Part shown: positions 1 to 53,017 of the stretch, one piece after another
Numbering within the stretch: position 1 is the stretch's first letter
Layout of the letters: every line of letters starts with the position of its first letter
DNA from: Candidatus Edwardsbacteria bacterium
GTDB lineage: Bacteria; Edwardsbacteria; AC1; JBFLXN01
Reading direction: 5' to 3'
DNA length: 53,017 bases
Assembly: GCA_040755715.1 (NCBI GenBank)
Contig: JBFLXN010000001.1
Location: 1 to 53,017, forward strand
Made by a program: the position numbers and the translations under genes
The notes under the pieces: generated by a model
Database searches by the model: none
What the model saw: only the letters and a program-made list of their open reading frames with translations
What the model was told of the DNA's origin: nothing

Positions 1-177
1 GACTTCTCTTCTCCTGCCTGTCTGGGCGGGGCTTCTGAAATAGCCCAAGCCCAGACAGGCAAACACATCAGCATACTCCTACCTATGAAAATCCTCCATA
101 TCTATCATACTATTTTTGACAGTACCCGGATAATAATATGATTTCAACCCGGCCTGCCAAATATTTTTGTCATTTTT

Positions 178-552
178 CTACTTTCTTTTTATAACCTCTC
201 TAGCAAATAATAGAAAACTTCTCAATGCCTCTTCCGGGACATCGCTTATCTCACTTTCAGCAATGTTTTCTTCTTTCTCCTTATGAAAATGCTTTGGAAA
301 TGTCTTAAGTTGTCTTGCCTCTCTGTCAGGTATATTATTATGTCTGTAGATTGTTCCGTCAATAAGTTTTCTTTCCCAGTGATAGGCATATACCCCTTTT
401 CTTTTCTCAGAAATCCAGATATCCATAACACTATTATCGTTTAAAAATATCCGCAGTTTTCCCTCCACAAATCTTACACCCTCTACTAAATCAGAGAACT
501 CTCCTAAGGCAATATCAGAAAGTTTTTGGTATATTCGTTCACGAGTGTTCAT
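178..552 (-). CDS. TumE/DUF6516-like putative toxin of a type II TA pair
   Basis: 124 aa. The core YAYHWE...TFPKHFHK resembles the YHW...FPHHKH signature remembered for DUF6516/TumE. Overlaps the upstream small ORF by 14 nt. Confidence 0.45.
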   Translation of the reverse strand: MNTRERIYQKLSDIALGEFSDLVEGVRFVEGKLRIFLNDNSVMDIWISEKRKGVYAYHWERKLIDGTIYRHNNIPDREARQLKTFPKHFHKEKEENIAESEISDVPEEALRSFLLFAREVIKRK

Positions 553-832
553 GCCTTTCTTCTTCTATGAGTCTTTGGATTTTTTCTTTTTCAATCTCTA
601 AATATTCCAGCCGGGTAAGGTCATCAAAACATTGCGATTCAGATATTCTACCTGCTTCAATCTGCTCCCATAATTCGTCAAAAGAATTAACTCCGTATTT
701 TTGAGCTAGTTTAGCAATTTCCAAGACTTTATTTTTTAGTTCAATTTCCATAAATTTTCCAAGTTCTTCTTCTTTTAAATATTCCCTTGGTAGTTTTAAC
801 TCTTTTTCAATCTTTTCTAAAAGTGTTGACAT
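539..832 (-). CDS. small acidic helical protein, possible cognate partner of the TumE-like gene
   Basis: 97 aa, Glu/Lys-rich with coiled-coil character. Overlaps the downstream ORF. No family recognised. Confidence 0.3.
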   Translation of the reverse strand: MSTLLEKIEKELKLPREYLKEEELGKFMEIELKNKVLEIAKLAQKYGVNSFDELWEQIEAGRISESQCFDDLTRLEYLEIEKEKIQRLIEEERHEHS

Positions 833-1067
833 CCAAAACCTCCTGGTATAATATTCATTATACTTGTTTGTACATTGTCTCCACCTCAGGCGGATCCGCT
901 GACCCTTAGGGCGGAAACTACGATTACGCTGATTAACAAATCACTCTTCTCTCTGTAATCCCTGCCACCGATGCTATGTCCGCATGAATATAATCAAGCA
1001 TTTTTATAGAATGTCTCCTAATAATTTGCACGTCCGATTTGGGACATCAGTTATACAAATTTTTCTA

Positions 1068-1562
1068 CTATCGGAAGAGTTGGTCTAATTCACTTTCGGC
1101 TTCAGAAGTAAATTCAGCGCCTAACTTGGCTTCGGGTTTTGCCTGACCTTCCAATTTAGCAAAGATATTATTAAAGAGTTTTCCTAGATCCTCAACCGTC
1201 TTTTTTACTCTCACCCGCACCAGTCCAAGAGTAGTGCGCTGGTCAAAAATCACAGCCAACATCACTCTCGCTTCAATTGAAGCGACATAAATATTTTCTC
1301 TTTCGCCTTGATGAAACAAGGTAGAAAACTCTTTCTCTCCTACCAGAGAGGCTAATTGGCTAGTGGCCGCGAAGTCAGCCGCGGAAAGCGAGGCAAAGGA
1401 TGTGGTATCAAGCTTAGTGGTATCCCCGGCACTGGTAATCAGTTGTCCTGCCTTATCAATCAAGAGGACACAGTTGGAATTAGTGTTCCTCAAGAGTTGA
1501 TTGAGAAGTTCACTGATAGCCCAAAAATCATCTTCAAAGACATTGACATTTTCTACTGGCAA
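1068..1562 (-). CDS. roadblock/LC7 (MglB-like) domain protein
   Basis: 164 aa. Pattern LLIDKAGQLITSAGD...DFAATSQLAS...IFDQRTTLGLVR is typical of Robl_LC7 domains. Confidence 0.55.
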   Translation of the reverse strand: MPVENVNVFEDDFWAISELLNQLLRNTNSNCVLLIDKAGQLITSAGDTTKLDTTSFASLSAADFAATSQLASLVGEKEFSTLFHQGERENIYVASIEARVMLAVIFDQRTTLGLVRVRVKKTVEDLGKLFNNIFAKLEGQAKPEAKLGAEFTSEAESELDQLFR

Positions 1563-1593
1563 CTTCTTATTACCTCCTCGTCGCTTCGCTCCA

Positions 1594-1720
1594 TTGCAAA
1601 ATGAAAATTGTAAAATGCAAATTGTAAAACTAAAAACCGTCTCCTTTCTTTCATTTTGTAATAAGCGATAAGGTATTCCTTATTTCATTTTGCATTTTGC
1701 ATTTTGCAATCTGCATTTTA
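1594..1720. repeat. operon-spacer hairpin, word AAATGCA/TTGTAAA
   Basis: Arm 1594-1631 is approximately the reverse complement of arm 1685-1720 (ATTGCAAAATG-type words). Lies between porB and the roadblock gene. Confidence 0.6.
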
Positions 1721-1726
1721 AAATTC

Positions 1727-2647
1727 TTATACAACGCACGCTAAAAGTCTCTCCCATTTAATATCTATTTCTCTCTGAATTTCCTCAAGAAAATGTGTAT
1801 TTTCCGCTAAGAAGAGGTGGCGAAATCGTTCCTGCTTTTTCAGAAACTCAATTACTGGTTTTTTCTCCTTAGGTCTGTGGGTTATACGATACTTACCATT
1901 TTCAACTTCATATATAGGCCAAATGCAAGTATCTACTGCCAATCTTCCAATTTCTATGGTGTCTTCTGGTGGATAGCCCCAACCCAAACGGCAAGGCTGA
2001 AGGATATTGATAAAAGTAGGCCCATTGAAACTCAAAGCCTTTTCTACTTTAGTGACTAAATCATTCCAGTAACTGGGACAGGCTTGAGCCGCATAAGGTG
2101 GGTCGTGAGCGGCGATTATTTCGGTCAAATCTTTTCTTGACTGTTGTTTTCCTGGAATAACGGTTCCAGCCGGACTGGTAGTAGTATGGGCTCCTTTTGG
2201 TGTAGACCCAGAACGTTGGATACCGGTGTTCATATATGCTTCATTATTGTAGCAAACATAGAGCATATTGTGCCCACGCTCAATTGCCCCGGAGAGAGCC
2301 TGAATTCCGATATCATAAGTTCCACCATCTCCACCAAAAGCAATAAATTTTATTTCCTCAGCAATCTTACCTTTTTTCTTTAAAGCTTTATAAGCCGCTT
2401 CTACACCACTGATGGTGGCGGCAGCATTTTCAAAAGCATTATGAATGAAAGGAACCTTCCAGGCAGTATAAGGAAAAATGGTGGTGACTACTTCCAGACA
2501 ACCAGTAGCACAGGCACAAACTACCGGTGTTTTCCCTGCCGCTGCCAAAATCTGACGAACAATAATTGTTGAGCCGCAGCCAGCACACGCTCTATGTCCA
2601 CCAGAAAGAAATTCACCTCTTCTGACTAATTCTCTCAAATTTGCCAT
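1727..2647 (-). CDS. porB: 2-oxoacid:ferredoxin oxidoreductase beta subunit (POR/VOR type, TPP-binding)
   Basis: 306 aa. Has CAGCGS and GGDGGTYDIG motifs. Abuts the porA stop. Confidence 0.85.
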   Translation of the reverse strand: MANLRELVRRGEFLSGGHRACAGCGSTIIVRQILAAAGKTPVVCACATGCLEVVTTIFPYTAWKVPFIHNAFENAAATISGVEAAYKALKKKGKIAEEIKFIAFGGDGGTYDIGIQALSGAIERGHNMLYVCYNNEAYMNTGIQRSGSTPKGAHTTTSPAGTVIPGKQQSRKDLTEIIAAHDPPYAAQACPSYWNDLVTKVEKALSFNGPTFINILQPCRLGWGYPPEDTIEIGRLAVDTCIWPIYEVENGKYRITHRPKEKKPVIEFLKKQERFRHLFLAENTHFLEEIQREIDIKWERLLACVV

Positions 2648-3825
2648 TATTCTCTCACTCCTAAATAGTTTACCAAAGATTCAACCTTGTTTTTTGTAAC
2701 GGTGTCCTTAAGGTCACTATAGACCTCTTTGATTTGTTCTACATTAATATCTCGTCCCCCCAGTCCATAAACATAATTTACGGTTAGAGGTCTTTGCTTT
2801 GCTTCGTAAAGTGCAGAACGGATTTCAGTAAATAGCGGTCCACCTTGAGAACTAAAGGAATCAGACCGGTCAAGCACCGCAATCACCTTCATTCGGCTAA
2901 GACTCTCGGCAATTTCCTGAGCGGCAAAGGGACGAAAGATTCTGACCTTAAAAACACCTGCCTTTAGGCCTTTTTCCCGAACCGCATCACAGGCTACTTT
3001 TGCTGTTCCGGCTGTTGAACCCAAAGCCACTATTGCCATTTCGGCGTCTTCCATTTTATATTCTTCAAAGAGCCCGTATTTCCGTCCAAATTTCTTACCA
3101 AATTCTTCTCCTACATTCAGGATTACCTTGGAAACATTTTGCATGGAATGAATCTCAGCCCGCTTATGTTCAAAATAATAATCCTGTAAATCTAAAGCAC
3201 CAACAGTGATTGGCTGTTTAATATTAAGTAAGGTATGTTTTGGTTTATACTCGCCGAGATATGTTTTTACCTCATTATCATCAAGAATTTCAATCCTTTC
3301 CATCGCATGGCTGATAATAAAACCATCAGTAGTCACCATTGCCGGCAAAAGAACTTCTGGATGCTCTGCAATTTTCACTGCCTGGATTACATTGTCATAA
3401 GCCTCTTGTGAATTCTCGGAAAATAATTGAATCCAGCCAGAATCTCTGGCACCCATTGTATCCGAGTGGTCGCAGTGAATGTTAATTGGCGAAGACAAAG
3501 CCCGGTTAACTTCGCAGAGAACAATGGGCAATCGCAAGCCTGCGGCAATATATAAGACTTCATACATCAATGCTAGTCCCTGTGAGGCAGTAGAAGTCAT
3601 CACCCTTCCCCCAGCCGATGCGGCTCCAATGCAAGCGCTCATAGCGCTGTGTTCACTTTCCGCAGGTACAAATTCAGTATCTACCAAGCCATCGGCGACA
3701 AAACTAGCGAAGAGTTGGACAACTTCGGTAGCCGGGGTAATGGGATAGGCGGCCACTACATCAGGATTTACCTGACGCATCGCTTCAGCCATAATTTCGT
3801 TTCCAGTTTTAGCTACAATCTTCAT
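2647..3825 (-). CDS. porA: 2-oxoacid:ferredoxin oxidoreductase alpha subunit
   Basis: 392 aa. N-terminus GNEIMAEA...AAYPITPATE is typical of POR/VOR alpha. Confidence 0.85.
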   Translation of the reverse strand: MKIVAKTGNEIMAEAMRQVNPDVVAAYPITPATEVVQLFASFVADGLVDTEFVPAESEHSAMSACIGAASAGGRVMTSTASQGLALMYEVLYIAAGLRLPIVLCEVNRALSSPINIHCDHSDTMGARDSGWIQLFSENSQEAYDNVIQAVKIAEHPEVLLPAMVTTDGFIISHAMERIEILDDNEVKTYLGEYKPKHTLLNIKQPITVGALDLQDYYFEHKRAEIHSMQNVSKVILNVGEEFGKKFGRKYGLFEEYKMEDAEMAIVALGSTAGTAKVACDAVREKGLKAGVFKVRIFRPFAAQEIAESLSRMKVIAVLDRSDSFSSQGGPLFTEIRSALYEAKQRPLTVNYVYGLGGRDINVEQIKEVYSDLKDTVTKNKVESLVNYLGVRE

Positions 3826-3854
3826 CTTTTTCTCCTAACTTTCTCACTTTAATT

Positions 3855-4090
3855 CTGTAACCACAGATTTGACAGATTTTCCGCCAAAGGCGGATCTGCC
3901 CCAGGCATGAAACGGATTACATCAAATAAATATCAAGAATCAAAACCATTCATCCTCCTCCGTTCCGATGGCCATCGGGACGGAAGACAAGCAATCCAAA
4001 ATTTAAAAATTTAACTTTTCTTGCTCCTTTTTTTATTCTTGATTTTGGATTTACTTAATCCGTCTAATCCGTTTAATCCGTGGTTTCGTT
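3855..4090. repeat. composite spacer: CACAGAT / AATCCG word arms plus small palindromes
   Basis: 275-nt gap between porD and porA. AACGGATTAC...ATCAAGAATCAAAA faces TTCTTGATTTTGG...TAATCCGT. Inner palindromes at 3881-3893 (CCGCCAAAGGCGG) and 3959-3984 (TCCGTTCCGATGGCCATCGGGACGGA). Confidence 0.5.
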
Positions 4091-4100
4091 TTCTTTCTTT

Positions 4101-4409
4101 CTATTCTTTAAATTCGCTTTCTGGAACCATAGTGATTGCTTGAATCTTAGGTGGACATTCCTTAGCGCAGATGCCACAGCCCTTACAGTAAGCCAGGTCA
4201 ATACCCACAACTTTATCATCTTTAACAATAATTGAAGAGTCAGGGCAATAAATCCAGCAAATCAGACAGTTAGTACATTTTTCGGAATGGTGAACTGGTC
4301 GTAGACTTCGCCAGTCACCCGTTTCAAATTTCTCAGCTGAACCAGGTTCCAGGAGAAGACAACCAGTGGGTAATTCTTTCCAGCCAGGTAATTTTGTACT
4401 TTCATTCAT
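4101..4409 (-). CDS. porD: 2-oxoacid:ferredoxin oxidoreductase delta subunit (2x[4Fe-4S] ferredoxin)
   Basis: 102 aa with two CxxCxxCxxxCP clusters (CTNCLICWIYCP, CKGCGICAKECP). Confidence 0.85.
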   Translation of the reverse strand: MNESTKLPGWKELPTGCLLLEPGSAEKFETGDWRSLRPVHHSEKCTNCLICWIYCPDSSIIVKDDKVVGIDLAYCKGCGICAKECPPKIQAITMVPESEFKE

Positions 4410-4498
4410 TCCTCACCTCTTTGAAATATGGATTTTATCTGAATTTCTTTGACAGATGAAAACCCTTTATCATTTGTAATTAAAGTTGCCCCTAATAC
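4406..4498 (-). pseudogene. C-terminal remnant of a PIN-domain (VapC-like) toxin
   Basis: My own translation gives VLGATLITNDKGFSSVKEIQIKSIFQRGEE*. GATLITNDKGF matches the conserved C-terminal PIN motif (LvTnDkdF). Only ~30 codons remain. The frame overlaps the stop of the upstream antitoxin-like ORF, and its TGA overlaps the porD ATG. Confidence 0.45.
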
Positions 4499-4719
4499 AA
4501 AAGTTGTTGCAGCTCACCCCTTATTCTCCTTTGGAAACATAAAGGGTCCTCCTTTATATGTAATATTCCAACATATTCCTTTAATTTTTCCCGATGCATA
4601 ATCTTTCGACCGCATTCCAATATTTGTTCAATCTCTTTCCATTCGTCATAATTAATAATGACCTCTGATGGTCTATTGTTTTCATCTAGTACGATTTTTT
4701 TATGAATAGTCTTAATCAT
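4492..4719 (-). CDS. orphan antitoxin-like protein inside the por operon
   Basis: 75 aa. IVLDENNRPSEVIINYDEWKEIEQILE followed by LKEYVGIL...DPLCFQRRIRGE resembles antitoxins that pair with PIN toxins. Confidence 0.4.
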   Translation of the reverse strand: MIKTIHKKIVLDENNRPSEVIINYDEWKEIEQILECGRKIMHREKLKEYVGILHIKEDPLCFQRRIRGELQQLLY

Positions 4720-4720
4720 T

Positions 4721-5296
4721 TTAATTAACCTCCCCTTTTACCTCCTCATAGGCTCTTTCCATTGATTTGATGTTTCCCACTACTACTTCTGGTCTATTTC
4801 TAAATTTTGCTTCCAATTTTTCTCTGGCGTCTTTCAGTAGAGACTGAAAATCTATCAGCCTAGAAATTTTCACTACGGCGGCTAACATAGGCGTATTTGG
4901 CATTTCCCGACCCATTGTTTCTTTGGAAATTGTCGTGGCATCAACGGTATATATTTTGCCACTGTTTAACTTTAATTTTTTTCGCAAATTCTTCGGGTCT
5001 TCGGGTGTATTAACAATCAAAATGCCATTTTCAGGTAACCCTGCAGTAACATCAATTTTTCCAATCAGAGTGGGGTCCAACACCGCCACAATCTTTGGCG
5101 AACTCACCTGGCAATGGACTAAAATAGGTTTATCACTCAGACGGTTGAACGACTGGACTGGAGCTCCCATTCTTTCTGGACCATATTCGGGAAAAGCCTG
5201 GATATATTTACCAGCGCTGAGTGCGGCATCAGCAAAGAGCAAGGCTACGGTTTTTGCTCCTTGTCCTCCCCGTCCATGCCAGCGAATTTCTATCAT
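4721..5296 (-). CDS. porG: 2-oxoacid:ferredoxin oxidoreductase gamma subunit
   Basis: 191 aa. N-terminus MIEIRWHGRGGQGAKT is typical of POR/VOR gamma. Confidence 0.85.
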   Translation of the reverse strand: MIEIRWHGRGGQGAKTVALLFADAALSAGKYIQAFPEYGPERMGAPVQSFNRLSDKPILVHCQVSSPKIVAVLDPTLIGKIDVTAGLPENGILIVNTPEDPKNLRKKLKLNSGKIYTVDATTISKETMGREMPNTPMLAAVVKISRLIDFQSLLKDAREKLEAKFRNRPEVVVGNIKSMERAYEEVKGEVN

Positions 5297-5311
5297 AATT
5301 TCCTCCTTTTA

Positions 5312-5478
5312 ATTATTATTAGCAAGACTTCTGCAAAATGCCTGTTAAGTGTCATGGCGAGGAGCAAAGCGACGAAGCAATCTCTTTATTTACCATGAGT
5401 TGGGATTGCTTCGTCCCGATAAATCGGGACTCGCAATGACAAATTATCTCATTTTGCAGAACTCTATTATTATTAGCA
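5312..5478. mobile_element. 141-nt palindromic MITE-like element flanked by a 13-nt direct repeat
   Basis: ATTATTATTAGCA occurs at 5312-5324 and 5466-5478. Between them are nested inverted repeats: TTCTGCAAAATG/CATTTTGCAGAA, GTCATGGCGAG/CTCGCAATGAC, GACGAAGCAATC/GATTGCTTCGTC, and the core CCCGATAAATCGGG. Confidence 0.6.
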
Positions 5479-5495
5479 CCTCTAGCTTGAATTTA

Positions 5496-5525
5496 ATTAT
5501 ATTCCAAAATCCGACCTTTTGTCAA
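5496..5525 (-). promoter_or_regulatory. near-consensus sigma70-type promoter upstream of porG
   Basis: Minus strand reads TTGACA (5525-5520), 18 nt, TATAAT (5501-5496). The implied ~190-nt leader contains the palindromic element. Confidence 0.45.
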
Positions 5526-5538
5526 GGTTTTTTAGAGA

Positions 5539-6135
5539 TTACATCTCTCTTCTTCCTTCTAAGGCTCGGCTCAGAGTAACTTCATCCGCATATTCCAATT
5601 CACTCCCCACTGGTAAACCCCTGGCAATTCTGGTAACTTTTCTCACTAACGGTTTAATCAATTTTGCCAGATAGAGTGCTGTCGCTTCACCTTCGGCATT
5701 GGGTGCCGTAGCAATAATCACTTCATCAACTTCACTGTTTCTTAAACGATTCAGGAGTTCTTTAACTCTCAATTGTTCTGGTCCAATTCCGTCTAGTGGA
5801 GAAAGTGCTCCCTGTAAAATGTGATAATGTCCTTTGAATTCACCCGACTTCTCTAAAGCCACTAAATCACTTATCTTCTCCACTACGCAAAGGATTTTTC
5901 TATCTCGCTTTGAATCTTTACATATAGAACAGGTTTCGTCTTCAGTAGCATTGAAGCAAACAGAGCAGAAACGAACTCTTTCTTTCAATGATTCAATGGC
6001 TTTAGCCAGTGGTAGTGCTTCTTCCTTTGGTATTTTCAAAAGATAAAAGGCTAAGCGCTGGGCTGTTTTTGTGCCAATGCCAGGGAGTTTAGTAAACTCC
6101 TCAATGAGATTTCTGAGTAATTTGGAAGTATACAT
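5539..6135 (-). CDS. recR: recombination protein RecR
   Basis: 198 aa. Has the LPGIGTKTAQRLAF helix-hairpin-helix, the CSVC...CSIC zinc finger and a Toprim region. Confidence 0.95.
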   Translation of the reverse strand: MYTSKLLRNLIEEFTKLPGIGTKTAQRLAFYLLKIPKEEALPLAKAIESLKERVRFCSVCFNATEDETCSICKDSKRDRKILCVVEKISDLVALEKSGEFKGHYHILQGALSPLDGIGPEQLRVKELLNRLRNSEVDEVIIATAPNAEGEATALYLAKLIKPLVRKVTRIARGLPVGSELEYADEVTLSRALEGRREM

Positions 6136-6149
6136 CAGTAATCAATTCA

Positions 6150-6319
6150 AAATGCAAATATCAAAAATCAAAATTACAAACCAAAATTCAAAATGAGCAT
6201 CTTAAAACGTCTGTCAGCAGAGTAGCCGTATAATTTTTGACGTTCAGTACACTAATAGTTTTTAAAATTTAAAAGTTTTAATATGTCATTTTGATATTTG
6301 ATATTTGATTTTTAATTTC
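6150..6319. repeat. operon-spacer hairpin, word ATATCAAA
   Basis: Arm 6150-6196 (AAATATCAAAAATCAAAAT...CAAAATGA) faces arm 6287-6319 (TCATTTTGATATTTGATATTTGATTTTT). Confidence 0.6.
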
Positions 6320-6326
6320 CCCGCCT

Positions 6327-6659
6327 TCAGAACAGCCCTGGGATTGAAAGCCCACCGGTTAGTTTGCTCATTTCACTCGCTGCTAATTCTTGGGCACGCT
6401 TCCTGGCTTCATTTACTGCCGCTAATATCAAATCCTCCAACATCTCCACCTCATCAGGATTTACTACTTCTTTACTAATTTTTATTTCCATAATGTTTTG
6501 TTGTCCATCAGCTACAACAGTTACCATTCCACCACCACTGCTTGCTTCAACCCTCTTACTGGCCAATTCTTCTTGAATTTGTGCCAACTTTGTCTGCAAA
6601 AGTTGCATTTGTTTCATTAGATTACTCATTCCCTTCAACATCTTGTCAAAACCTCCCAT
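6327..6659 (-). CDS. ybaB: YbaB/EbfC nucleoid-associated protein
   Basis: 110 aa. MQ..LQ..L...QEEL then [16 protein letters not shown], the typical YbaB fold signature. Lies upstream of recR as in many bacteria. Confidence 0.9.
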
Positions 6660-6793
6660 TTAGTTGTCAGATATTCTCAAATTTGACCAGAGAAACGTGA
6701 AATAATGATATGCTGATACGGTTTACGGTAATGCGGAATGAAAAAACCACTCAACATATCACCATATTAACATATCAACGCTGTATATTTTTG

Positions 6794-7717
6794 TTATTTC
6801 ACATAAGTCAACCAATTATGTCGGTCTTCCTCTTCGCCAGAAACAATAGCAAAGAATGCATCCTGAAGTTTCTTAGCGATTGGGCCGCGTTTCCCATCTC
6901 CAATCACAATTTTATCAATTGAAGTAATCGGACTGATTTCTGCGGCGGTGCCGGTAAAGAAGACTTCTTCTGCAATGTAGAGTGCCTCTCGTGGAATTAG
7001 CACTTCTTGAACCTCCAGTCCCAAGTCTTTGGCCAAAGTAATGACTGAATGTCGGGTGATTCCGGGAAGGACGGAAGCGCCCAGAGGTGGTGTCTGTAAT
7101 TTGCCCCATCTGACAATGAACAGATTTTCTCCCGAACCTTCGCTGACATATCCATTCACATCCAAAGCAATTCCTTCACTATACCCGTTAAGGAGTGCCT
7201 CCATTTTAATTAACTGCGAATTCATATAATTAGCGCCGCATTTGGCCAAAGCCGGAAAGGTGTTGGGAGCCATCCGATTCCAAGTAGAAACACAGACTGA
7301 AACACCCTTTTCCAAAGCCTCAGGGCCCAAGTATTTCCCCCAATCCCAAACGGCAATCGCCACATCTACCGGATTAGGAAATGGATTCACTCCAAGTTCT
7401 GCATAACCACGATAGACTACTGGGCGAATATAGCAGGACTCCATCTTATTGACCTTGACTGTTTCTAAACAGGCATTAAAGATTTCGTCTATCGTGTAAG
7501 GAATATTCATCCGATACATTTTCGCTGAATTAAAAAGTCTTTCCAGATGTTCCTTTAAACGAAAAACACCTGAGCCCTTTTTTGTCTTATAGCAGCGGAT
7601 TCCTTCAAAAACGCTTGAACCATAATGCACCACATGGGAAAGCACATGAATCTTGGCCTCGTCCCAGTTAACAAATTTCCCATTCATCCAGATTTTTTCA
7701 GTCTTGTTAAATGGCAT
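6794..7717 (-). CDS. ilvE: branched-chain amino acid aminotransferase (class IV PLP)
   Basis: 307 aa. [35 protein letters not shown] and ...GITR... are canonical IlvE motifs. Confidence 0.9.
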
Positions 7718-7725
7718 TTTTTCCT

Positions 7726-7802
7726 CCTTTTTTTAACACAGATTACACAGATTTCTTAAAGAGATTACACCGATTAAGGAAATAATCTGTATAATCTGTC
7801 TT
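7726..7802. repeat. operon-spacer hairpin, word CACAGAT; contains the 38-nt leader shared with 27192-27229
   Basis: ACACAGATTACACAGAT... faces ...ATCTGTATAATCTGT...AATCTGTG. Segment 7731-7768 equals 27192-27229 with 1 mismatch. Confidence 0.65.
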
Positions 7803-7817
7803 TTAATCTGTGCAATC

Positions 7818-8717
7818 CTATTTACTTCCCATCACTCCTAAAGCCATTGAATAGAGTTTTGTTTCTTTAGTATCAGCGCGGGAAAGCATTACTACAGGGG
7901 CACTGGCACCTACCACAATCCCACATGCCTTTGCCTTACCTAAAAATATCAGCCCCTTGGCGAATATATTACCGGTAGCAATTTCCGGCACTAACAAGAT
8001 ATCCACCTCTCCACTGATTTTGCTCTCTATCTTCTTCTGCCTTGCCGCTTCCTTTGATACCGCCAAATCAAACGCCAGAGGTCCTTCTACTATCGCATCT
8101 TTAATCTCTCCTCTTTCTGCCATCTTTTTTAAAGCATCTGCCTCAACCGTTTCTGGCATATCTGGGTTGACAGTTTCAATTGCCGCCAAGACGGCTACTT
8201 TCGGTTTTTCTATACCCAGATGTTTTAAAAAATCTATCGCATTCTTCAGGATATCAATCTTCGTCTTAAGGTCTGGTTTCAAATTCATTCCTCCATCAGT
8301 CATAAAAAGAAGTTTATGATAGGTAGAAACCTCTAAAACACAGATATGACTTAATGTCCTTCCTGTTCTAAGTCCCTGCTCTTTATCTAAAACACCCTTG
8401 AGAAAGACAGATGTTGATACTTGTCCTTTCATCAAAATTTTTGCTCTACCTTCTCTGATGGCATTTATACCCTTTTGTATTGCCGATTTTTCGTCTTCTG
8501 TTTCTAAAATCTCAAATTCAGAAATATCTATCTTGGCAGATTTTGCTGTATTTTCAATTATTCTTTTGTTTCCAATCAATATTGATTTAGCAATTCCTTC
8601 TTCCTTCGCCAGGGCTGCCGCTTCAAGAACTACTTCATCCTCAGCCATAACAATGGCGATTTTATGGGAACCTTTTTTCTTCGCTTCTTTCAAAAGGGCG
8701 TCAAGAGATGTTATCAT
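7818..8717 (-). CDS. ptb: phosphate butyryltransferase / phosphotransacylase
   Basis: 299 aa, PTA_PTB family pattern (KIAIV.AEDE..LEAA, ILMKG.V.T, GPLAFD.A). A buk gene lies further upstream in the same array. Confidence 0.8.
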   Translation of the reverse strand: MITSLDALLKEAKKKGSHKIAIVMAEDEVVLEAAALAKEEGIAKSILIGNKRIIENTAKSAKIDISEFEILETEDEKSAIQKGINAIREGRAKILMKGQVSTSVFLKGVLDKEQGLRTGRTLSHICVLEVSTYHKLLFMTDGGMNLKPDLKTKIDILKNAIDFLKHLGIEKPKVAVLAAIETVNPDMPETVEADALKKMAERGEIKDAIVEGPLAFDLAVSKEAARQKKIESKISGEVDILLVPEIATGNIFAKGLIFLGKAKACGIVVGASAPVVMLSRADTKETKLYSMALGVMGSK

Positions 8718-9277
8718 AACAGTTTAATATTTTGGGGATTTTCTTCATCCGAATCCCAATGGTAAGGGTTTTCAAGAATGTATTGACGAATTTTATTCAA
8801 GGATTTTTCATTGCGAATGATATGTTCATAATAATTTCGTGGCCATTGAAAATGAGGATTACGATTATCTTTGCACCAATGGGTAACGGCGGATTTGTAG
8901 GTTCGGATGATAACCGACAATGTTCCCGATTTGGGTGATATTTGGGAATAACGATTTGTAGAACGGGCGTTTGTAGGGGCGTTAAATTTAACGCCCCTAC
9001 AGGCATCTGCAATTATAATTATTCCGTGAATATGGTTTGGCATAATCACGTATTCATCCAAAATAATATTTTGATAATGCACTGGGATTTCCTGCCAAAA
9101 TTTGCCAGCAATCTGGCCTAGGTCTGACAAACGCATTTGTCCCCCCGCTACATCTCCAAACAAACAGCGTCTATTCTCTACGCATATCGTCACATAATAT
9201 GCTCCTTCCTGTGAATAATCGTATGCAGGCAATCTAATGGAACGGCGATGTTTGTTGGGAACAAATGTTGTCATCAT
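8714..9277 (-). CDS. REP-associated tyrosine transposase (RAYT, IS200/IS605-like Y1 HUH)
   Basis: 187 aa. HUH motif MPNHIHGIII and C-terminal Tyr motif NYYEHIIRNE. A GTAG-type REP sits immediately 5'. The stop TGA overlaps the ptb ATG (ATGA). Confidence 0.8.
   Translation of the reverse strand: MMTTFVPNKHRRSIRLPAYDYSQEGAYYVTICVENRRCLFGDVAGGQMRLSDLGQIAGKFWQEIPVHYQNIILDEYVIMPNHIHGIIIIADACRGVKFNAPTNARSTNRYSQISPKSGTLSVIIRTYKSAVTHWCKDNRNPHFQWPRNYYEHIIRNEKSLNKIRQYILENPYHWDSDEENPQNIKLL
8973..9000. repeat. REP-like palindrome inside the RAYT gene
   Basis: GTAGGGGCGTTAAATTTAACGCCCCTAC, with perfect 11-bp arms. Encodes CRGVKFNAPT between the HUH and Tyr motifs. Confidence 0.7.
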
Positions 9278-9295
9278 TTTCCTTTGTAGGGGCGA

Positions 9296-9324
9296 CCCGG
9301 CGGGTCGCCCCTACAAAAAAAGAA
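9296..9324. repeat. REP palindrome (GTAG type)
   Basis: GTAGGGGCGACCCGGCGGGTCGCCCCTAC, 29 nt, about 19 nt upstream of the RAYT start codon. Confidence 0.85.
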
Positions 9325-9486
9325 TTCATATTTCCCGGCCGGCAACGTTCATCATTGCTGACTACCAGCCGCCGCCGGGTTTTTTTGTTCGCCTTGCGTT
9401 CGCAAAGCAGGAATAAAGCCTGTAATTGTCTGGCCCGCCTAACGGCGTTTCCGTAGAAGTGCCGCATCTCGGCATAGCCCGACGAA

Positions 9487-11394
9487 TTATAGGGAAACAC
9501 GAAACCCGATGTCGTTGTTCCTGCCGCCCGGGGTGATGTTGTAGCGATTAGAAACACGCAAGTAGGCCGGATTGAGGCCCCACGAGCCGCCGCGCAGAAG
9601 GCGGAATGACCCAGATGACGGCCCTGCAGGGTTATTGTTAGGAGAACTCCTGTAATAATTTTCATCATACCAATCCGCACACCACTCCCAAACATTGCCC
9701 GCCATATCATAACAACCGTAAGGCGATTTGCCACGGTCATAAGTGCCAACCGGCGAAGTGTATTCGTAGCCATCTCGCTTCCAAACATTGTGGTTTGTTC
9801 CTTCCCCATAATTTGCTCGATAAAAACCACCTGCCTCGGGTTCTTCATTTCCCCAGGGATATTTTCTGCCATCCGTTCCTCTAGCCGCTTTTTCCCATTC
9901 TGCTTCTGTGGGCAATCTTAATCCGGCCCAGTCGCAGTAGGCCTTAGCCTCGTTCCAGCTAACCTTCACCACGGGGTGGTCGTCCCGGTTGTTCCAATTC
10001 GGTTGTTCCGGCATTTTTCTGCCGGTGGCCTTGCAGAACTTCCTAAACTGCCCAACCGTTACCTCGTATTTGCCGATGTAGTATTTGTCCAAATAAACCG
10101 GGTGCACTGGTTTCTCGTCATTGTAATCGTTACTACCCATGGTAAAATTGCCGGCGGGAATTTCTATGAGAACCGAGCCATCCTTTTCGTTCCTAAATTC
10201 CCCTCTATCAAGAGGGGTTAGGGGTGTGTATGACCTCTCCCTTTCTCCCTCTCCTAAGGCTTTAAGAGATTTCAAAATCACATTCTTGACCACGCTTTGC
10301 CCTGCCCCCACGCTTATGCTTATTTCCCCGTCCTGGTAACCTCCTCTTTCAACCCTCACAGAATAATTGCCTGGCGAAAGGCCGGTAACCGAGCAGGGCG
10401 TAGTGCCTTTTTGTGAGCCATCAACATAAACAGTGGCACTACTGGGGGTGCTCGTAATCACTATACTGCCAGGCTGATAAGGAAGGACGGCATTTATTTC
10501 GGTGACTTCATCAGGCGTTGTGGTTACTTCTACTTCATAAGACTCATAGCCTGGTTTTGTCGCTCTTAACTTATGACTGCCAACCAGCAACTGGTTAATG
10601 AGCAACCCTTCTTCTGTTGTCACCCCTCTTGGCACACCGTCAAGAACTATCTCTGCCCCCACAGGTTGGCTGGTAATCCGTAAACTGCCATATTGCTTTA
10701 CTAAAGACGCCGAAATTGTTTTAGTAACATTTTTTGCCACGGTAATTCTTGTTTCATAATTTTTATACCCATCCTTGACTAAAACCAATTGATGCTCACC
10801 CACAACAATTTCCGACAACGCTTGCGGTGTCTCACCAAAGTTCTGTCCATCAAGAAAGACCACCGCTCCGGCTGGGGTAGAATAAACCTTCAGTCCCCCT
10901 GTCTCAGCCTCAGGTAGAGGCGACGGAGCAATGCCCAATCTGATGTGGGGAATAATTCTTAAAACAATTGGTGGAATCAGTTTGTCTAAATCCTCTTCAC
11001 TAACTACCTGTTTTTCTTCCTCAGTATAATCAATACTTCGCCGGTCTACATCTACTACTCGCAGGCTTAAGATATATTTAGTGCCAAGTTTGCCCAGAGA
11101 ACCAATAATCATCTTTTTCACATTTAACATTATTCCGGCTTCGGTGGCACAGCCTGCTTCAGTGCAGCCTGTTTGACGAAATGCCCACTCCTTTAAGATT
11201 TCGTCCATCTTGTTCTTCTCCACCAAGTCAAATTTCTGACTCTTTCTGAATTCGCTGCGCAGTAATTCCGAGATTACCGCCGCGGTGCCCTTTGGTACGT
11301 CTTGGGCCTCCAGGTCTAAAATTGCCAGAGGAATCCGCTGGGCAAAGGCTAAAGCCGGCAAAAAGACAAACAGAAAAAATAATGGTTTACGCAT
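9487..11394 (-). CDS. secreted multidomain protein: CsgG/LpoB-like N-domain, ~4 PEGA domains, C-terminal FGE-sulfatase (SUMF1) domain
   Basis: 635 aa. Signal peptide ends ALAFA-Q. PEGA-like units include GAVVFLDGQNFGETP, GAEIVLDGVPRGVTT and ATVYVDGSQKGTTP. The C-terminus has RLPTEAEWEKAARG...RLLRGGSW, typical of FGE-sulfatase. Confidence 0.75.
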   Translation of the reverse strand: MRKPLFFLFVFLPALAFAQRIPLAILDLEAQDVPKGTAAVISELLRSEFRKSQKFDLVEKNKMDEILKEWAFRQTGCTEAGCATEAGIMLNVKKMIIGSLGKLGTKYILSLRVVDVDRRSIDYTEEEKQVVSEEDLDKLIPPIVLRIIPHIRLGIAPSPLPEAETGGLKVYSTPAGAVVFLDGQNFGETPQALSEIVVGEHQLVLVKDGYKNYETRITVAKNVTKTISASLVKQYGSLRITSQPVGAEIVLDGVPRGVTTEEGLLINQLLVGSHKLRATKPGYESYEVEVTTTPDEVTEINAVLPYQPGSIVITSTPSSATVYVDGSQKGTTPCSVTGLSPGNYSVRVERGGYQDGEISISVGAGQSVVKNVILKSLKALGEGERERSYTPLTPLDRGEFRNEKDGSVLIEIPAGNFTMGSNDYNDEKPVHPVYLDKYYIGKYEVTVGQFRKFCKATGRKMPEQPNWNNRDDHPVVKVSWNEAKAYCDWAGLRLPTEAEWEKAARGTDGRKYPWGNEEPEAGGFYRANYGEGTNHNVWKRDGYEYTSPVGTYDRGKSPYGCYDMAGNVWEWCADWYDENYYRSSPNNNPAGPSSGSFRLLRGGSWGLNPAYLRVSNRYNITPGGRNNDIGFRVSL

Positions 11395-11405
11395 AAAATC
11401 CTCCC

Positions 11406-12248
11406 TTAAGGTTTTAAAACCTCATTCAACAATTTCTTAACCATCTCTTCCAAATTCTCCTTTGCAGAGAGACATCCAGAGACCGTTTTCTTTATCTCTT
11501 TACTCAATGGCTCGGAAAGAGTAAAATCAATACCAATCATTCCGCCAATTTGCGTCAAATTCCCATCTAACTCATAGTCACATTCAAAGGGTGAACCTTG
11601 TTCAGCCTGAATGAAGTCAAATCGACTATTCACTTTTAATTGATTGACAATAAATTCATTTACTTCTGTTAAAACCGTTTCTTTGTTAGTAAATTTCAAA
11701 CCAGCAAAGAAGAGTTTCGGCTTACCTTTTAGTTCAGCCACGAGACTATCAACCTTTGCCGAAATCTCTCCTTCCATTACTTTTGTATAGCCAACCCTGG
11801 AGAAACGAATCAAACCCCTCTTATCAATCAGAAACAGAGTAGGCAGAATACTGACACCATAAATTTTCTCAACTTTCTGATTTGAATCTAAGAGAATAGG
11901 ATAAGTTACTTTCTTTTGCAAAATAATATTTTTTACTAACCCAAGGTTTCTCTTTGAGTCCACGGTTATGCCTAAAATACATAAACCGTTATCTTTATAG
12001 TGTAGATGCAAACTTTCTAGAAAAGGCATCTCCTCTTTACAGGGCTTACACCAGGAAGCCCAAAAGTCAAGCAAGATGATTTTACCTTTCAGCTCTTTTA
12101 ATTCTACCTTTTCATCTATCAAATTGTAAAGAGAAAAATTGGGCGCCTTTTTTCGTAGAGGCACATGGCCATGTGCCTCTAGATGGTAAAAGAAAATATA
12201 AAGCCACAGACTCGCACAGATTAATACAAAATATATAAAATTTTTCAT
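11406..12248 (-). CDS. membrane-anchored thioredoxin-like (TlpA/ResA/redoxin) protein with an extra C-terminal domain
   Basis: WASWCKPCKEEMP is a CxxC redoxin motif. I prefer the start at M42 (MKNFIYFVL..., TM helix), because the upstream 41 codons of the annotated ORF run through REP-like sequence. Confidence 0.7.
   Translation of the reverse strand: MKNFIYFVLICASLWLYIFFYHLEAHGHVPLRKKAPNFSLYNLIDEKVELKELKGKIILLDFWASWCKPCKEEMPFLESLHLHYKDNGLCILGITVDSKRNLGLVKNIILQKKVTYPILLDSNQKVEKIYGVSILPTLFLIDKRGLIRFSRVGYTKVMEGEISAKVDSLVAELKGKPKLFFAGLKFTNKETVLTEVNEFIVNQLKVNSRFDFIQAEQGSPFECDYELDGNLTQIGGMIGIDFTLSEPLSKEIKKTVSGCLSAKENLEEMVKKLLNEVLKP
12156..12181. repeat. perfect 26-nt palindrome, in frame in the thioredoxin-like gene
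   Basis: TAGAGGCACATGG|CCATGTGCCTCTA, preceded by G (GTAG-like). Encodes ...EAHGHVPL... between the TM helix and the redoxin domain. Confidence 0.7.
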
Positions 12249-12384
12249 TGTGAAAATCTCGCCTGCCTGCTGTAAGTGCGGCGGGCCTGCCCGCTTCGTC
12301 TGTCCGCCGTAAGTGTAGCGGGCTTTGGCAGGGGGGTGTATTTTTATAGATAGCATTTTGTTTCCCATCATTTCTTTCTGTTTC

Positions 12385-12412
12385 TTAAGAAAAGGTTCAA
12401 ATTTTTGAACCC
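12385..12412 (-). terminator. possible weak intrinsic terminator after buk
   Basis: Minus strand reads GGTTCAAAAATTTGAACC followed by TTTTCTT. The stem is AT-rich and the loop is very short. Confidence 0.3.
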
Positions 12413-12415
12413 CTA

Positions 12416-13486
12416 CTAATATTCCTTCGCCTTCTCCTCACCCTTAATTACTCGCAATGCACCCAGTGCCAAAGCCTGCATCTCGTCTTCACCTGGATAA
12501 ATCTTCACTGGAGCAATCCAATTTACTCTTTGTCTAATCCAATCTATTAATCTCTTGAAGTTTGCTAATCCACCGGTAATGACAATAGCATCCACTTTTC
12601 CTTTCAAAACAGCCACATAAGCTCCAATTTCCTTAGCAATTTGATAAGCCATTGCTTCTACGATTAAACTTGCTTTCTCATCTCCCTTGTTCACCCTTTC
12701 TTCTATTTCTCGGCAATCGTTAGTTCCCAAGTGAGATATGAACCCACCCTTGCCATTGATTTTCTTTAACATCTCCTTTTCAGTATATTTTCCTGAGTAA
12801 CAAAGTTTTATCAATTCTACTGTTGGCAGCGTTCCGGCTCTTTCCGGAGAGAATGGTCCACCTTCATTGGCATTGTTCACATCTATAAATTTTCCTTTTT
12901 CTACAGGGGCAATAGAAATGCCCCCCCCGAGATGGACAATCACAAGATTTATATTCCTCAATTTTTTCTTTAAATCCTTTGCTCCTCTGATAGCTGTAGC
13001 TCTCATATTTAAAGCATGCAGGAGTGATTTTCGCTCAATTTCGGCTAATCCGGAAATGCGGGCTAAGGGACTAAACTCATCCACTGAGACAGGGTCAACA
13101 ATATAGGCCTCGGCTCCTGATTCATCGGCAATCTCTCTAGCAATAATCGCACCTAAATTTGAAGCATGCTCTCCCCTCTTTGCCTCTCTCAAATCTTTGA
13201 GCATCTCCTCATTCACCCGGTATGTTCCGGCAGAAAGCGGTTTTAACAGCCCCCCCCTTCCAACAACTGCATTTAAATCTTTAGCGGAAATCTTATTTCG
13301 CTTTAAAAATTCTTCTACCGCTTGTTTTCGCATCAAATACTGGTCAGCAATGTGTGAAAAAGAAGAAATCTCCTTCTCCTCGTGTCTGATCGTCTCTTCT
13401 ACTCTCAATTTCTCCCCTTGAAAGAGAGCAACTTTAGTTGAAGTAGAACCAGGATTGATGACTAAAATTAATGGTCGTCTTTTCAT
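12416..13486 (-). CDS. buk: butyrate kinase
   Basis: 356 aa. ILVINPGSTSTK, HLGGGISI and the ASKHA-fold pattern are typical of Buk. Confidence 0.9.
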   Translation of the reverse strand: MKRRPLILVINPGSTSTKVALFQGEKLRVEETIRHEEKEISSFSHIADQYLMRKQAVEEFLKRNKISAKDLNAVVGRGGLLKPLSAGTYRVNEEMLKDLREAKRGEHASNLGAIIAREIADESGAEAYIVDPVSVDEFSPLARISGLAEIERKSLLHALNMRATAIRGAKDLKKKLRNINLVIVHLGGGISIAPVEKGKFIDVNNANEGGPFSPERAGTLPTVELIKLCYSGKYTEKEMLKKINGKGGFISHLGTNDCREIEERVNKGDEKASLIVEAMAYQIAKEIGAYVAVLKGKVDAIVITGGLANFKRLIDWIRQRVNWIAPVKIYPGEDEMQALALGALRVIKGEEKAKEY

Positions 13487-14031
13487 AGATTTGACCTTTG
13501 TTCCGAGGTAGGGGCGACCCGTTGGGTCGCCCCTACTGCCTCCAATTCTACCAATGCTTCGCCGGCATTTATCAGTTTTCCGACAACAGTGTTTACTTTT
13601 CTCACTACGCCTTTGAAAGGTGACTTCAATTCATTTTCCATCTTCATTGCCTCTACAATAACAACCGTCTGATTGTGCTCCACTGTTTCCCCTTCAGAGA
13701 CATTAATTTTTACCACTGTGCCAGGCATAGGAGAGGATACCATTGCTTCTCCCGGGTGCATGGTTGGGGCGACCCGAGGGGTCGCCCCTACCGTTTCTTT
13801 TTCACTAAAATAAAATTCTCTTCCATTCAAATAGACGAATTTCTTCCCTTCATTTTCTATCAAATATGCCACAAAACTTTTGTCTCCAAGAAGTATAGAA
13901 AGACAGTTAGACGATATATAACTGTAATCAACTTTTAACTTTTTGTCTTCAAAGTTGACCAGGTATTTGTTATCTTTACATTCTATAGAAATCTTATATT
14001 CCTTTTCATTACAGATAAATTCAAATTCCAT
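13483..14031 (-). CDS. biotin carboxyl carrier (BT-like N-domain plus biotinyl domain) carrying two in-frame REP insertions
   Basis: 182 aa. Has the biotinylation motif EAMKMENEL. The two REPs translate as VGATPRVAPT and VGATQRVAPT. The stop overlaps the buk ATG. Confidence 0.8.
   Translation of the reverse strand: MEFEFICNEKEYKISIECKDNKYLVNFEDKKLKVDYSYISSNCLSILLGDKSFVAYLIENEGKKFVYLNGREFYFSEKETVGATPRVAPTMHPGEAMVSSPMPGTVVKINVSEGETVEHNQTVVIVEAMKMENELKSPFKGVVRKVNTVVGKLINAGEALVELEAVGATQRVAPTSEQRSNL
13508..13536. repeat. REP palindrome (GTAG type) forming the C-terminal tail of the BCCP
   Basis: GTAGGGGCGACCCGTTGGGTCGCCCCTAC, 29 nt. Confidence 0.85.
13763..13791. repeat. REP palindrome in the BCCP inter-domain linker
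   Basis: GTTGGGGCGACCCGAGGGGTCGCCCCTAC, 29 nt, one arm slightly degenerate. Confidence 0.8.
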
Positions 14032-14061
14032 ATTTTCCCTTTACAAATGAACACACTAATA

Positions 14062-14201
14062 GGTTGATACGGTGATACGATGATATGTTAATAAATTCGC
14101 CTCTGGCGGCGGATTTCGAGATTCGGATTTTTCTCAATGCGATATTCGAATTTCAGATTTATTTCCTTATCAGCATATCAACATATAACCATATCAACAA
14201 C
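14062..14201. repeat. operon-spacer hairpin, word GATAYG/ATATCA, with inner GATTTCG words
   Basis: Arm 14062-14094 matches the reverse complement of 14167-14201 at about 25 of 32 positions. A CCGCC..GGCGG palindrome and GATTTCGAGATTCGG words lie inside. Confidence 0.6.
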
Positions 14202-14223
14202 AAGTGAGTATCTATTTTTAGGT

Positions 14224-15738
14224 TTATACTTCCCACTTACCCACACTCAGCCAGGGATTAAAAATCTCTCTTGAAACTGTCACTCTCTGCTTTCTACCCT
14301 CCATGGCCTTGACATAGGCATCTATTCCAGCAGCAATTAGTGCCTCTTCTAGGAATTCTTTTTCTTCTTCTTTCCAGGAGGAAAAATTTTTTTCAATAAA
14401 ATTTGTTCTGGTTTGGCCATGGACAAAATCAGAATGTTGAATAACGGCACGGAGAAAATTTATTGTTGTTTTGATTCCTAAAATAATGTAATCTGAAAGA
14501 GCAGAGACCATTCTTTGTCGTGCACTTTCGCGGTTTTCTGCCCAGACAATTAATTTAGATAAAATTGGGTCATAATGTGGGCTGACTTCCCAACTGGTGT
14601 AAATCCCTGAATCAACCCTGATACCTAGACCAACTGGTTCTTTCACAAAAAGAATCTTTCCAGGAGACGGAAGAAAATTGTTTTTTGGGTCTTCTGCATA
14701 AATGCGGCATTCAATGGCATGGCCTCTTTGCTTTAATTCATTTTCCTTGATAGAAAGTTTTTCTCCTGCTGCTATTTTAATCTGTTGTTTTACTAAATCA
14801 ACACCTGTGACAGATTCTGTCACGGGGTGTTCTACCTGAATACGGGCGTTTACTTCCAGAAAATAAAAATTGCCGTTTTTGTCCAGGAGAAATTCTACTG
14901 TTCCGGCATTATTGTAATTAGCCGTTTTGATAACCTTAACTGCAGTCTCACCCATCTTCTCGCGCAATTCATCGTTAAGAGCGGTTGAAGGTGATTCTTC
15001 AATAATCTTCTGATGGCGACGTTGAATAGAACATTCTCTTTCAAAGAGGTGAATCGCATTTCCGTAATTATCGGCTAGAACTTGAAATTCTATATGACGG
15101 GGCTCTTCTAAGTATTTTTCCAGATAGACGGAATCATCGCCGAAAGCTGATTTTGCCTCCCGCATTCCTGCCGCTATTGAAGCTTCTAATTCACTCTCAG
15201 AATTAATGAGTCGCATTCCTTTCCCCCCCCCACCACCAGAGGCTTTTAACAATACTGGATAGCCAATTTTCTTCGCCTCTTCTTTAAACTCTGACGAGTC
15301 TTTACTGCTTTTTTTCATTCCAGGGATAATTGGAATCTTTGCTTTAGTCATTGTTTGTCTGGATTCAACCTTATCCCCTACCAGACGAAGAGCTTCTGAA
15401 TTTGGGCCAATGAAGACAATTTTAGCTTCTTCGCAGGCTTTGGCGAAAATATGATTCTCTGCCAGAAACCCGTAGCCGGGGTGAATTGCTTCTGCCTTGA
15501 ATTTTTTAGTTGTATCAATAATCTTATCAATATTTAGATAACTTTCTAGCGGTGGCGGTGGACCAATACAAACTGCTTCATCAGCCATTTGAACATGAAG
15601 CGAGCTTCTATCTGCGGTAGAATAGAGTGCTACTGTAGGAATACTCATTTCGCGGCAGGCTCGTATAATTCTAACCGCAATTTCACCACGATTGGCAATA
15701 AGAATTTTTTTAAACACTGCGGTTTCTATTCGCACCAC
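14224..15738 (-). CDS. biotin carboxylase subunit of an acyl-CoA carboxylase (probably the methylcrotonyl-CoA carboxylase alpha-equivalent)
   Basis: 504 aa. KILIANRGEIAVRIIRA, GGGGKGMR and the ATP-grasp pattern. No fused BCCP domain. Confidence 0.9.
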   Translation of the reverse strand: MVRIETAVFKKILIANRGEIAVRIIRACREMSIPTVALYSTADRSSLHVQMADEAVCIGPPPPLESYLNIDKIIDTTKKFKAEAIHPGYGFLAENHIFAKACEEAKIVFIGPNSEALRLVGDKVESRQTMTKAKIPIIPGMKKSSKDSSEFKEEAKKIGYPVLLKASGGGGGKGMRLINSESELEASIAAGMREAKSAFGDDSVYLEKYLEEPRHIEFQVLADNYGNAIHLFERECSIQRRHQKIIEESPSTALNDELREKMGETAVKVIKTANYNNAGTVEFLLDKNGNFYFLEVNARIQVEHPVTESVTGVDLVKQQIKIAAGEKLSIKENELKQRGHAIECRIYAEDPKNNFLPSPGKILFVKEPVGLGIRVDSGIYTSWEVSPHYDPILSKLIVWAENRESARQRMVSALSDYIILGIKTTINFLRAVIQHSDFVHGQTRTNFIEKNFSSWKEEEKEFLEEALIAAGIDAYVKAMEGRKQRVTVSREIFNPWLSVGKWEV

Positions 15739-16520
15739 TTTGGTTTTCTCTTTTCCAAAAATGCGGTCATTCCTTCCTGGCCTTCATCACTCATTCTCAA
15801 ACCTGCAATTACCTCTGCCGTATATTTTTTTACTTCTTCAAAGTTCATTGCCGGAACTTTCTTCAATAATTCCTTGCAGGTAGCCAAAGCTTCTGGACCG
15901 CTGGACAAGAGTTGATTCACCATCTCATTTACGGACTCATCAAGTTTCTCTAAAGGTATCACCTGATTTATCAATCCAGCTTCCAGTGCCTTCTCTGCTG
16001 AAAGTCTCTCACCAGTGAGAAAAAATTCTCTACATCGTCCTTCTCCAATGCGTCTAATTACATAAGGAGAAATACAGGCTGGCACTACCCCTATTTTTAC
16101 TTCACTAAAACTGAACTGGGCATTACTAGCAGCAATAGCCATATCACATACCGCTACAAAGCCTGTTCCTCCACCGATAGCCGCACCATTAACTCTGGCA
16201 ATGGTTGGCTTTGGTAAAGAATAAATAGTATAAAATAATTCGGCTAAATTTAAAGATTCCTTTAAATTTTCTTCAAAGGTATAGTCTTTTACACGGCGCA
16301 TCCAGTTCAAATCGGCACCGGCACAAAATGATTTCCCTTCACCTGTCAGAATAACTAAGCGAATGTCTTTATTATCAGTTATATGATGAAAAGTTTCTAA
16401 AAGTTCATTAATCATTACATCGTTAAAGGCATTGTGAACTTCAGGTCTATGGAGAATAACTTTTGCTATCGGGATTTCTAAAAGCAGAAGAATTGTTTGA
16501 AACTCTTTTTTATTTCTCAT
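15726..16520 (-). CDS. enoyl-CoA hydratase/isomerase family protein, candidate methylglutaconyl-CoA hydratase
   Basis: 264 aa crotonase fold (FCAGADL, GGG...). The specific assignment rests only on its position between MCC-beta and BC/BCCP. Confidence 0.6.
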   Translation of the reverse strand: MRNKKEFQTILLLLEIPIAKVILHRPEVHNAFNDVMINELLETFHHITDNKDIRLVILTGEGKSFCAGADLNWMRRVKDYTFEENLKESLNLAELFYTIYSLPKPTIARVNGAAIGGGTGFVAVCDMAIAASNAQFSFSEVKIGVVPACISPYVIRRIGEGRCREFFLTGERLSAEKALEAGLINQVIPLEKLDESVNEMVNQLLSSGPEALATCKELLKKVPAMNFEEVKKYTAEVIAGLRMSDEGQEGMTAFLEKRKPKWCE

Positions 16521-17095
16521 AGTATTTTGTCATAAAAATAAGGGTTGGATTGATTACAGCGATTAACTAAAAAGATTTTTGAAAAAATTATTTTCTTTTG
16601 AAGGAAATCTATAATTTTTACCTCTGTTCTTTTACGATTGCATTCCAAAATAGCGTATGAAGGTGGAAAGCCTTTCTTATCTTCCTTTTTTAGATGTCCC
16701 GGGTTCACCCATAAGACCCCTTCTTCCTCTTTAAGCTCTGGCTTGTGTGTATGGCCGTAGAGTATAACATCTACTTCTCTATTTTTTACGACTTCTTCTG
16801 GTTTAATATCCGAGGGGAAATCATTGGGGTGAGAAGTTGGAGAATGGGTGAGGAGAAAGCGCAAGCCTTCAAATTCCTTGATAACTCTATGCGGTAGGTT
16901 TGATTCAACATAGATAGGTTCATAGACACCGGGAATCTCAATCCATTCAACTGAAGGCTCTTTCAATCCCTCCAAATCGGTTATATCGTCTCCTAAATGA
17001 ATAAATATTTCAACACCTTCCTGATGAAATTTATCTATAACTTTTTTCAGATATTCAATATTACCGTGCGTATCACTAACTACACCAATCTTCAT
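16517..17095 (-). CDS. YfcE-like metallophosphoesterase
   Basis: 192 aa with MKIGVVSDTHGN, GD..D and GHTH motifs. Confidence 0.7.
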   Translation of the reverse strand: MKIGVVSDTHGNIEYLKKVIDKFHQEGVEIFIHLGDDITDLEGLKEPSVEWIEIPGVYEPIYVESNLPHRVIKEFEGLRFLLTHSPTSHPNDFPSDIKPEEVVKNREVDVILYGHTHKPELKEEEGVLWVNPGHLKKEDKKGFPPSYAILECNRKRTEVKIIDFLQKKIIFSKIFLVNRCNQSNPYFYDKIL

Positions 17096-17477
17096 ATTCT
17101 TTGTTTAGAATTCTCAGGTCTTTTATGGAATAATGTTTAGCATTGTAAGTAACCAGTATTAGATCATTGAGAATACAAGTAGCAGCTATTATTGCGTCAA
17201 CGAAATCAAAAATAATTCCCTTGGTTTTATATTTACGAATATATTCTCCAGTTAAATTGGCGACATTTCTATCTACCTTACATACTTTGAGATTGTTTAG
17301 TAGTAAATTCGTTGCTTCTTCCTCTCCTGCTTTTACACCCACTTGAACTTCTATAATTGAGACAGCAGAACAATAAGGTATCCCTTCTTGACTTAATTTC
17401 TCCACAAGTTCTATCGTTTCTTTTTTATTTCTCAGACACCAGATCAAGACATCTGAATCTAGGAGATATTTAGGCAT
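17076..17477 (-). CDS. vapC: PIN-domain toxin VapC
   Basis: 133 aa. N-terminal YLLDSDVLI, and a C-terminal ILVTYNAKHY PIN motif. Confidence 0.8.
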   Translation of the reverse strand: MPKYLLDSDVLIWCLRNKKETIELVEKLSQEGIPYCSAVSIIEVQVGVKAGEEEATNLLLNNLKVCKVDRNVANLTGEYIRKYKTKGIIFDFVDAIIAATCILNDLILVTYNAKHYSIKDLRILNKEYEDWCS

Positions 17478-17748
17478 TGAGCAATTTTTCTATTCTTTTG
17501 TTAGCTGAACTGCGAATTTTTTTTAGGTACCGGTTTAGGCCTCTTTGGTTCTTTAGCGTGGGATGATTTTTGTCACTCCAGCTTCCCTTTGTTCTATTTA
17601 GGGCTTGTAAGAATTTCATTCTTTCTAACTTTTCCTTTGTCGCCTCAACTACGAAACTACTTCTCTTTCCTTTACCCACTATTTTCTTTATTTCTTCAAG
17701 TAAATCTTCAGGAAAGAGGATATTAGTTCTTATACTATGTGCCACCAT
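17470..17748 (-). CDS. vapB: ribbon-helix-helix antitoxin (VapB-like)
   Basis: 92 aa. IRTNILFPEDLLEEIKKIV...RSSFVVEATKEKL resembles RHH. Overlaps vapC by 8 nt. Confidence 0.65.
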   Translation of the reverse strand: MVAHSIRTNILFPEDLLEEIKKIVGKGKRSSFVVEATKEKLERMKFLQALNRTKGSWSDKNHPTLKNQRGLNRYLKKIRSSANKRIEKLLNA

Positions 17749-17785
17749 ATTTTAAAAGCTCCAATTTCATTTTATCCACATAATT

Positions 17786-17814
17786 ATTATACATAAATGG
17801 TATGCATTTGTCAA
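17786..17814 (-). promoter_or_regulatory. consensus sigma70 promoter for vapBC, internal to the array
   Basis: Minus strand reads TTGACA (17814-17809), 17 nt, TATAAT (17791-17786), about 38 nt upstream of the vapB ATG. Confidence 0.6.
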
Positions 17815-17820
17815 CAAATT

Positions 17821-19428
17821 TCACATCCTAAACACTCCAAATCTATGGTCAGGGATTGGTGCATTCAAAGACATGGCGATAGCCAAGCCCAGAGCGGTTC
17901 GGGTTTCTAATGGCTCCACAATACCATCATCCCAGAGTCTTGCCGTAGAATAATAGGCAGAAGATTCCTCTTCGTATTTTGCTAGAGTCGGTGCCTTAAA
18001 TTTTTCCTGTTCTTCTTCTGTCATTGTTTCACCCTTTTTCCTTAGTGCTTCCATTTTGACCTGTAGCAAAGTGCTCGCCGCTTGTTCACCTCCCATCACA
18101 CAGATTTTGGCATTTGGCCACATCCAAAGAAGTCGTGGTCTGTATGCCCTTCCACACATCGCATAATTACCCGCACCATAAGAGCCTCCGATAATCACGG
18201 TGAACTTGGGCACATCAGCATTTGCCACCGCATGAACCATCTTTGCCCCATCTTTGGCAATGCCTCCGTGTTCATACTGTTTACCGACGATGAAGCCTGT
18301 AATATTTTGTAAGAAAACGAGGGGTATCTTTCTCACGGCACATAGAGAAATAAAGTGAGCACCCTTTTGGGCAGACTCTGAAAACAGAACTCCATTGTTT
18401 GCCAATATCCCTGCTGGATAGCCCATAATTTTGGCAAAGCCACAGACTAAAGTTACTCCGTATAACTCTTTAAATTCGTGGAATTCACTGTTATCAACAA
18501 TTCGGGCAATAATTTCTCGCATATCAAAAGACTTTTTCAAATCCTTTGGAATAATACCGTAAATTTCTTCAGAGTCATAATATGGTTCTTTTGGTTCAGA
18601 AACATCCAGTTCAAATTTCTGTGGCTTTGACAAATTTTGCAAGATATTTCTGCAAATTTCAATGGCGTGTTCGTCGTTAAGTGCGTAGTGGTCAGAGACC
18701 CCGGAAATTCGGCAATGCACATCCGCCCCCCCCAATTGCTCTGCGGTTACTTCTTCACCAGTAGCCGCTTTAACCAGCGGTGGTCCACCAATGTAGATTG
18801 TTCCCTGTCCTTTGACGATAATGGTCTCATCGCTCATCGCTGGCACATAGGCTCCGCCAGCGGTGCAAAAGCCCAACACCACTGAGATCTGAGGAATATT
18901 GAGAGCTGAAAATCTTGCTTGATTATAAAAAATCTTCCCAAAATGGTCTTTATCTGGAAATGTGCCAGACTGCATAGGAAGAAAGATACCACCAGAATCA
19001 ACAAGATAGACACAAGGTAGACGATTTTCCAAAGCAATTTCTTGAGCTCTCACATGTTTCTTGATTGTCTCCGGGAAATAGGTGCCACCTTTAACGGTAG
19101 CGTCGTTAGCCACAACCAAAACCTCTCTACCATGAACAACTCCAACGCCGGTAATGATGCCAGCGCAAGGCGCTTCGTTATTATGCAAGTCATAAGCGGC
19201 TAATGGACTAAATTCCAAAAATGGGGTGTTTTTGTCAAATAAAAGGTTTAATCTCTCCCGAACCAGCAATTTCCCACGAGCTTTGTGTCTTTCAATTTGG
19301 TCTGTTGGACCACCGGCTTTTACTTTAGTAAGTCGCTCTTTAAATTCATCAACCACTCGTTTCAATGCAGTTTTATTCTCTTGAAATTCCTTTGATTTGA
19401 CATCAATCTTTGATTCAATGCGATACAT
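17821..19428 (-). CDS. methylcrotonyl-CoA carboxylase carboxyltransferase (beta) subunit
   Basis: 535 aa. [15 protein letters not shown]...[13 protein letters not shown]...[12 protein letters not shown]...DHFG.IFYNQA...[14 protein letters not shown] closely parallels the remembered MCCC2/LiuB sequence. Confidence 0.85.
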
Positions 19429-19443
19429 AGATTTGCTCCTTGT

Positions 19444-20277
19444 TCACTTAAACCACTGCCCTCCAGTAAAAGCCAAAATAGAAGCAAGGCGAATAATCCT
19501 TACGAGTTCAGCCACATTCTTTGGCTTAAATTTGACAGTCCGACCACTCGTTCGTTCTATTCCAGGAATTAAAGTCACCAGGTCAGTTCTGAGTGTGTCC
19601 ATCAATTGCAGTTCCAATTCCAACGGTGGCGAGATTTTAAAAATGGGAGTCTTTTTTGCCTTAAGAACGGCGAGTTTTGCTTTCTCTCTCAATTCTTCTT
19701 CAATATCCTTTGGATGTCGGGTTGTAACAGCAAATCTGGAAATACCATATTTGGTGACTACATACTCAACTCCCTCGGGCAAAGTTTGTTGAGTATGTTC
19801 AATAAGTTTAGCATCTCCGGCCACTAACCCTACTGGCACTCCGAAATGTCCAGCGTAAGCGGCATTAATAGTAGTTTCACTCATTTCTTTACCATTGACC
19901 TTAATTGAATATATACTGGATGAAGAAAATGTATGGTCCATTGGAGCTGAAACAGTTCCTGCTTTGGCATGATGCCCGATAAGAAAAACCAGTTCAAATG
20001 TAGAATTAAGACCTTCCATCATTCCATAGGGTCGTGGCACTCCCCTTGTCACAAGGGTTCCCTTCGGTAGTTCTTCAAATAAAATATTGTTCATTTTTCC
20101 GTGAGAATCGCAGACGACAATCTTCTTGACCTCTATCTCAGCGTCCTTTATGCCTTCAATAACGGCGTTGACTTCGTTGGTCATAATTTTGCGGTAGCGT
20201 AGTCCTTCCTTTTCAAAATCCTCCCAGGACATTGTTCCAGCTACGCCTTCCATATCAACGGAAATAAAGAATTTCAC
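19444..20277 (-). CDS. M55 family D-aminopeptidase (DppA-like)
   Basis: 277 aa. N-terminus MKFFISVDMEGVAG is typical of Peptidase_M55. Confidence 0.75.
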   Translation of the reverse strand: MKFFISVDMEGVAGTMSWEDFEKEGLRYRKIMTNEVNAVIEGIKDAEIEVKKIVVCDSHGKMNNILFEELPKGTLVTRGVPRPYGMMEGLNSTFELVFLIGHHAKAGTVSAPMDHTFSSSSIYSIKVNGKEMSETTINAAYAGHFGVPVGLVAGDAKLIEHTQQTLPEGVEYVVTKYGISRFAVTTRHPKDIEEELREKAKLAVLKAKKTPIFKISPPLELELQLMDTLRTDLVTLIPGIERTSGRTVKFKPKNVAELVRIIRLASILAFTGGQWFK

Positions 20278-20310
20278 GGTTACCTCCTATTGTTAAAAAG
20301 GCAAAGATTA

Positions 20311-20427
20311 AAATTGAGGTTAAGGTTTAGAGAAGGAAGTAAAAGTCAATGTGCTAGATGGAGAATTTTACGGATTAAACGGAGAAACACCAGATTTTTC
20401 TTAACCTTAACCTCAACCTTAACCTTA
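20311..20427. repeat. operon-spacer hairpin, word GGTTAAG
   Basis: ATTGAGGTTAAGGTT (left) faces AACCTTAACCTCAACCTTAACC (right), with a 14-nt perfect core. Confidence 0.65.
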
Positions 20428-20445
20428 TCTTTTTTCTAGCTGTAT

Positions 20446-20835
20446 CTATACCAGCACTGCCTTATGTCCGTAGCAGAGAATTCCTGCCTTTCCATCCTCC
20501 TGAATTCGGCGAAATTCTAAACGCGCCTTCTTGCCAATCTCAATTTGGTCAAAATCACAATCAACAATCTGAGTGGTAACTCTAACTCCGCCATCTAACT
20601 CTACGATACCAACAACATAGGGTACCTCATCAGAGAATTGGCTCGGAGCAACACTAATTACGGTGAATGTTACAATCTTACCCTCGTCACTTAAAAAAAC
20701 AGTCTCAAATTCCCTATTCTTACATTTCGCACAAATTAAGCGAGGCGGGAAATAGATTGCGCCACACCTCTTGCATTTCGCCGCTTCAAGGCGATAGCGC
20801 TGTGGGATTTCACGATGATACCTTGCAGGAAACAT
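20446..20835 (-). CDS. Zn-ribbon/OB-fold DUF35 protein (scaffold of the thiolase/HMG-CoA synthase complex)
   Basis: 129 aa. Has a CKRCG...CAKC zinc ribbon followed by an OB fold. Lies directly downstream of thiolase and HMGCS. Confidence 0.8.
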   Translation of the reverse strand: MFPARYHREIPQRYRLEAAKCKRCGAIYFPPRLICAKCKNREFETVFLSDEGKIVTFTVISVAPSQFSDEVPYVVGIVELDGGVRVTTQIVDCDFDQIEIGKKARLEFRRIQEDGKAGILCYGHKAVLV

Positions 20836-20960
20836 ATTTACCTCCCTTCAAAGTGTTTCGTTCCTTCGTTTGTCGGTTGTGAGGCTCGTTTAGGCTAAGT
20901 CTTTAGGTGTCGTAATTCGTTTCCTTTCACCAAAACAAGACCAAGCAACTGTTTTACTTT

Positions 20961-22121
20961 TTATATTGCCTCTAATATATGCACTACCGTGCTTCCACCC
21001 GTGCCGCCCATATTCTGTGTCAGTCCCCTCTTCGCCTTTTCTACCTGTCTCTTTCCTGCTTCTCCTCTCAATTGTTCCACAATTTCGCATATTTGGGCAA
21101 CCCCGGTGGCACCAACCGGATGTCCCTTAGACTTTAATCCACCACTTACATTAACTGGAATCTTGCCGCCCAAAGAAGTAATCCCGCTTTCTACCGCAGG
21201 TCCGCCTTTCCCTTTTTCTACTAATCCGAGTGCTTCGGTAATGCAGATTTCGGCGATGGTAAAACAATCATGGACTTCAACCAAATCTACATCTTTGGGA
21301 TTGACATTTGCCATCTTGTAGGCAATTTCTGCCGCCTTTATTGTAGCATTAAAAGCAGTGAGGTCTTCTCTGGAATGCAGAGCAATAGTATCTGTAGCGT
21401 GCCCGACGCCAACAATTTTTACCAATGGCTTTTTCTCTGCTATCTTCTTTGCCATTTCCAGTGAGCAGAGAATAACAGCCGCCGCCCCGTCAGTAATCGG
21501 AGAACAGTCAAGGACTCTCAAAGGGTCAGCCACCATTGGTGAACTAAGGACTGCTTCCACTGTAATCTCCGAAGGATATTGGGCGTAAGGATTCATAGAA
21601 CCGTGCTTATGATTCTTCACTGCCACTTTGGCTAACTGTTCTCGCGTAGTGCCAAACTTTTGCATATGTGCCCGAGCAATCATTGCATATAATCCGGGAA
21701 ATGTTACACCTTGGTATGCCTCATATTCCTGGTCCGAGGCAGTAGCTAGAGCGTAGGTGGCACCATCAACAGAAACATCCGTCATCTTTTCCACACCACC
21801 GACTAAGACCACATCATTTATTCCAGAAGCAACTTCTATGAATCCTTGTCTAACAGCTACTCCTCCTGAGGCGCAGGCAGATTCTACTCTGGTGGCCGGA
21901 ATGGGAGCTACACCGAGATAGTCCGCCAAAAGAGAACCCAGATGTTCTTGTCCAATGAAAAGTCCACTGGACATACAGCCGATATACATTGAATCAATAT
22001 GGTCAACACCAGCGTCATCAATGGCTTTTAAGGCAGCCTCTACAAAAATTTGCCGCAGGGATTTCGTCCACAACTCTCCCCACTTAATCATTCCTACACC
22101 AATAATCGCTACTTCACGCAT
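20961..22121 (-). CDS. archaeal-type acetoacetyl-CoA thiolase
   Basis: 386 aa. [11 protein letters not shown], active-site region VESACASGG, and C-terminal [14 protein letters not shown]. Confidence 0.85.
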
Positions 22122-22145
22122 AGTTTCCTCCCTTGTTAACAGTAG

Positions 22146-22195
22146 ACAGAAGGCAGAAAGCAGTAAGCAAGCTGCTTTCTGCTTTCTGCTTTCTG
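22146..22195. repeat. operon-spacer hairpin, word GCAGAAAG
   Basis: CAGAAGGCAGAAAGCAG, loop TAAGCAAG, then CTGCTTTCTGC(TTTCTGC)CTTCTG. The stem is essentially perfect, with one extra 7-nt word on the right arm. Confidence 0.8.
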
Positions 22196-22215
22196 CCTTC
22201 TGCTTTTTTCTCCTT

Positions 22216-23262
22216 TCATTCTGCCTTCAAAATTTTTCTGCGGAATTTTGCATAGGTTCCATAGTCAATATATTTCTTATTATTGTCCAGCATCCATCTG
22301 GTCTTCGGGGCTTTGTTGCGAACTTCATCAATTTTCTTGGTCACGGTAAAGATAAACGCATCACTACCAGCACCAGAACCAAAGGAGACTAAAAGAATTT
22401 TGTCGCCTGACTTAGCAATATCCAAGGTAGCGGTTAATCCCATAGGTGAAGAGCCGGAATAAGTATTGCCCAAAGTAGGTGAAAGCCAGCCTGGCTCAAT
22501 TTGCTCCTTAGTAAATCCCAACATCTTGCCGACTGCTTGGGGGAATTTTCCGTTCGGCTGATGAAAAATGACATAATTGAAATCTTGAGGCTTCATCTTT
22601 GCTTTTGCCATGATTCCTTTGGCCGCACCTTGAATGTGTTTGAAATAGGCAGGTTCTCCGGTAAATCTACTGGCATGTCTCGGATAGTGTTCATATTCCC
22701 TTCTCCAAAAATCTGCAGTATCGGTCATATAGGCGTAGGTCTCATTAACTTCCGCAATTAACTTTTCTTTGCCAAAGATAAAGGCGGCGGCGCCAGCAGC
22801 AGCTGAATATTCAAGGGCATCTCCTGGCGCGCCTTGGGATGTATCAGCACCCACTGCCAGTCCATATTTTATTTCGCCTGCTTTAACCAGGCCGAGGCAG
22901 ACGAACATTGCTTCAGTTCCTGCCTTACAGGCAAACTCAAATGAGGCAGAATGAACCTCGGGGGTAGCATTTATTGCCTCAGCCAAAACTGTAGCACTCG
23001 GCTTCACTGCGTAGGGATGAGATTCAGACCCGACATAAGCGGCACCGATTTCTTTTGGGTCTATTTCTGCTCTCTTGAGTGCATTCTTGGTTGCTTCAAC
23101 TGACATCGTGATTGTGTCTTCGTCCAAAGCAGGCACAGCTTTTTCCCGTAACATCAAACCTTTCTTATAACTCTCCGCATCTGCCCCCCAGACCTTAGCA
23201 ATTTCTTCCACTTTTATTCTGTGCCTCGGGATATAGGCACCGTAGCCAACTATTCCAACCAT
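22216..23262 (-). CDS. archaeal-type hydroxymethylglutaryl-CoA synthase
   Basis: 348 aa. [16 protein letters not shown]...EFACKAGT... matches the UPF0219/HMGCS pattern. Lies in a trio with thiolase and DUF35. Confidence 0.85.
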
Positions 23263-23276
23263 TATGGCACCTCCTC

Positions 23277-23538
23277 AGTGCTTTGTTAAATTTTGGCTCA
23301 AAATCTGCCTGGAAGCCTTCTGGCACAATAATATAAGCCTATGAGGCACTTTTTCTTGTGCTTTTGAGGATGCCCTGAAGCCCCGATTTATCGGGGCTTG
23401 GGCTGTCTTTCTTCCCCCGACTTGTCGGGGGACAAGAGAAGAACAAGCCCAGAAGGCTTAAACGCTTGTCAGTGTTGATTTTCCTTCACTCCGTTCAGGA
23501 TAAATCGTGCCAATTTTAGACAAAATTTTAACAAAGTC
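23277..23538 (+). mobile_element. MITE-like element, copy A (~262 nt)
   Basis: Terminal inverted repeats CTTTGTTAAATTTTGGCTCAAAAT / ATTTTAGACAAAATTTTAACAAAG. Internal palindromes CCCCGATTTATCGGGG and CCCCCGACTTGTCGGGGG. Reverse complement of 44978-45216 apart from a ~23-nt indel. Confidence 0.75.
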
Positions 23539-23582
23539 GTGCTCCTGTTGTTTGGTCTGTTCATTTTTTACCACTTTTACTT

Positions 23583-24143
23583 TTAAGATTGAAATTTTAG
23601 TTTCTTTAACTTCTCAAATCTTTTGAAAAAATTTGGTTCAAACTCCTCTTCTAAAGTTTTAGACAACCATTCCATTCTTCTCCAATCTAGTCTTAATGTC
23701 TTGTTTTTTAAAATAGCCTTAATATCTTCCCAATCCTTTGGTTTTGCCCTACCAAGTTTATAAATTATTAACTCTTCGGGTGGTGCTATTTTCCACTCTT
23801 TATCCCATATTTTAAAAGCTTTTGCCCGCTTCAACGCTTCATAATCTATGGTAAATTTTACAATTCTTAAGTCGATTGAGAACTCGTCCTCATACCATAA
23901 TTTAGCGGGTTTTCCTTCTGATAGTTTTTTATAGGTTTTTTCTTTTGAAAAAACAAATCTGGCTTTAATGAATTCTTCTAACAATTCATTTATTTTATTT
24001 TCTTTTATGGCCAATACAATATCCATATTTGCGGTAGAAATTGGCATTCCCCAACAGGCAACGGCTATCCGACCAATAATGCAGTAATCTATCTTTTTAC
24101 TATTTAATATCTCATTTGTTTTTATTGAGATTTCTTTTAGCAT
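23583..24143 (-). CDS. putative nucleotidyltransferase-fold protein (AbiEii/DUF6036-like TA toxin candidate)
   Basis: 186 aa. IIGRIAVACWGMPISTANMDIVL resembles the GG..A......R.T.D.D motif of these NTases. Overlaps the upstream small ORF. Confidence 0.35.
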   Translation of the reverse strand: MLKEISIKTNEILNSKKIDYCIIGRIAVACWGMPISTANMDIVLAIKENKINELLEEFIKARFVFSKEKTYKKLSEGKPAKLWYEDEFSIDLRIVKFTIDYEALKRAKAFKIWDKEWKIAPPEELIIYKLGRAKPKDWEDIKAILKNKTLRLDWRRMEWLSKTLEEEFEPNFFKRFEKLKKLKFQS

Positions 24144-24312
24144 ATTTCATCCCTGCTTTATAAAATTCAGATATAAATTCTTGTAGTTCCTCAAAAAGTC
24201 TTAATTTTTCTTCTGGAGACTTCTGTAAGATTACATTTATTTCTTCCTCTTTGAGGGAGTTATATTCTCTTTTTATTTTCTTTGCCAATTTATATTTATC
24301 GCTACCTTGCAT
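24112..24312 (-). CDS. small helical protein, possible antitoxin partner
   Basis: 66 aa, overlapping the NTase-like ORF by 32 nt. No family recognised. Confidence 0.25.
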   Translation of the reverse strand: MQGSDKYKLAKKIKREYNSLKEEEINVILQKSPEEKLRLFEELQEFISEFYKAGMKYAKRNLNKNK

Positions 24313-24355
24313 GAGGCAAACCTCTCAAGAACGGTCTTTAGTCCCGTCAGAATCT

Positions 24356-24384
24356 GTAGAGACGGGTTTGAAATCTGTCTCTAC
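24356..24384. repeat. 29-nt GTAG...CTAC palindromic unit (REP variant)
   Basis: GTAGAGACGGGTTTGAAATCTGTCTCTAC has 8-bp arms, the same 29-nt length as the GGGGCG REPs and the same GTAG/CTAC ends. Confidence 0.5.
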
Positions 24385-24388
24385 TTTC

Positions 24389-24913
24389 CTAATATTCTAT
24401 TCCTTCTCTTGCTTGAATTCCCTTCGTTGAATAATGATGTTTCAATTCTTTCATTTCAGTGACCAAATCAGCCAAAGCCAAAATCTGCAATGGCGCATAG
24501 CGCCCGGTCAAAATCAGTTCAACACTTTTGGGCTTCTGCTTAATCAATTGCACCACCTCATTCAATTCTAATAGACCATAATCAATCGCTACATTTATTT
24601 CATCAAGAATTACCATATCATATTTACTGCTCTTTATAATCTCTTTGGCTTTGTTAAATCCCTTTTGTGCCAATTCCAAATCTTTTTCACTGGGTGCACC
24701 CTTCTTAACGAATGTGTCTAATCCATATTGTTCAATCGTAAAATTGGGAAATGATTTAACCGCTTTAAGTTCTCCGTAGTTTTTGCTTCCCTTCATAAAT
24801 TGAATGACAAAGACTTTCAGTCCATGCCCGGAAGCACGCAAGGCTTGACCCAAAGCGGCGGTCGTTTTACCCTTGCCATCACCCGTATAAACTTGAACTG
24901 TCCCGAATCTCAT
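24389..24913 (-). CDS. cobO: cob(I)yrinic acid a,c-diamide / cob(I)alamin adenosyltransferase (CobA/CobO type)
   Basis: 174 aa. VQVYTGDGKGKTTAALGQALRA...VIQFMKG is typical of CobA/BtuR. Confidence 0.85.
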   Translation of the reverse strand: MRFGTVQVYTGDGKGKTTAALGQALRASGHGLKVFVIQFMKGSKNYGELKAVKSFPNFTIEQYGLDTFVKKGAPSEKDLELAQKGFNKAKEIIKSSKYDMVILDEINVAIDYGLLELNEVVQLIKQKPKSVELILTGRYAPLQILALADLVTEMKELKHHYSTKGIQAREGIEY

Positions 24914-24935
24914 AGCGCCTTGTCAACTAAATTAT

Positions 24936-25010
24936 GTTTTTTCCTACACAGATTGGCACAGATAAAATGCCGCAAGATTATTACAGATATTGTCGGAAAA
25001 ATCTGTGCCC
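24936..25010. repeat. operon-spacer hairpin, word CACAGAT
   Basis: CAGATTGGCACAGATAAAAT faces AAAATCTGTGCCCATCTG. Confidence 0.55.
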
Positions 25011-25053
25011 ATCTGCGAAGTCTTTTATTTGTGGTTATCTGTGAGAGAATGCA

Positions 25054-25785
25054 TCATAGAATTTTGACATTGCCCGCAATTATTTTTCTTAAAGAACCAT
25101 CACTCATCTCTATTAGCAAAGCACCATCCTCGTCTAAGTCTACTGCTTTACCTTCAATGACTTCAGTTGGCGTTCTCACCTCAATCCGCCGATTGAACAT
25201 TTGAGAAAAGGATTTCCACTCTTTCAAAATGTAAGCAAGTCTACTCTCTATAAAGAGGAAATAAACTTGATTCAACTCATATTCTAAGTCCTTAATAAAA
25301 TTATCTATTACAATCTCTTTTTGAAGTTCTTTCTTAATTGAAGTAGTTTCTCTCAATTCTTCGGGAAATGTCTCTATATCAAGATTGGCATTGATTCCAA
25401 TTCCCAATATAACTGCTTTCCATTTGCTGTTTGTTTCTGTCAGGATACCGGCAACTTTTTTACCATTCAATAGGACATCGTTTGGCCATTTGAGGGAAGG
25501 ATTTAGCCCTAATTTCTTAATTGCCTTTGCTACTGCAATGGAAGCCAGTAATGAAATAGGTGGAAAGAAATTCTGCGAGAGTGGTGGTTTTAGAATCACT
25601 GAGAGATAAACGCCACCGGGAGGAGAAAACCAGACTCTATTAAGTCTCCCCCTCCCTTTCTTCTGCACTTCAGCAATAATGATTGTCCCCTCTTCAGCTT
25701 CATCAGCAATTTCTTTGGCAAAATCCTGAGTAGAATCAATCTCAGTAAAGCGATAGATTTTTTTACCAATCAAGATAACCCTCAC
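25054..25785 (-). CDS. birA: biotin-[acetyl-CoA-carboxylase] ligase (group I, no HTH)
   Basis: 243 aa. Has QKKGRGRLNRVWFSPPGG (the GRGRxGR.W motif) and KWPNDVL. Confidence 0.85.
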   Translation of the reverse strand: MRVILIGKKIYRFTEIDSTQDFAKEIADEAEEGTIIIAEVQKKGRGRLNRVWFSPPGGVYLSVILKPPLSQNFFPPISLLASIAVAKAIKKLGLNPSLKWPNDVLLNGKKVAGILTETNSKWKAVILGIGINANLDIETFPEELRETTSIKKELQKEIVIDNFIKDLEYELNQVYFLFIESRLAYILKEWKSFSQMFNRRIEVRTPTEVIEGKAVDLDEDGALLIEMSDGSLRKIIAGNVKIL

Positions 25786-25793
25786 TTCGGGTT

Positions 25794-25891
25794 TGATTAC
25801 GGCGATAAAATCACTAACCGCTATCCGTCAACCGCTTACCGCTAAACAATATGCGCATAGCGAAAAGCGATGTTTTTATATCGCCGTCATC
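25794..25891. repeat. operon-spacer hairpin, word CCGCTA/GGCGATA
   Basis: GATTACGGCGATAAAATCA faces TGTTTTTATATCGCCGTCATC. Inner ACCGCT words. Confidence 0.55.
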
Positions 25892-25913
25892 GTTCTTTTT
25901 ATCGTTGCTTTTT

Positions 25914-27167
25914 TCAGTTTTCCGCCCTTTTAAACACCATCGCCACTACCGTTTTGTCATTTCCGCCCATACTTGACAGCATTCCATAGGGACGAGTTTC
26001 CAAGTCAATCTTCACCTGACAATCTCCGGCTTTTCCTGTAAGTTGATGCAGAATATCTACTGCTTGTCTCACGCCGGTAGCACCAGTGGGATGTCCATAT
26101 CCAATAAGACCGCCGGTAGTATTCGTTGGAATCTCTCCATTTAGGCGGGTCTTTCCCTCCTTTACAAAATCTGCTCCTTCAGCATATTTGCAGAGTCCAA
26201 TCGCTTCAATCGCCAGAAGACCGGCAATAGTAAAGCAGTCATGAACCTCAAGAACACCCAAATCTTTAGGGGTGATACCTGCTCGTTCATAGGCAAGTTT
26301 AGCTGCTCTTTCACAGGTTGTGAGCCTCGTCAAATCTGGTGGTAGTACGGTTAAGTCATCCTGGCACTGGGCATAGGCAAGAACTTCTACTGCATCCTTT
26401 TTTGAGACACCTATTTTTTTAAGTCCCTCTTCAGAGGCAAAGATGATAGCGGAAGCACCATCAGAAACTTTGGAGCAATCGTAGGCGTTTATATGCTCGC
26501 AAAATGCTTTGGGACTCGGTGGAGTCATTCCCACGGCAAACAGGTCTTTAGTCTCGTTATGATACTCCTGGGCTTTTGGGTTTTTTCTGGCATTCTCAAT
26601 AGCCTGAACATACCAGTGAGTCATTCCTTCTCTGATTCTTTCCTTCCCAAACTTCTCAAAGCAAGCACCTGCTCTATCTGAGAACTTTGCCGGGAAGAAG
26701 TAGGCATGTCCATCTTTTCTCTCTCCTTTATACCAGCCTGCGGCCGCCAGATAGTCTGCGCCATAGAGAGCCTTTACGGTATTCTGGACCTCAACACCGA
26801 TGCACAAGACAACATCTGCAAGGTCTGCCAAAATTGTCTTAATTGAGACAACTAGGGCTAAACCGCCAGAATCGCAGGCCCCTTCAACTCTGGTGCAAGG
26901 TTTGTAAAGAAATGCCTTATCAACCATTGGAAAGAATCCACCGAGGTTTCCCTGACGGACAAACCTCTCGGCGACAAAGTTTCCAATCACTCCTTCATCA
27001 ATATTTTCTGCACTGTTTATCTGGACTATCGTTCCTTTCCCGGCTTCTAAGATGTAGTGTTCAATTCCCGGTCTTTCTGCCTTCGGGCTGAACTCTTTTC
27101 TTCCTGAACCAAACGAGACGGTGTTATAACCCGCAGTAACATAGATAGGTTTTCTGAGTTTAATCAT
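25914..27167 (-). CDS. thiolase-like protein (SCP-x/lipid-transfer type)
   Basis: 417 aa. Has VEGACDSGG (nucleophile Cys), HDCFTIAG and GYGHPTGATG motifs. Confidence 0.7.
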   Translation of the reverse strand: MIKLRKPIYVTAGYNTVSFGSGRKEFSPKAERPGIEHYILEAGKGTIVQINSAENIDEGVIGNFVAERFVRQGNLGGFFPMVDKAFLYKPCTRVEGACDSGGLALVVSIKTILADLADVVLCIGVEVQNTVKALYGADYLAAAGWYKGERKDGHAYFFPAKFSDRAGACFEKFGKERIREGMTHWYVQAIENARKNPKAQEYHNETKDLFAVGMTPPSPKAFCEHINAYDCSKVSDGASAIIFASEEGLKKIGVSKKDAVEVLAYAQCQDDLTVLPPDLTRLTTCERAAKLAYERAGITPKDLGVLEVHDCFTIAGLLAIEAIGLCKYAEGADFVKEGKTRLNGEIPTNTTGGLIGYGHPTGATGVRQAVDILHQLTGKAGDCQVKIDLETRPYGMLSSMGGNDKTVVAMVFKRAEN

Positions 27168-27184
27168 TGTGCCTCCTTTTTTAC

Positions 27185-27320
27185 GATAGATGATTACACA
27201 GATTTCTTAAAGAGATTACACAGATTAAGCAGGATAAAATCGCTTGGGTTCAATTTTACACACAGGATATTGCTTCATTCTACAAATTCGCCCAGATAAA
27301 ATCTGTGTCTGTCTTTTTCG
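27185..27320. repeat. operon spacer with CACAGAT words; contains the 38-nt leader shared with 7731-7768
   Basis: GATTACACAGATTTCTTAAAGAGATTACACAGATTAAG at 27192-27229. AAATCTGTGTCTGTC occurs at about 27299. Confidence 0.6.
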
Positions 27321-27345
27321 CACAAATAGAATTTAGTCGGCAAAA

Positions 27346-28680
27346 CTACAATGTTGATAAATTTTGTTTCGTATAGTTCCTCAAAAGCCATTTCCATATC
27401 GGAACAAATTTTATTATTTTACTATTTACTTTTTCTTTATTCTCGTAGTCTCCTGTGATGACCAATCCTTCACTTAATTTGAACTCATTAAGTGCATTCA
27501 TCAATGCTTTTAATTCCCTTCTCTTGACTTCGTAATCCGCTATATCCCAAGAAATCTGTATCAATTTTGTTACCTTTAATCCATCCTTTATCACGAAATC
27601 CACTTCTTTGTTATTACTTTTCCAATAATAAATTTCTAGATTAGGATTAAGATTTTGTTCTTTCTTCAACTCTATGGCTACCAAATTTTCAATTAGCCTG
27701 CCCAAATTTTCACTAAATCTAAACCCCATTGAATTTGCAAGTCCTACATCTGTCGGATACACTTTTCTGGCTGATTTTTCCTGTTCTTTAACCGAGTATG
27801 AAAACCTTCTTATAAAAAATATTAGATTTGCTTCTTCTAAATATGATGAGAACTTTTCCACTGTAATAGTTGCCGTGTTTAGAAATTTACGGATAGAATT
27901 GAAGGTTATTGGTCTGGCCATATTGGTTAAATAAAATCTTACCAATGTCTTTAGAAGTTCACTTCTTTTTATTCTGTACCTTCTTTCAATATCTTTCGTT
28001 AAAATATCATCAAAATAACTTAAAAGCAAGATTTTTTTATTTTCACTCAAAGTGACTTCAGGAAATCCTCCCCATTCCATATATTCCCTTAACAATGCCT
28101 TTATTTCTATTTTCTTTGAGACAACATCTAATTGGTCCTTTAGAGTTATGTTTTTAAAAAACAAAAATTCACCGAAGCCCAATGGATAAATATAAACATC
28201 AAGGTGTCTACCTGTTAAAACAGTGGATATTTCACTGGCGAGTAACTTTGATGATGACCCCGAGATAATAATCTTTGCCTTTCCAAGTTCATGAGCAGTT
28301 CTCACCCACCGTTCCCAGTCAGGTACATTATGCACTTCATCTAAAAATATATAAGGTTTTCCTGAAGGGTTTAAAAACTCAAGGTATGTTTCATAAATTT
28401 CTTGTAAAAGTCCCGGATAAAATTCTGTAAATCGCTGGTCTTCAAAATTTATTATCAATGTGTTTTCCTGACCAAGGCCACGAGATATTAAATTTTTGGC
28501 AATTTGACGCATAAGATAAGATTTCCCTGACCGTCTTATCCCCACTATGACAAGGATTATATTAGATTTTAATAAATCTGAGCAAGTTTTTAGATATTCG
28601 CTTCTTTCTTTTCCTGTTTCTTGCTCTTTTTTCCAGAAGTTCCAATCATTTAGTATTTCTAAAACCAGATTTTTATCCAT
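27346..28680 (-). CDS. AAA+ ATPase with C-terminal DUF4143 (COG1373-like)
   Basis: 444 aa. Walker A GIRRSGKSYL, Walker B IFLDEVH, and a C-terminal EVDFVI segment. Confidence 0.7.
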   Translation of the reverse strand: MDKNLVLEILNDWNFWKKEQETGKERSEYLKTCSDLLKSNIILVIVGIRRSGKSYLMRQIAKNLISRGLGQENTLIINFEDQRFTEFYPGLLQEIYETYLEFLNPSGKPYIFLDEVHNVPDWERWVRTAHELGKAKIIISGSSSKLLASEISTVLTGRHLDVYIYPLGFGEFLFFKNITLKDQLDVVSKKIEIKALLREYMEWGGFPEVTLSENKKILLLSYFDDILTKDIERRYRIKRSELLKTLVRFYLTNMARPITFNSIRKFLNTATITVEKFSSYLEEANLIFFIRRFSYSVKEQEKSARKVYPTDVGLANSMGFRFSENLGRLIENLVAIELKKEQNLNPNLEIYYWKSNNKEVDFVIKDGLKVTKLIQISWDIADYEVKRRELKALMNALNEFKLSEGLVITGDYENKEKVNSKIIKFVPIWKWLLRNYTKQNLSTL

Positions 28681-29067
28681 TTGTTTGCTCTATTAAACAT
28701 ATTTTTAGAATTTTGTTTAGTGAGGACATTGAATTTGACGCCCCTACACTTGCCGATGGAACCACAGATTTCGCGGATTTCCGCCTATGGCGGAAATCCG
28801 TGATTAAAAAATTATTGAGTAGAGTAGGAGATGGTATTACTACCATCCTCCCCTGCTTCAAACCGAACATCCAGATTTCCCGTATTCGGCTTCCCGAAGG
28901 AATTGACAGGTCGCCTGCCCGTCTTTAGCCACCTTTGGTTCACTTTCGTTTCGGGCTGGGAGTTTGTCTTGTTCCCTCCAGATTTCGCCTCACGGCGAAC
29001 ACCCTGAACTTGACTACAGAGCCTCCCTAAGTCAAAGAGTCTGACCCGACTTTAACGGGCAAGCCAG

Positions 29068-29145
29068 TTAGGCAGTGAGGTACTCATTTCCGATACTTTC
29101 AAAATAGCCATTTTCATCTTGCTCAATCAATATATGTAGTTTCAT
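29068..29145 (-). pseudogene. HicB-like antitoxin N-terminal remnant
   Basis: GGAGAGAG RBS then MKLHILIEQDENGYFESIGNEYLTA*. IEQDE.GY is HicB-like. A shifted frame continues LACPLKSGQTL*LREAL, compare LPGC.tqG.TleEA. Confidence 0.3.
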
Positions 29146-29204
29146 TCTCTCTCCTTTTGGATCTACGCCTTATGCCTTGCACTTTACGCTTTACGCCTCA
29201 AGCT

Positions 29205-30629
29205 TTACGCTTCAAGCGTCCAGCGTTTAGCACTTTTTATAACATTTCCCTTCTCATCAAGGTAAATAGTCTTAATTTTATTCTCCTGTTCATCGTATTC
29301 AAAACGCACCGTGGCAAAATGCAAATCCTTGCGATTCTTCAGTTGTCCATTTTTGTCGTAATAACTCTCCTCAATCTTTTTTCCCTGCTCGTCATATTTG
29401 TAACGAACACTGGCAGCTCCCAAATATTTGTGTTCTTTTAACTTCTCATCCTTGCTGTAATAACTCACTTCCGCCATATTTCCTTCTTCATTGTATCTGT
29501 AACGCAGAATGGCGAAGCCAAAATCGTTACGCTCTTTCAATTGCCCATCAGCGCCGTAATAACTTTCCTCAATCTTATTTCTTTGCTCATCATATTTCCA
29601 GCGATAGATGGCGAAGCCCTCTATGTCTTCTATCAATTTCTCACTGGCACTATAATAGCTTTCCTCAGTCATATTTCCTTGGTCATTGTATTTGTAATGG
29701 ACAATGGGAATGAAGGATATGAATTTCCTATTCTTTCCGTAGTAAGCTATCTCAATTCTATTCCCCTTACTATCATATTTAGAACATACAGCGGCGACCC
29801 TCCAATCTTCACGCTCTTTTAGTTGGCCATCGGTTCCGTAATAACTTTCTTCAGTCACGTTTCCTTGCTCGTCATATTTCCAGCGCCAAATAGCAATACC
29901 AGCCTTGTTTTCTTTCAATTTCTCTTTGGCATCGTAGAGGCTTTCTTCAATCAGATTCTTCTGGTCATCGTATTTATAACGCTCGATGGCAATGCCTGAG
30001 ATCAATTTTGGACCCTTGCCGTAGAGAGCTATATCAATCATGTTTTCTTGTTCATCATATTTCCAGCGTATTTCGTGTCGCCCATATTTGTCCACAATTC
30101 GCTCTCCATTCTTATTAAGCCTAATAGACTTGATTCGGTTACCATTTTCGTCTACAGTCCAGACATATTGAGCAACACCCATATCGTCCTCTGTCAGTTC
30201 ACCATTTCTATCATAGTTGAGCAATGCAATGGGAACACTCTCTTTATTCAGTTTAAGCCCCTGGCAATAAACCCCAAAGCCAGAATTTGTCATCGGATTA
30301 CCCTTCACATCAAAGTAGTGTCTTTTTTCGTAACCCTCGGGATATTCTATCTTGATTTGAGCCACTTCAAAGATAGGGTCGTAACTCAGTTTACCCCGTT
30401 TCAAGTATTCTACTCTAACCAATCTGCCGTTTTCGTTACATACAAGATGATAGCAATCAACCTTGTTGGCGACCTCTTCTGTTATGGGATAGCGACCGAT
30501 AATCTGCCATTTACCGTCCCAAGCAGGCGATGTGATTCGCCGATAATAGATGTCTGTCTCTTTGCCCCATCCGGCAGCAGCCATTAGACTATACAATGCA
30601 AATATCAAGCAGACCGCAATTCTTTTCAT
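29205..30629 (-). CDS. secreted YD/RHS-like repeat protein
   Basis: Preferred start is MKRIAVCLIFALYSLMAAAG (signal peptide). About 10 units of ~31 aa of the form W(R/K)YDEQGN.IEESYY..DG.LKE resemble YD repeats. No toxin tip recognised. Confidence 0.6.
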   Translation of the reverse strand: MKRIAVCLIFALYSLMAAAGWGKETDIYYRRITSPAWDGKWQIIGRYPITEEVANKVDCYHLVCNENGRLVRVEYLKRGKLSYDPIFEVAQIKIEYPEGYEKRHYFDVKGNPMTNSGFGVYCQGLKLNKESVPIALLNYDRNGELTEDDMGVAQYVWTVDENGNRIKSIRLNKNGERIVDKYGRHEIRWKYDEQENMIDIALYGKGPKLISGIAIERYKYDDQKNLIEESLYDAKEKLKENKAGIAIWRWKYDEQGNVTEESYYGTDGQLKEREDWRVAAVCSKYDSKGNRIEIAYYGKNRKFISFIPIVHYKYNDQGNMTEESYYSASEKLIEDIEGFAIYRWKYDEQRNKIEESYYGADGQLKERNDFGFAILRYRYNEEGNMAEVSYYSKDEKLKEHKYLGAASVRYKYDEQGKKIEESYYDKNGQLKNRKDLHFATVRFEYDEQENKIKTIYLDEKGNVIKSAKRWTLEA

Positions 30630-30778
30630 AACTCCACTCTTGTTTATTCTTTCACATTTTTTCGTCTCTAAAGAGGCGGAGCCCCAATTATGCATAGCAC
30701 GACACATGGGGAGGGCCTTTGATGGCGTTTGTGCTATTCTCCCTATCCCGCATCAGCGGGACCTCCGCCTCATATTTT

Positions 30779-32110
30779 TTAAACGTAGTCATTTATTGGC
30801 CCATACAGCCAGTAGAAGCCATTTGTCAGAACTGCATTGACATCATTCGCTGAATTAGCGATGCCATCGTCAACGAGTTTTTTGGCTATCTCTCCTGTCT
30901 TGAGAAGATATTCTCTGGCAAGCCTTGCTCCAAGTCCCCTTGCCGTCTTAAGATTAGCAAAATAACTTGAAAGTGCCTCCTCCTTCTTTGGCTCAGCGAT
31001 TAGTTTTTTCCAGGGATTGAATCCGCTTGGAAGATTTCCAATCTTTTTATCCAAATCTTCTTTTAACTTCCCTTCAATAGGAATGTATTCTCCTTTTTCC
31101 AGACTATAAACAGCCACTGGTCTGTTTTTTTCGTATTTCAAAAATCCATCCTTCTGCGAACCGTCCGGTCTCTGGCCTCCCAGAATCTTTCTTTCAACCA
31201 TCACATCAATTATTTCACTCTTGAGAGAACCATCTTTGAGATGTTTTTTCATAACTCTCAGGATGCACTGAAAGACATCTATTCCGACATAATCAATCAA
31301 TTGGAAGATACCCATTGGTCTGATGAGAAAATCCTGGCTCACCCGATTCATCACATAGACTGCTCCAGCAAAAGAATGCTTTTTCTGTAATCTTTTCACC
31401 TGTTTGATAGCATAAAGTCCATCCCTGATGAAATGTCCATTTCCGATAAATCCAGCTACATCGTTTGCCGAAACCAGGGTCTTTCTTAGCCTTTTACCAA
31501 GTTCAGTAGCAATATCTTTAAGTTCCTGAGGGGTCGTTTTGCCTGTGATTACCTCCACCAACCTTTGCACCACGGGCGGATTGTAGAAATGATATCCAAT
31601 TATCTTTCCCGAAAGTCCTGCTTTCTCATCAAGAAAACCAATGGGCACAGAAGAGGTGTTGGTGAAGAAAAATATCTCTTCACTGCACATATTTTTCAAT
31701 TCTTTGAATACTTTAATCTTCAGTTTCTCATCTTCAATAATTGCCTCAAAAATCATCTTTGAATTCTTTGCCAAATTCAAGTCCGTACCGAATCTTACCA
31801 CAGAAAATGCGTCTCTTGCAAAGGCATTCACTATTTCTTCATTTTCCACAAGATTTTTTTTATCTCTATATATATCTCTTAAGGAAACAATTCCTTTTTC
31901 TGCGGTCTTAGTAAGCTCACTTCTAAGATAGTTTTGGAGACCATCAAGTCCTTTCTCACTAATATCAATCAGATTCAGTCTATAAATCTTGTCTTTGTTC
32001 TTTAGTTTTAGCCCTGCTATTTCCTGGGCTAAAAGAACGGCAATACCGCTGCCCATCTTCCCAGCCGCTCCAATTACGGAGACATTTTCTAATCTTTCAT
32101 CAAGTGTCAT
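30779..32110 (-). CDS. 3-hydroxyacyl-CoA dehydrogenase family protein (long form)
   Basis: 443 aa. Has the VIGAAGKMGSGIA Rossmann motif and the GYHFYNPP 3HCDH motif. Confidence 0.8.
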   Translation of the reverse strand: MTLDERLENVSVIGAAGKMGSGIAVLLAQEIAGLKLKNKDKIYRLNLIDISEKGLDGLQNYLRSELTKTAEKGIVSLRDIYRDKKNLVENEEIVNAFARDAFSVVRFGTDLNLAKNSKMIFEAIIEDEKLKIKVFKELKNMCSEEIFFFTNTSSVPIGFLDEKAGLSGKIIGYHFYNPPVVQRLVEVITGKTTPQELKDIATELGKRLRKTLVSANDVAGFIGNGHFIRDGLYAIKQVKRLQKKHSFAGAVYVMNRVSQDFLIRPMGIFQLIDYVGIDVFQCILRVMKKHLKDGSLKSEIIDVMVERKILGGQRPDGSQKDGFLKYEKNRPVAVYSLEKGEYIPIEGKLKEDLDKKIGNLPSGFNPWKKLIAEPKKEEALSSYFANLKTARGLGARLAREYLLKTGEIAKKLVDDGIANSANDVNAVLTNGFYWLYGPINDYV

Positions 32111-32550
32111 TATGAACCTCCTTGTATATTTTGTAATCGTCGCCTTTTCTTTCTGTGGTTAATGATTGCTCCCTTTACGAAATCACGAATTTCCCCGGCC
32201 ATTTGCTGAGCCATTTCTGCTTCGTCTCTACTGATTTCTGTTGGCCAATGAACCGGATAACGGGTATCTACATAAAAATCTGTAAGAAATTCGCAGGCTT
32301 TCTTAAGTTTAGAAAACGATGATTGGTGAGCCTGACAAATTTTGAGCAATTCCGGGAGATCGTGAATCCTCCTGAAAGATAACTCGCAAGCAACGATATA
32401 AGTTTTCAGATACTTCTCAGCCGCTTGTTGAAAGTGAAAGCAAATCTGAGTGAAGAAAGTATTTGAATGATTGGCAAGATTTAGAGAAGCAAAGCAAAAA
32501 TCTTCCTCTGCTTTATTCAACCATTCTCTGATAATTTTCTCATCTACCAT
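32110..32550 (-). CDS. HEPN domain protein (HEPN/MNT module 1)
   Basis: 146 aa. AEEDF..A, then FHFQQAAEKYLK, then RIHDL, giving an Rx4-6H-like HEPN pattern. Overlaps the MNT gene. Its stop abuts the hbd-like start. Confidence 0.75.
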   Translation of the reverse strand: MVDEKIIREWLNKAEEDFCFASLNLANHSNTFFTQICFHFQQAAEKYLKTYIVACELSFRRIHDLPELLKICQAHQSSFSKLKKACEFLTDFYVDTRYPVHWPTEISRDEAEMAQQMAGEIRDFVKGAIINHRKKRRRLQNIQGGS

Positions 32551-32872
32551 ATACTACTTTTCCTTCTTTTAAGATAGCCAGAACGAATGGATCTCCCAGA
32601 CGGATTCGCTCTTCAAATTCTTCTGGTCTATAGATGAGAAAATCTGTTGGCAGATTTTTTTTTATCAATCTCCTCAATTCTCTCGCCCTGTCTCTACCAA
32701 TAGTCGGAGTTTCTCTCTTGATAATTAGGAAATCAACATCACTGTCTTCGCTAAGATTACCCTGTGCCGCAGAACCAAAGAGGATTATTCTTTCAGGCTT
32801 GTATTTCGTTACAATTTCTTTGATTATCCTTTTGATTTCCCTCATCAAATTTTGCTTTTGTAATACGGACAT
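32540..32872 (-). CDS. minimal nucleotidyltransferase (MNT) antitoxin-type protein
   Basis: 110 aa. ILFGSAAQGNLSEDSDVDFLI is the GS...D.D motif. Confidence 0.8.
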   Translation of the reverse strand: MSVLQKQNLMREIKRIIKEIVTKYKPERIILFGSAAQGNLSEDSDVDFLIIKRETPTIGRDRARELRRLIKKNLPTDFLIYRPEEFEERIRLGDPFVLAILKEGKVVYGR

Positions 32873-32934
32873 TCTTTTCCCTCCCTTATGCTTACCGCGT
32901 AAATAGTGCCACTACATCTTTCCTTTCGCCACCA

Positions 32935-33705
32935 CTACCAGTTCGGCTTTCTCTTTTCCAAAAACGCCTTCATTCCTTCTTTTGCCTCATCAGTGGAAAA
33001 AAGAATACTGAACGCTTCCATCTCATAAGAATTTGCCGTGGTAAGATTAGCGTCAATGCCACGATTGACAACCGTCTTGGCAATATGAACTGCAGTAGGC
33101 CCAACTTCTATAATCTTCTTGGCCATGTTTTTTGCCTCTTCCATTAAACTCTCCGGTGCTACAACTCTATTCACCAGACCAATCCGAAACGCCTCTTGGG
33201 CCTCAATCATCTCCCCGGTAAAGATTAACTCTTTTGCTCTACCAATTCCGACCAGACGAGCCAACCGTTGGGTTCCTGCATGTCCAGGAATTAAACCAAG
33301 TTTTACCTCAGGCTGACCTAATTTTGCCTTTTCCGAGGCAATCCTTATGTCACAAGCCATCGCTATTTCACAACCAGAGCCTAAAGCATAACCATTCACT
33401 GCCGCAATTACCGGTTTTTCCATATTTTCAATAAACGATAACACCCGTTGTCCAATCTGGCTATATTCTCTCGCCTTGAGCGAATCCATCTCGGCAAGTT
33501 TAGAAATATCCGAACCGGAAACAAAAGATTTGCCTTCTCCGGTAAGAATTACCACTTTAATATTAGCATCATTATTTAACTGATGCATTGCTTCTTCCAA
33601 TTCCAGAATGGTCTCTGGGTTTATTGCATTCAGCACCTGCGGTCTATTGAATTTCACCACCGCAATTCCTTCTTCCCTTTCAATCAAAAAATTTTGAAAT
33701 GCCAT
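32935..33705 (-). CDS. short-chain enoyl-CoA hydratase (crotonase)
   Basis: 256 aa. VILTGEGKSFVSGSDI and AAVNGYALGSGCEIAMACD are canonical crotonase motifs. Confidence 0.85.
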   Translation of the reverse strand: MAFQNFLIEREEGIAVVKFNRPQVLNAINPETILELEEAMHQLNNDANIKVVILTGEGKSFVSGSDISKLAEMDSLKAREYSQIGQRVLSFIENMEKPVIAAVNGYALGSGCEIAMACDIRIASEKAKLGQPEVKLGLIPGHAGTQRLARLVGIGRAKELIFTGEMIEAQEAFRIGLVNRVVAPESLMEEAKNMAKKIIEVGPTAVHIAKTVVNRGIDANLTTANSYEMEAFSILFSTDEAKEGMKAFLEKRKPNW

Positions 33706-33765
33706 TGATTCCTCCCATTATTACATTGTTTGTTAAAACATTGTGAAGCAATCGTCAAACGATAG

Positions 33766-34134
33766 TCAAGCAGTTGTGAAACGACCGATGGATTTAATGT
33801 AATTGTTGAGTTTAACTTTCAGATTTATATAATCCTTAATAAACTTATCATATTCTTCTCCCGTGATATACTTACGCTTCAAGCTAAATAACATAAAGTG
33901 CTTCGTTTCTGTAAGAGAACCGCGTGCCTGACGACAAAACTGCTGGTTTTCTTTATAGTGAAACCGCCCATACCCTTCGGCAATATTTGCCCCTATTGAT
34001 GTACCCGCTCGTCTCAACTGGGAAACAACATTATATTTTTCTTCCTCAGGAAATCTCGAAGTAATATCATAAATCCGGTCTGCCAATTCTATTGATAATT
34101 TATACACCTCTAAGTCATCAAAATCCTTAATCAT
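33766..34134 (-). CDS. four-helix-bundle protein (23S rRNA intervening-sequence protein family)
   Basis: 122 aa. YKLSIELADRIY..T..FP.EEKY.VVSQLRRAGTSIGANIAEGYGR is the family signature. Confidence 0.8.
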   Translation of the reverse strand: MIKDFDDLEVYKLSIELADRIYDITSRFPEEEKYNVVSQLRRAGTSIGANIAEGYGRFHYKENQQFCRQARGSLTETKHFMLFSLKRKYITGEEYDKFIKDYINLKVKLNNYIKSIGRFTTA

Positions 34135-34194
34135 TACTCCTCCTATTGCTTGACCATCGCTTGACTATTGTTTGACTACTCCCCACTCATCGCC

Positions 34195-35496
34195 TTACCT
34201 TTTTAATAACCCCTTTTCGTACGCTTCTTTTTCTAATCTTTCCCGATGGTCTGGATGGGCAATGTCAATTAAGGATTTTGTCCGTTCCCGCAAGTTCTTT
34301 CCGTGAAGATACGCAATCCCATATTCGGTCACCACATAGTGAACATCACCACGGCTTGTTACCACTCCGGCGCCTTCTTTTAAAGACGAAACGATGCGTG
34401 AAATCTTTCCATCTTTAGCTGAAGCAGGAAGTGCAATAATTGGTTTACCTCCTTTTGAACTAGCGGCACCACGAATAAAATCTACCTGACCACCGATACC
34501 AGAATAAATCCTATGTCCGATAGAATCAGCACAAACCTGGCCAGTAAGGTCTACTTCAATGGCTGAATTAATCGCAACTATCTTGTCATTCTGAGCGACG
34601 ATAAATGGATTATTAGTATAATCGCAAGGATGAAGTTCAAATAGAGGATTGTTGTGGATGAACTGATACAACCTGCGTGAACCAAAAACAAAAGTAGCGA
34701 CAACTTTGCCAGGATGAAGTGTCTTTTGACTCCCGGTAATTACACCTGCTTCAATCGCCTCCATAATACCATCAGAAACCATTTCCGTGTGAATTCCTAA
34801 ATCTTTCTTATTTTTTAAATTGCTAATCACGGCGTCAGGAATACCACCTATTCCCAGCTGTAAGGTAGAGCCATCTTCAATCAGAGAAGTGACATAATTT
34901 CCGATCTTCTTTTCCACCTCGGTCGGCTCCTTCCGTGGGAGTTCAGGCAATTCTTCTGAAACTTCCACAATTTGGGCAGCTCGGGAAATATGAACGAAGC
35001 AGTCGCCCAGGGTTCTCGGCATCTTATCATTTATCTGGACAATCAAAGTCTTAGCGGCTTCTACGGCGGACTTAGAAGCCAAAGTTTCTACCCCCAAACT
35101 TAAGAATCCATGCTGGTCAGGTGTTGAGGTATGAATTAAGGCGACATCAATGGGCAGAGAGCCTGAACGCAAAAGTAGAGGAATTTGATAGAGAAAGATG
35201 GGAATATAGTCTGCTCTTCCTTCGTTAACTGCTTCGCGGTCTGCCGGTCCAACAAAGAGAGAATTGTGGCGAAAATGTCCTTCCATTTCAGGACGGGCGG
35301 TAGGGTCATCTCCCCACAGGAGAACATGGATGATTTCAACATTTTTTATTGCGTCTTTTCTTTGAGCCAGAGCTTTTAGTAAGGGATACGGTGTAGCAGC
35401 GTTGGCGCTAATATATACACGTTGACCACTCTTTACCACAGATACGGCAGATTCTAAGGAAAATATCTTTTTCTTATATTCTTCAATCCAGCTCAT
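34195..35496 (-). CDS. acetyl-CoA hydrolase/transferase family (4-hydroxybutyrate or butyryl-CoA:acetate CoA-transferase type)
   Basis: 433 aa. SGQRVYISANAATP, LQLGIGGIPDAV and GIGGQVDF motifs. Confidence 0.8.
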   Translation of the reverse strand: MSWIEEYKKKIFSLESAVSVVKSGQRVYISANAATPYPLLKALAQRKDAIKNVEIIHVLLWGDDPTARPEMEGHFRHNSLFVGPADREAVNEGRADYIPIFLYQIPLLLRSGSLPIDVALIHTSTPDQHGFLSLGVETLASKSAVEAAKTLIVQINDKMPRTLGDCFVHISRAAQIVEVSEELPELPRKEPTEVEKKIGNYVTSLIEDGSTLQLGIGGIPDAVISNLKNKKDLGIHTEMVSDGIMEAIEAGVITGSQKTLHPGKVVATFVFGSRRLYQFIHNNPLFELHPCDYTNNPFIVAQNDKIVAINSAIEVDLTGQVCADSIGHRIYSGIGGQVDFIRGAASSKGGKPIIALPASAKDGKISRIVSSLKEGAGVVTSRGDVHYVVTEYGIAYLHGKNLRERTKSLIDIAHPDHRERLEKEAYEKGLLKR

Positions 35497-35527
35497 TTTT
35501 TTCTCCTTGAATACAAGATAATCAGAA

Positions 35528-35625
35528 GGAATCGTAGGAAACGCAGGAACCGAAGGAAACGTATGAAACGTCAGAACCCCTGTTTCTCTCCCACACGATT
35601 CCTCCGTTTCCTACGTCTCCTACGG
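35528..35625. repeat. operon-spacer hairpin, word GGAAACG
   Basis: CGTAGGAAACGCAGGAACCG faces CGATTCCTCCGTTTCCTACG, about 18 of 20 complementary. Confidence 0.7.
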
Positions 35626-35631
35626 CTTTAA

Positions 35632-36780
35632 TCAAGTCAATCTTTCTCTCCTACACAATTCCTCGGATTCACTATACTTCCAACCTTCTTTAGCAATATT
35701 TTTATTTGTCACGCAACCCTGGTATGTATAAAGCCCACGACGCAGAGGGTAAAGTTGACTAAGCGTCTTTTCCATACCATTCAATTCCATCTCTTTTAAG
35801 TAAGGAACTATGGAATTGCTGAGTGCATGAGAAGCTGTCCTTGCCACCCAAGTTGGAACATTGGGAACACAGAAGTGAATTATTCCTTCATCAATATAGA
35901 CAAAATTCTCTTGGGGTGTGAGACGGGATGTCTCCACACATCCACCCTGGTCTATGGAAAAGTCTATAATTACCCTTGCCTTTTTCATAGTCTTCACCAT
36001 ATCTCTGGTAATAAGAACAGGTGCTCTGGCGCCTGGAACATAGGCACAGGTAACAAGCACATCAGCAAATTTTACGACTGTTTCCAGATTATGTTTATTT
36101 GATACCATGGTGATAATTCTTTGGTGAGAACAGATTTGTTCTATTTCTTCAAGGCGTCTTAGATTTCTTCCTAAAACATATACTGTCGCTCCAATTCCGG
36201 CAAAGGATCTAGCGGCATAGAAACCCAGTGTGCCGGTACCTATGATGACAACCTCTGCCGGAGGCACACCAGAAACTCCGCTTAGAAGGACTCCTCTTCC
36301 ACCCTTAGTAGTATTTTCTAATAACCTCCCGGCAATCTGAACCGCCATCTTGCCGGCAATCTGGCTCATCGGCTTAAGAATAGGAAGATGCTCATCTTTA
36401 GTTTGAATTGTCTCATATCCTATAGCGGTGATTTTCTTGCTTAAAAGCAAATCTAAAAATTCTTTTGGAGCCACGGCTAAATGCAGAAAACCCAGGAGTG
36501 TCTGTTCTTCTCTCAAAAGTTCCCACTTCTCTTTCAACGGACGACTGACTTTTACTATGATATCAGAACGACCATAGACCTCTTCTTTGGAATAGACAAT
36601 CTGTGCCCCTGCCTTTTGATAATCTTCATCCTTAAATCCTGCGCCTTCACCGGCCTTGCTCTCCACATAAATCTCAATACCGGCTGAACACAGTTCTTTC
36701 ACACCTGATGGTGAAAGGCTAACTCTATTTTCACTTAATCCTTCACTCCAGAGTATCTCTTTGGGAATACCAATAGACAT
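35632..36780 (-). CDS. ald: alanine dehydrogenase
   Basis: 382 aa. IGIPKEI...ENRV.L.P.GV and the VIIGTGTLG NAD motif. Confidence 0.8.
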   Translation of the reverse strand: MSIGIPKEILWSEGLSENRVSLSPSGVKELCSAGIEIYVESKAGEGAGFKDEDYQKAGAQIVYSKEEVYGRSDIIVKVSRPLKEKWELLREEQTLLGFLHLAVAPKEFLDLLLSKKITAIGYETIQTKDEHLPILKPMSQIAGKMAVQIAGRLLENTTKGGRGVLLSGVSGVPPAEVVIIGTGTLGFYAARSFAGIGATVYVLGRNLRRLEEIEQICSHQRIITMVSNKHNLETVVKFADVLVTCAYVPGARAPVLITRDMVKTMKKARVIIDFSIDQGGCVETSRLTPQENFVYIDEGIIHFCVPNVPTWVARTASHALSNSIVPYLKEMELNGMEKTLSQLYPLRRGLYTYQGCVTNKNIAKEGWKYSESEELCRRERLT

Positions 36781-36798
36781 TACAGCCTCCCTTTTTAA

Positions 36799-36856
36799 CT
36801 ACGCTTTACACTCTACGCTTGATGCGTTCAGTGTGTAGCGTATAGCGCTCAGCGCG
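36799..36856. repeat. operon-spacer hairpin, word TACGCTT
   Basis: TACGCTTTACAC faces GTGTGTAGCGTA. Further AGCGCT words are present. Confidence 0.5.
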
Positions 36857-36857
36857 C

Positions 36858-38033
36858 CTATGCTTTCTCTAACGCCTGTTTCAAATCTTCAATGATATCC
36901 TCAGCATCTTCTAAGCCCACCGAAAGCCTAATTAAACCCGGTGTAATACCGAATTTCAAACATTCTTCTTCACTATAAGTATAATGCGTCATTGACGCTG
37001 GATGCTCAATCAAGGTATCTGTATCTCCCAAACTCACAGCCAGAGTGCAAAGTTTAACACTATTACAAACTCGCCGGCCTGCTTCTCTACCACCAGTCAA
37101 TTCAAAAGCAACCATTCCTCCAAAATCACTCATTTGTTTCTTCGCAATTGTATGTTGTGGATGGCTTGTCAGTCCTGGATAAAAGACTCTTTTTACTTTT
37201 TTATGTGATTCCAAGAACTTTGCTACTTGCATGGCATTTTCTGAATGTCTTTTCATTCTCACGGCTAAAGTTTTCAATCCCCGCAAATTCAAGAATGCAT
37301 TAAAAGGACTAGCACATCCACCAATGTTAATCGCATAGTCATTCTTTACCATCTCCACAAAATCCTTTTTGCCTACCATTATTCCGCCAATGGTATCTCC
37401 GTGTCCACCGATATACTTTGTAGTACTGTGAATCACAATATCTGCACCCCACTCCAATGGACGCTGAAGATAAGGAGTAGCAAATGTGTTATCAACAATA
37501 AGCGGCAAGCGATGCCTTTTGCAAAGCCTTGATACCGTCCCAATATCAATCACCTTTAAGTTAGGATTTGTTGGCGTTTCTATATATACCAATTTTGTAT
37601 TTTTCTGAATTTCCTTTTCTATGTTTTTGGTACTGATAGCATCGACAAGACTTATTTTAATTCCTAACTTAGGGAGAACATTAGTAAAAAGAGCAAATGT
37701 TCCTCCATAAAGTGTATTATCTGAAATGAGATGAGCTCCGTTTGAAGCTAAAGCGAAAATAGTAGCAAAAATCGCCGCCATACCTGAAGCAAAAGCCAGC
37801 CCTTCTTCTGCACCTTCTAAATAAGCAACTTTTCTTTCCAGGGCAGAAATTGTTGGATTTCCAAGACGGGTATAGATATATCCCTCCTTCTTCTTGGCAA
37901 AGAGTGCCGCACCTTCTTCTGCATTCTTGAAGACAAAGGTAGAAGTCTGATAGATTGGAGGGACATGTGCCCCAGTTGCAGGGTCGGGTTTTAGCCCTCC
38001 GTGAACTACTTTAGTGTTCATCTTGTAACGCAT
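36858..38033 (-). CDS. methionine gamma-lyase / Cys-Met-metabolism PLP enzyme
   Basis: 391 aa. Has the HSTTKYIGGHGD PLP-lysine motif. AGGAGG lies 8 nt upstream of the ATG. Gamma-lyase versus sulfhydrylase cannot be resolved by eye. Confidence 0.7.
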   Translation of the reverse strand: MRYKMNTKVVHGGLKPDPATGAHVPPIYQTSTFVFKNAEEGAALFAKKKEGYIYTRLGNPTISALERKVAYLEGAEEGLAFASGMAAIFATIFALASNGAHLISDNTLYGGTFALFTNVLPKLGIKISLVDAISTKNIEKEIQKNTKLVYIETPTNPNLKVIDIGTVSRLCKRHRLPLIVDNTFATPYLQRPLEWGADIVIHSTTKYIGGHGDTIGGIMVGKKDFVEMVKNDYAINIGGCASPFNAFLNLRGLKTLAVRMKRHSENAMQVAKFLESHKKVKRVFYPGLTSHPQHTIAKKQMSDFGGMVAFELTGGREAGRRVCNSVKLCTLAVSLGDTDTLIEHPASMTHYTYSEEECLKFGITPGLIRLSVGLEDAEDIIEDLKQALEKA

Positions 38034-38062
38034 AGATATCTCCTCCTAATACGCTTTACGCC

Positions 38063-38533
38063 TCACGCTTCCCGCTTTTGGCATGGGGTGTCTTTGTTAA
38101 CTCTTTCTATCGTTTTCTTGTCTTCAATTAACTCTATTAAGACACCCAAGGTAGTTTCGGGTTTAAAGAAGACAACTCGTTTACCTTCACTACCCATCCG
38201 TGGTGTATCAATCGTTTGTATCCCATTTTGAGCTAACTGAGATAATACGGTATCTAAATTTTTTACTCCAAAACAAATATGGTGAAGTCCGGGGCCTCTC
38301 TTTCTAATAAATCGGGCAATGACACTATCTTCCTTTAATGATTCCAAAAGTTCAATCTTTATCCCTTTCAAATCAAAGAGAGCCAGACGAATTCCTCGCT
38401 CTGGCAATGTTACTATCTTATATTTCCCCAGGGTAAAGACTTCACCATAAAGTTTTGTAGCCATCTCTAAATTCTCTACCGCAATGCCGATATGGTCAAA
38501 TTTAGAAAACAACTTTTTCTTTGTACTCACCAA
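38063..38533 (-). CDS. mce: methylmalonyl-CoA epimerase (VOC family)
   Basis: 156 aa. [12 protein letters not shown]...[10 protein letters not shown] matches the epimerase pattern. Overlaps the mutase gene. The last codons run into TACGCTT-type words. Confidence 0.8.
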
Positions 38534-40061
38534 ATACCTCTTTTAGGATATCACAAATTTCGCCAATGGTGGCATAGCATTTTACTGCTTCAATTATTGG
38601 TAACATTAAATTTTCTTTACCCTTAGCCGTTCTTTTGAGATTTTCTAACGACTGTTTAACCTTGAGATTGTTTCGCCTTTGTTTCAATCGTTTCAGTCTG
38701 AGAATTTGTCTCTTTGCCACTTGGGGATTGACTTTTAGTATCTTAAAATGCTTTTCCTTCTCGGCTTCAATAAATTCATTAACTCCGACGATGATTTCTT
38801 TTTTTTCTTCAATTTTCTTTTGACACTCGTAAGCACTCTTCTGTATCTCCTTTTGATAAAAACCGGTTTCAATGGCTTTCAGAGCTCCACCCAGATTTTC
38901 AATCTCTTCTAAATATTTTTTTGCCTTCTCTTCCAGATGAGCTGTCAACCATTCTAGATAGTAGGAGCCACCCAGAGGGTCAATGGTCTCAGTAACTTTA
39001 GTCTCATAACCAATGATTTGTTGTGTGCGCAATGCCAATTTGACTGATTCTTCAGATGGAAGAGCTAGAGCTTCGTCTTTCGCATTAGTATGAAGTGATT
39101 GTGTCCCACCTAGAACAGCGGCTAAGGCCTGTAAGGTCACTCTCACAGCATTATTTTCAGATTGCTGGGCGGTGAGGGTGCATCCAGCGGTTTGAGTATG
39201 AAATCTCAACATCCAAGAGCGAGGATTTTGTGCTTCAAATTTTTCCTTCATTATTCTTGCCCACAATCTTCTGGCTGCTCTGAATTTGGCAATCTCTTCA
39301 AAGAGGTTATTGTGGGCATTAAAGAAGAAAGAAAGGCGTGGAGCAAAATCGTCTATGTTCAATCCAGCTTGCCTAGCGGACTGCACATAAGCAATAGCAT
39401 TGGCTAAGGTAAAAGCAATCTCCTGAACTGCAGTTGAGCCTGCCTCTCTGATGTGATAGCCACTGATAGAAATGGTATTCCATTTTGGTAGGTGTTTTCC
39501 GCAATAAGCAAAGATATCTGTAGTCAAACGCAGAGAAGGTTCTGGTGGAAATATATAAGTCCCCCGAGCGATATATTCTTTTAGAATATCATTCTGAATT
39601 GTGCCTTCAAGTGTCTCTGGTTTCACTCCTTGTTTTTCTGCCACGGCAACATACATTCCCAGCAGAACAGCAGCAGTAGCATTGATGGTCATTGAAGTAG
39701 AGACTTTATCCAAAAGAATTCCCTTAAAAAGTCTTTCCATATCTTCAAGTGAATCAATAGCCACGCCTGTCTTGCCAACTTCTCCTGAAGCCATTGGATG
39801 GTCAGAATTATAGCCCATCTGTGTTGGCAAATCAAATGCCACGGAAAGGCCGGTTTGCCCTTGTTGCAAAAGATATTTGTATCTGCGGTTAGATTCTTCA
39901 GCGGCAGCATATCCTGAGTATTGCCGCATCGTCCAGAGTTTACCCCGATACATCGTGGAATAGATGCCACGAGTAAAAGGATAATCCCCAGGAAAACCCA
40001 GGTCTCTTTGGTAATCTAGATCTCTTACATCATCGGGAAGATACAGAAGTTCCTTTTTCAT
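38502..40061 (-). CDS. acyl-CoA mutase large (catalytic TIM-barrel) subunit, MCM-type (Tyr/Arg)
   Basis: 519 aa. TMRQYSGY and [15 protein letters not shown] carry the Tyr89/Arg207 equivalents of P. shermanii MutB. No fused B12 domain. Confidence 0.85.
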
Positions 40062-40072
40062 AGTTTATGGAA

Positions 40073-40309
40073 TCAAAGAATATATTGCAGTCCGACACTT
40101 ATTGTTAGTCCTCGGAGCTTAATGCGATTTCCGTTTTCTCTTCTTAGAACACTACCTGATTTGAGTGGGAATCCATAAAAACACTGCCAGAAGCAAGGTA
40201 TAGGACCAAAAGGAGCAATTTCCATACCTAACAAGAGCCTTTTACCACTTTCGCTTGTCTGAGCTTCTATCGGCAACAAAGATAACGCTAAAGATAATAA
40301 AAGAAACAT
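40073..40309 (-). CDS. small secreted protein, unknown function
   Basis: 78 aa. Strong RBS (AGGAGGTG) and signal-peptide-like N-terminus MFLLLSLALSLLPIEA. No family recognised. Confidence 0.35.
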   Translation of the reverse strand: MFLLLSLALSLLPIEAQTSESGKRLLLGMEIAPFGPIPCFWQCFYGFPLKSGSVLRRENGNRIKLRGLTISVGLQYIL

Positions 40310-40324
40310 TGCTCTTCACCTCCT

Positions 40325-40840
40325 TCACTCCAATACCACCAACACATCCCCGCCATTTACTTTTGCACCTTGATGAACTATTATTTCTTTTACTACTCCT
40401 TCTTTGGGTGCCCGAATTTCATTTTGCATCTTCATTGCTTCTAAAATGACTACTCCTTTCCCCTTTTCTACCGTGTCCCCTGCTTTCACCTCTACAGCAA
40501 CAACCAAACCAGGCATTGGTGCCTTGACCGCTAAAACACCAGATTTATGCCTACCCATTTCCCTCTCCACCTTCTTAACCCTTTCATCTTCCACTCTCAC
40601 ATGATAGGTTTCATCTCTCATAGAGACATAGTATCCGTCTTCTTCTTTATCCACTTCAATATCATAAGATTCATTGGCAAGGAGCAAAGATAGATGTCCT
40701 GGTTTATTTACTACAGAAACACCGACTTCCTTTGGTTGTCCATCAATCAAAAGAGAATAAATATCTTCTCTTGATTCACTGTAGTGGTTTTCAATTTCAA
40801 TTCTATAAGTTTTATTTTGCACCGAAACAAGATAAGCCAT
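40325..40840 (-). CDS. biotin carboxyl carrier (BT-like N-domain plus biotinyl domain), REP-free paralog
   Basis: 171 aa. Has EAMKMQNEI. Same architecture as 13483-14031. Confidence 0.8.
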   Translation of the reverse strand: MAYLVSVQNKTYRIEIENHYSESREDIYSLLIDGQPKEVGVSVVNKPGHLSLLLANESYDIEVDKEEDGYYVSMRDETYHVRVEDERVKKVEREMGRHKSGVLAVKAPMPGLVVAVEVKAGDTVEKGKGVVILEAMKMQNEIRAPKEGVVKEIIVHQGAKVNGGDVLVVLE

Positions 40841-40860
40841 AGCGCCTCGCTACACTCGGC

Positions 40861-40995
40861 AGTAGTGAGTAGTAAGTAGAAAGTATTGAGTTAATTGAGT
40901 TTGTTGAGTTTTTGGGTTCATTGGGTTTTAACAACCCGATAAACTCAATAAACTGAGTAAACCCAATAAACCTATTTCTCCTCGTTACTATTTTA
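40861..40995. repeat. operon-spacer hairpin, words ATTGAGT / AGTAGTGAGT
   Basis: TATTGAGTTAATTGAGTTTGTTGAGTTTTTGGGTTCATTGGGTT faces AACCCGATAAACTCAATAAACTGAGTAAACCCAATAAACC. Outer arms are AGTAGTGAGTAGTAAG / CTCGTTACTAT. Confidence 0.65.
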
Positions 40996-41003
40996 TGTAT
41001 TGT

Positions 41004-42494
41004 TCACCTTCTCAGCATCATCCATCGGCTAACCTTTTTCCAATTGCTCATTGTTTCTTTACTTTCTTTTATAATTGGTGATTCTTCCTCTTTAAGTGCG
41101 ATGATTGCCGCCGCCATTGCCGCTATCTCTTCGTTTTGCTCTTTTGGTAGAGGCGTATCAAGTATCTTTTGCAAAAAACCTGTATCAAAATTGCCTCCTA
41201 AGAAGTCCCTATGGGAAAGAATCCGTTTGTGAAAGGGGATGGTAGTCTTTATTCCTTTTATTTTATATTCACTCAATGCCCTCTGCATTCGCACAATTGC
41301 TTCCTGCCTGTCCCTGCCCCAGGCAAGAACCTTGGCTATGAGTGGGTCATAGAAGAGTGGAATCTCATACCCTTCAAAGATTCCACTCTCCACTCTTATC
41401 CCAGGACCGGTAGGGTCTACAATTTCCTCAATCCTTCCGGTAGAAGGGAAGAAGTTATTGTCCGGATCTTCAGCAGAAATTCGGCATTCAATGGCAGCCC
41501 CACGGAGCCAGACCTCTTCCTGTTTTAGTCTGAGTTTTTCGCCACTGGCAATATGAATTTGTTCCTTTACAATATCTATTCCAGTAACCAATTCTGTGAC
41601 AGGATGTTCAACCTGAAGACGGGTATTGACCTCCAGAAAATAGAAGTTTTTATTTTTATCCACAAGAAATTCTACTGTTCCGGCATTTGTATATCCTGCG
41701 GTCTTTGCCACCTTCTTTGCAGACTCTCCCATCTTTCTTCTCAAATCTTCTGTCATAATACAGCAGGGAGATTCTTCTATCATCTTCTGATAGCGTCTCT
41801 GGATGGAACATTCTCTTTCATTGAGATGAACCACCTTACCGAAGTTATCAGCCAAGACTTGAATTTCCACATGTCTTGGATGGAGAAGATATTTCTCTAT
41901 ATATACTGCTGGATTTCCAAAGGCGGAGGAAGCTTCAGCAATTGCACCTTTAAGTGCGCTCTGCAGTCCACTTTTATTTTCCACCATGCGCATTCCCTTC
42001 CCCCCCCCACCGCCGGCTGCCTTTATGAGAATGGGAAATCCTATCTTTTCTGCTATTTTCTTTGCTTCTTCTTCATTTCTTAGAGGTTTTTCCATCCCGG
42101 GAATAATGGGAATGCCTGCCTTAGACATAGTCTGTCTCGCCGCTGTTTTATCCCCTAAGAGTGCCATGGCTTTACTGGTAGGACCGATAAACATTATTCC
42201 GGCACCCTCTACCGCTTTGGCAAAATTCTCGTTCTCTGCTAAAAATCCATATCCTGGGTGAATTGCTTCTGCCTTTGACTTCTTTGCTACATCAAGAATT
42301 TTGTCTATCCTGAGATAACTCTCGGTAGAAGGAGAAGGACCTATGAAATAGGCTTCATCAGCATATCTTGTATGAGGTGCACTCCTATCTGCTTCGGAAA
42401 AGACAGCGACAGAGAGAATATTCAGTTCCCTGCAGGCGCGCATCACCCGCAAGGCAATTTCCCCCCGATTAGCGATGAGAATTTTTTTAAACAT
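41004..42494 (-). CDS. biotin carboxylase subunit (propionyl-CoA carboxylase-type set)
   Basis: Preferred start is MFKKILIANRGEIA, with GGAGAAG 6 nt upstream. GGGGKGMR and the ATP-grasp pattern are present. Confidence 0.9.
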   Translation of the reverse strand: MFKKILIANRGEIALRVMRACRELNILSVAVFSEADRSAPHTRYADEAYFIGPSPSTESYLRIDKILDVAKKSKAEAIHPGYGFLAENENFAKAVEGAGIMFIGPTSKAMALLGDKTAARQTMSKAGIPIIPGMEKPLRNEEEAKKIAEKIGFPILIKAAGGGGGKGMRMVENKSGLQSALKGAIAEASSAFGNPAVYIEKYLLHPRHVEIQVLADNFGKVVHLNERECSIQRRYQKMIEESPCCIMTEDLRRKMGESAKKVAKTAGYTNAGTVEFLVDKNKNFYFLEVNTRLQVEHPVTELVTGIDIVKEQIHIASGEKLRLKQEEVWLRGAAIECRISAEDPDNNFFPSTGRIEEIVDPTGPGIRVESGIFEGYEIPLFYDPLIAKVLAWGRDRQEAIVRMQRALSEYKIKGIKTTIPFHKRILSHRDFLGGNFDTGFLQKILDTPLPKEQNEEIAAMAAAIIALKEEESPIIKESKETMSNWKKVSRWMMLRR

Positions 42495-42554
42495 AATTTT
42501 TTCTTCTCCACCTTTTTCCTCTCCCATCAAAGAGGAGGAGTTTTTGGTGTAAGA

Positions 42555-42920
42555 TTATTCTTTCTGGGCGAGGATAATCCCGTTTTCGTTAATCCTTTTG
42601 AAAAATGAATTTTCCCCTGCCTTTACAACTTCTTCAATGGTAAAAGGGAAAACATCAACAGGTAAACCGACAGAAAGAAAATAAAGCAGATATTGGGGTA
42701 TTCGGTCCATTCTTCTTCTCTTATCGTTGGCAAGAATAATTAATAAATCAATATCACTATGAGGCGAATAGTTGCTATTTGATAGAGAACCGAAAAGGAC
42801 AATCTTTAAAACATTTTTATCTTGGGAAATCAACTCTCGGGCAATCTTTGACAACTTAGTCAAAACCTCTTCTCTATTTAGGGAGTAAACTTTCACAGTA
42901 TTTGATAATTTCGCTTGCAT
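42555..42920 (-). CDS. minimal nucleotidyltransferase (HEPN/MNT module 2)
   Basis: 121 aa. VLFGSLSNSNYSPHSDIDLLI is the GS...D.D motif. Confidence 0.75.
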   Translation of the reverse strand: MQAKLSNTVKVYSLNREEVLTKLSKIARELISQDKNVLKIVLFGSLSNSNYSPHSDIDLLIILANDKRRRMDRIPQYLLYFLSVGLPVDVFPFTIEEVVKAGENSFFKRINENGIILAQKE

Positions 42921-43260
42921 TTTTTATCGCCTCCTCGGCATCGTTTTTAAAAAAATATTCTTTTGGTGTACCAGTTTCAAAACTATTTGCATACCTAGTG
43001 GGAATATAAAATCTATCCAATCTAGCGCCCTTTTCTATCAAATCTTCAGGCACATCTGTGGCGAGATTTTTTAAGAGACTACTTACCGAATGTCCCCAGG
43101 CTTCCATATTACGAAATAAATATAGGGCTTTTACTGCTTTTTCTGCCGATTGTTGCGCACTAAAGCATGCCCACTCATAAAACTTTTCTTCCGTATCCTT
43201 CTGTGCATGTGCTAAATCTCTTTTTGCTTGTTCTAACCAATCAACCCACCGGCTAGCCAT
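42874..43260 (-). CDS. HEPN domain protein (module 2)
   Basis: 128 aa. AKRDL..A, then FSAQQSAEKAVKALY, then GHS. The gene order is opposite to module 1. Confidence 0.75.
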   Translation of the reverse strand: MASRWVDWLEQAKRDLAHAQKDTEEKFYEWACFSAQQSAEKAVKALYLFRNMEAWGHSVSSLLKNLATDVPEDLIEKGARLDRFYIPTRYANSFETGTPKEYFFKNDAEEAIKNASEIIKYCESLLPK

Positions 43261-43358
43261 TTGCTTCTCCTCTTTCTGATAAACTCAAATAGCAGGTTCC
43301 TTCTATTCCCAGCCATAAAAGGCTGGGCTATTGATCTCTTCTATCCTTATTCTGCCGC

Positions 43359-44339
43359 TTAGTCAGTAGTGAGCCTGACATCCATTCTGTCTATCGTCCT
43401 GTTGGTGCCCTTGTAGACTATCTGCCAGCTTTTCTCTCCTACAATCTTCCGCTCAAACCGGTTGGCATTGGTGACCCTGACACCGCCATCCCATCTCCTA
43501 ACTGCTTCAACGGCGTTGGCGTCATTCGGATAACCCCGATAGTAGGAAACAGGCCCACCCAAACTCATATCAGCCATGATGTAGCGAACCCGAGCCTCAT
43601 CATAAGCTCGTGAAAGCTTTTCTTCTATCGCTTTAAGATATTTTTCTGCCTTTTCCCGATAGGAACTCTCTGGAGGCGCCATTTTGAGAACATTCTCAAA
43701 TTCTATCTTTGCCTCAGCATATTTTTTTAGCTCATAAAGCTGATAACCTTTTCCATAAATCTTCTTAATCTTTGAAGTGGGTGCAGATAGTGTTACTGCC
43801 ACCGTTTCCACTGGTGCAGGCAGCGGAGGCGGTGGTGCTACAGGAGCTGTCATTTCCTCTTCTTTCACCTCTTTTCCCACAATCTCTCCTGCAAGAGAAG
43901 AAAAAATGCCGAGAAGAGCATCCACTTCACCTTTATGCTCTCTCCTTGCCGTTTTCTCTACCTTCGCCGTGGCCACATCCACGAGGAGCAAGGTCACGGA
44001 ATATGTCTGTCCGACCTTACCTACATTTCCTCCAATCATTTTCCTTACTCCGAGTGCCTTACCAAACTTGGCAATACAACTTGCTTGGTCACAGGCACCT
44101 GTATGCTGAAGTGCCCATTCCTTCAAGACGCTCTCCCTCTTCTCGGTTGTAACTAATGTAAACCAGCTTCGTTCCTGAAGTTTGTCCAGTTCTGCAATTA
44201 GTCTGTAAGTCATTGTCTTCGCCTCATCCTCAGAAACTCCAGAAGCAGAAAGGTCCATGACAGAAAGAGTCGTCTTAGCAGTGCTTACTCCGAAACTTAA
44301 AATAAACAAAACTATGGGCAAAAGAAATTTCTTCAACAT
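43359..44339 (-). CDS. secreted CsgG/LpoB-like domain protein with Pro-rich linker and TPR-like C-terminal region
   Basis: 326 aa with a signal peptide. The N-domain pattern VMDL..SGVSEDEA......L...L......F.LV...KRESVLKEWALQHTGACDQASC...GKALGV.K.I.G.VGKVG is shared with 9487-11394 and 51615-52259. Confidence 0.55.
   Translation of the reverse strand: MLKKFLLPIVLFILSFGVSTAKTTLSVMDLSASGVSEDEAKTMTYRLIAELDKLQERSWFTLVTTEKRESVLKEWALQHTGACDQASCIAKFGKALGVRKMIGGNVGKVGQTYSVTLLLVDVATAKVEKTARREHKGEVDALLGIFSSLAGEIVGKEVKEEEMTAPVAPPPPLPAPVETVAVTLSAPTSKIKKIYGKGYQLYELKKYAEAKIEFENVLKMAPPESSYREKAEKYLKAIEEKLSRAYDEARVRYIMADMSLGGPVSYYRGYPNDANAVEAVRRWDGGVRVTNANRFERKIVGEKSWQIVYKGTNRTIDRMDVRLTTD
44086..44339. repeat. 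254-nt tract almost identical to 52006-52259
   Basis: I counted 4 mismatches in 254 nt, versus 9 in the adjacent 60 nt and about 17 in the next 60 nt. The identity ends at the start codon. Confidence 0.85.
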
Positions 44340-44354
44340 GGCTTGCCTCTTCTC

Positions 44355-44744
44355 TTAAATGGCAACCTGCCTTACTCTATACTTTGTTTCTGATATTATC
44401 ACCAAAGACCTGTTGTGTTCTATGTTTTTGAAACCTGGACTTCCTATGAACTCTCTCAGAATTTCAATTGCATGTTCCACTGTAGGGGGCTTGATTCTCA
44501 AGACCCATACACCGAAACTGCCCTTGCCTGAGCGATAATACAACTCTCCAAAATCCAAATCAAAGGTCAGAATGACAAACCCTTTCCCCTTGGCAATATC
44601 AACCACTTTTCTATCCGGCAGACCCACGGAAAACTCTGTAGTTCTTTTGGCATCAAATCCAACTTCCTTCAAAAAACTAATAATTTTAGGACTAATGTTT
44701 TCATTGCCTAAAATCTTGAGTTCAGACAAGGCCCACCTCTTCAT
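44355..44744 (-). CDS. DUF5615-like (Mut7-C/PIN-like) putative toxin
   Basis: 129 aa. Lies downstream of and overlaps a DUF433 gene. ILTFDLDFGEL is typical of this family as I recall it. Confidence 0.55.
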   Translation of the reverse strand: MKRWALSELKILGNENISPKIISFLKEVGFDAKRTTEFSVGLPDRKVVDIAKGKGFVILTFDLDFGELYYRSGKGSFGVWVLRIKPPTVEHAIEILREFIGSPGFKNIEHNRSLVIISETKYRVRQVAI

Positions 44745-44949
44745 ATTGAGTTACCTGAGAAGCATACCATATTGCCGCCAAAACATCCTCTCTCTGCAAT
44801 TCTGGATAGTCATCAATTATCTCTTCCGCTGAACAGCCGGATGACAAAAGTTCCAGTATCAAGTAAACCGGAATTCTTGTGCCACGAATTACAGGTTTAC
44901 CAAGCATAATATTTGGGTCAACTACTATTCTTTCATTGGGGGTTGACAT
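44722..44949 (-). CDS. DUF433 domain protein (putative antitoxin)
   Basis: 75 aa. IVVDPNIMLGKPVIRGTRIPV..ILE.L..G.S.EEI..DYP.L..EDV.AA is the DUF433 signature. Confidence 0.7.
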   Translation of the reverse strand: MSTPNERIVVDPNIMLGKPVIRGTRIPVYLILELLSSGCSAEEIIDDYPELQREDVLAAIWYASQVTQYEEVGLV

Positions 44950-44977
44950 ATTTTTTTCTCCTCTTTGTATTTAACAG

Positions 44978-45216
44978 GACTTTGTTAAAATTTTGTCTAA
45001 AATTGGCACGAAAATCAACACTGACAAGCGTTTAAGCCTTCTTGGCTTGTTCTTCTCTTGTCCCCCGACAAGTCGGGGGAAGAAAGACAGCCCAAGCCCC
45101 GATAAATCGGGGCTTCAGGGCGTCCTGAAAAGCACAAGAAAAGCGCATTCACAGGCTTATATTATTGTGCCAGAAGGCTTTCAGGCAGATTTTGAGCCAA
45201 AATTTAACAAAGCACT
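44978..45216 (-). mobile_element. MITE-like element, copy B (~239 nt, inverted relative to copy A)
   Basis: Reverse complement aligns end to end with 23277-23538. Same TIRs and internal palindromes. Confidence 0.75.
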
Positions 45217-45280
45217 GTTTAAGTTCCGTAGTCTCCTGCGAGTCTGCCTTAGGCAGACGATCCTGCGTTTCCTGCGTTTT

Positions 45281-46831
45281 TTACAGCGGTATGTTCCCAT
45301 GCTTTTTGGGTGGGTTTGTGTCTCTCTTGTTTTGTAGCATCTCCAAGGCATTGATTAGTTTTGGTCTTGTTTCACTGGGACGAATGATTTCATCTATGTA
45401 TCCACGAGAGGCTGTGATAAACGGATTAGCAAATTTGTCTACATATTCAGCCACTTTTTCAGCTCTTATTTTTGCCGAATCTTCTGCCTTAGCAATTTCC
45501 TCACGATACAAAATATTGACTGCACCCTCAGGACCCATCACCGCAATTTCCGCCGTGGGCCAAGCATAATTAATATCTGCACGAATATGTTTACTATTCA
45601 TTACGCAATACGCACCGCCGTAAGCTTTCCGGGTTATGACAGTCAATCGTGGCACTGTTGCCTCACAAAAGGCGAACATCAATTTTGCTCCCTGTTTAAT
45701 TACACCACTGTGTTCTTGAGCTACGCCTGGCAAAAAACCGGGCACATCTTCAAAGACAACCAACGGAATATTAAAACAATCACAAAATCTTACAAATCTC
45801 GCTCCCTTAACAGAAGAGAGAGTATCTAAAACGCCAGCTAAGACTGCGGGCTGATTTGCCACAAGGCCAACGCTTCTCCCATTGAGTCTGGCGAAGCCTA
45901 CAATCAGGTTTTCAGCAAAATGCTGGTGCACCTCTAAAAATTCACCGTTATCAACAACCCGATGAATTATCTCCTTCATATCGTAAGGTTTTATCGGACT
46001 ATCAGGAACTATTCTGTCTAATTCAGCATCCATACGATTTGGGTCATCCTTACATTCAACTACAGGTGGGTCCTCAAGATTGTTCTGAGGCAAATAGGTC
46101 AGTAATTCACGAATTCCCTTTAGACATTCCTCTTCTGTTTCTATAGCAAAATGAGCCACACCGCTCGTAGTGTTATGCACCATTGCGCCACCAAGTTGCT
46201 CAAAGGTAACCTCTTCATGTGTTACTGTTTTAATCACATCAGGTCCGGTAAGGAACATATAGGAGGTTCCCTGCACCATAAATACGAAATCTGTCAGTGC
46301 TGGCGAATACACCGCTCCTCCAGCACAAGGACCCATAATCGCTGAAATCTGGGGAACTACCCCAGAAGCCAAAACATTTCGCAAAAAAATATCTGAATAC
46401 CCTGCCAGGCTATCTACGCCTTCTTGAATTCTGGCACCTCCTGAATCTTTTAATCCAATAATGGGCGCACCATTCTTCATTGCCAAATCTTGAATCTTAC
46501 AAATCTTTTCTGCATAAGCCATACTTAAAGAGCCACCAAATACAGTAAAGTCCTCAGAAAGGACATAAGCCAGACGCCCATTGATTTGCCCATAGCCAGT
46601 GATTACTCCATCACCTAAGATTTTTTTCTTCTCCATCTCAAAATCAATACAGCGGTGAGTAACAAACATATCCATCTCTTTGAAACTACCCTTATCCAAA
46701 AGCAAATCAATCCTTTCCCGGGCGGTCAGTTTACCTCCTTCGTGTTGTCTTTTAATTCTCTCTTCTCCGCCGCCTAAAAGTGCCTCTTTCTTTAGTTTTT
46801 CTAAATGTTTCAATCTCTCTTCAATATTCAT
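45281..46831 (-). CDS. propionyl-CoA carboxylase beta / methylmalonyl-CoA carboxyltransferase-type subunit
   Basis: 516 aa. [30 protein letters not shown] and [16 protein letters not shown] motifs. Confidence 0.85.
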
Positions 46832-47646
46832 AATGGTTTCTCCAAATCTTTACTACACACTATTCCTATTTTGAGGTCGTGTTCAAAGATTAATAGCCAT
46901 TCTTCTTCCTTTGCTTTCTTAAGTAATTCCTTCTTTTTCCCCATTGTCACAAGCGGATAGAGGTCGTAGCCCATCACAAAAGGAATCTTCAGGTGTGAGG
47001 TTGTAGGAATTAAATCACCAAAGTATATAGCCGTCTTTTCTCCGTCCTGAATTAAAATACTCTGATGTCCCTCAGTATGTCCTCCGGTAACCAAAGTCTT
47101 TATCCCCGGCACTATCTCTATATCTCCCTCAATTAATTCTAATTGTTTAAACTCTAACAAGGGAAGAAAATTCTCTGCAAGATAACTTGCCTTTGTCCTC
47201 TCATTGGGTGAAATAGCGTCTTCCCATTCTTTTTTTTGAATAAAATACTTTGCTTTTGGAAATGTTGGCACAATTTTGCCGTCTTCTGTCCTTATGGTAT
47301 TCCCACCGCAGTGGTCAAAATGCAGATGTGTATTTATGACAATGTCAATATTGTTTGGCGACACTCCAATCTTTTTGAGTGAAGAAATTAGTGTATCTTT
47401 TTTGTCAATTCCATATATCTCGGCAATTTTTTTGCTGAACTTATCTCCTATCCCTGTATCAATCAATATTTTTTTGCCCTTTGTTTCAATCAAGAGACAG
47501 TTCAGTCCCAATTCAATTCTATTCTTTTCATCAGGTGTGCTAAGTCTCTCCCAGATAACCTTAGGGACGACGCCAAACATCGCCCCTCCATCAAGAGCAA
47601 ATTTTCCATCACTCAAAAGAAAAATTTCCATACTTCTGAATTTCAC
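46828..47646 (-). CDS. MBL-fold metallo-hydrolase
   Basis: 272 aa with [10 protein letters not shown] (HxHxDH). Has a 4-nt overlap with the PCC-beta start. Confidence 0.75.
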
Positions 47647-47678
47647 TTTTAATTTCCCTTCAAAGGCTTGCTAAAAAA

Positions 47679-47737
47679 AGTTCATAGTTCATGGTTCGTA
47701 GTTCATACCATCAACTATAAACTATGAACTATCAACT
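47679..47737. repeat. operon-spacer hairpin, word GTTCATA
   Basis: Arm 47679-47706 matches the reverse complement of 47710-47737 at 23 of 28 positions, with a 3-nt loop. The right arm overlaps the stop of the B12-subunit gene. Confidence 0.75.
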
Positions 47738-48133
47738 GTGTTTCTTCACTGTTTTCTGGATAAAGTTGACTATTTCCGTAGTGGGTGTACCTGGGCCAAA
47801 AAGTTGTTTCACCCCCATTTTTTTTAGCGCCCTTATGTCTTCCTCAGGAATTATCCCCCCCCCTGTAAGTGTAATTCCAGTTGCCTTCTTTTCTTTTAAG
47901 AGTTTAAGGATTTTAGGAAAGACTGTCATATGGGCACCAGAAAGGATGCTTACTCCTATTACCTCCACATCTTCTTGAATTGCTGTTTCTACAATCATTT
48001 CTGGTGTTTGATGCAGACCGGTATAAATAACTTCCATTCCTGCATCTCTCAGGGCCCTGGCTACGACTTTTGCTCCCCGGTCATGCCCATCAAGTCCAGG
48101 TTTAGCGATTAAAACACGAATCTTTCTCTCCAT
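47732..48133 (-). CDS. B12-binding small subunit of an acyl-CoA mutase
   Basis: 133 aa. [20 protein letters not shown] carries the DxHxxG base-off/His-on motif, and GGG.IP is present. Confidence 0.85.
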
Positions 48134-48159
48134 AATGCCTCCGATAGACGCTTCACGCC

Positions 48160-48555
48160 TTACGCTTCACGCTTCACGCTCGAGGCTTGACGTCTCTGGC
48201 GTTTAACACTAAGCGCATTTCTAAATTTTCTAGTTTTTGCTTCAATTTTATCACAAAATTCACAGATATCTTTAACTACAATGTTTTCAAGAAATCCCAG
48301 CCTCTCACATACTTTCATACAGGCAATTATTTCAACAAGTGACTTAAGAGAAATCCCAAGAAATCTTCTGAATTCGGCATCGCTGTCCGAAGCTCTTCCT
48401 TCTGCGATATTTAAAGATACAGAGACAGCGACTCTTTTGAGTTGACTTGACAAGCCAAATTTTTCATCTTCTGGGAGTTTTGCTGTAATTTTGTATATCT
48501 TTTCCACAAGATCCAATGACAATTGCCATATCTCTAATTTTTCAAAAGGATACAT
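48160..48555 (-). CDS. four-helix-bundle protein (23S rRNA intervening-sequence protein family)
   Basis: 131 aa. [44 protein letters not shown]. The C-terminal tail SSVKREA is encoded by ACGCTTC words. Confidence 0.8.
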
Positions 48556-48647
48556 TCAATCCTCCTTTTAGGCACGTTTTACGCCTTACGCTCGGTGCCT
48601 GGCGTTCAGCGTCAAGCGTCAGGCATTTAGCGTTTAGCGTCCAGCAT

Positions 48648-50297
48648 TCAAAAGACCGGTGGTTCTTTATATTCGCCAAAGACTTCTCTCAAGGCGTCAC
48701 AAATCTCACCAATGGTGGTATAACAACGAACGCATTCTAAGAATCTTGGCATTAGATTATCTTTGCTTTTGGCGGCTTTTTTTAATTGTTCCAGAGTCTT
48801 CTTCACTTTCAAGTTGTCTCTCTCCCGACGCACTTTATTTAAGTTTTTGATTTGTTCTTGCTCCACCCCAGGACCAATCTTCAAGAGTTCAATTTCCGGT
48901 TGTATTTCATCTGCGAATTCATTCACTCCCACCACAATTTTTTCTTTTTTCTCAAGTTCTTTTTGATAGCGGTAAGCACTGTCGGCAATTTCCTTCTGGA
49001 AGAATCCTTTCTCAATCGCCTTAATTACTCCACCTAAGATTTCAATCTTTTCAAAATATTTTTCTGCTTCTTCTACCATCCTGTTAGTTAATACTTCTAC
49101 ATAATATGAACCAGCAAGTGGGTCAATGGTATTGGCGACTCCAGTTTCGTAAGCAATAACCTGCTGGGTTCGCAAGGCAATTTTGGCTGCCTTTTCTGTT
49201 GGTAAAGCATAAGTTTCATCCATTGAATTAGTGTGCAGACTTTGTGTTCCACCCAAAACTGCTGATAAGGCTTCAAACGCGGTGCGCACAATATTATTTT
49301 CCGGCTGTTGAGCGGTAAGACTGCAACCCGCAGTTTGGGTATGAAATCTCAGAAGACAAGACCGTGGGTCTTTGGCTTTGTACTTTTCTTTCATCCTTTT
49401 AGCCCAGATGCGTCTGGCCGCTCTATATTTGGCTATTTCTTCAAAAAAATCTAAATGAGCATTAAAGAAGAAAGAAAGGCGTGGGGCAAATGTATCTACC
49501 TCCATACCAGCTCTTACCCCCGCCTCCACATAGGCAAATCCATTGGCTAAAGTAAAAGCCAGTTCCTGAACTGCTGTTGAACCGGCTTCACGAATGTGGT
49601 AACCACTGATGCTGATGGTATTCCATTTCGGCACATAATCGGCACTGAATTTCATAATATCAGTAATGATGCGCATTGAAGGTTCGGGAGGAAAAATCCA
49701 GGATTTCTGGGCTTGATACTCTTTTAATATATCATTTTGAATTGTGCCAGTGAGAAGCTTTGAGTCAACGCTCTGTTTTTCTCCCACCGCTATATACATC
49801 GCCAAAAGAATTCCTGCTGGGGCATTAATCGTCATAGAAGTAGAAATCTTATCCAATGGAATACCGTGGAATATTGTCTCCATATCCTTCAGAGAGTCAA
49901 CTGCTACTCCGCATCTTCCCACTTCACCTTTGGAAAGCGGATGGTCAGAATCTCTCCCATAAAGTGTAGGAAAATGAAAGGCGACCGAAAGTCCTGTCTG
50001 ACCGTGTTTGAGAAGAAATTTATATCTGGCATTTGTATCTTTGGGTGTACCGAATCCTGAAAATTGACGCATTGTCCACAACCGTCCACGATACATATTG
50101 TAATAGACACCACGAGTATAAGGATATTCTCCTGGAAAACCTATGTCTTTCAAATAATCTACGCCCACGACATCTTCTGGTGTATAAAGCACTCCTACTG
50201 GCTCTCCTGAAATAGTCGTAAATTTCCACGGTCTCTGTTTACCCTCTTCGGAGAGTTTTCTCTCCCATTCTTTTCTAAGTTTGTTTATCTCATCCAT
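48648..50297 (-). CDS. acyl-CoA mutase large subunit, ICM-type (Phe/Gln) with an atypical AFHFPT motif
   Basis: Preferred start is [11 protein letters not shown], with GAGGT upstream. TMRQFSGF and [15 protein letters not shown] carry the Phe80/Gln198-type substitutions. [15 protein letters not shown] replaces the usual AFD(L/M)PT..GYDSD. Confidence 0.8.
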
Positions 50298-50378
50298 ATT
50301 TTTTACCTCGCTAATAAATTTAAAAATCACATATTGCCATGTAAAATAAATAAGGGTTGTATTTGCCCAGACTGCGAA

Positions 50379-50407
50379 ATCATACCTTTAGTTAGTTGAC
50401 AAAGCAA
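50379..50407 (-). promoter_or_regulatory. possible promoter upstream of the ICM-type mutase gene
   Basis: Minus strand reads TTGCTT, 17 nt, TATGAT. Only a moderate match to consensus. Confidence 0.25.
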
Positions 50408-50505
50408 CAGATCAAAATTTGAAATGTTTAAAAAATTTGGGATTGTCATTTTGTCCGATGACTCCATATTCCCGATGAAAATCGGGACATCGGAGATATT
50501 TGAAT

Positions 50506-51492
50506 TTATCTTCTCCTCTTGGCTAAAAGGTTATCAACTATTTTGAATGGGTCAATTTCTTTCTTATATATCCGTTCCACTGCTTCATCCAAACGATTCT
50601 CTTTGAGAGTAAGATGTTCTCTAATTTTTTCTTCCAATATTGCCTTGAGTTGGGATTTAATCTGGCGTTTACGATTGACTTCAAAAAGCCCACTATTTGT
50701 TAAATATCTTCTGTGTGTAAGTATAGATTGTAGAAGTCCATCAATTCCTTTATCGTTAACTGCTTCAGTCATCAATATGGGATAGTCCCAGCCATTGTTT
50801 TTCTGGCGGAGTTCCGAAACAACCTTTAGTTCCTTAACCAAACCGTGTGCCCCTTGTCTATCAGCTTTATTAACCACAATAATATCAGCAATCTCTAATA
50901 ATCCAGCTTTCATCACTTGAATGCTATCTCCGGATTCTGGCACCAGAACCAGAACGGTAGTATCGCCAGCATCAGCGATATCCAGTTCAACCTGACCGAC
51001 ACCCACGGTTTCAATAATAACATAATCTATTCCGAAGGCCTCCATTAGCAAAGCTACCTCATTAGTTGCTCGGGCTAATCCTCCAAGACTCCCTCTGGTA
51101 GCCATACTTCTGATGAAGAGGCCTTCTTTACCAGTCAACTCCATCATCCGAATGCGGTCGCCTAAGATTGCCCCCCCCGAAAATGGACTGGTCGGGTCAA
51201 CCGCAATAATCCCAACTTTTTCTCCTTTAGCCAAAATTCTCTGGGCAAGTTTGTCAACCAGAGTGCTCTTTCCTGCTCCGGGGGGACCAGTAATTCCAAG
51301 ACGATAACTCTCTCTACTATGAGAGAAAATTTCTCTCAGGAGATGCTTATAACCATCAGAGCGATTTTCTACTTGAGAAATCGCCTTGGCTAAAGCAACT
51401 TTGTCACCTTTGAGGAGACCCTTTACTAAGTGTAGGGGCGTGGCAACCCCGCTACCACGGTTTGATATTTTGGGGATTTTCTTCAATGGCAT
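50506..51492 (-). CDS. meaB: MeaB/ArgK-type G-protein chaperone of B12 mutases
   Basis: 328 aa. GITGPPGAGKSTL (P-loop), IIETVGVGQ and VVNKAD motifs. Confidence 0.85.
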   Translation of the reverse strand: MPLKKIPKISNRGSGVATPLHLVKGLLKGDKVALAKAISQVENRSDGYKHLLREIFSHSRESYRLGITGPPGAGKSTLVDKLAQRILAKGEKVGIIAVDPTSPFSGGAILGDRIRMMELTGKEGLFIRSMATRGSLGGLARATNEVALLMEAFGIDYVIIETVGVGQVELDIADAGDTTVLVLVPESGDSIQVMKAGLLEIADIIVVNKADRQGAHGLVKELKVVSELRQKNNGWDYPILMTEAVNDKGIDGLLQSILTHRRYLTNSGLFEVNRKRQIKSQLKAILEEKIREHLTLKENRLDEAVERIYKKEIDPFKIVDNLLAKRRR

Positions 51493-51614
51493 AGGAAATT
51501 ATACTACGAATTGCACGAATGGAACGAATTAAATACAAATAATTGGCAAATTTTATTCATAGTGTTTTGTCAACAAGTAGAGAGAATTAAAAACTCTTTT
51601 CTCGCTACTTGCTA

Positions 51615-52259
51615 CTAAATAAAGGGATGATTTCGCAGATTTAATTTACCCAGCATTATGGAGAAGACGCTACCCGAAAGCCGGAGTCCGAGCGCTTGTA
51701 AGAAGCCGAATCCCAGCTCCGACTCGCCGTCTTTTTCATTCTTATACTCTTCATAGCTTTGATTATTTTTACCAAGATAGGTTATTCCTTCTTTCCCAAC
51801 AATTTCTGCGGCAATAGAAGAAAAAATGCCCAAAAGTCCATCTATCTCACCTTTATAGTCTCGGACAGCAGTCTTCTCCACTTTGACAGTGGCAACATTC
51901 ACTAACATTAAAGTAACAGCATATGTCTGTCCAACTTTTCCCACATTCCCTCCAATTATCTTTCTCACTCCAAGTGCCTTTCCAAATTTGGCAATGCAAC
52001 TCGCCTGGTCACAGGCACCTGTATGCTGAAGTGCCCATTCCTTCAAGACGCTCTCCCTCTTCTCGGTTGTAACTAATGTAAACCAGCTTCGTTCCTGAAG
52101 TTTGTCCAGTTCTGCAATTAGTCTGTAAGTCATTGTCTTCACCTCATCCTCAGAAACTCCAGAAGCAGAAAGGTCCATTACAAAAAGAGTCGTCTTAGCA
52201 GTGCTTACTCCGAAACTTAAAATAAGCAAAACTATGGGCAAAAGAAATTTCTTCAACAT
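51615..52259 (-). CDS. secreted CsgG/LpoB-like domain protein, paralog of 43359-44339 with a different C-terminus
   Basis: 214 aa. The first ~155 aa align with the paralog. AGGAGG RBS. Confidence 0.55.
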   Translation of the reverse strand: MLKKFLLPIVLLILSFGVSTAKTTLFVMDLSASGVSEDEVKTMTYRLIAELDKLQERSWFTLVTTEKRESVLKEWALQHTGACDQASCIAKFGKALGVRKIIGGNVGKVGQTYAVTLMLVNVATVKVEKTAVRDYKGEIDGLLGIFSSIAAEIVGKEGITYLGKNNQSYEEYKNEKDGESELGFGFLQALGLRLSGSVFSIMLGKLNLRNHPFI

Positions 52260-52299
52260 TTTTTCTCCTCCTTTTTAACCACAAATTGCGGAAATCTGA

Positions 52300-52920
52300 G
52301 CCAAAATCTGTCTATCCAAAGTTCCAAAGACGATTGCTCATTCCCGTATCCGATTTCGGGCCGATTCGGGACTATTTTGCAAAAAGGTTATAGAATTTCT
52401 CCATCAAGAGGGCTATGGTTATGCGATTGTAGCTAAACTTTATCCGACCATTAAAAGACTAGCTATGGGATGTCGTTTTCAGAAACTAAAGAATGGCTGG
52501 GAATCAGCAGAGTTCCAATATCAACCCTACAAATGGAAGACACCTCACCGTTTTATGGTAGTTCGACACCCTATCCCCGAAGACCCAGTGGAGGCAAAGC
52601 AATTGACCCTTTTCAAACACAAAAGGTATGCCTACCATGTTCTTGTTACCAATCTGAAGATGCATCCGTGGAGGATATGGCGATTCTACGCCAGCAGAGC
52701 TATTATTGAAAAAGATGTCCGAGAACTTCTTTACGATTATCCTCTGGGGCATATCCCAACAAAGGACTGGACAGCCAAGGTGGCTTTCTTCCAGCTTCTC
52801 CTACTGGCTTACAACATCGTTCATTGGTTCAAGAGACTTTATCTGCCAAAGGAATATTTGTACGCCACACTAGATACAGTCAGAAATGATTTTCTAGTGC
52901 TTTATGACATAAGTTCTTGA
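52300..52920 (+). pseudogene. 5'- and probably 3'-truncated DDE transposase (IS1380/IS4-like) relic
   Basis: The frame is open from 52300 and reads ...IRFRADSGLFCKKVIEFL (second catalytic Asp region), then YASRAIIEKDVRELL (the YxxRxxxE motif). There is no N-terminal half, and it abuts the lipoprotein start. Confidence 0.6.
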
Positions 52921-53017
52921 CAAATTAAATTATTTATGATATACTACCTCCAAAAGGAGGTGGTATACTTGAAAATAAAAAATCAAGTTAAATTAAAACC
53001 AAATGAGCGAAAATTAT

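Follow-up and report, generated by a model that had tools for sequence, protein, structure and literature searches.

A PF05635 gene framed by inverted heptamer arrays at the subunit junction of an acyl-CoA mutase operon: probable insertion of an intervening-sequence-type cassette

The window, i.e., the whole stretch of 53,017 nt that was analyzed, contains the large-subunit gene of an acyl-CoA mutase and the gene for the B12-binding small subunit, and between them lies an insert formed by an ORF of the S23p family, enclosed by two arrays of heptamer words. The three genes are co-oriented, and the features of the locus, from the upstream gene to the downstream one, are as follows.

48648–50330, minus strand: large subunit of acyl-CoA mutase (MM_CoA_mutase; PF01642, 755 bits; TIGR00641, 782 bits)
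48601–48647, minus strand: 5′ arm, six heptamer words (word map, repeat alignment, pairing probabilities)
48573–48600, minus strand: inner segment, following the 5′ arm and preceding the ribosome-binding site of the cassette ORF (direct-repeat family D1, word map)
48561–48567, minus strand: Shine–Dalgarno sequence of the cassette ORF, AAGGAGG, 5 nt before the ATG (direct reading)
48160–48555, minus strand: cassette ORF, 131 aa, S23p or “23S rRNA IVS protein,” Avd fold (PF05635, E = 2e-30)
48134–48195, minus strand: 3′ arm, five to six AGCGT/GGCGT heptamer words (word map, pairing probabilities)
47732–48133, minus strand: B12-binding small subunit of the mutase (PF02310, 92.6 bits; TIGR00640, 177.6 bits)

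The large-subunit gene ends with TGA at 48650–48648; its true start is probably at 50297 (~548 aa), rather than at the GTG at 50330, and its relatives are 548 aa long. The translation, read directly, carries the Phe/Gln signature MRQFSGF/EYQAQKSW, from which, going by the published MCM/ICM specificity residues, we presume the large subunit to be ICM-type. The B12-binding subunit is the sole tblastn match within the window, and its gene retains its own Shine–Dalgarno sequence (GGAGG at 48142–48138). Neither promoter-like nor terminator-like sites were found on the coding strand inside the insert, and no rRNA or other Rfam family matched across 47000–49500. Since 47000–50400 is covered with zero differences by a separate Logan contig of the source metagenome, an assembly artefact is excluded. 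The cassette sequence was found in just one sequencing run, a groundwater DNA metagenome, and no empty-site allele was present among the contigs of this source sample.

The first-pass annotation had described the ORF at 48160–48555 as an IVS-family gene separating the large subunit from the only B12-binding subunit; profile matches agree with both the placement and the identity, as the ORF scores well above the curated cut-offs of PF05635 (105.5 bits against 33.8, covering profile positions 1–103 of 106) and TIGR02436 (100.4 bits against 24). The family motif has been published as GxxRxxxSxxxNxxE (PMC3936711); the cassette ORF contains its R-x3-S-x3-N-x2-E part, with Q instead of G at the first position. 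Among 36 aligned sequences, no variation is seen at position 38, R41, N49, E52, or G53, and S45 reaches at least 90% conservation. Comparison with homologues yields dN/dS of 0.02–0.10 at saturated synonymous sites (pS ~0.7), indicating that the protein is under strong purifying selection. The AF2 model has four long helices (pLDDT 94.4) and, according to Foldseek, is close to XCC0516 (2GSC; TM 0.84/0.94, rmsd 1.1 Å), with further matches to 2RLD and to Avd (4DWL/8UB7). The structures 2GSC and 2RLD comprise five chains each; the cassette protein was modeled as a monomer.

The 5′ arm begins with the first base past the large-subunit stop codon and, on the coding strand, consists of the words ACGCT AA ACGCT AA ATGCC TG ACGCT TG ACGCT GA ACGCC. 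The 3′ arm covers the final 7–12 codons of the cassette ORF together with its stop codon, contains the B12 Shine–Dalgarno sequence, and ends with the last base ahead of the B12 ATG. The words are of class ACGCUnn in the 5′ array and AGCGUnn in the 3′ array. The aligned arms (48142–48179 vs. 48602–48639) are 38 nt long and 76% complementary, so the inverted ACGCTTC-type word arms reported around the ORF at first reading are present, and the left one does supply the last codons of the ORF (SSVKREA and the stop); only its position needs amendment, the quoted string beginning at 48147 and not 48148. TRF detects 4.7 copies of period 7 at 48148–48180, and periods 7, 14, and 21 at 48601–48650. With up to two mismatches allowed, the word ACGCTTCACGCT occurs 19 times in the window vs. 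2.1 expected, a count reached by none of 100 shuffles. The inner segment holds a short proximal copy of the 3′-arm words (AGCGTAAGGCGTAAAACGT) within GGCAC/GTGCC, and forms an imperfect direct repeat (75–78%) with the distal 3′ arm; the same proximal-copy layout is shared by three homologous cassettes, L087, L091, and L179.

The energy of the arm–arm duplex is −77.8 kcal/mol vs. −44.0 ± 5.5 for shuffles, none of 300 reaching this value, and when the whole insert, 48134–48647, is folded, the arms pair in the MFE as well as in the centroid structure (z = −3.4), in line with the stem suspected initially. Long-range pairing of the core arm bases has P ~1.0, the closing pair is A48648–T48134, and the Shine–Dalgarno sequence of the cassette ORF sits in the loop. 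In the predicted structure, a ~46-nt helix of the two arms seals the 514-nt insert precisely at the upstream stop codon and the downstream start codon. Mismatches of the G·U and A·C types in the arms number 13 and 18, respectively; that is, there is no G·U excess and hence no sign of selection on the sense RNA. Three of the five bases of the B12 Shine–Dalgarno sequence are paired with P ~1, and in the model its unpaired probability is 0.40, or 0.51 once the bases covered by a terminating ribosome are masked; a clean translational switch at the B12 start was not seen, and coupling by unmasking is kept as a weak option. Due to the periodic internal loops, the helix may be a poor substrate for RNase III.

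The nearest relatives, at 78–81% identity, belong to candidate division WOR-3 and share the meaB–large–B12–MBL synteny; none above 81% was found in genome, metagenome, or 5.8-billion-protein collections. The gap between the large-subunit and B12 genes over 84 related loci has a median of 47 nt and does not exceed 60 nt in 51 of them. Among the six nearest relatives, the junction has the following states.

L007: spacer of 15 nt
L008 and L093: spacers of 44–50 nt
L185: overlapping large-subunit and B12 genes
L184: 162-nt hairpin without an ORF

Arrays at the junctions of relatives are made of other words (GGTTAGN, GCTKATG). As a PF05635 ORF is present between adjacent large-subunit and B12 genes in none of the 84 loci, and the junctions of the nearest relatives are empty or otherwise filled, this comparison identifies the cassette as a lineage-specific insertion. 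This is what the first-pass annotation had proposed, and the conserved gene that it would have expected at this position in the case of a bona fide operon member is seen at 0 of the 84 loci. No target-site duplication was found at the insert ends by comparison with the empty sites of L007, L008, and L093, and the cassette contains no transposase, the gene of the four-helix-bundle protein being its only ORF.

The closest homologues of the ORF (65–81% identity) are located at the junction of ferredoxin-like (Fer2_4) and Glu_synthase genes, with the same ACGC/GCGT arms; since the same word arrays flank the closest homologues elsewhere, the arms belong with the ORF. All ten non-redundant members of the subfamily (56–81% amino acid identity) have four to six ACGC words on the 5′ side and four to six GCGT words on the 3′ side. 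Their contexts are mutase large/B12, Fer2_4/Glu_synthase, ATP-synt_D/VanZ, PhosphMutase/AICARFT, and the region downstream of cas1–cas2 (L091 and L092, with a putative CRISPR array). The comparison shows that, in at least five gene contexts, this protein subfamily is accompanied by one and the same arm dialect. The word cores are conserved at the nucleotide level despite the saturated synonymous sites, the inner segment that follows the 5′ arm is unconserved among homologues, and the arms are coding at some loci and non-coding at others.

On the phylogenetic tree, the window ORF nests among the copies from the Glu_synthase junction as a sister to L087 (support 87/89), and the AU test rejects leaving it outside this group (p = 0.026), with the tree built on 131 residues and the tested clade chosen after the tree had been seen. 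The window copy most likely derives from the cassette lineage at the ferredoxin-like/Glu_synthase junction, the movement being inferred from phylogeny and context only. In cyanobacterial plasmids, PF05635 genes occur between cas6 and cas4 (L179), RNR beta and alpha, secretion-protein and ABC-transporter genes, and parA and parB, and lie within inverted heptamer arrays of other words; the word AAAAGCT is common to L179 and L181, whose proteins resemble each other. The copy at the RNR junction is carried by plasmid pNe_5 of Nostoc edaphicum CCNP1411 and the one at cas6/cas4 by Pseudanabaena galeata CCNP1313, both culturable. The number of words in other cassettes varies from 3 to 14. Complementarity between the flanks is higher in 17 cassettes than in 78 B12 genes taken as controls (Mann–Whitney p = 6e-7). 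In the literature searched, we found no paper that connects PF05635 genes located outside rRNA with inverted heptamer arrays.

Two further word elements in the window are listed below.

33720–34185, minus strand: sibling cassette with a PF05635 ORF at 33766–34134 (arm alignment, z = 8)
36800–36858, strand unassigned: hairpin without an ORF, ACGCT three times followed by AGCGT three times, in an operon spacer (word search)

The sibling cassette lies between crotonase and CoA-transferase genes, and its arms use a different word, GTCAAnC; the two cassettes of the window have no common arms, and protein identity does not exceed 39%, the value for their two ORFs. Similar ORF-less elements of the same ACGCT dialect are found at 29164–29226 and 38051–38076 (one arm only in the latter case), and word hairpins make up nearly every spacer in this gene array. 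These spacer-filling hairpins are reminiscent of the heptamer repeats, as yet unexplained, that are known from cyanobacteria, Geobacter, and Beggiatoaceae.

Taking all this into account, we regard it as probable, though by no means certain, that an IVS-type cassette, consisting of a PF05635 gene and inverted heptamer arrays, was inserted into the operon spacer of the mutase genes. The insertion would have taken place in the lineage of this groundwater bacterium, which is WOR-3-like, at the short spacer between the large-subunit stop codon and the B12 Shine–Dalgarno sequence. As neither a promoter nor a terminator was recognized inside it, the cassette would be transcribed within the mutase operon, which was plausibly left unbroken. 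In the RNA, the arms would form the ~46-nt helix, with G+C-rich blocks of 5–7 bp separated by small A-rich internal loops; such a helix would loop out the ORF and set the upstream stop codon opposite the downstream start codon, and thus the insertion would be tolerated. By analogy with 23S rRNA IVSs of Coxiella and Leptospira, RNase III probably cuts this helix, which would separate the two mutase cistrons and set free a small mRNA, capped by a stem, that encodes the four-helix-bundle protein; alternatively, or in addition, the helix may keep translation of the two subunits coupled.

The closest known parallel is the 23S rRNA IVS of Coxiella burnetii (helix 45) and Leptospira, which encodes a protein of the same PF05635 family. 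In Coxiella, a terminal stem of 28 bp, which has tandem heptamers (GACAGAT three times), encloses the S23p ORF in its loop, and RNase III cuts the IVS at the first repeat (PMC4990558). The rRNA IVSs and the cassette are alike in having a long terminal stem whose loop holds a sense ORF, tandem heptamers in the stem region, and a size of 430–510 nt, and in both cases the transcribed host unit stays functional (PMC4990558), in the cassette at least by prediction. They differ in the host, which is a 23S rRNA helix for the IVS and an mRNA spacer between two cistrons for the cassette; in the ORF, which is decaying and apparently untranslated in Coxiella, whereas the cassette ORF has a strong Shine–Dalgarno sequence and bears marks of purifying selection; and in the stem, which in the cassette, unlike the Coxiella IVS, is built of words with periodic internal loops. 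Cleavage by RNase III has been shown for the Coxiella IVS, and for the cassette it is suggested by this likeness.

Other systems share separate features with the cassette. REP/BIME elements, like the word hairpins, are structured elements between co-transcribed genes, and ORF-less forms are abundant in this genome. REPs have one conserved palindrome per family and are mobilized by RAYTs; unlike them, each word hairpin here has its own tandem word, and some carry a gene. Avd, the accessory variability determinant of DGRs, is a pentameric nucleic-acid-associated protein of the same four-helix-bundle superfamily (Foldseek TM ~0.85, 4DWL/8UB7), but its identity to the cassette protein is 7–10%, and the S23p proteins 2GSC and 2RLD are structurally far closer; neither a reverse transcriptase nor a TR/VR-type repeat pair adjoins the cassette, both neighbors of which are mutase subunits. 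Analogies with integron attC sites, retrons, and group II introns were rejected due to the anatomy of the cassette: its ORF has an arm on either side, and neither an integrase nor a reverse transcriptase belongs to it.

It has been previously reported that 23S_rRNA_IVP genes co-occur with cas genes in cas loci (Zhang and Ye, 2013, PMC3936711), where the same family is likewise wedged in an operon; L179 (cas6/cas4) and L091/L092 repeat this pattern. The accessible part of that report deals with cas co-occurrence only, with no mention of flanking inverted heptamer arrays or of a cassette concept. Intergenic heptamer repeats are known as cyanobacterial STRR, the TAACTGA repeats of Beggiatoaceae (PMC4679880), and the heptanucleotide elements of Geobacter (PMC2700814). 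Like the arm words, these are tandem 7-nt words of variable copy number in intergenic regions and 5′-UTRs; in the accessible parts of these reports, the arrays are mostly direct and no gene family is named, whereas here inverted pairs surround a PF05635 gene.

The order of events could also be the reverse, the heptamer hairpin being a pre-existing host spacer with arms that served as landing pads for an ORF arriving later by recombination or template switching from one array to another of the same dialect. The hairpin could predate the ORF because ORF-less hairpins fill nearly all spacers of the gene array, including the ACGCT-dialect hairpins at 29164–29226, 36800–36858, and 38051–38076, and because ORF-less word arrays or hairpins occupy this very junction in relatives (the 162-nt hairpin of L184; L008 and L093). 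Moreover, the proximal and distal GCGT copies that flank the ORF here and in L087, L091, and L179 are what recombination inside an arm would be expected to leave behind. However, the junction arrays of relatives use GGTTAGN and GCTKATG, and the dialect tracks the protein subfamily through genomes and contexts that are unrelated, a pattern more readily accounted for by joint movement of arms and ORF. We consider this order of events possible but less than likely.

The arrays might instead be mainly binding sites, in RNA or DNA, for the cassette's own pentameric protein, each subfamily having its dialect and the protein–array complex being the functional unit (in autoregulation, an RNP, or a mobility step). 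The ACGC/GCGT cores are constant across 56–81% protein identity despite synonymous saturation, which is more than a constraint on structure alone would call for, and other subfamilies have other words (GTCAAnC in the sibling cassette, AAAAGCT in L179 and L181). The fold is that of the XCC0516 pentamer and of Avd, which enters an RNA–protein complex with the DGR reverse transcriptase (8UB7). The four to six words per arm in the subfamily of the window ORF fit as well, but other cassettes have 3 to 14; a rule of one protomer per heptamer, which suits this subfamily, therefore fails for the cyanobacterial cassettes. An impression of specificity could also come from arms and ORF being inherited together while the tandem words evolve in concert, and some ORF-less hairpin dialects have no matching protein in the window. 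As the main role of the arrays, protein binding seems to us rather doubtful, although it is compatible with the insertion of an IVS-type cassette as described above.

A DNA transposon- or MITE-like element, with the arms as terminal repeats recognized as DNA, either duplex or single-strand hairpin, by an enzyme acting in trans, e.g., of the RAYT/IS200-type HUH kind, is improbable. The inverted ends do extend to the very edges of the insert (AATGC…GCATT), and the protein phylogeny suggests relocation, but there is neither a target-site duplication nor a cassette transposase, the arms are just 76% complementary and differ among copies and between the cassettes of one genome, and the copies at the Glu_synthase junction have stayed at one site through saturating divergence, unlike an active transposon. 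That the ORF is simply one of the conserved genes of the mutase operon, e.g., a chaperone or regulator, with incidental repeats, is suggested by its co-oriented neighbors, tight spacing, strong Shine–Dalgarno sequence, and purifying selection, but is refuted by its absence from the 84 related junctions, the location of its closest homologues in unrelated operons, and the dispersal of the family between unrelated gene pairs in cyanobacterial plasmids.

To our knowledge, IVSs with an ORF have for 30 years been regarded as an oddity of 23S rRNA genes. Here, the IVS module sits cleanly between two cistrons that need joint production, and such a position at a cistron boundary means that the module is not rRNA-specific; one and the same junction is seen in filled, empty, and hairpin-only states. 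That the same arm words follow the protein subfamily despite saturated silent sites points to sequence-specific recognition of heptamers. Tentatively, the cassette might represent a widespread class, in which PF05635 genes with inverted heptamer arms colonize all sorts of transcribed junctions, among them rRNA helices, cistron boundaries, and cas operons, and are tolerated there owing to the closing RNA stem, which allows excision or re-juxtaposition of the flanks, the dialect being read by the cassette's own pentamer, and the ORF-less hairpins and arrays being ORF-deleted or non-autonomous derivatives, which could have arisen, for example, if the DNA between an arm's proximal and distal copies was deleted. 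Taken singly, the locus is an incremental observation, but it bears on the role of a very large protein family, on the harmlessness of insertions within operons, and on the origin of bacterial heptamer repeats.

The minus-strand gene at 48160–48555 lies between the two subunit genes of an acyl-CoA mutase, in the arrangement listed below, with the single B12-binding subunit of the whole window on its far side.

Features around the mutase junction, in minus-strand order
50506–51492, minus strand: meaB GTPase
48648–50330 (probable start 50297), minus strand: acyl-CoA mutase large subunit
48134–48647, minus strand: 514-nt interval between the mutase subunit genes
48160–48555, minus strand: cassette ORF, 131 aa
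47732–48133, minus strand: B12-binding small subunit
Beyond the B12 gene, minus strand: MBL-fold gene, then carboxyltransferase

A Phe/Gln pair, linked in published work to isobutyryl-CoA-type mutases, is read from the large-subunit sequence and marks it as a putative member of that type. The listed GTG start of this gene (50330) probably lies 11 codons upstream of the true one: relatives of the large subunit have 546–549 aa, and their alignment begins at the Met at 50297. The sequence occurs in one groundwater DNA run only, and a Logan contig of this source metagenome, spanning all of the cassette region, shows zero differences from it.

The first-pass annotation had described an IVS-family ORF within a stem, and this observation is confirmed, the stem being a predicted one. 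The ORF product matches PF05635 (23S_rRNA_IVP) with 105.5 bits and TIGR02436 ("four helix bundle protein") with 100.4 bits, and its AlphaFold model is a four-helix bundle (pLDDT 94) that superposes on pentameric XCC0516 (2GSC; TM 0.94) and on BT_0352 (2RLD), the DGR protein Avd being a more distant structural match. By all features tested, it is a PF05635 member. The ORF has a strong Shine–Dalgarno sequence, AAGGAGG, and, compared with its homologues, dN/dS of 0.02–0.10 at saturated silent sites (pS ~0.7).

On the coding strand, the 5′ arm consists of six words, ACGCT-AA-ACGCT-AA-ATGCC-TG-ACGCT-TG-ACGCT-GA-ACGCC, directly after the large-subunit TGA, and the 3′ arm, of five to six complementary words, AGCGT-GA-AGCGT-GA-AGCGT-AA-GGCGT-GA-AGCGT, reaches the base before the B12 ATG and, as had been read from the sequence, encodes the C-terminal residues of the ORF (SSVKREA*). 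A repeat search finds inverted arms of 38 nt with 76% complementarity, words of this family are nine times as frequent in the window as expected (a count reached by no shuffle), and the arm–arm duplex has an energy of −77.8 kcal/mol vs. −44 ± 5.5 for shuffles, with 0/300 as low; the word arrays are more than chance. When the whole insert is folded, both the MFE and the centroid structure pair the arms, and the word cores pair long-range at P ~1. The predicted helix, closed by A48648 (final stop-codon base) with T48134 (base before the start codon), takes in three bases of the five-base B12 Shine–Dalgarno sequence. It is imperfect: both arms have A/purine-rich 2-nt spacers, which put small internal loops between the 5–7-bp G+C-rich blocks. 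The 3′-arm words recur as a short proximal copy between the 5′ arm and the ORF ribosome-binding site, and thus the ORF is also bracketed by an imperfect direct repeat.

Summed contig depth in the source metagenome is 280 and 141 at the word arrays vs. 29 elsewhere (window positions 47679–47737, 48140–48253), hence the same heptamer words are present on other contigs of the sample. Separately, the terminal codons of the large-subunit gene (TTTGGCGA, 48673–48680) are complementary to codons 9–11 of the B12 gene (TCGCTAAA, 48101–48108), a pairing predicted at P ~1 and external to the cassette helix, which may reflect chance due to the conserved FGE and IAK motifs or an older junction-spanning hairpin.

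Loci encoding relatives of the large subunit were collected from genome and metagenome collections (160 loci) and by exact look-up (two more). The B12 gene is next on the same strand in 84 loci, with a median gap of 47 nt and 51 gaps not exceeding 60 nt. A profile made from homologues of the cassette ORF, which detects the second, 39%-identical copy of the window at E = 3e-28, found no PF05635 ORF in any locus fetched with the large subunit as the query. The nearest relatives in any collection searched, from candidate division WOR-3, are 78–81% identical and keep the meaB–large–B12–MBL order.

Large/B12 junctions of comparison loci
L007: 15-nt spacer
L008, L093: 44–50 nt, three to five heptamers of the word GCTKATG
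L185: genes overlap
L184, 4148–4309: 162-nt ORF-less hairpin, GGTTAGN/TAACC words, −48 kcal/mol; locus fully syntenic with the window, large subunit 79% identical

A bona fide gene of the mutase operon is excluded by this comparison (0 PF05635 ORFs at related junctions); no such gene is conserved at orthologous junctions, and therefore the reading of the cassette as an insertion at the subunit junction stands and is supported.

Other small genes occupy this junction in other lineages: a MazG-like ORF (L038, 1402–1731), a nucleotidyltransferase–HEPN pair (L110, 4733–5454), and a Schlafen/AlbA_2 gene of ~400 aa (L098, 4763–6004, identified by a Pfam run), to which the junction genes of L123 and L139 were assigned by likeness. 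The large/B12 junction is a recurrent landing place for small accessory genes.

None of the closest homologues of the cassette ORF (65–81% identity) is found at mutase loci; all placeable ones are at the junction of Fer2_4 ferredoxin-like and Glu_synthase-domain genes in a conserved operon (L001–L006, L087–L090), each with four to five ACGC words upstream and four to five GCGT words at the ORF end. More distant members of this subfamily (L091/L092, L178, L173) have the same words, and cyanobacterial plasmids of cultured organisms carry homologues built to the same design with other words.

Cassettes with homologous ORFs in other contexts
L091/L092, 4001–4366/3875–4240: 62% identity, downstream of cas1–cas2 with a presumed CRISPR array in the gap, same words
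L178: 57% identity, between a phosphomutase gene and purH, same words
L173: 56% identity, G+C-rich genome, between atpD-like and VanZ genes, same words
L180, Nostoc edaphicum: RNR beta/alpha, GTAGGGA ×8/TCCCTAC ×5
L179, 1201–1560, Pseudanabaena plasmid: cas6/cas4, AAAAGCT ×14/AAAAGCC ×10 plus an upstream complementary arm
L181, Calothrix: secretion-protein gene/ABC-transporter gene, AAAAGCT words as in L179, protein similar to that of L179
L182, Geminocystis: parA/parB, AAAGGGA/TTTCCCT

Other subfamilies also use other words, e.g., GTCAAnC in the second cassette of the window and AGTRACAG in L174, and L183 (Nostoc PCC 7120) has the 3′ array only. The ORF is antisense to its neighbors in L180 and L181, so that the host transcript would still fold into the hairpin. 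Flank complementarity is much higher in 17 cassettes, not all of them independent, than in 78 control B12 genes (Mann–Whitney p = 6e-7).

At the Glu_synthase loci (L001–L006, L087–L090), the upstream gene ends within the 5′ arm, which supplies its final codons and stop codon and so gives the host protein a short basic tail (e.g., …KKPDAKR* in L003). Depending on the locus, the 3′ arm is either coding or placed after the stop codon, and the stretch from the 5′ arm to the ribosome-binding site shows no conservation among homologues. Taking this together with the saturated silent sites, the word cores are kept as nucleotides rather than as protein, and they travel with the ORF.

A tree built from 47 homologues nests the ORF of the window among the Glu_synthase-junction copies, as sister to L087 (support 87/89), and grouping of the six Glu_synthase-junction rows without it is disfavored (AU p = 0.026; 11 known-context rows, a clade picked post hoc, a short protein). 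This moderately supports a derivation of the mutase-junction copy from a lineage resident at the Glu_synthase junction.

Among described systems, the ORF-bearing IVS of 23S rRNA comes closest. The Coxiella IVS has a 28-bp terminal stem whose loop contains the S23p ORF, with tandem heptamers (GACAGAT) ahead of the ORF, and RNase III releases the IVS by cutting at the first repeat (PMC4990558). The cassette would work in a similar way but lacks the defining feature, residence in 23S rRNA; hence our term for it, "IVS-type cassette in an operon spacer."

Beyond the ability of the arms to pair, we infer the following steps. Neither promoter-like nor terminator-like sites were found on the coding strand of the insert, and the ORF is oriented as the operon, hence the cassette is likely co-transcribed with the mutase genes; the insert has no Rfam match. 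By analogy with Coxiella, the arm helix could be an RNase III site, and its cleavage would part the two mutase cistrons and release a stem-capped mRNA encoding the four-helix-bundle protein. The modeled helix would also bring the stop codon opposite the start codon, restoring the arrangement of the uninserted ancestor and preserving coupled translation, which is compatible with the RNase III reading. A translational switch by unmasking of the B12 Shine–Dalgarno sequence is faintly suggested by the thermodynamic model (unpaired probability 0.40, and 0.51 with the stop codon covered by a masked ribosome footprint). The wobble-asymmetry test for sense-RNA selection in the arms was negative (13 G·U vs. 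18 A·C).

The hairpin at the junction may be older than the ORF. Many spacers of the host genome are ORF-less word hairpins, L184 has one at the same mutase junction, and the two directly repeated copies of one arm, proximal and distal, provide a simple route from cassette to solo hairpin, or the reverse. Three ORF-less elements of the ACGCT/AGCGT dialect, i.e., heptamer word type, occupy other spacers of the gene array (29164–29226, 36800–36858, 38051–38076), two being hairpins and one a single arm; these could be solo cassette derivatives or landing pads. Alternatively, the arms may be binding arrays for the putative pentamer of the cassette itself, as favored by the conserved word dialects. 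A DNA transposon lacks support, given no target duplication, enzyme, or near-identical copies.

PF05635 has been reported in cas loci (PMC3936711; Zhang and Ye, 2013), and L091, L092, and L179 match this co-occurrence; intergenic heptamer repeats have been reported, in the portions available, with no associated gene family (PMC4679880; PMC2700814). In the searchable library, we found nothing joining these two observations with the Coxiella stem and heptamers. The first-pass observation at the mutase junction is thus confirmed and its reading supported, and what this analysis adds is the filled, empty, and hairpin-only states of one single junction, a relocation backed by phylogeny, and arm conservation argued from saturated silent sites. 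This one instance is incremental, but elements of its class are intriguing and open to testing.
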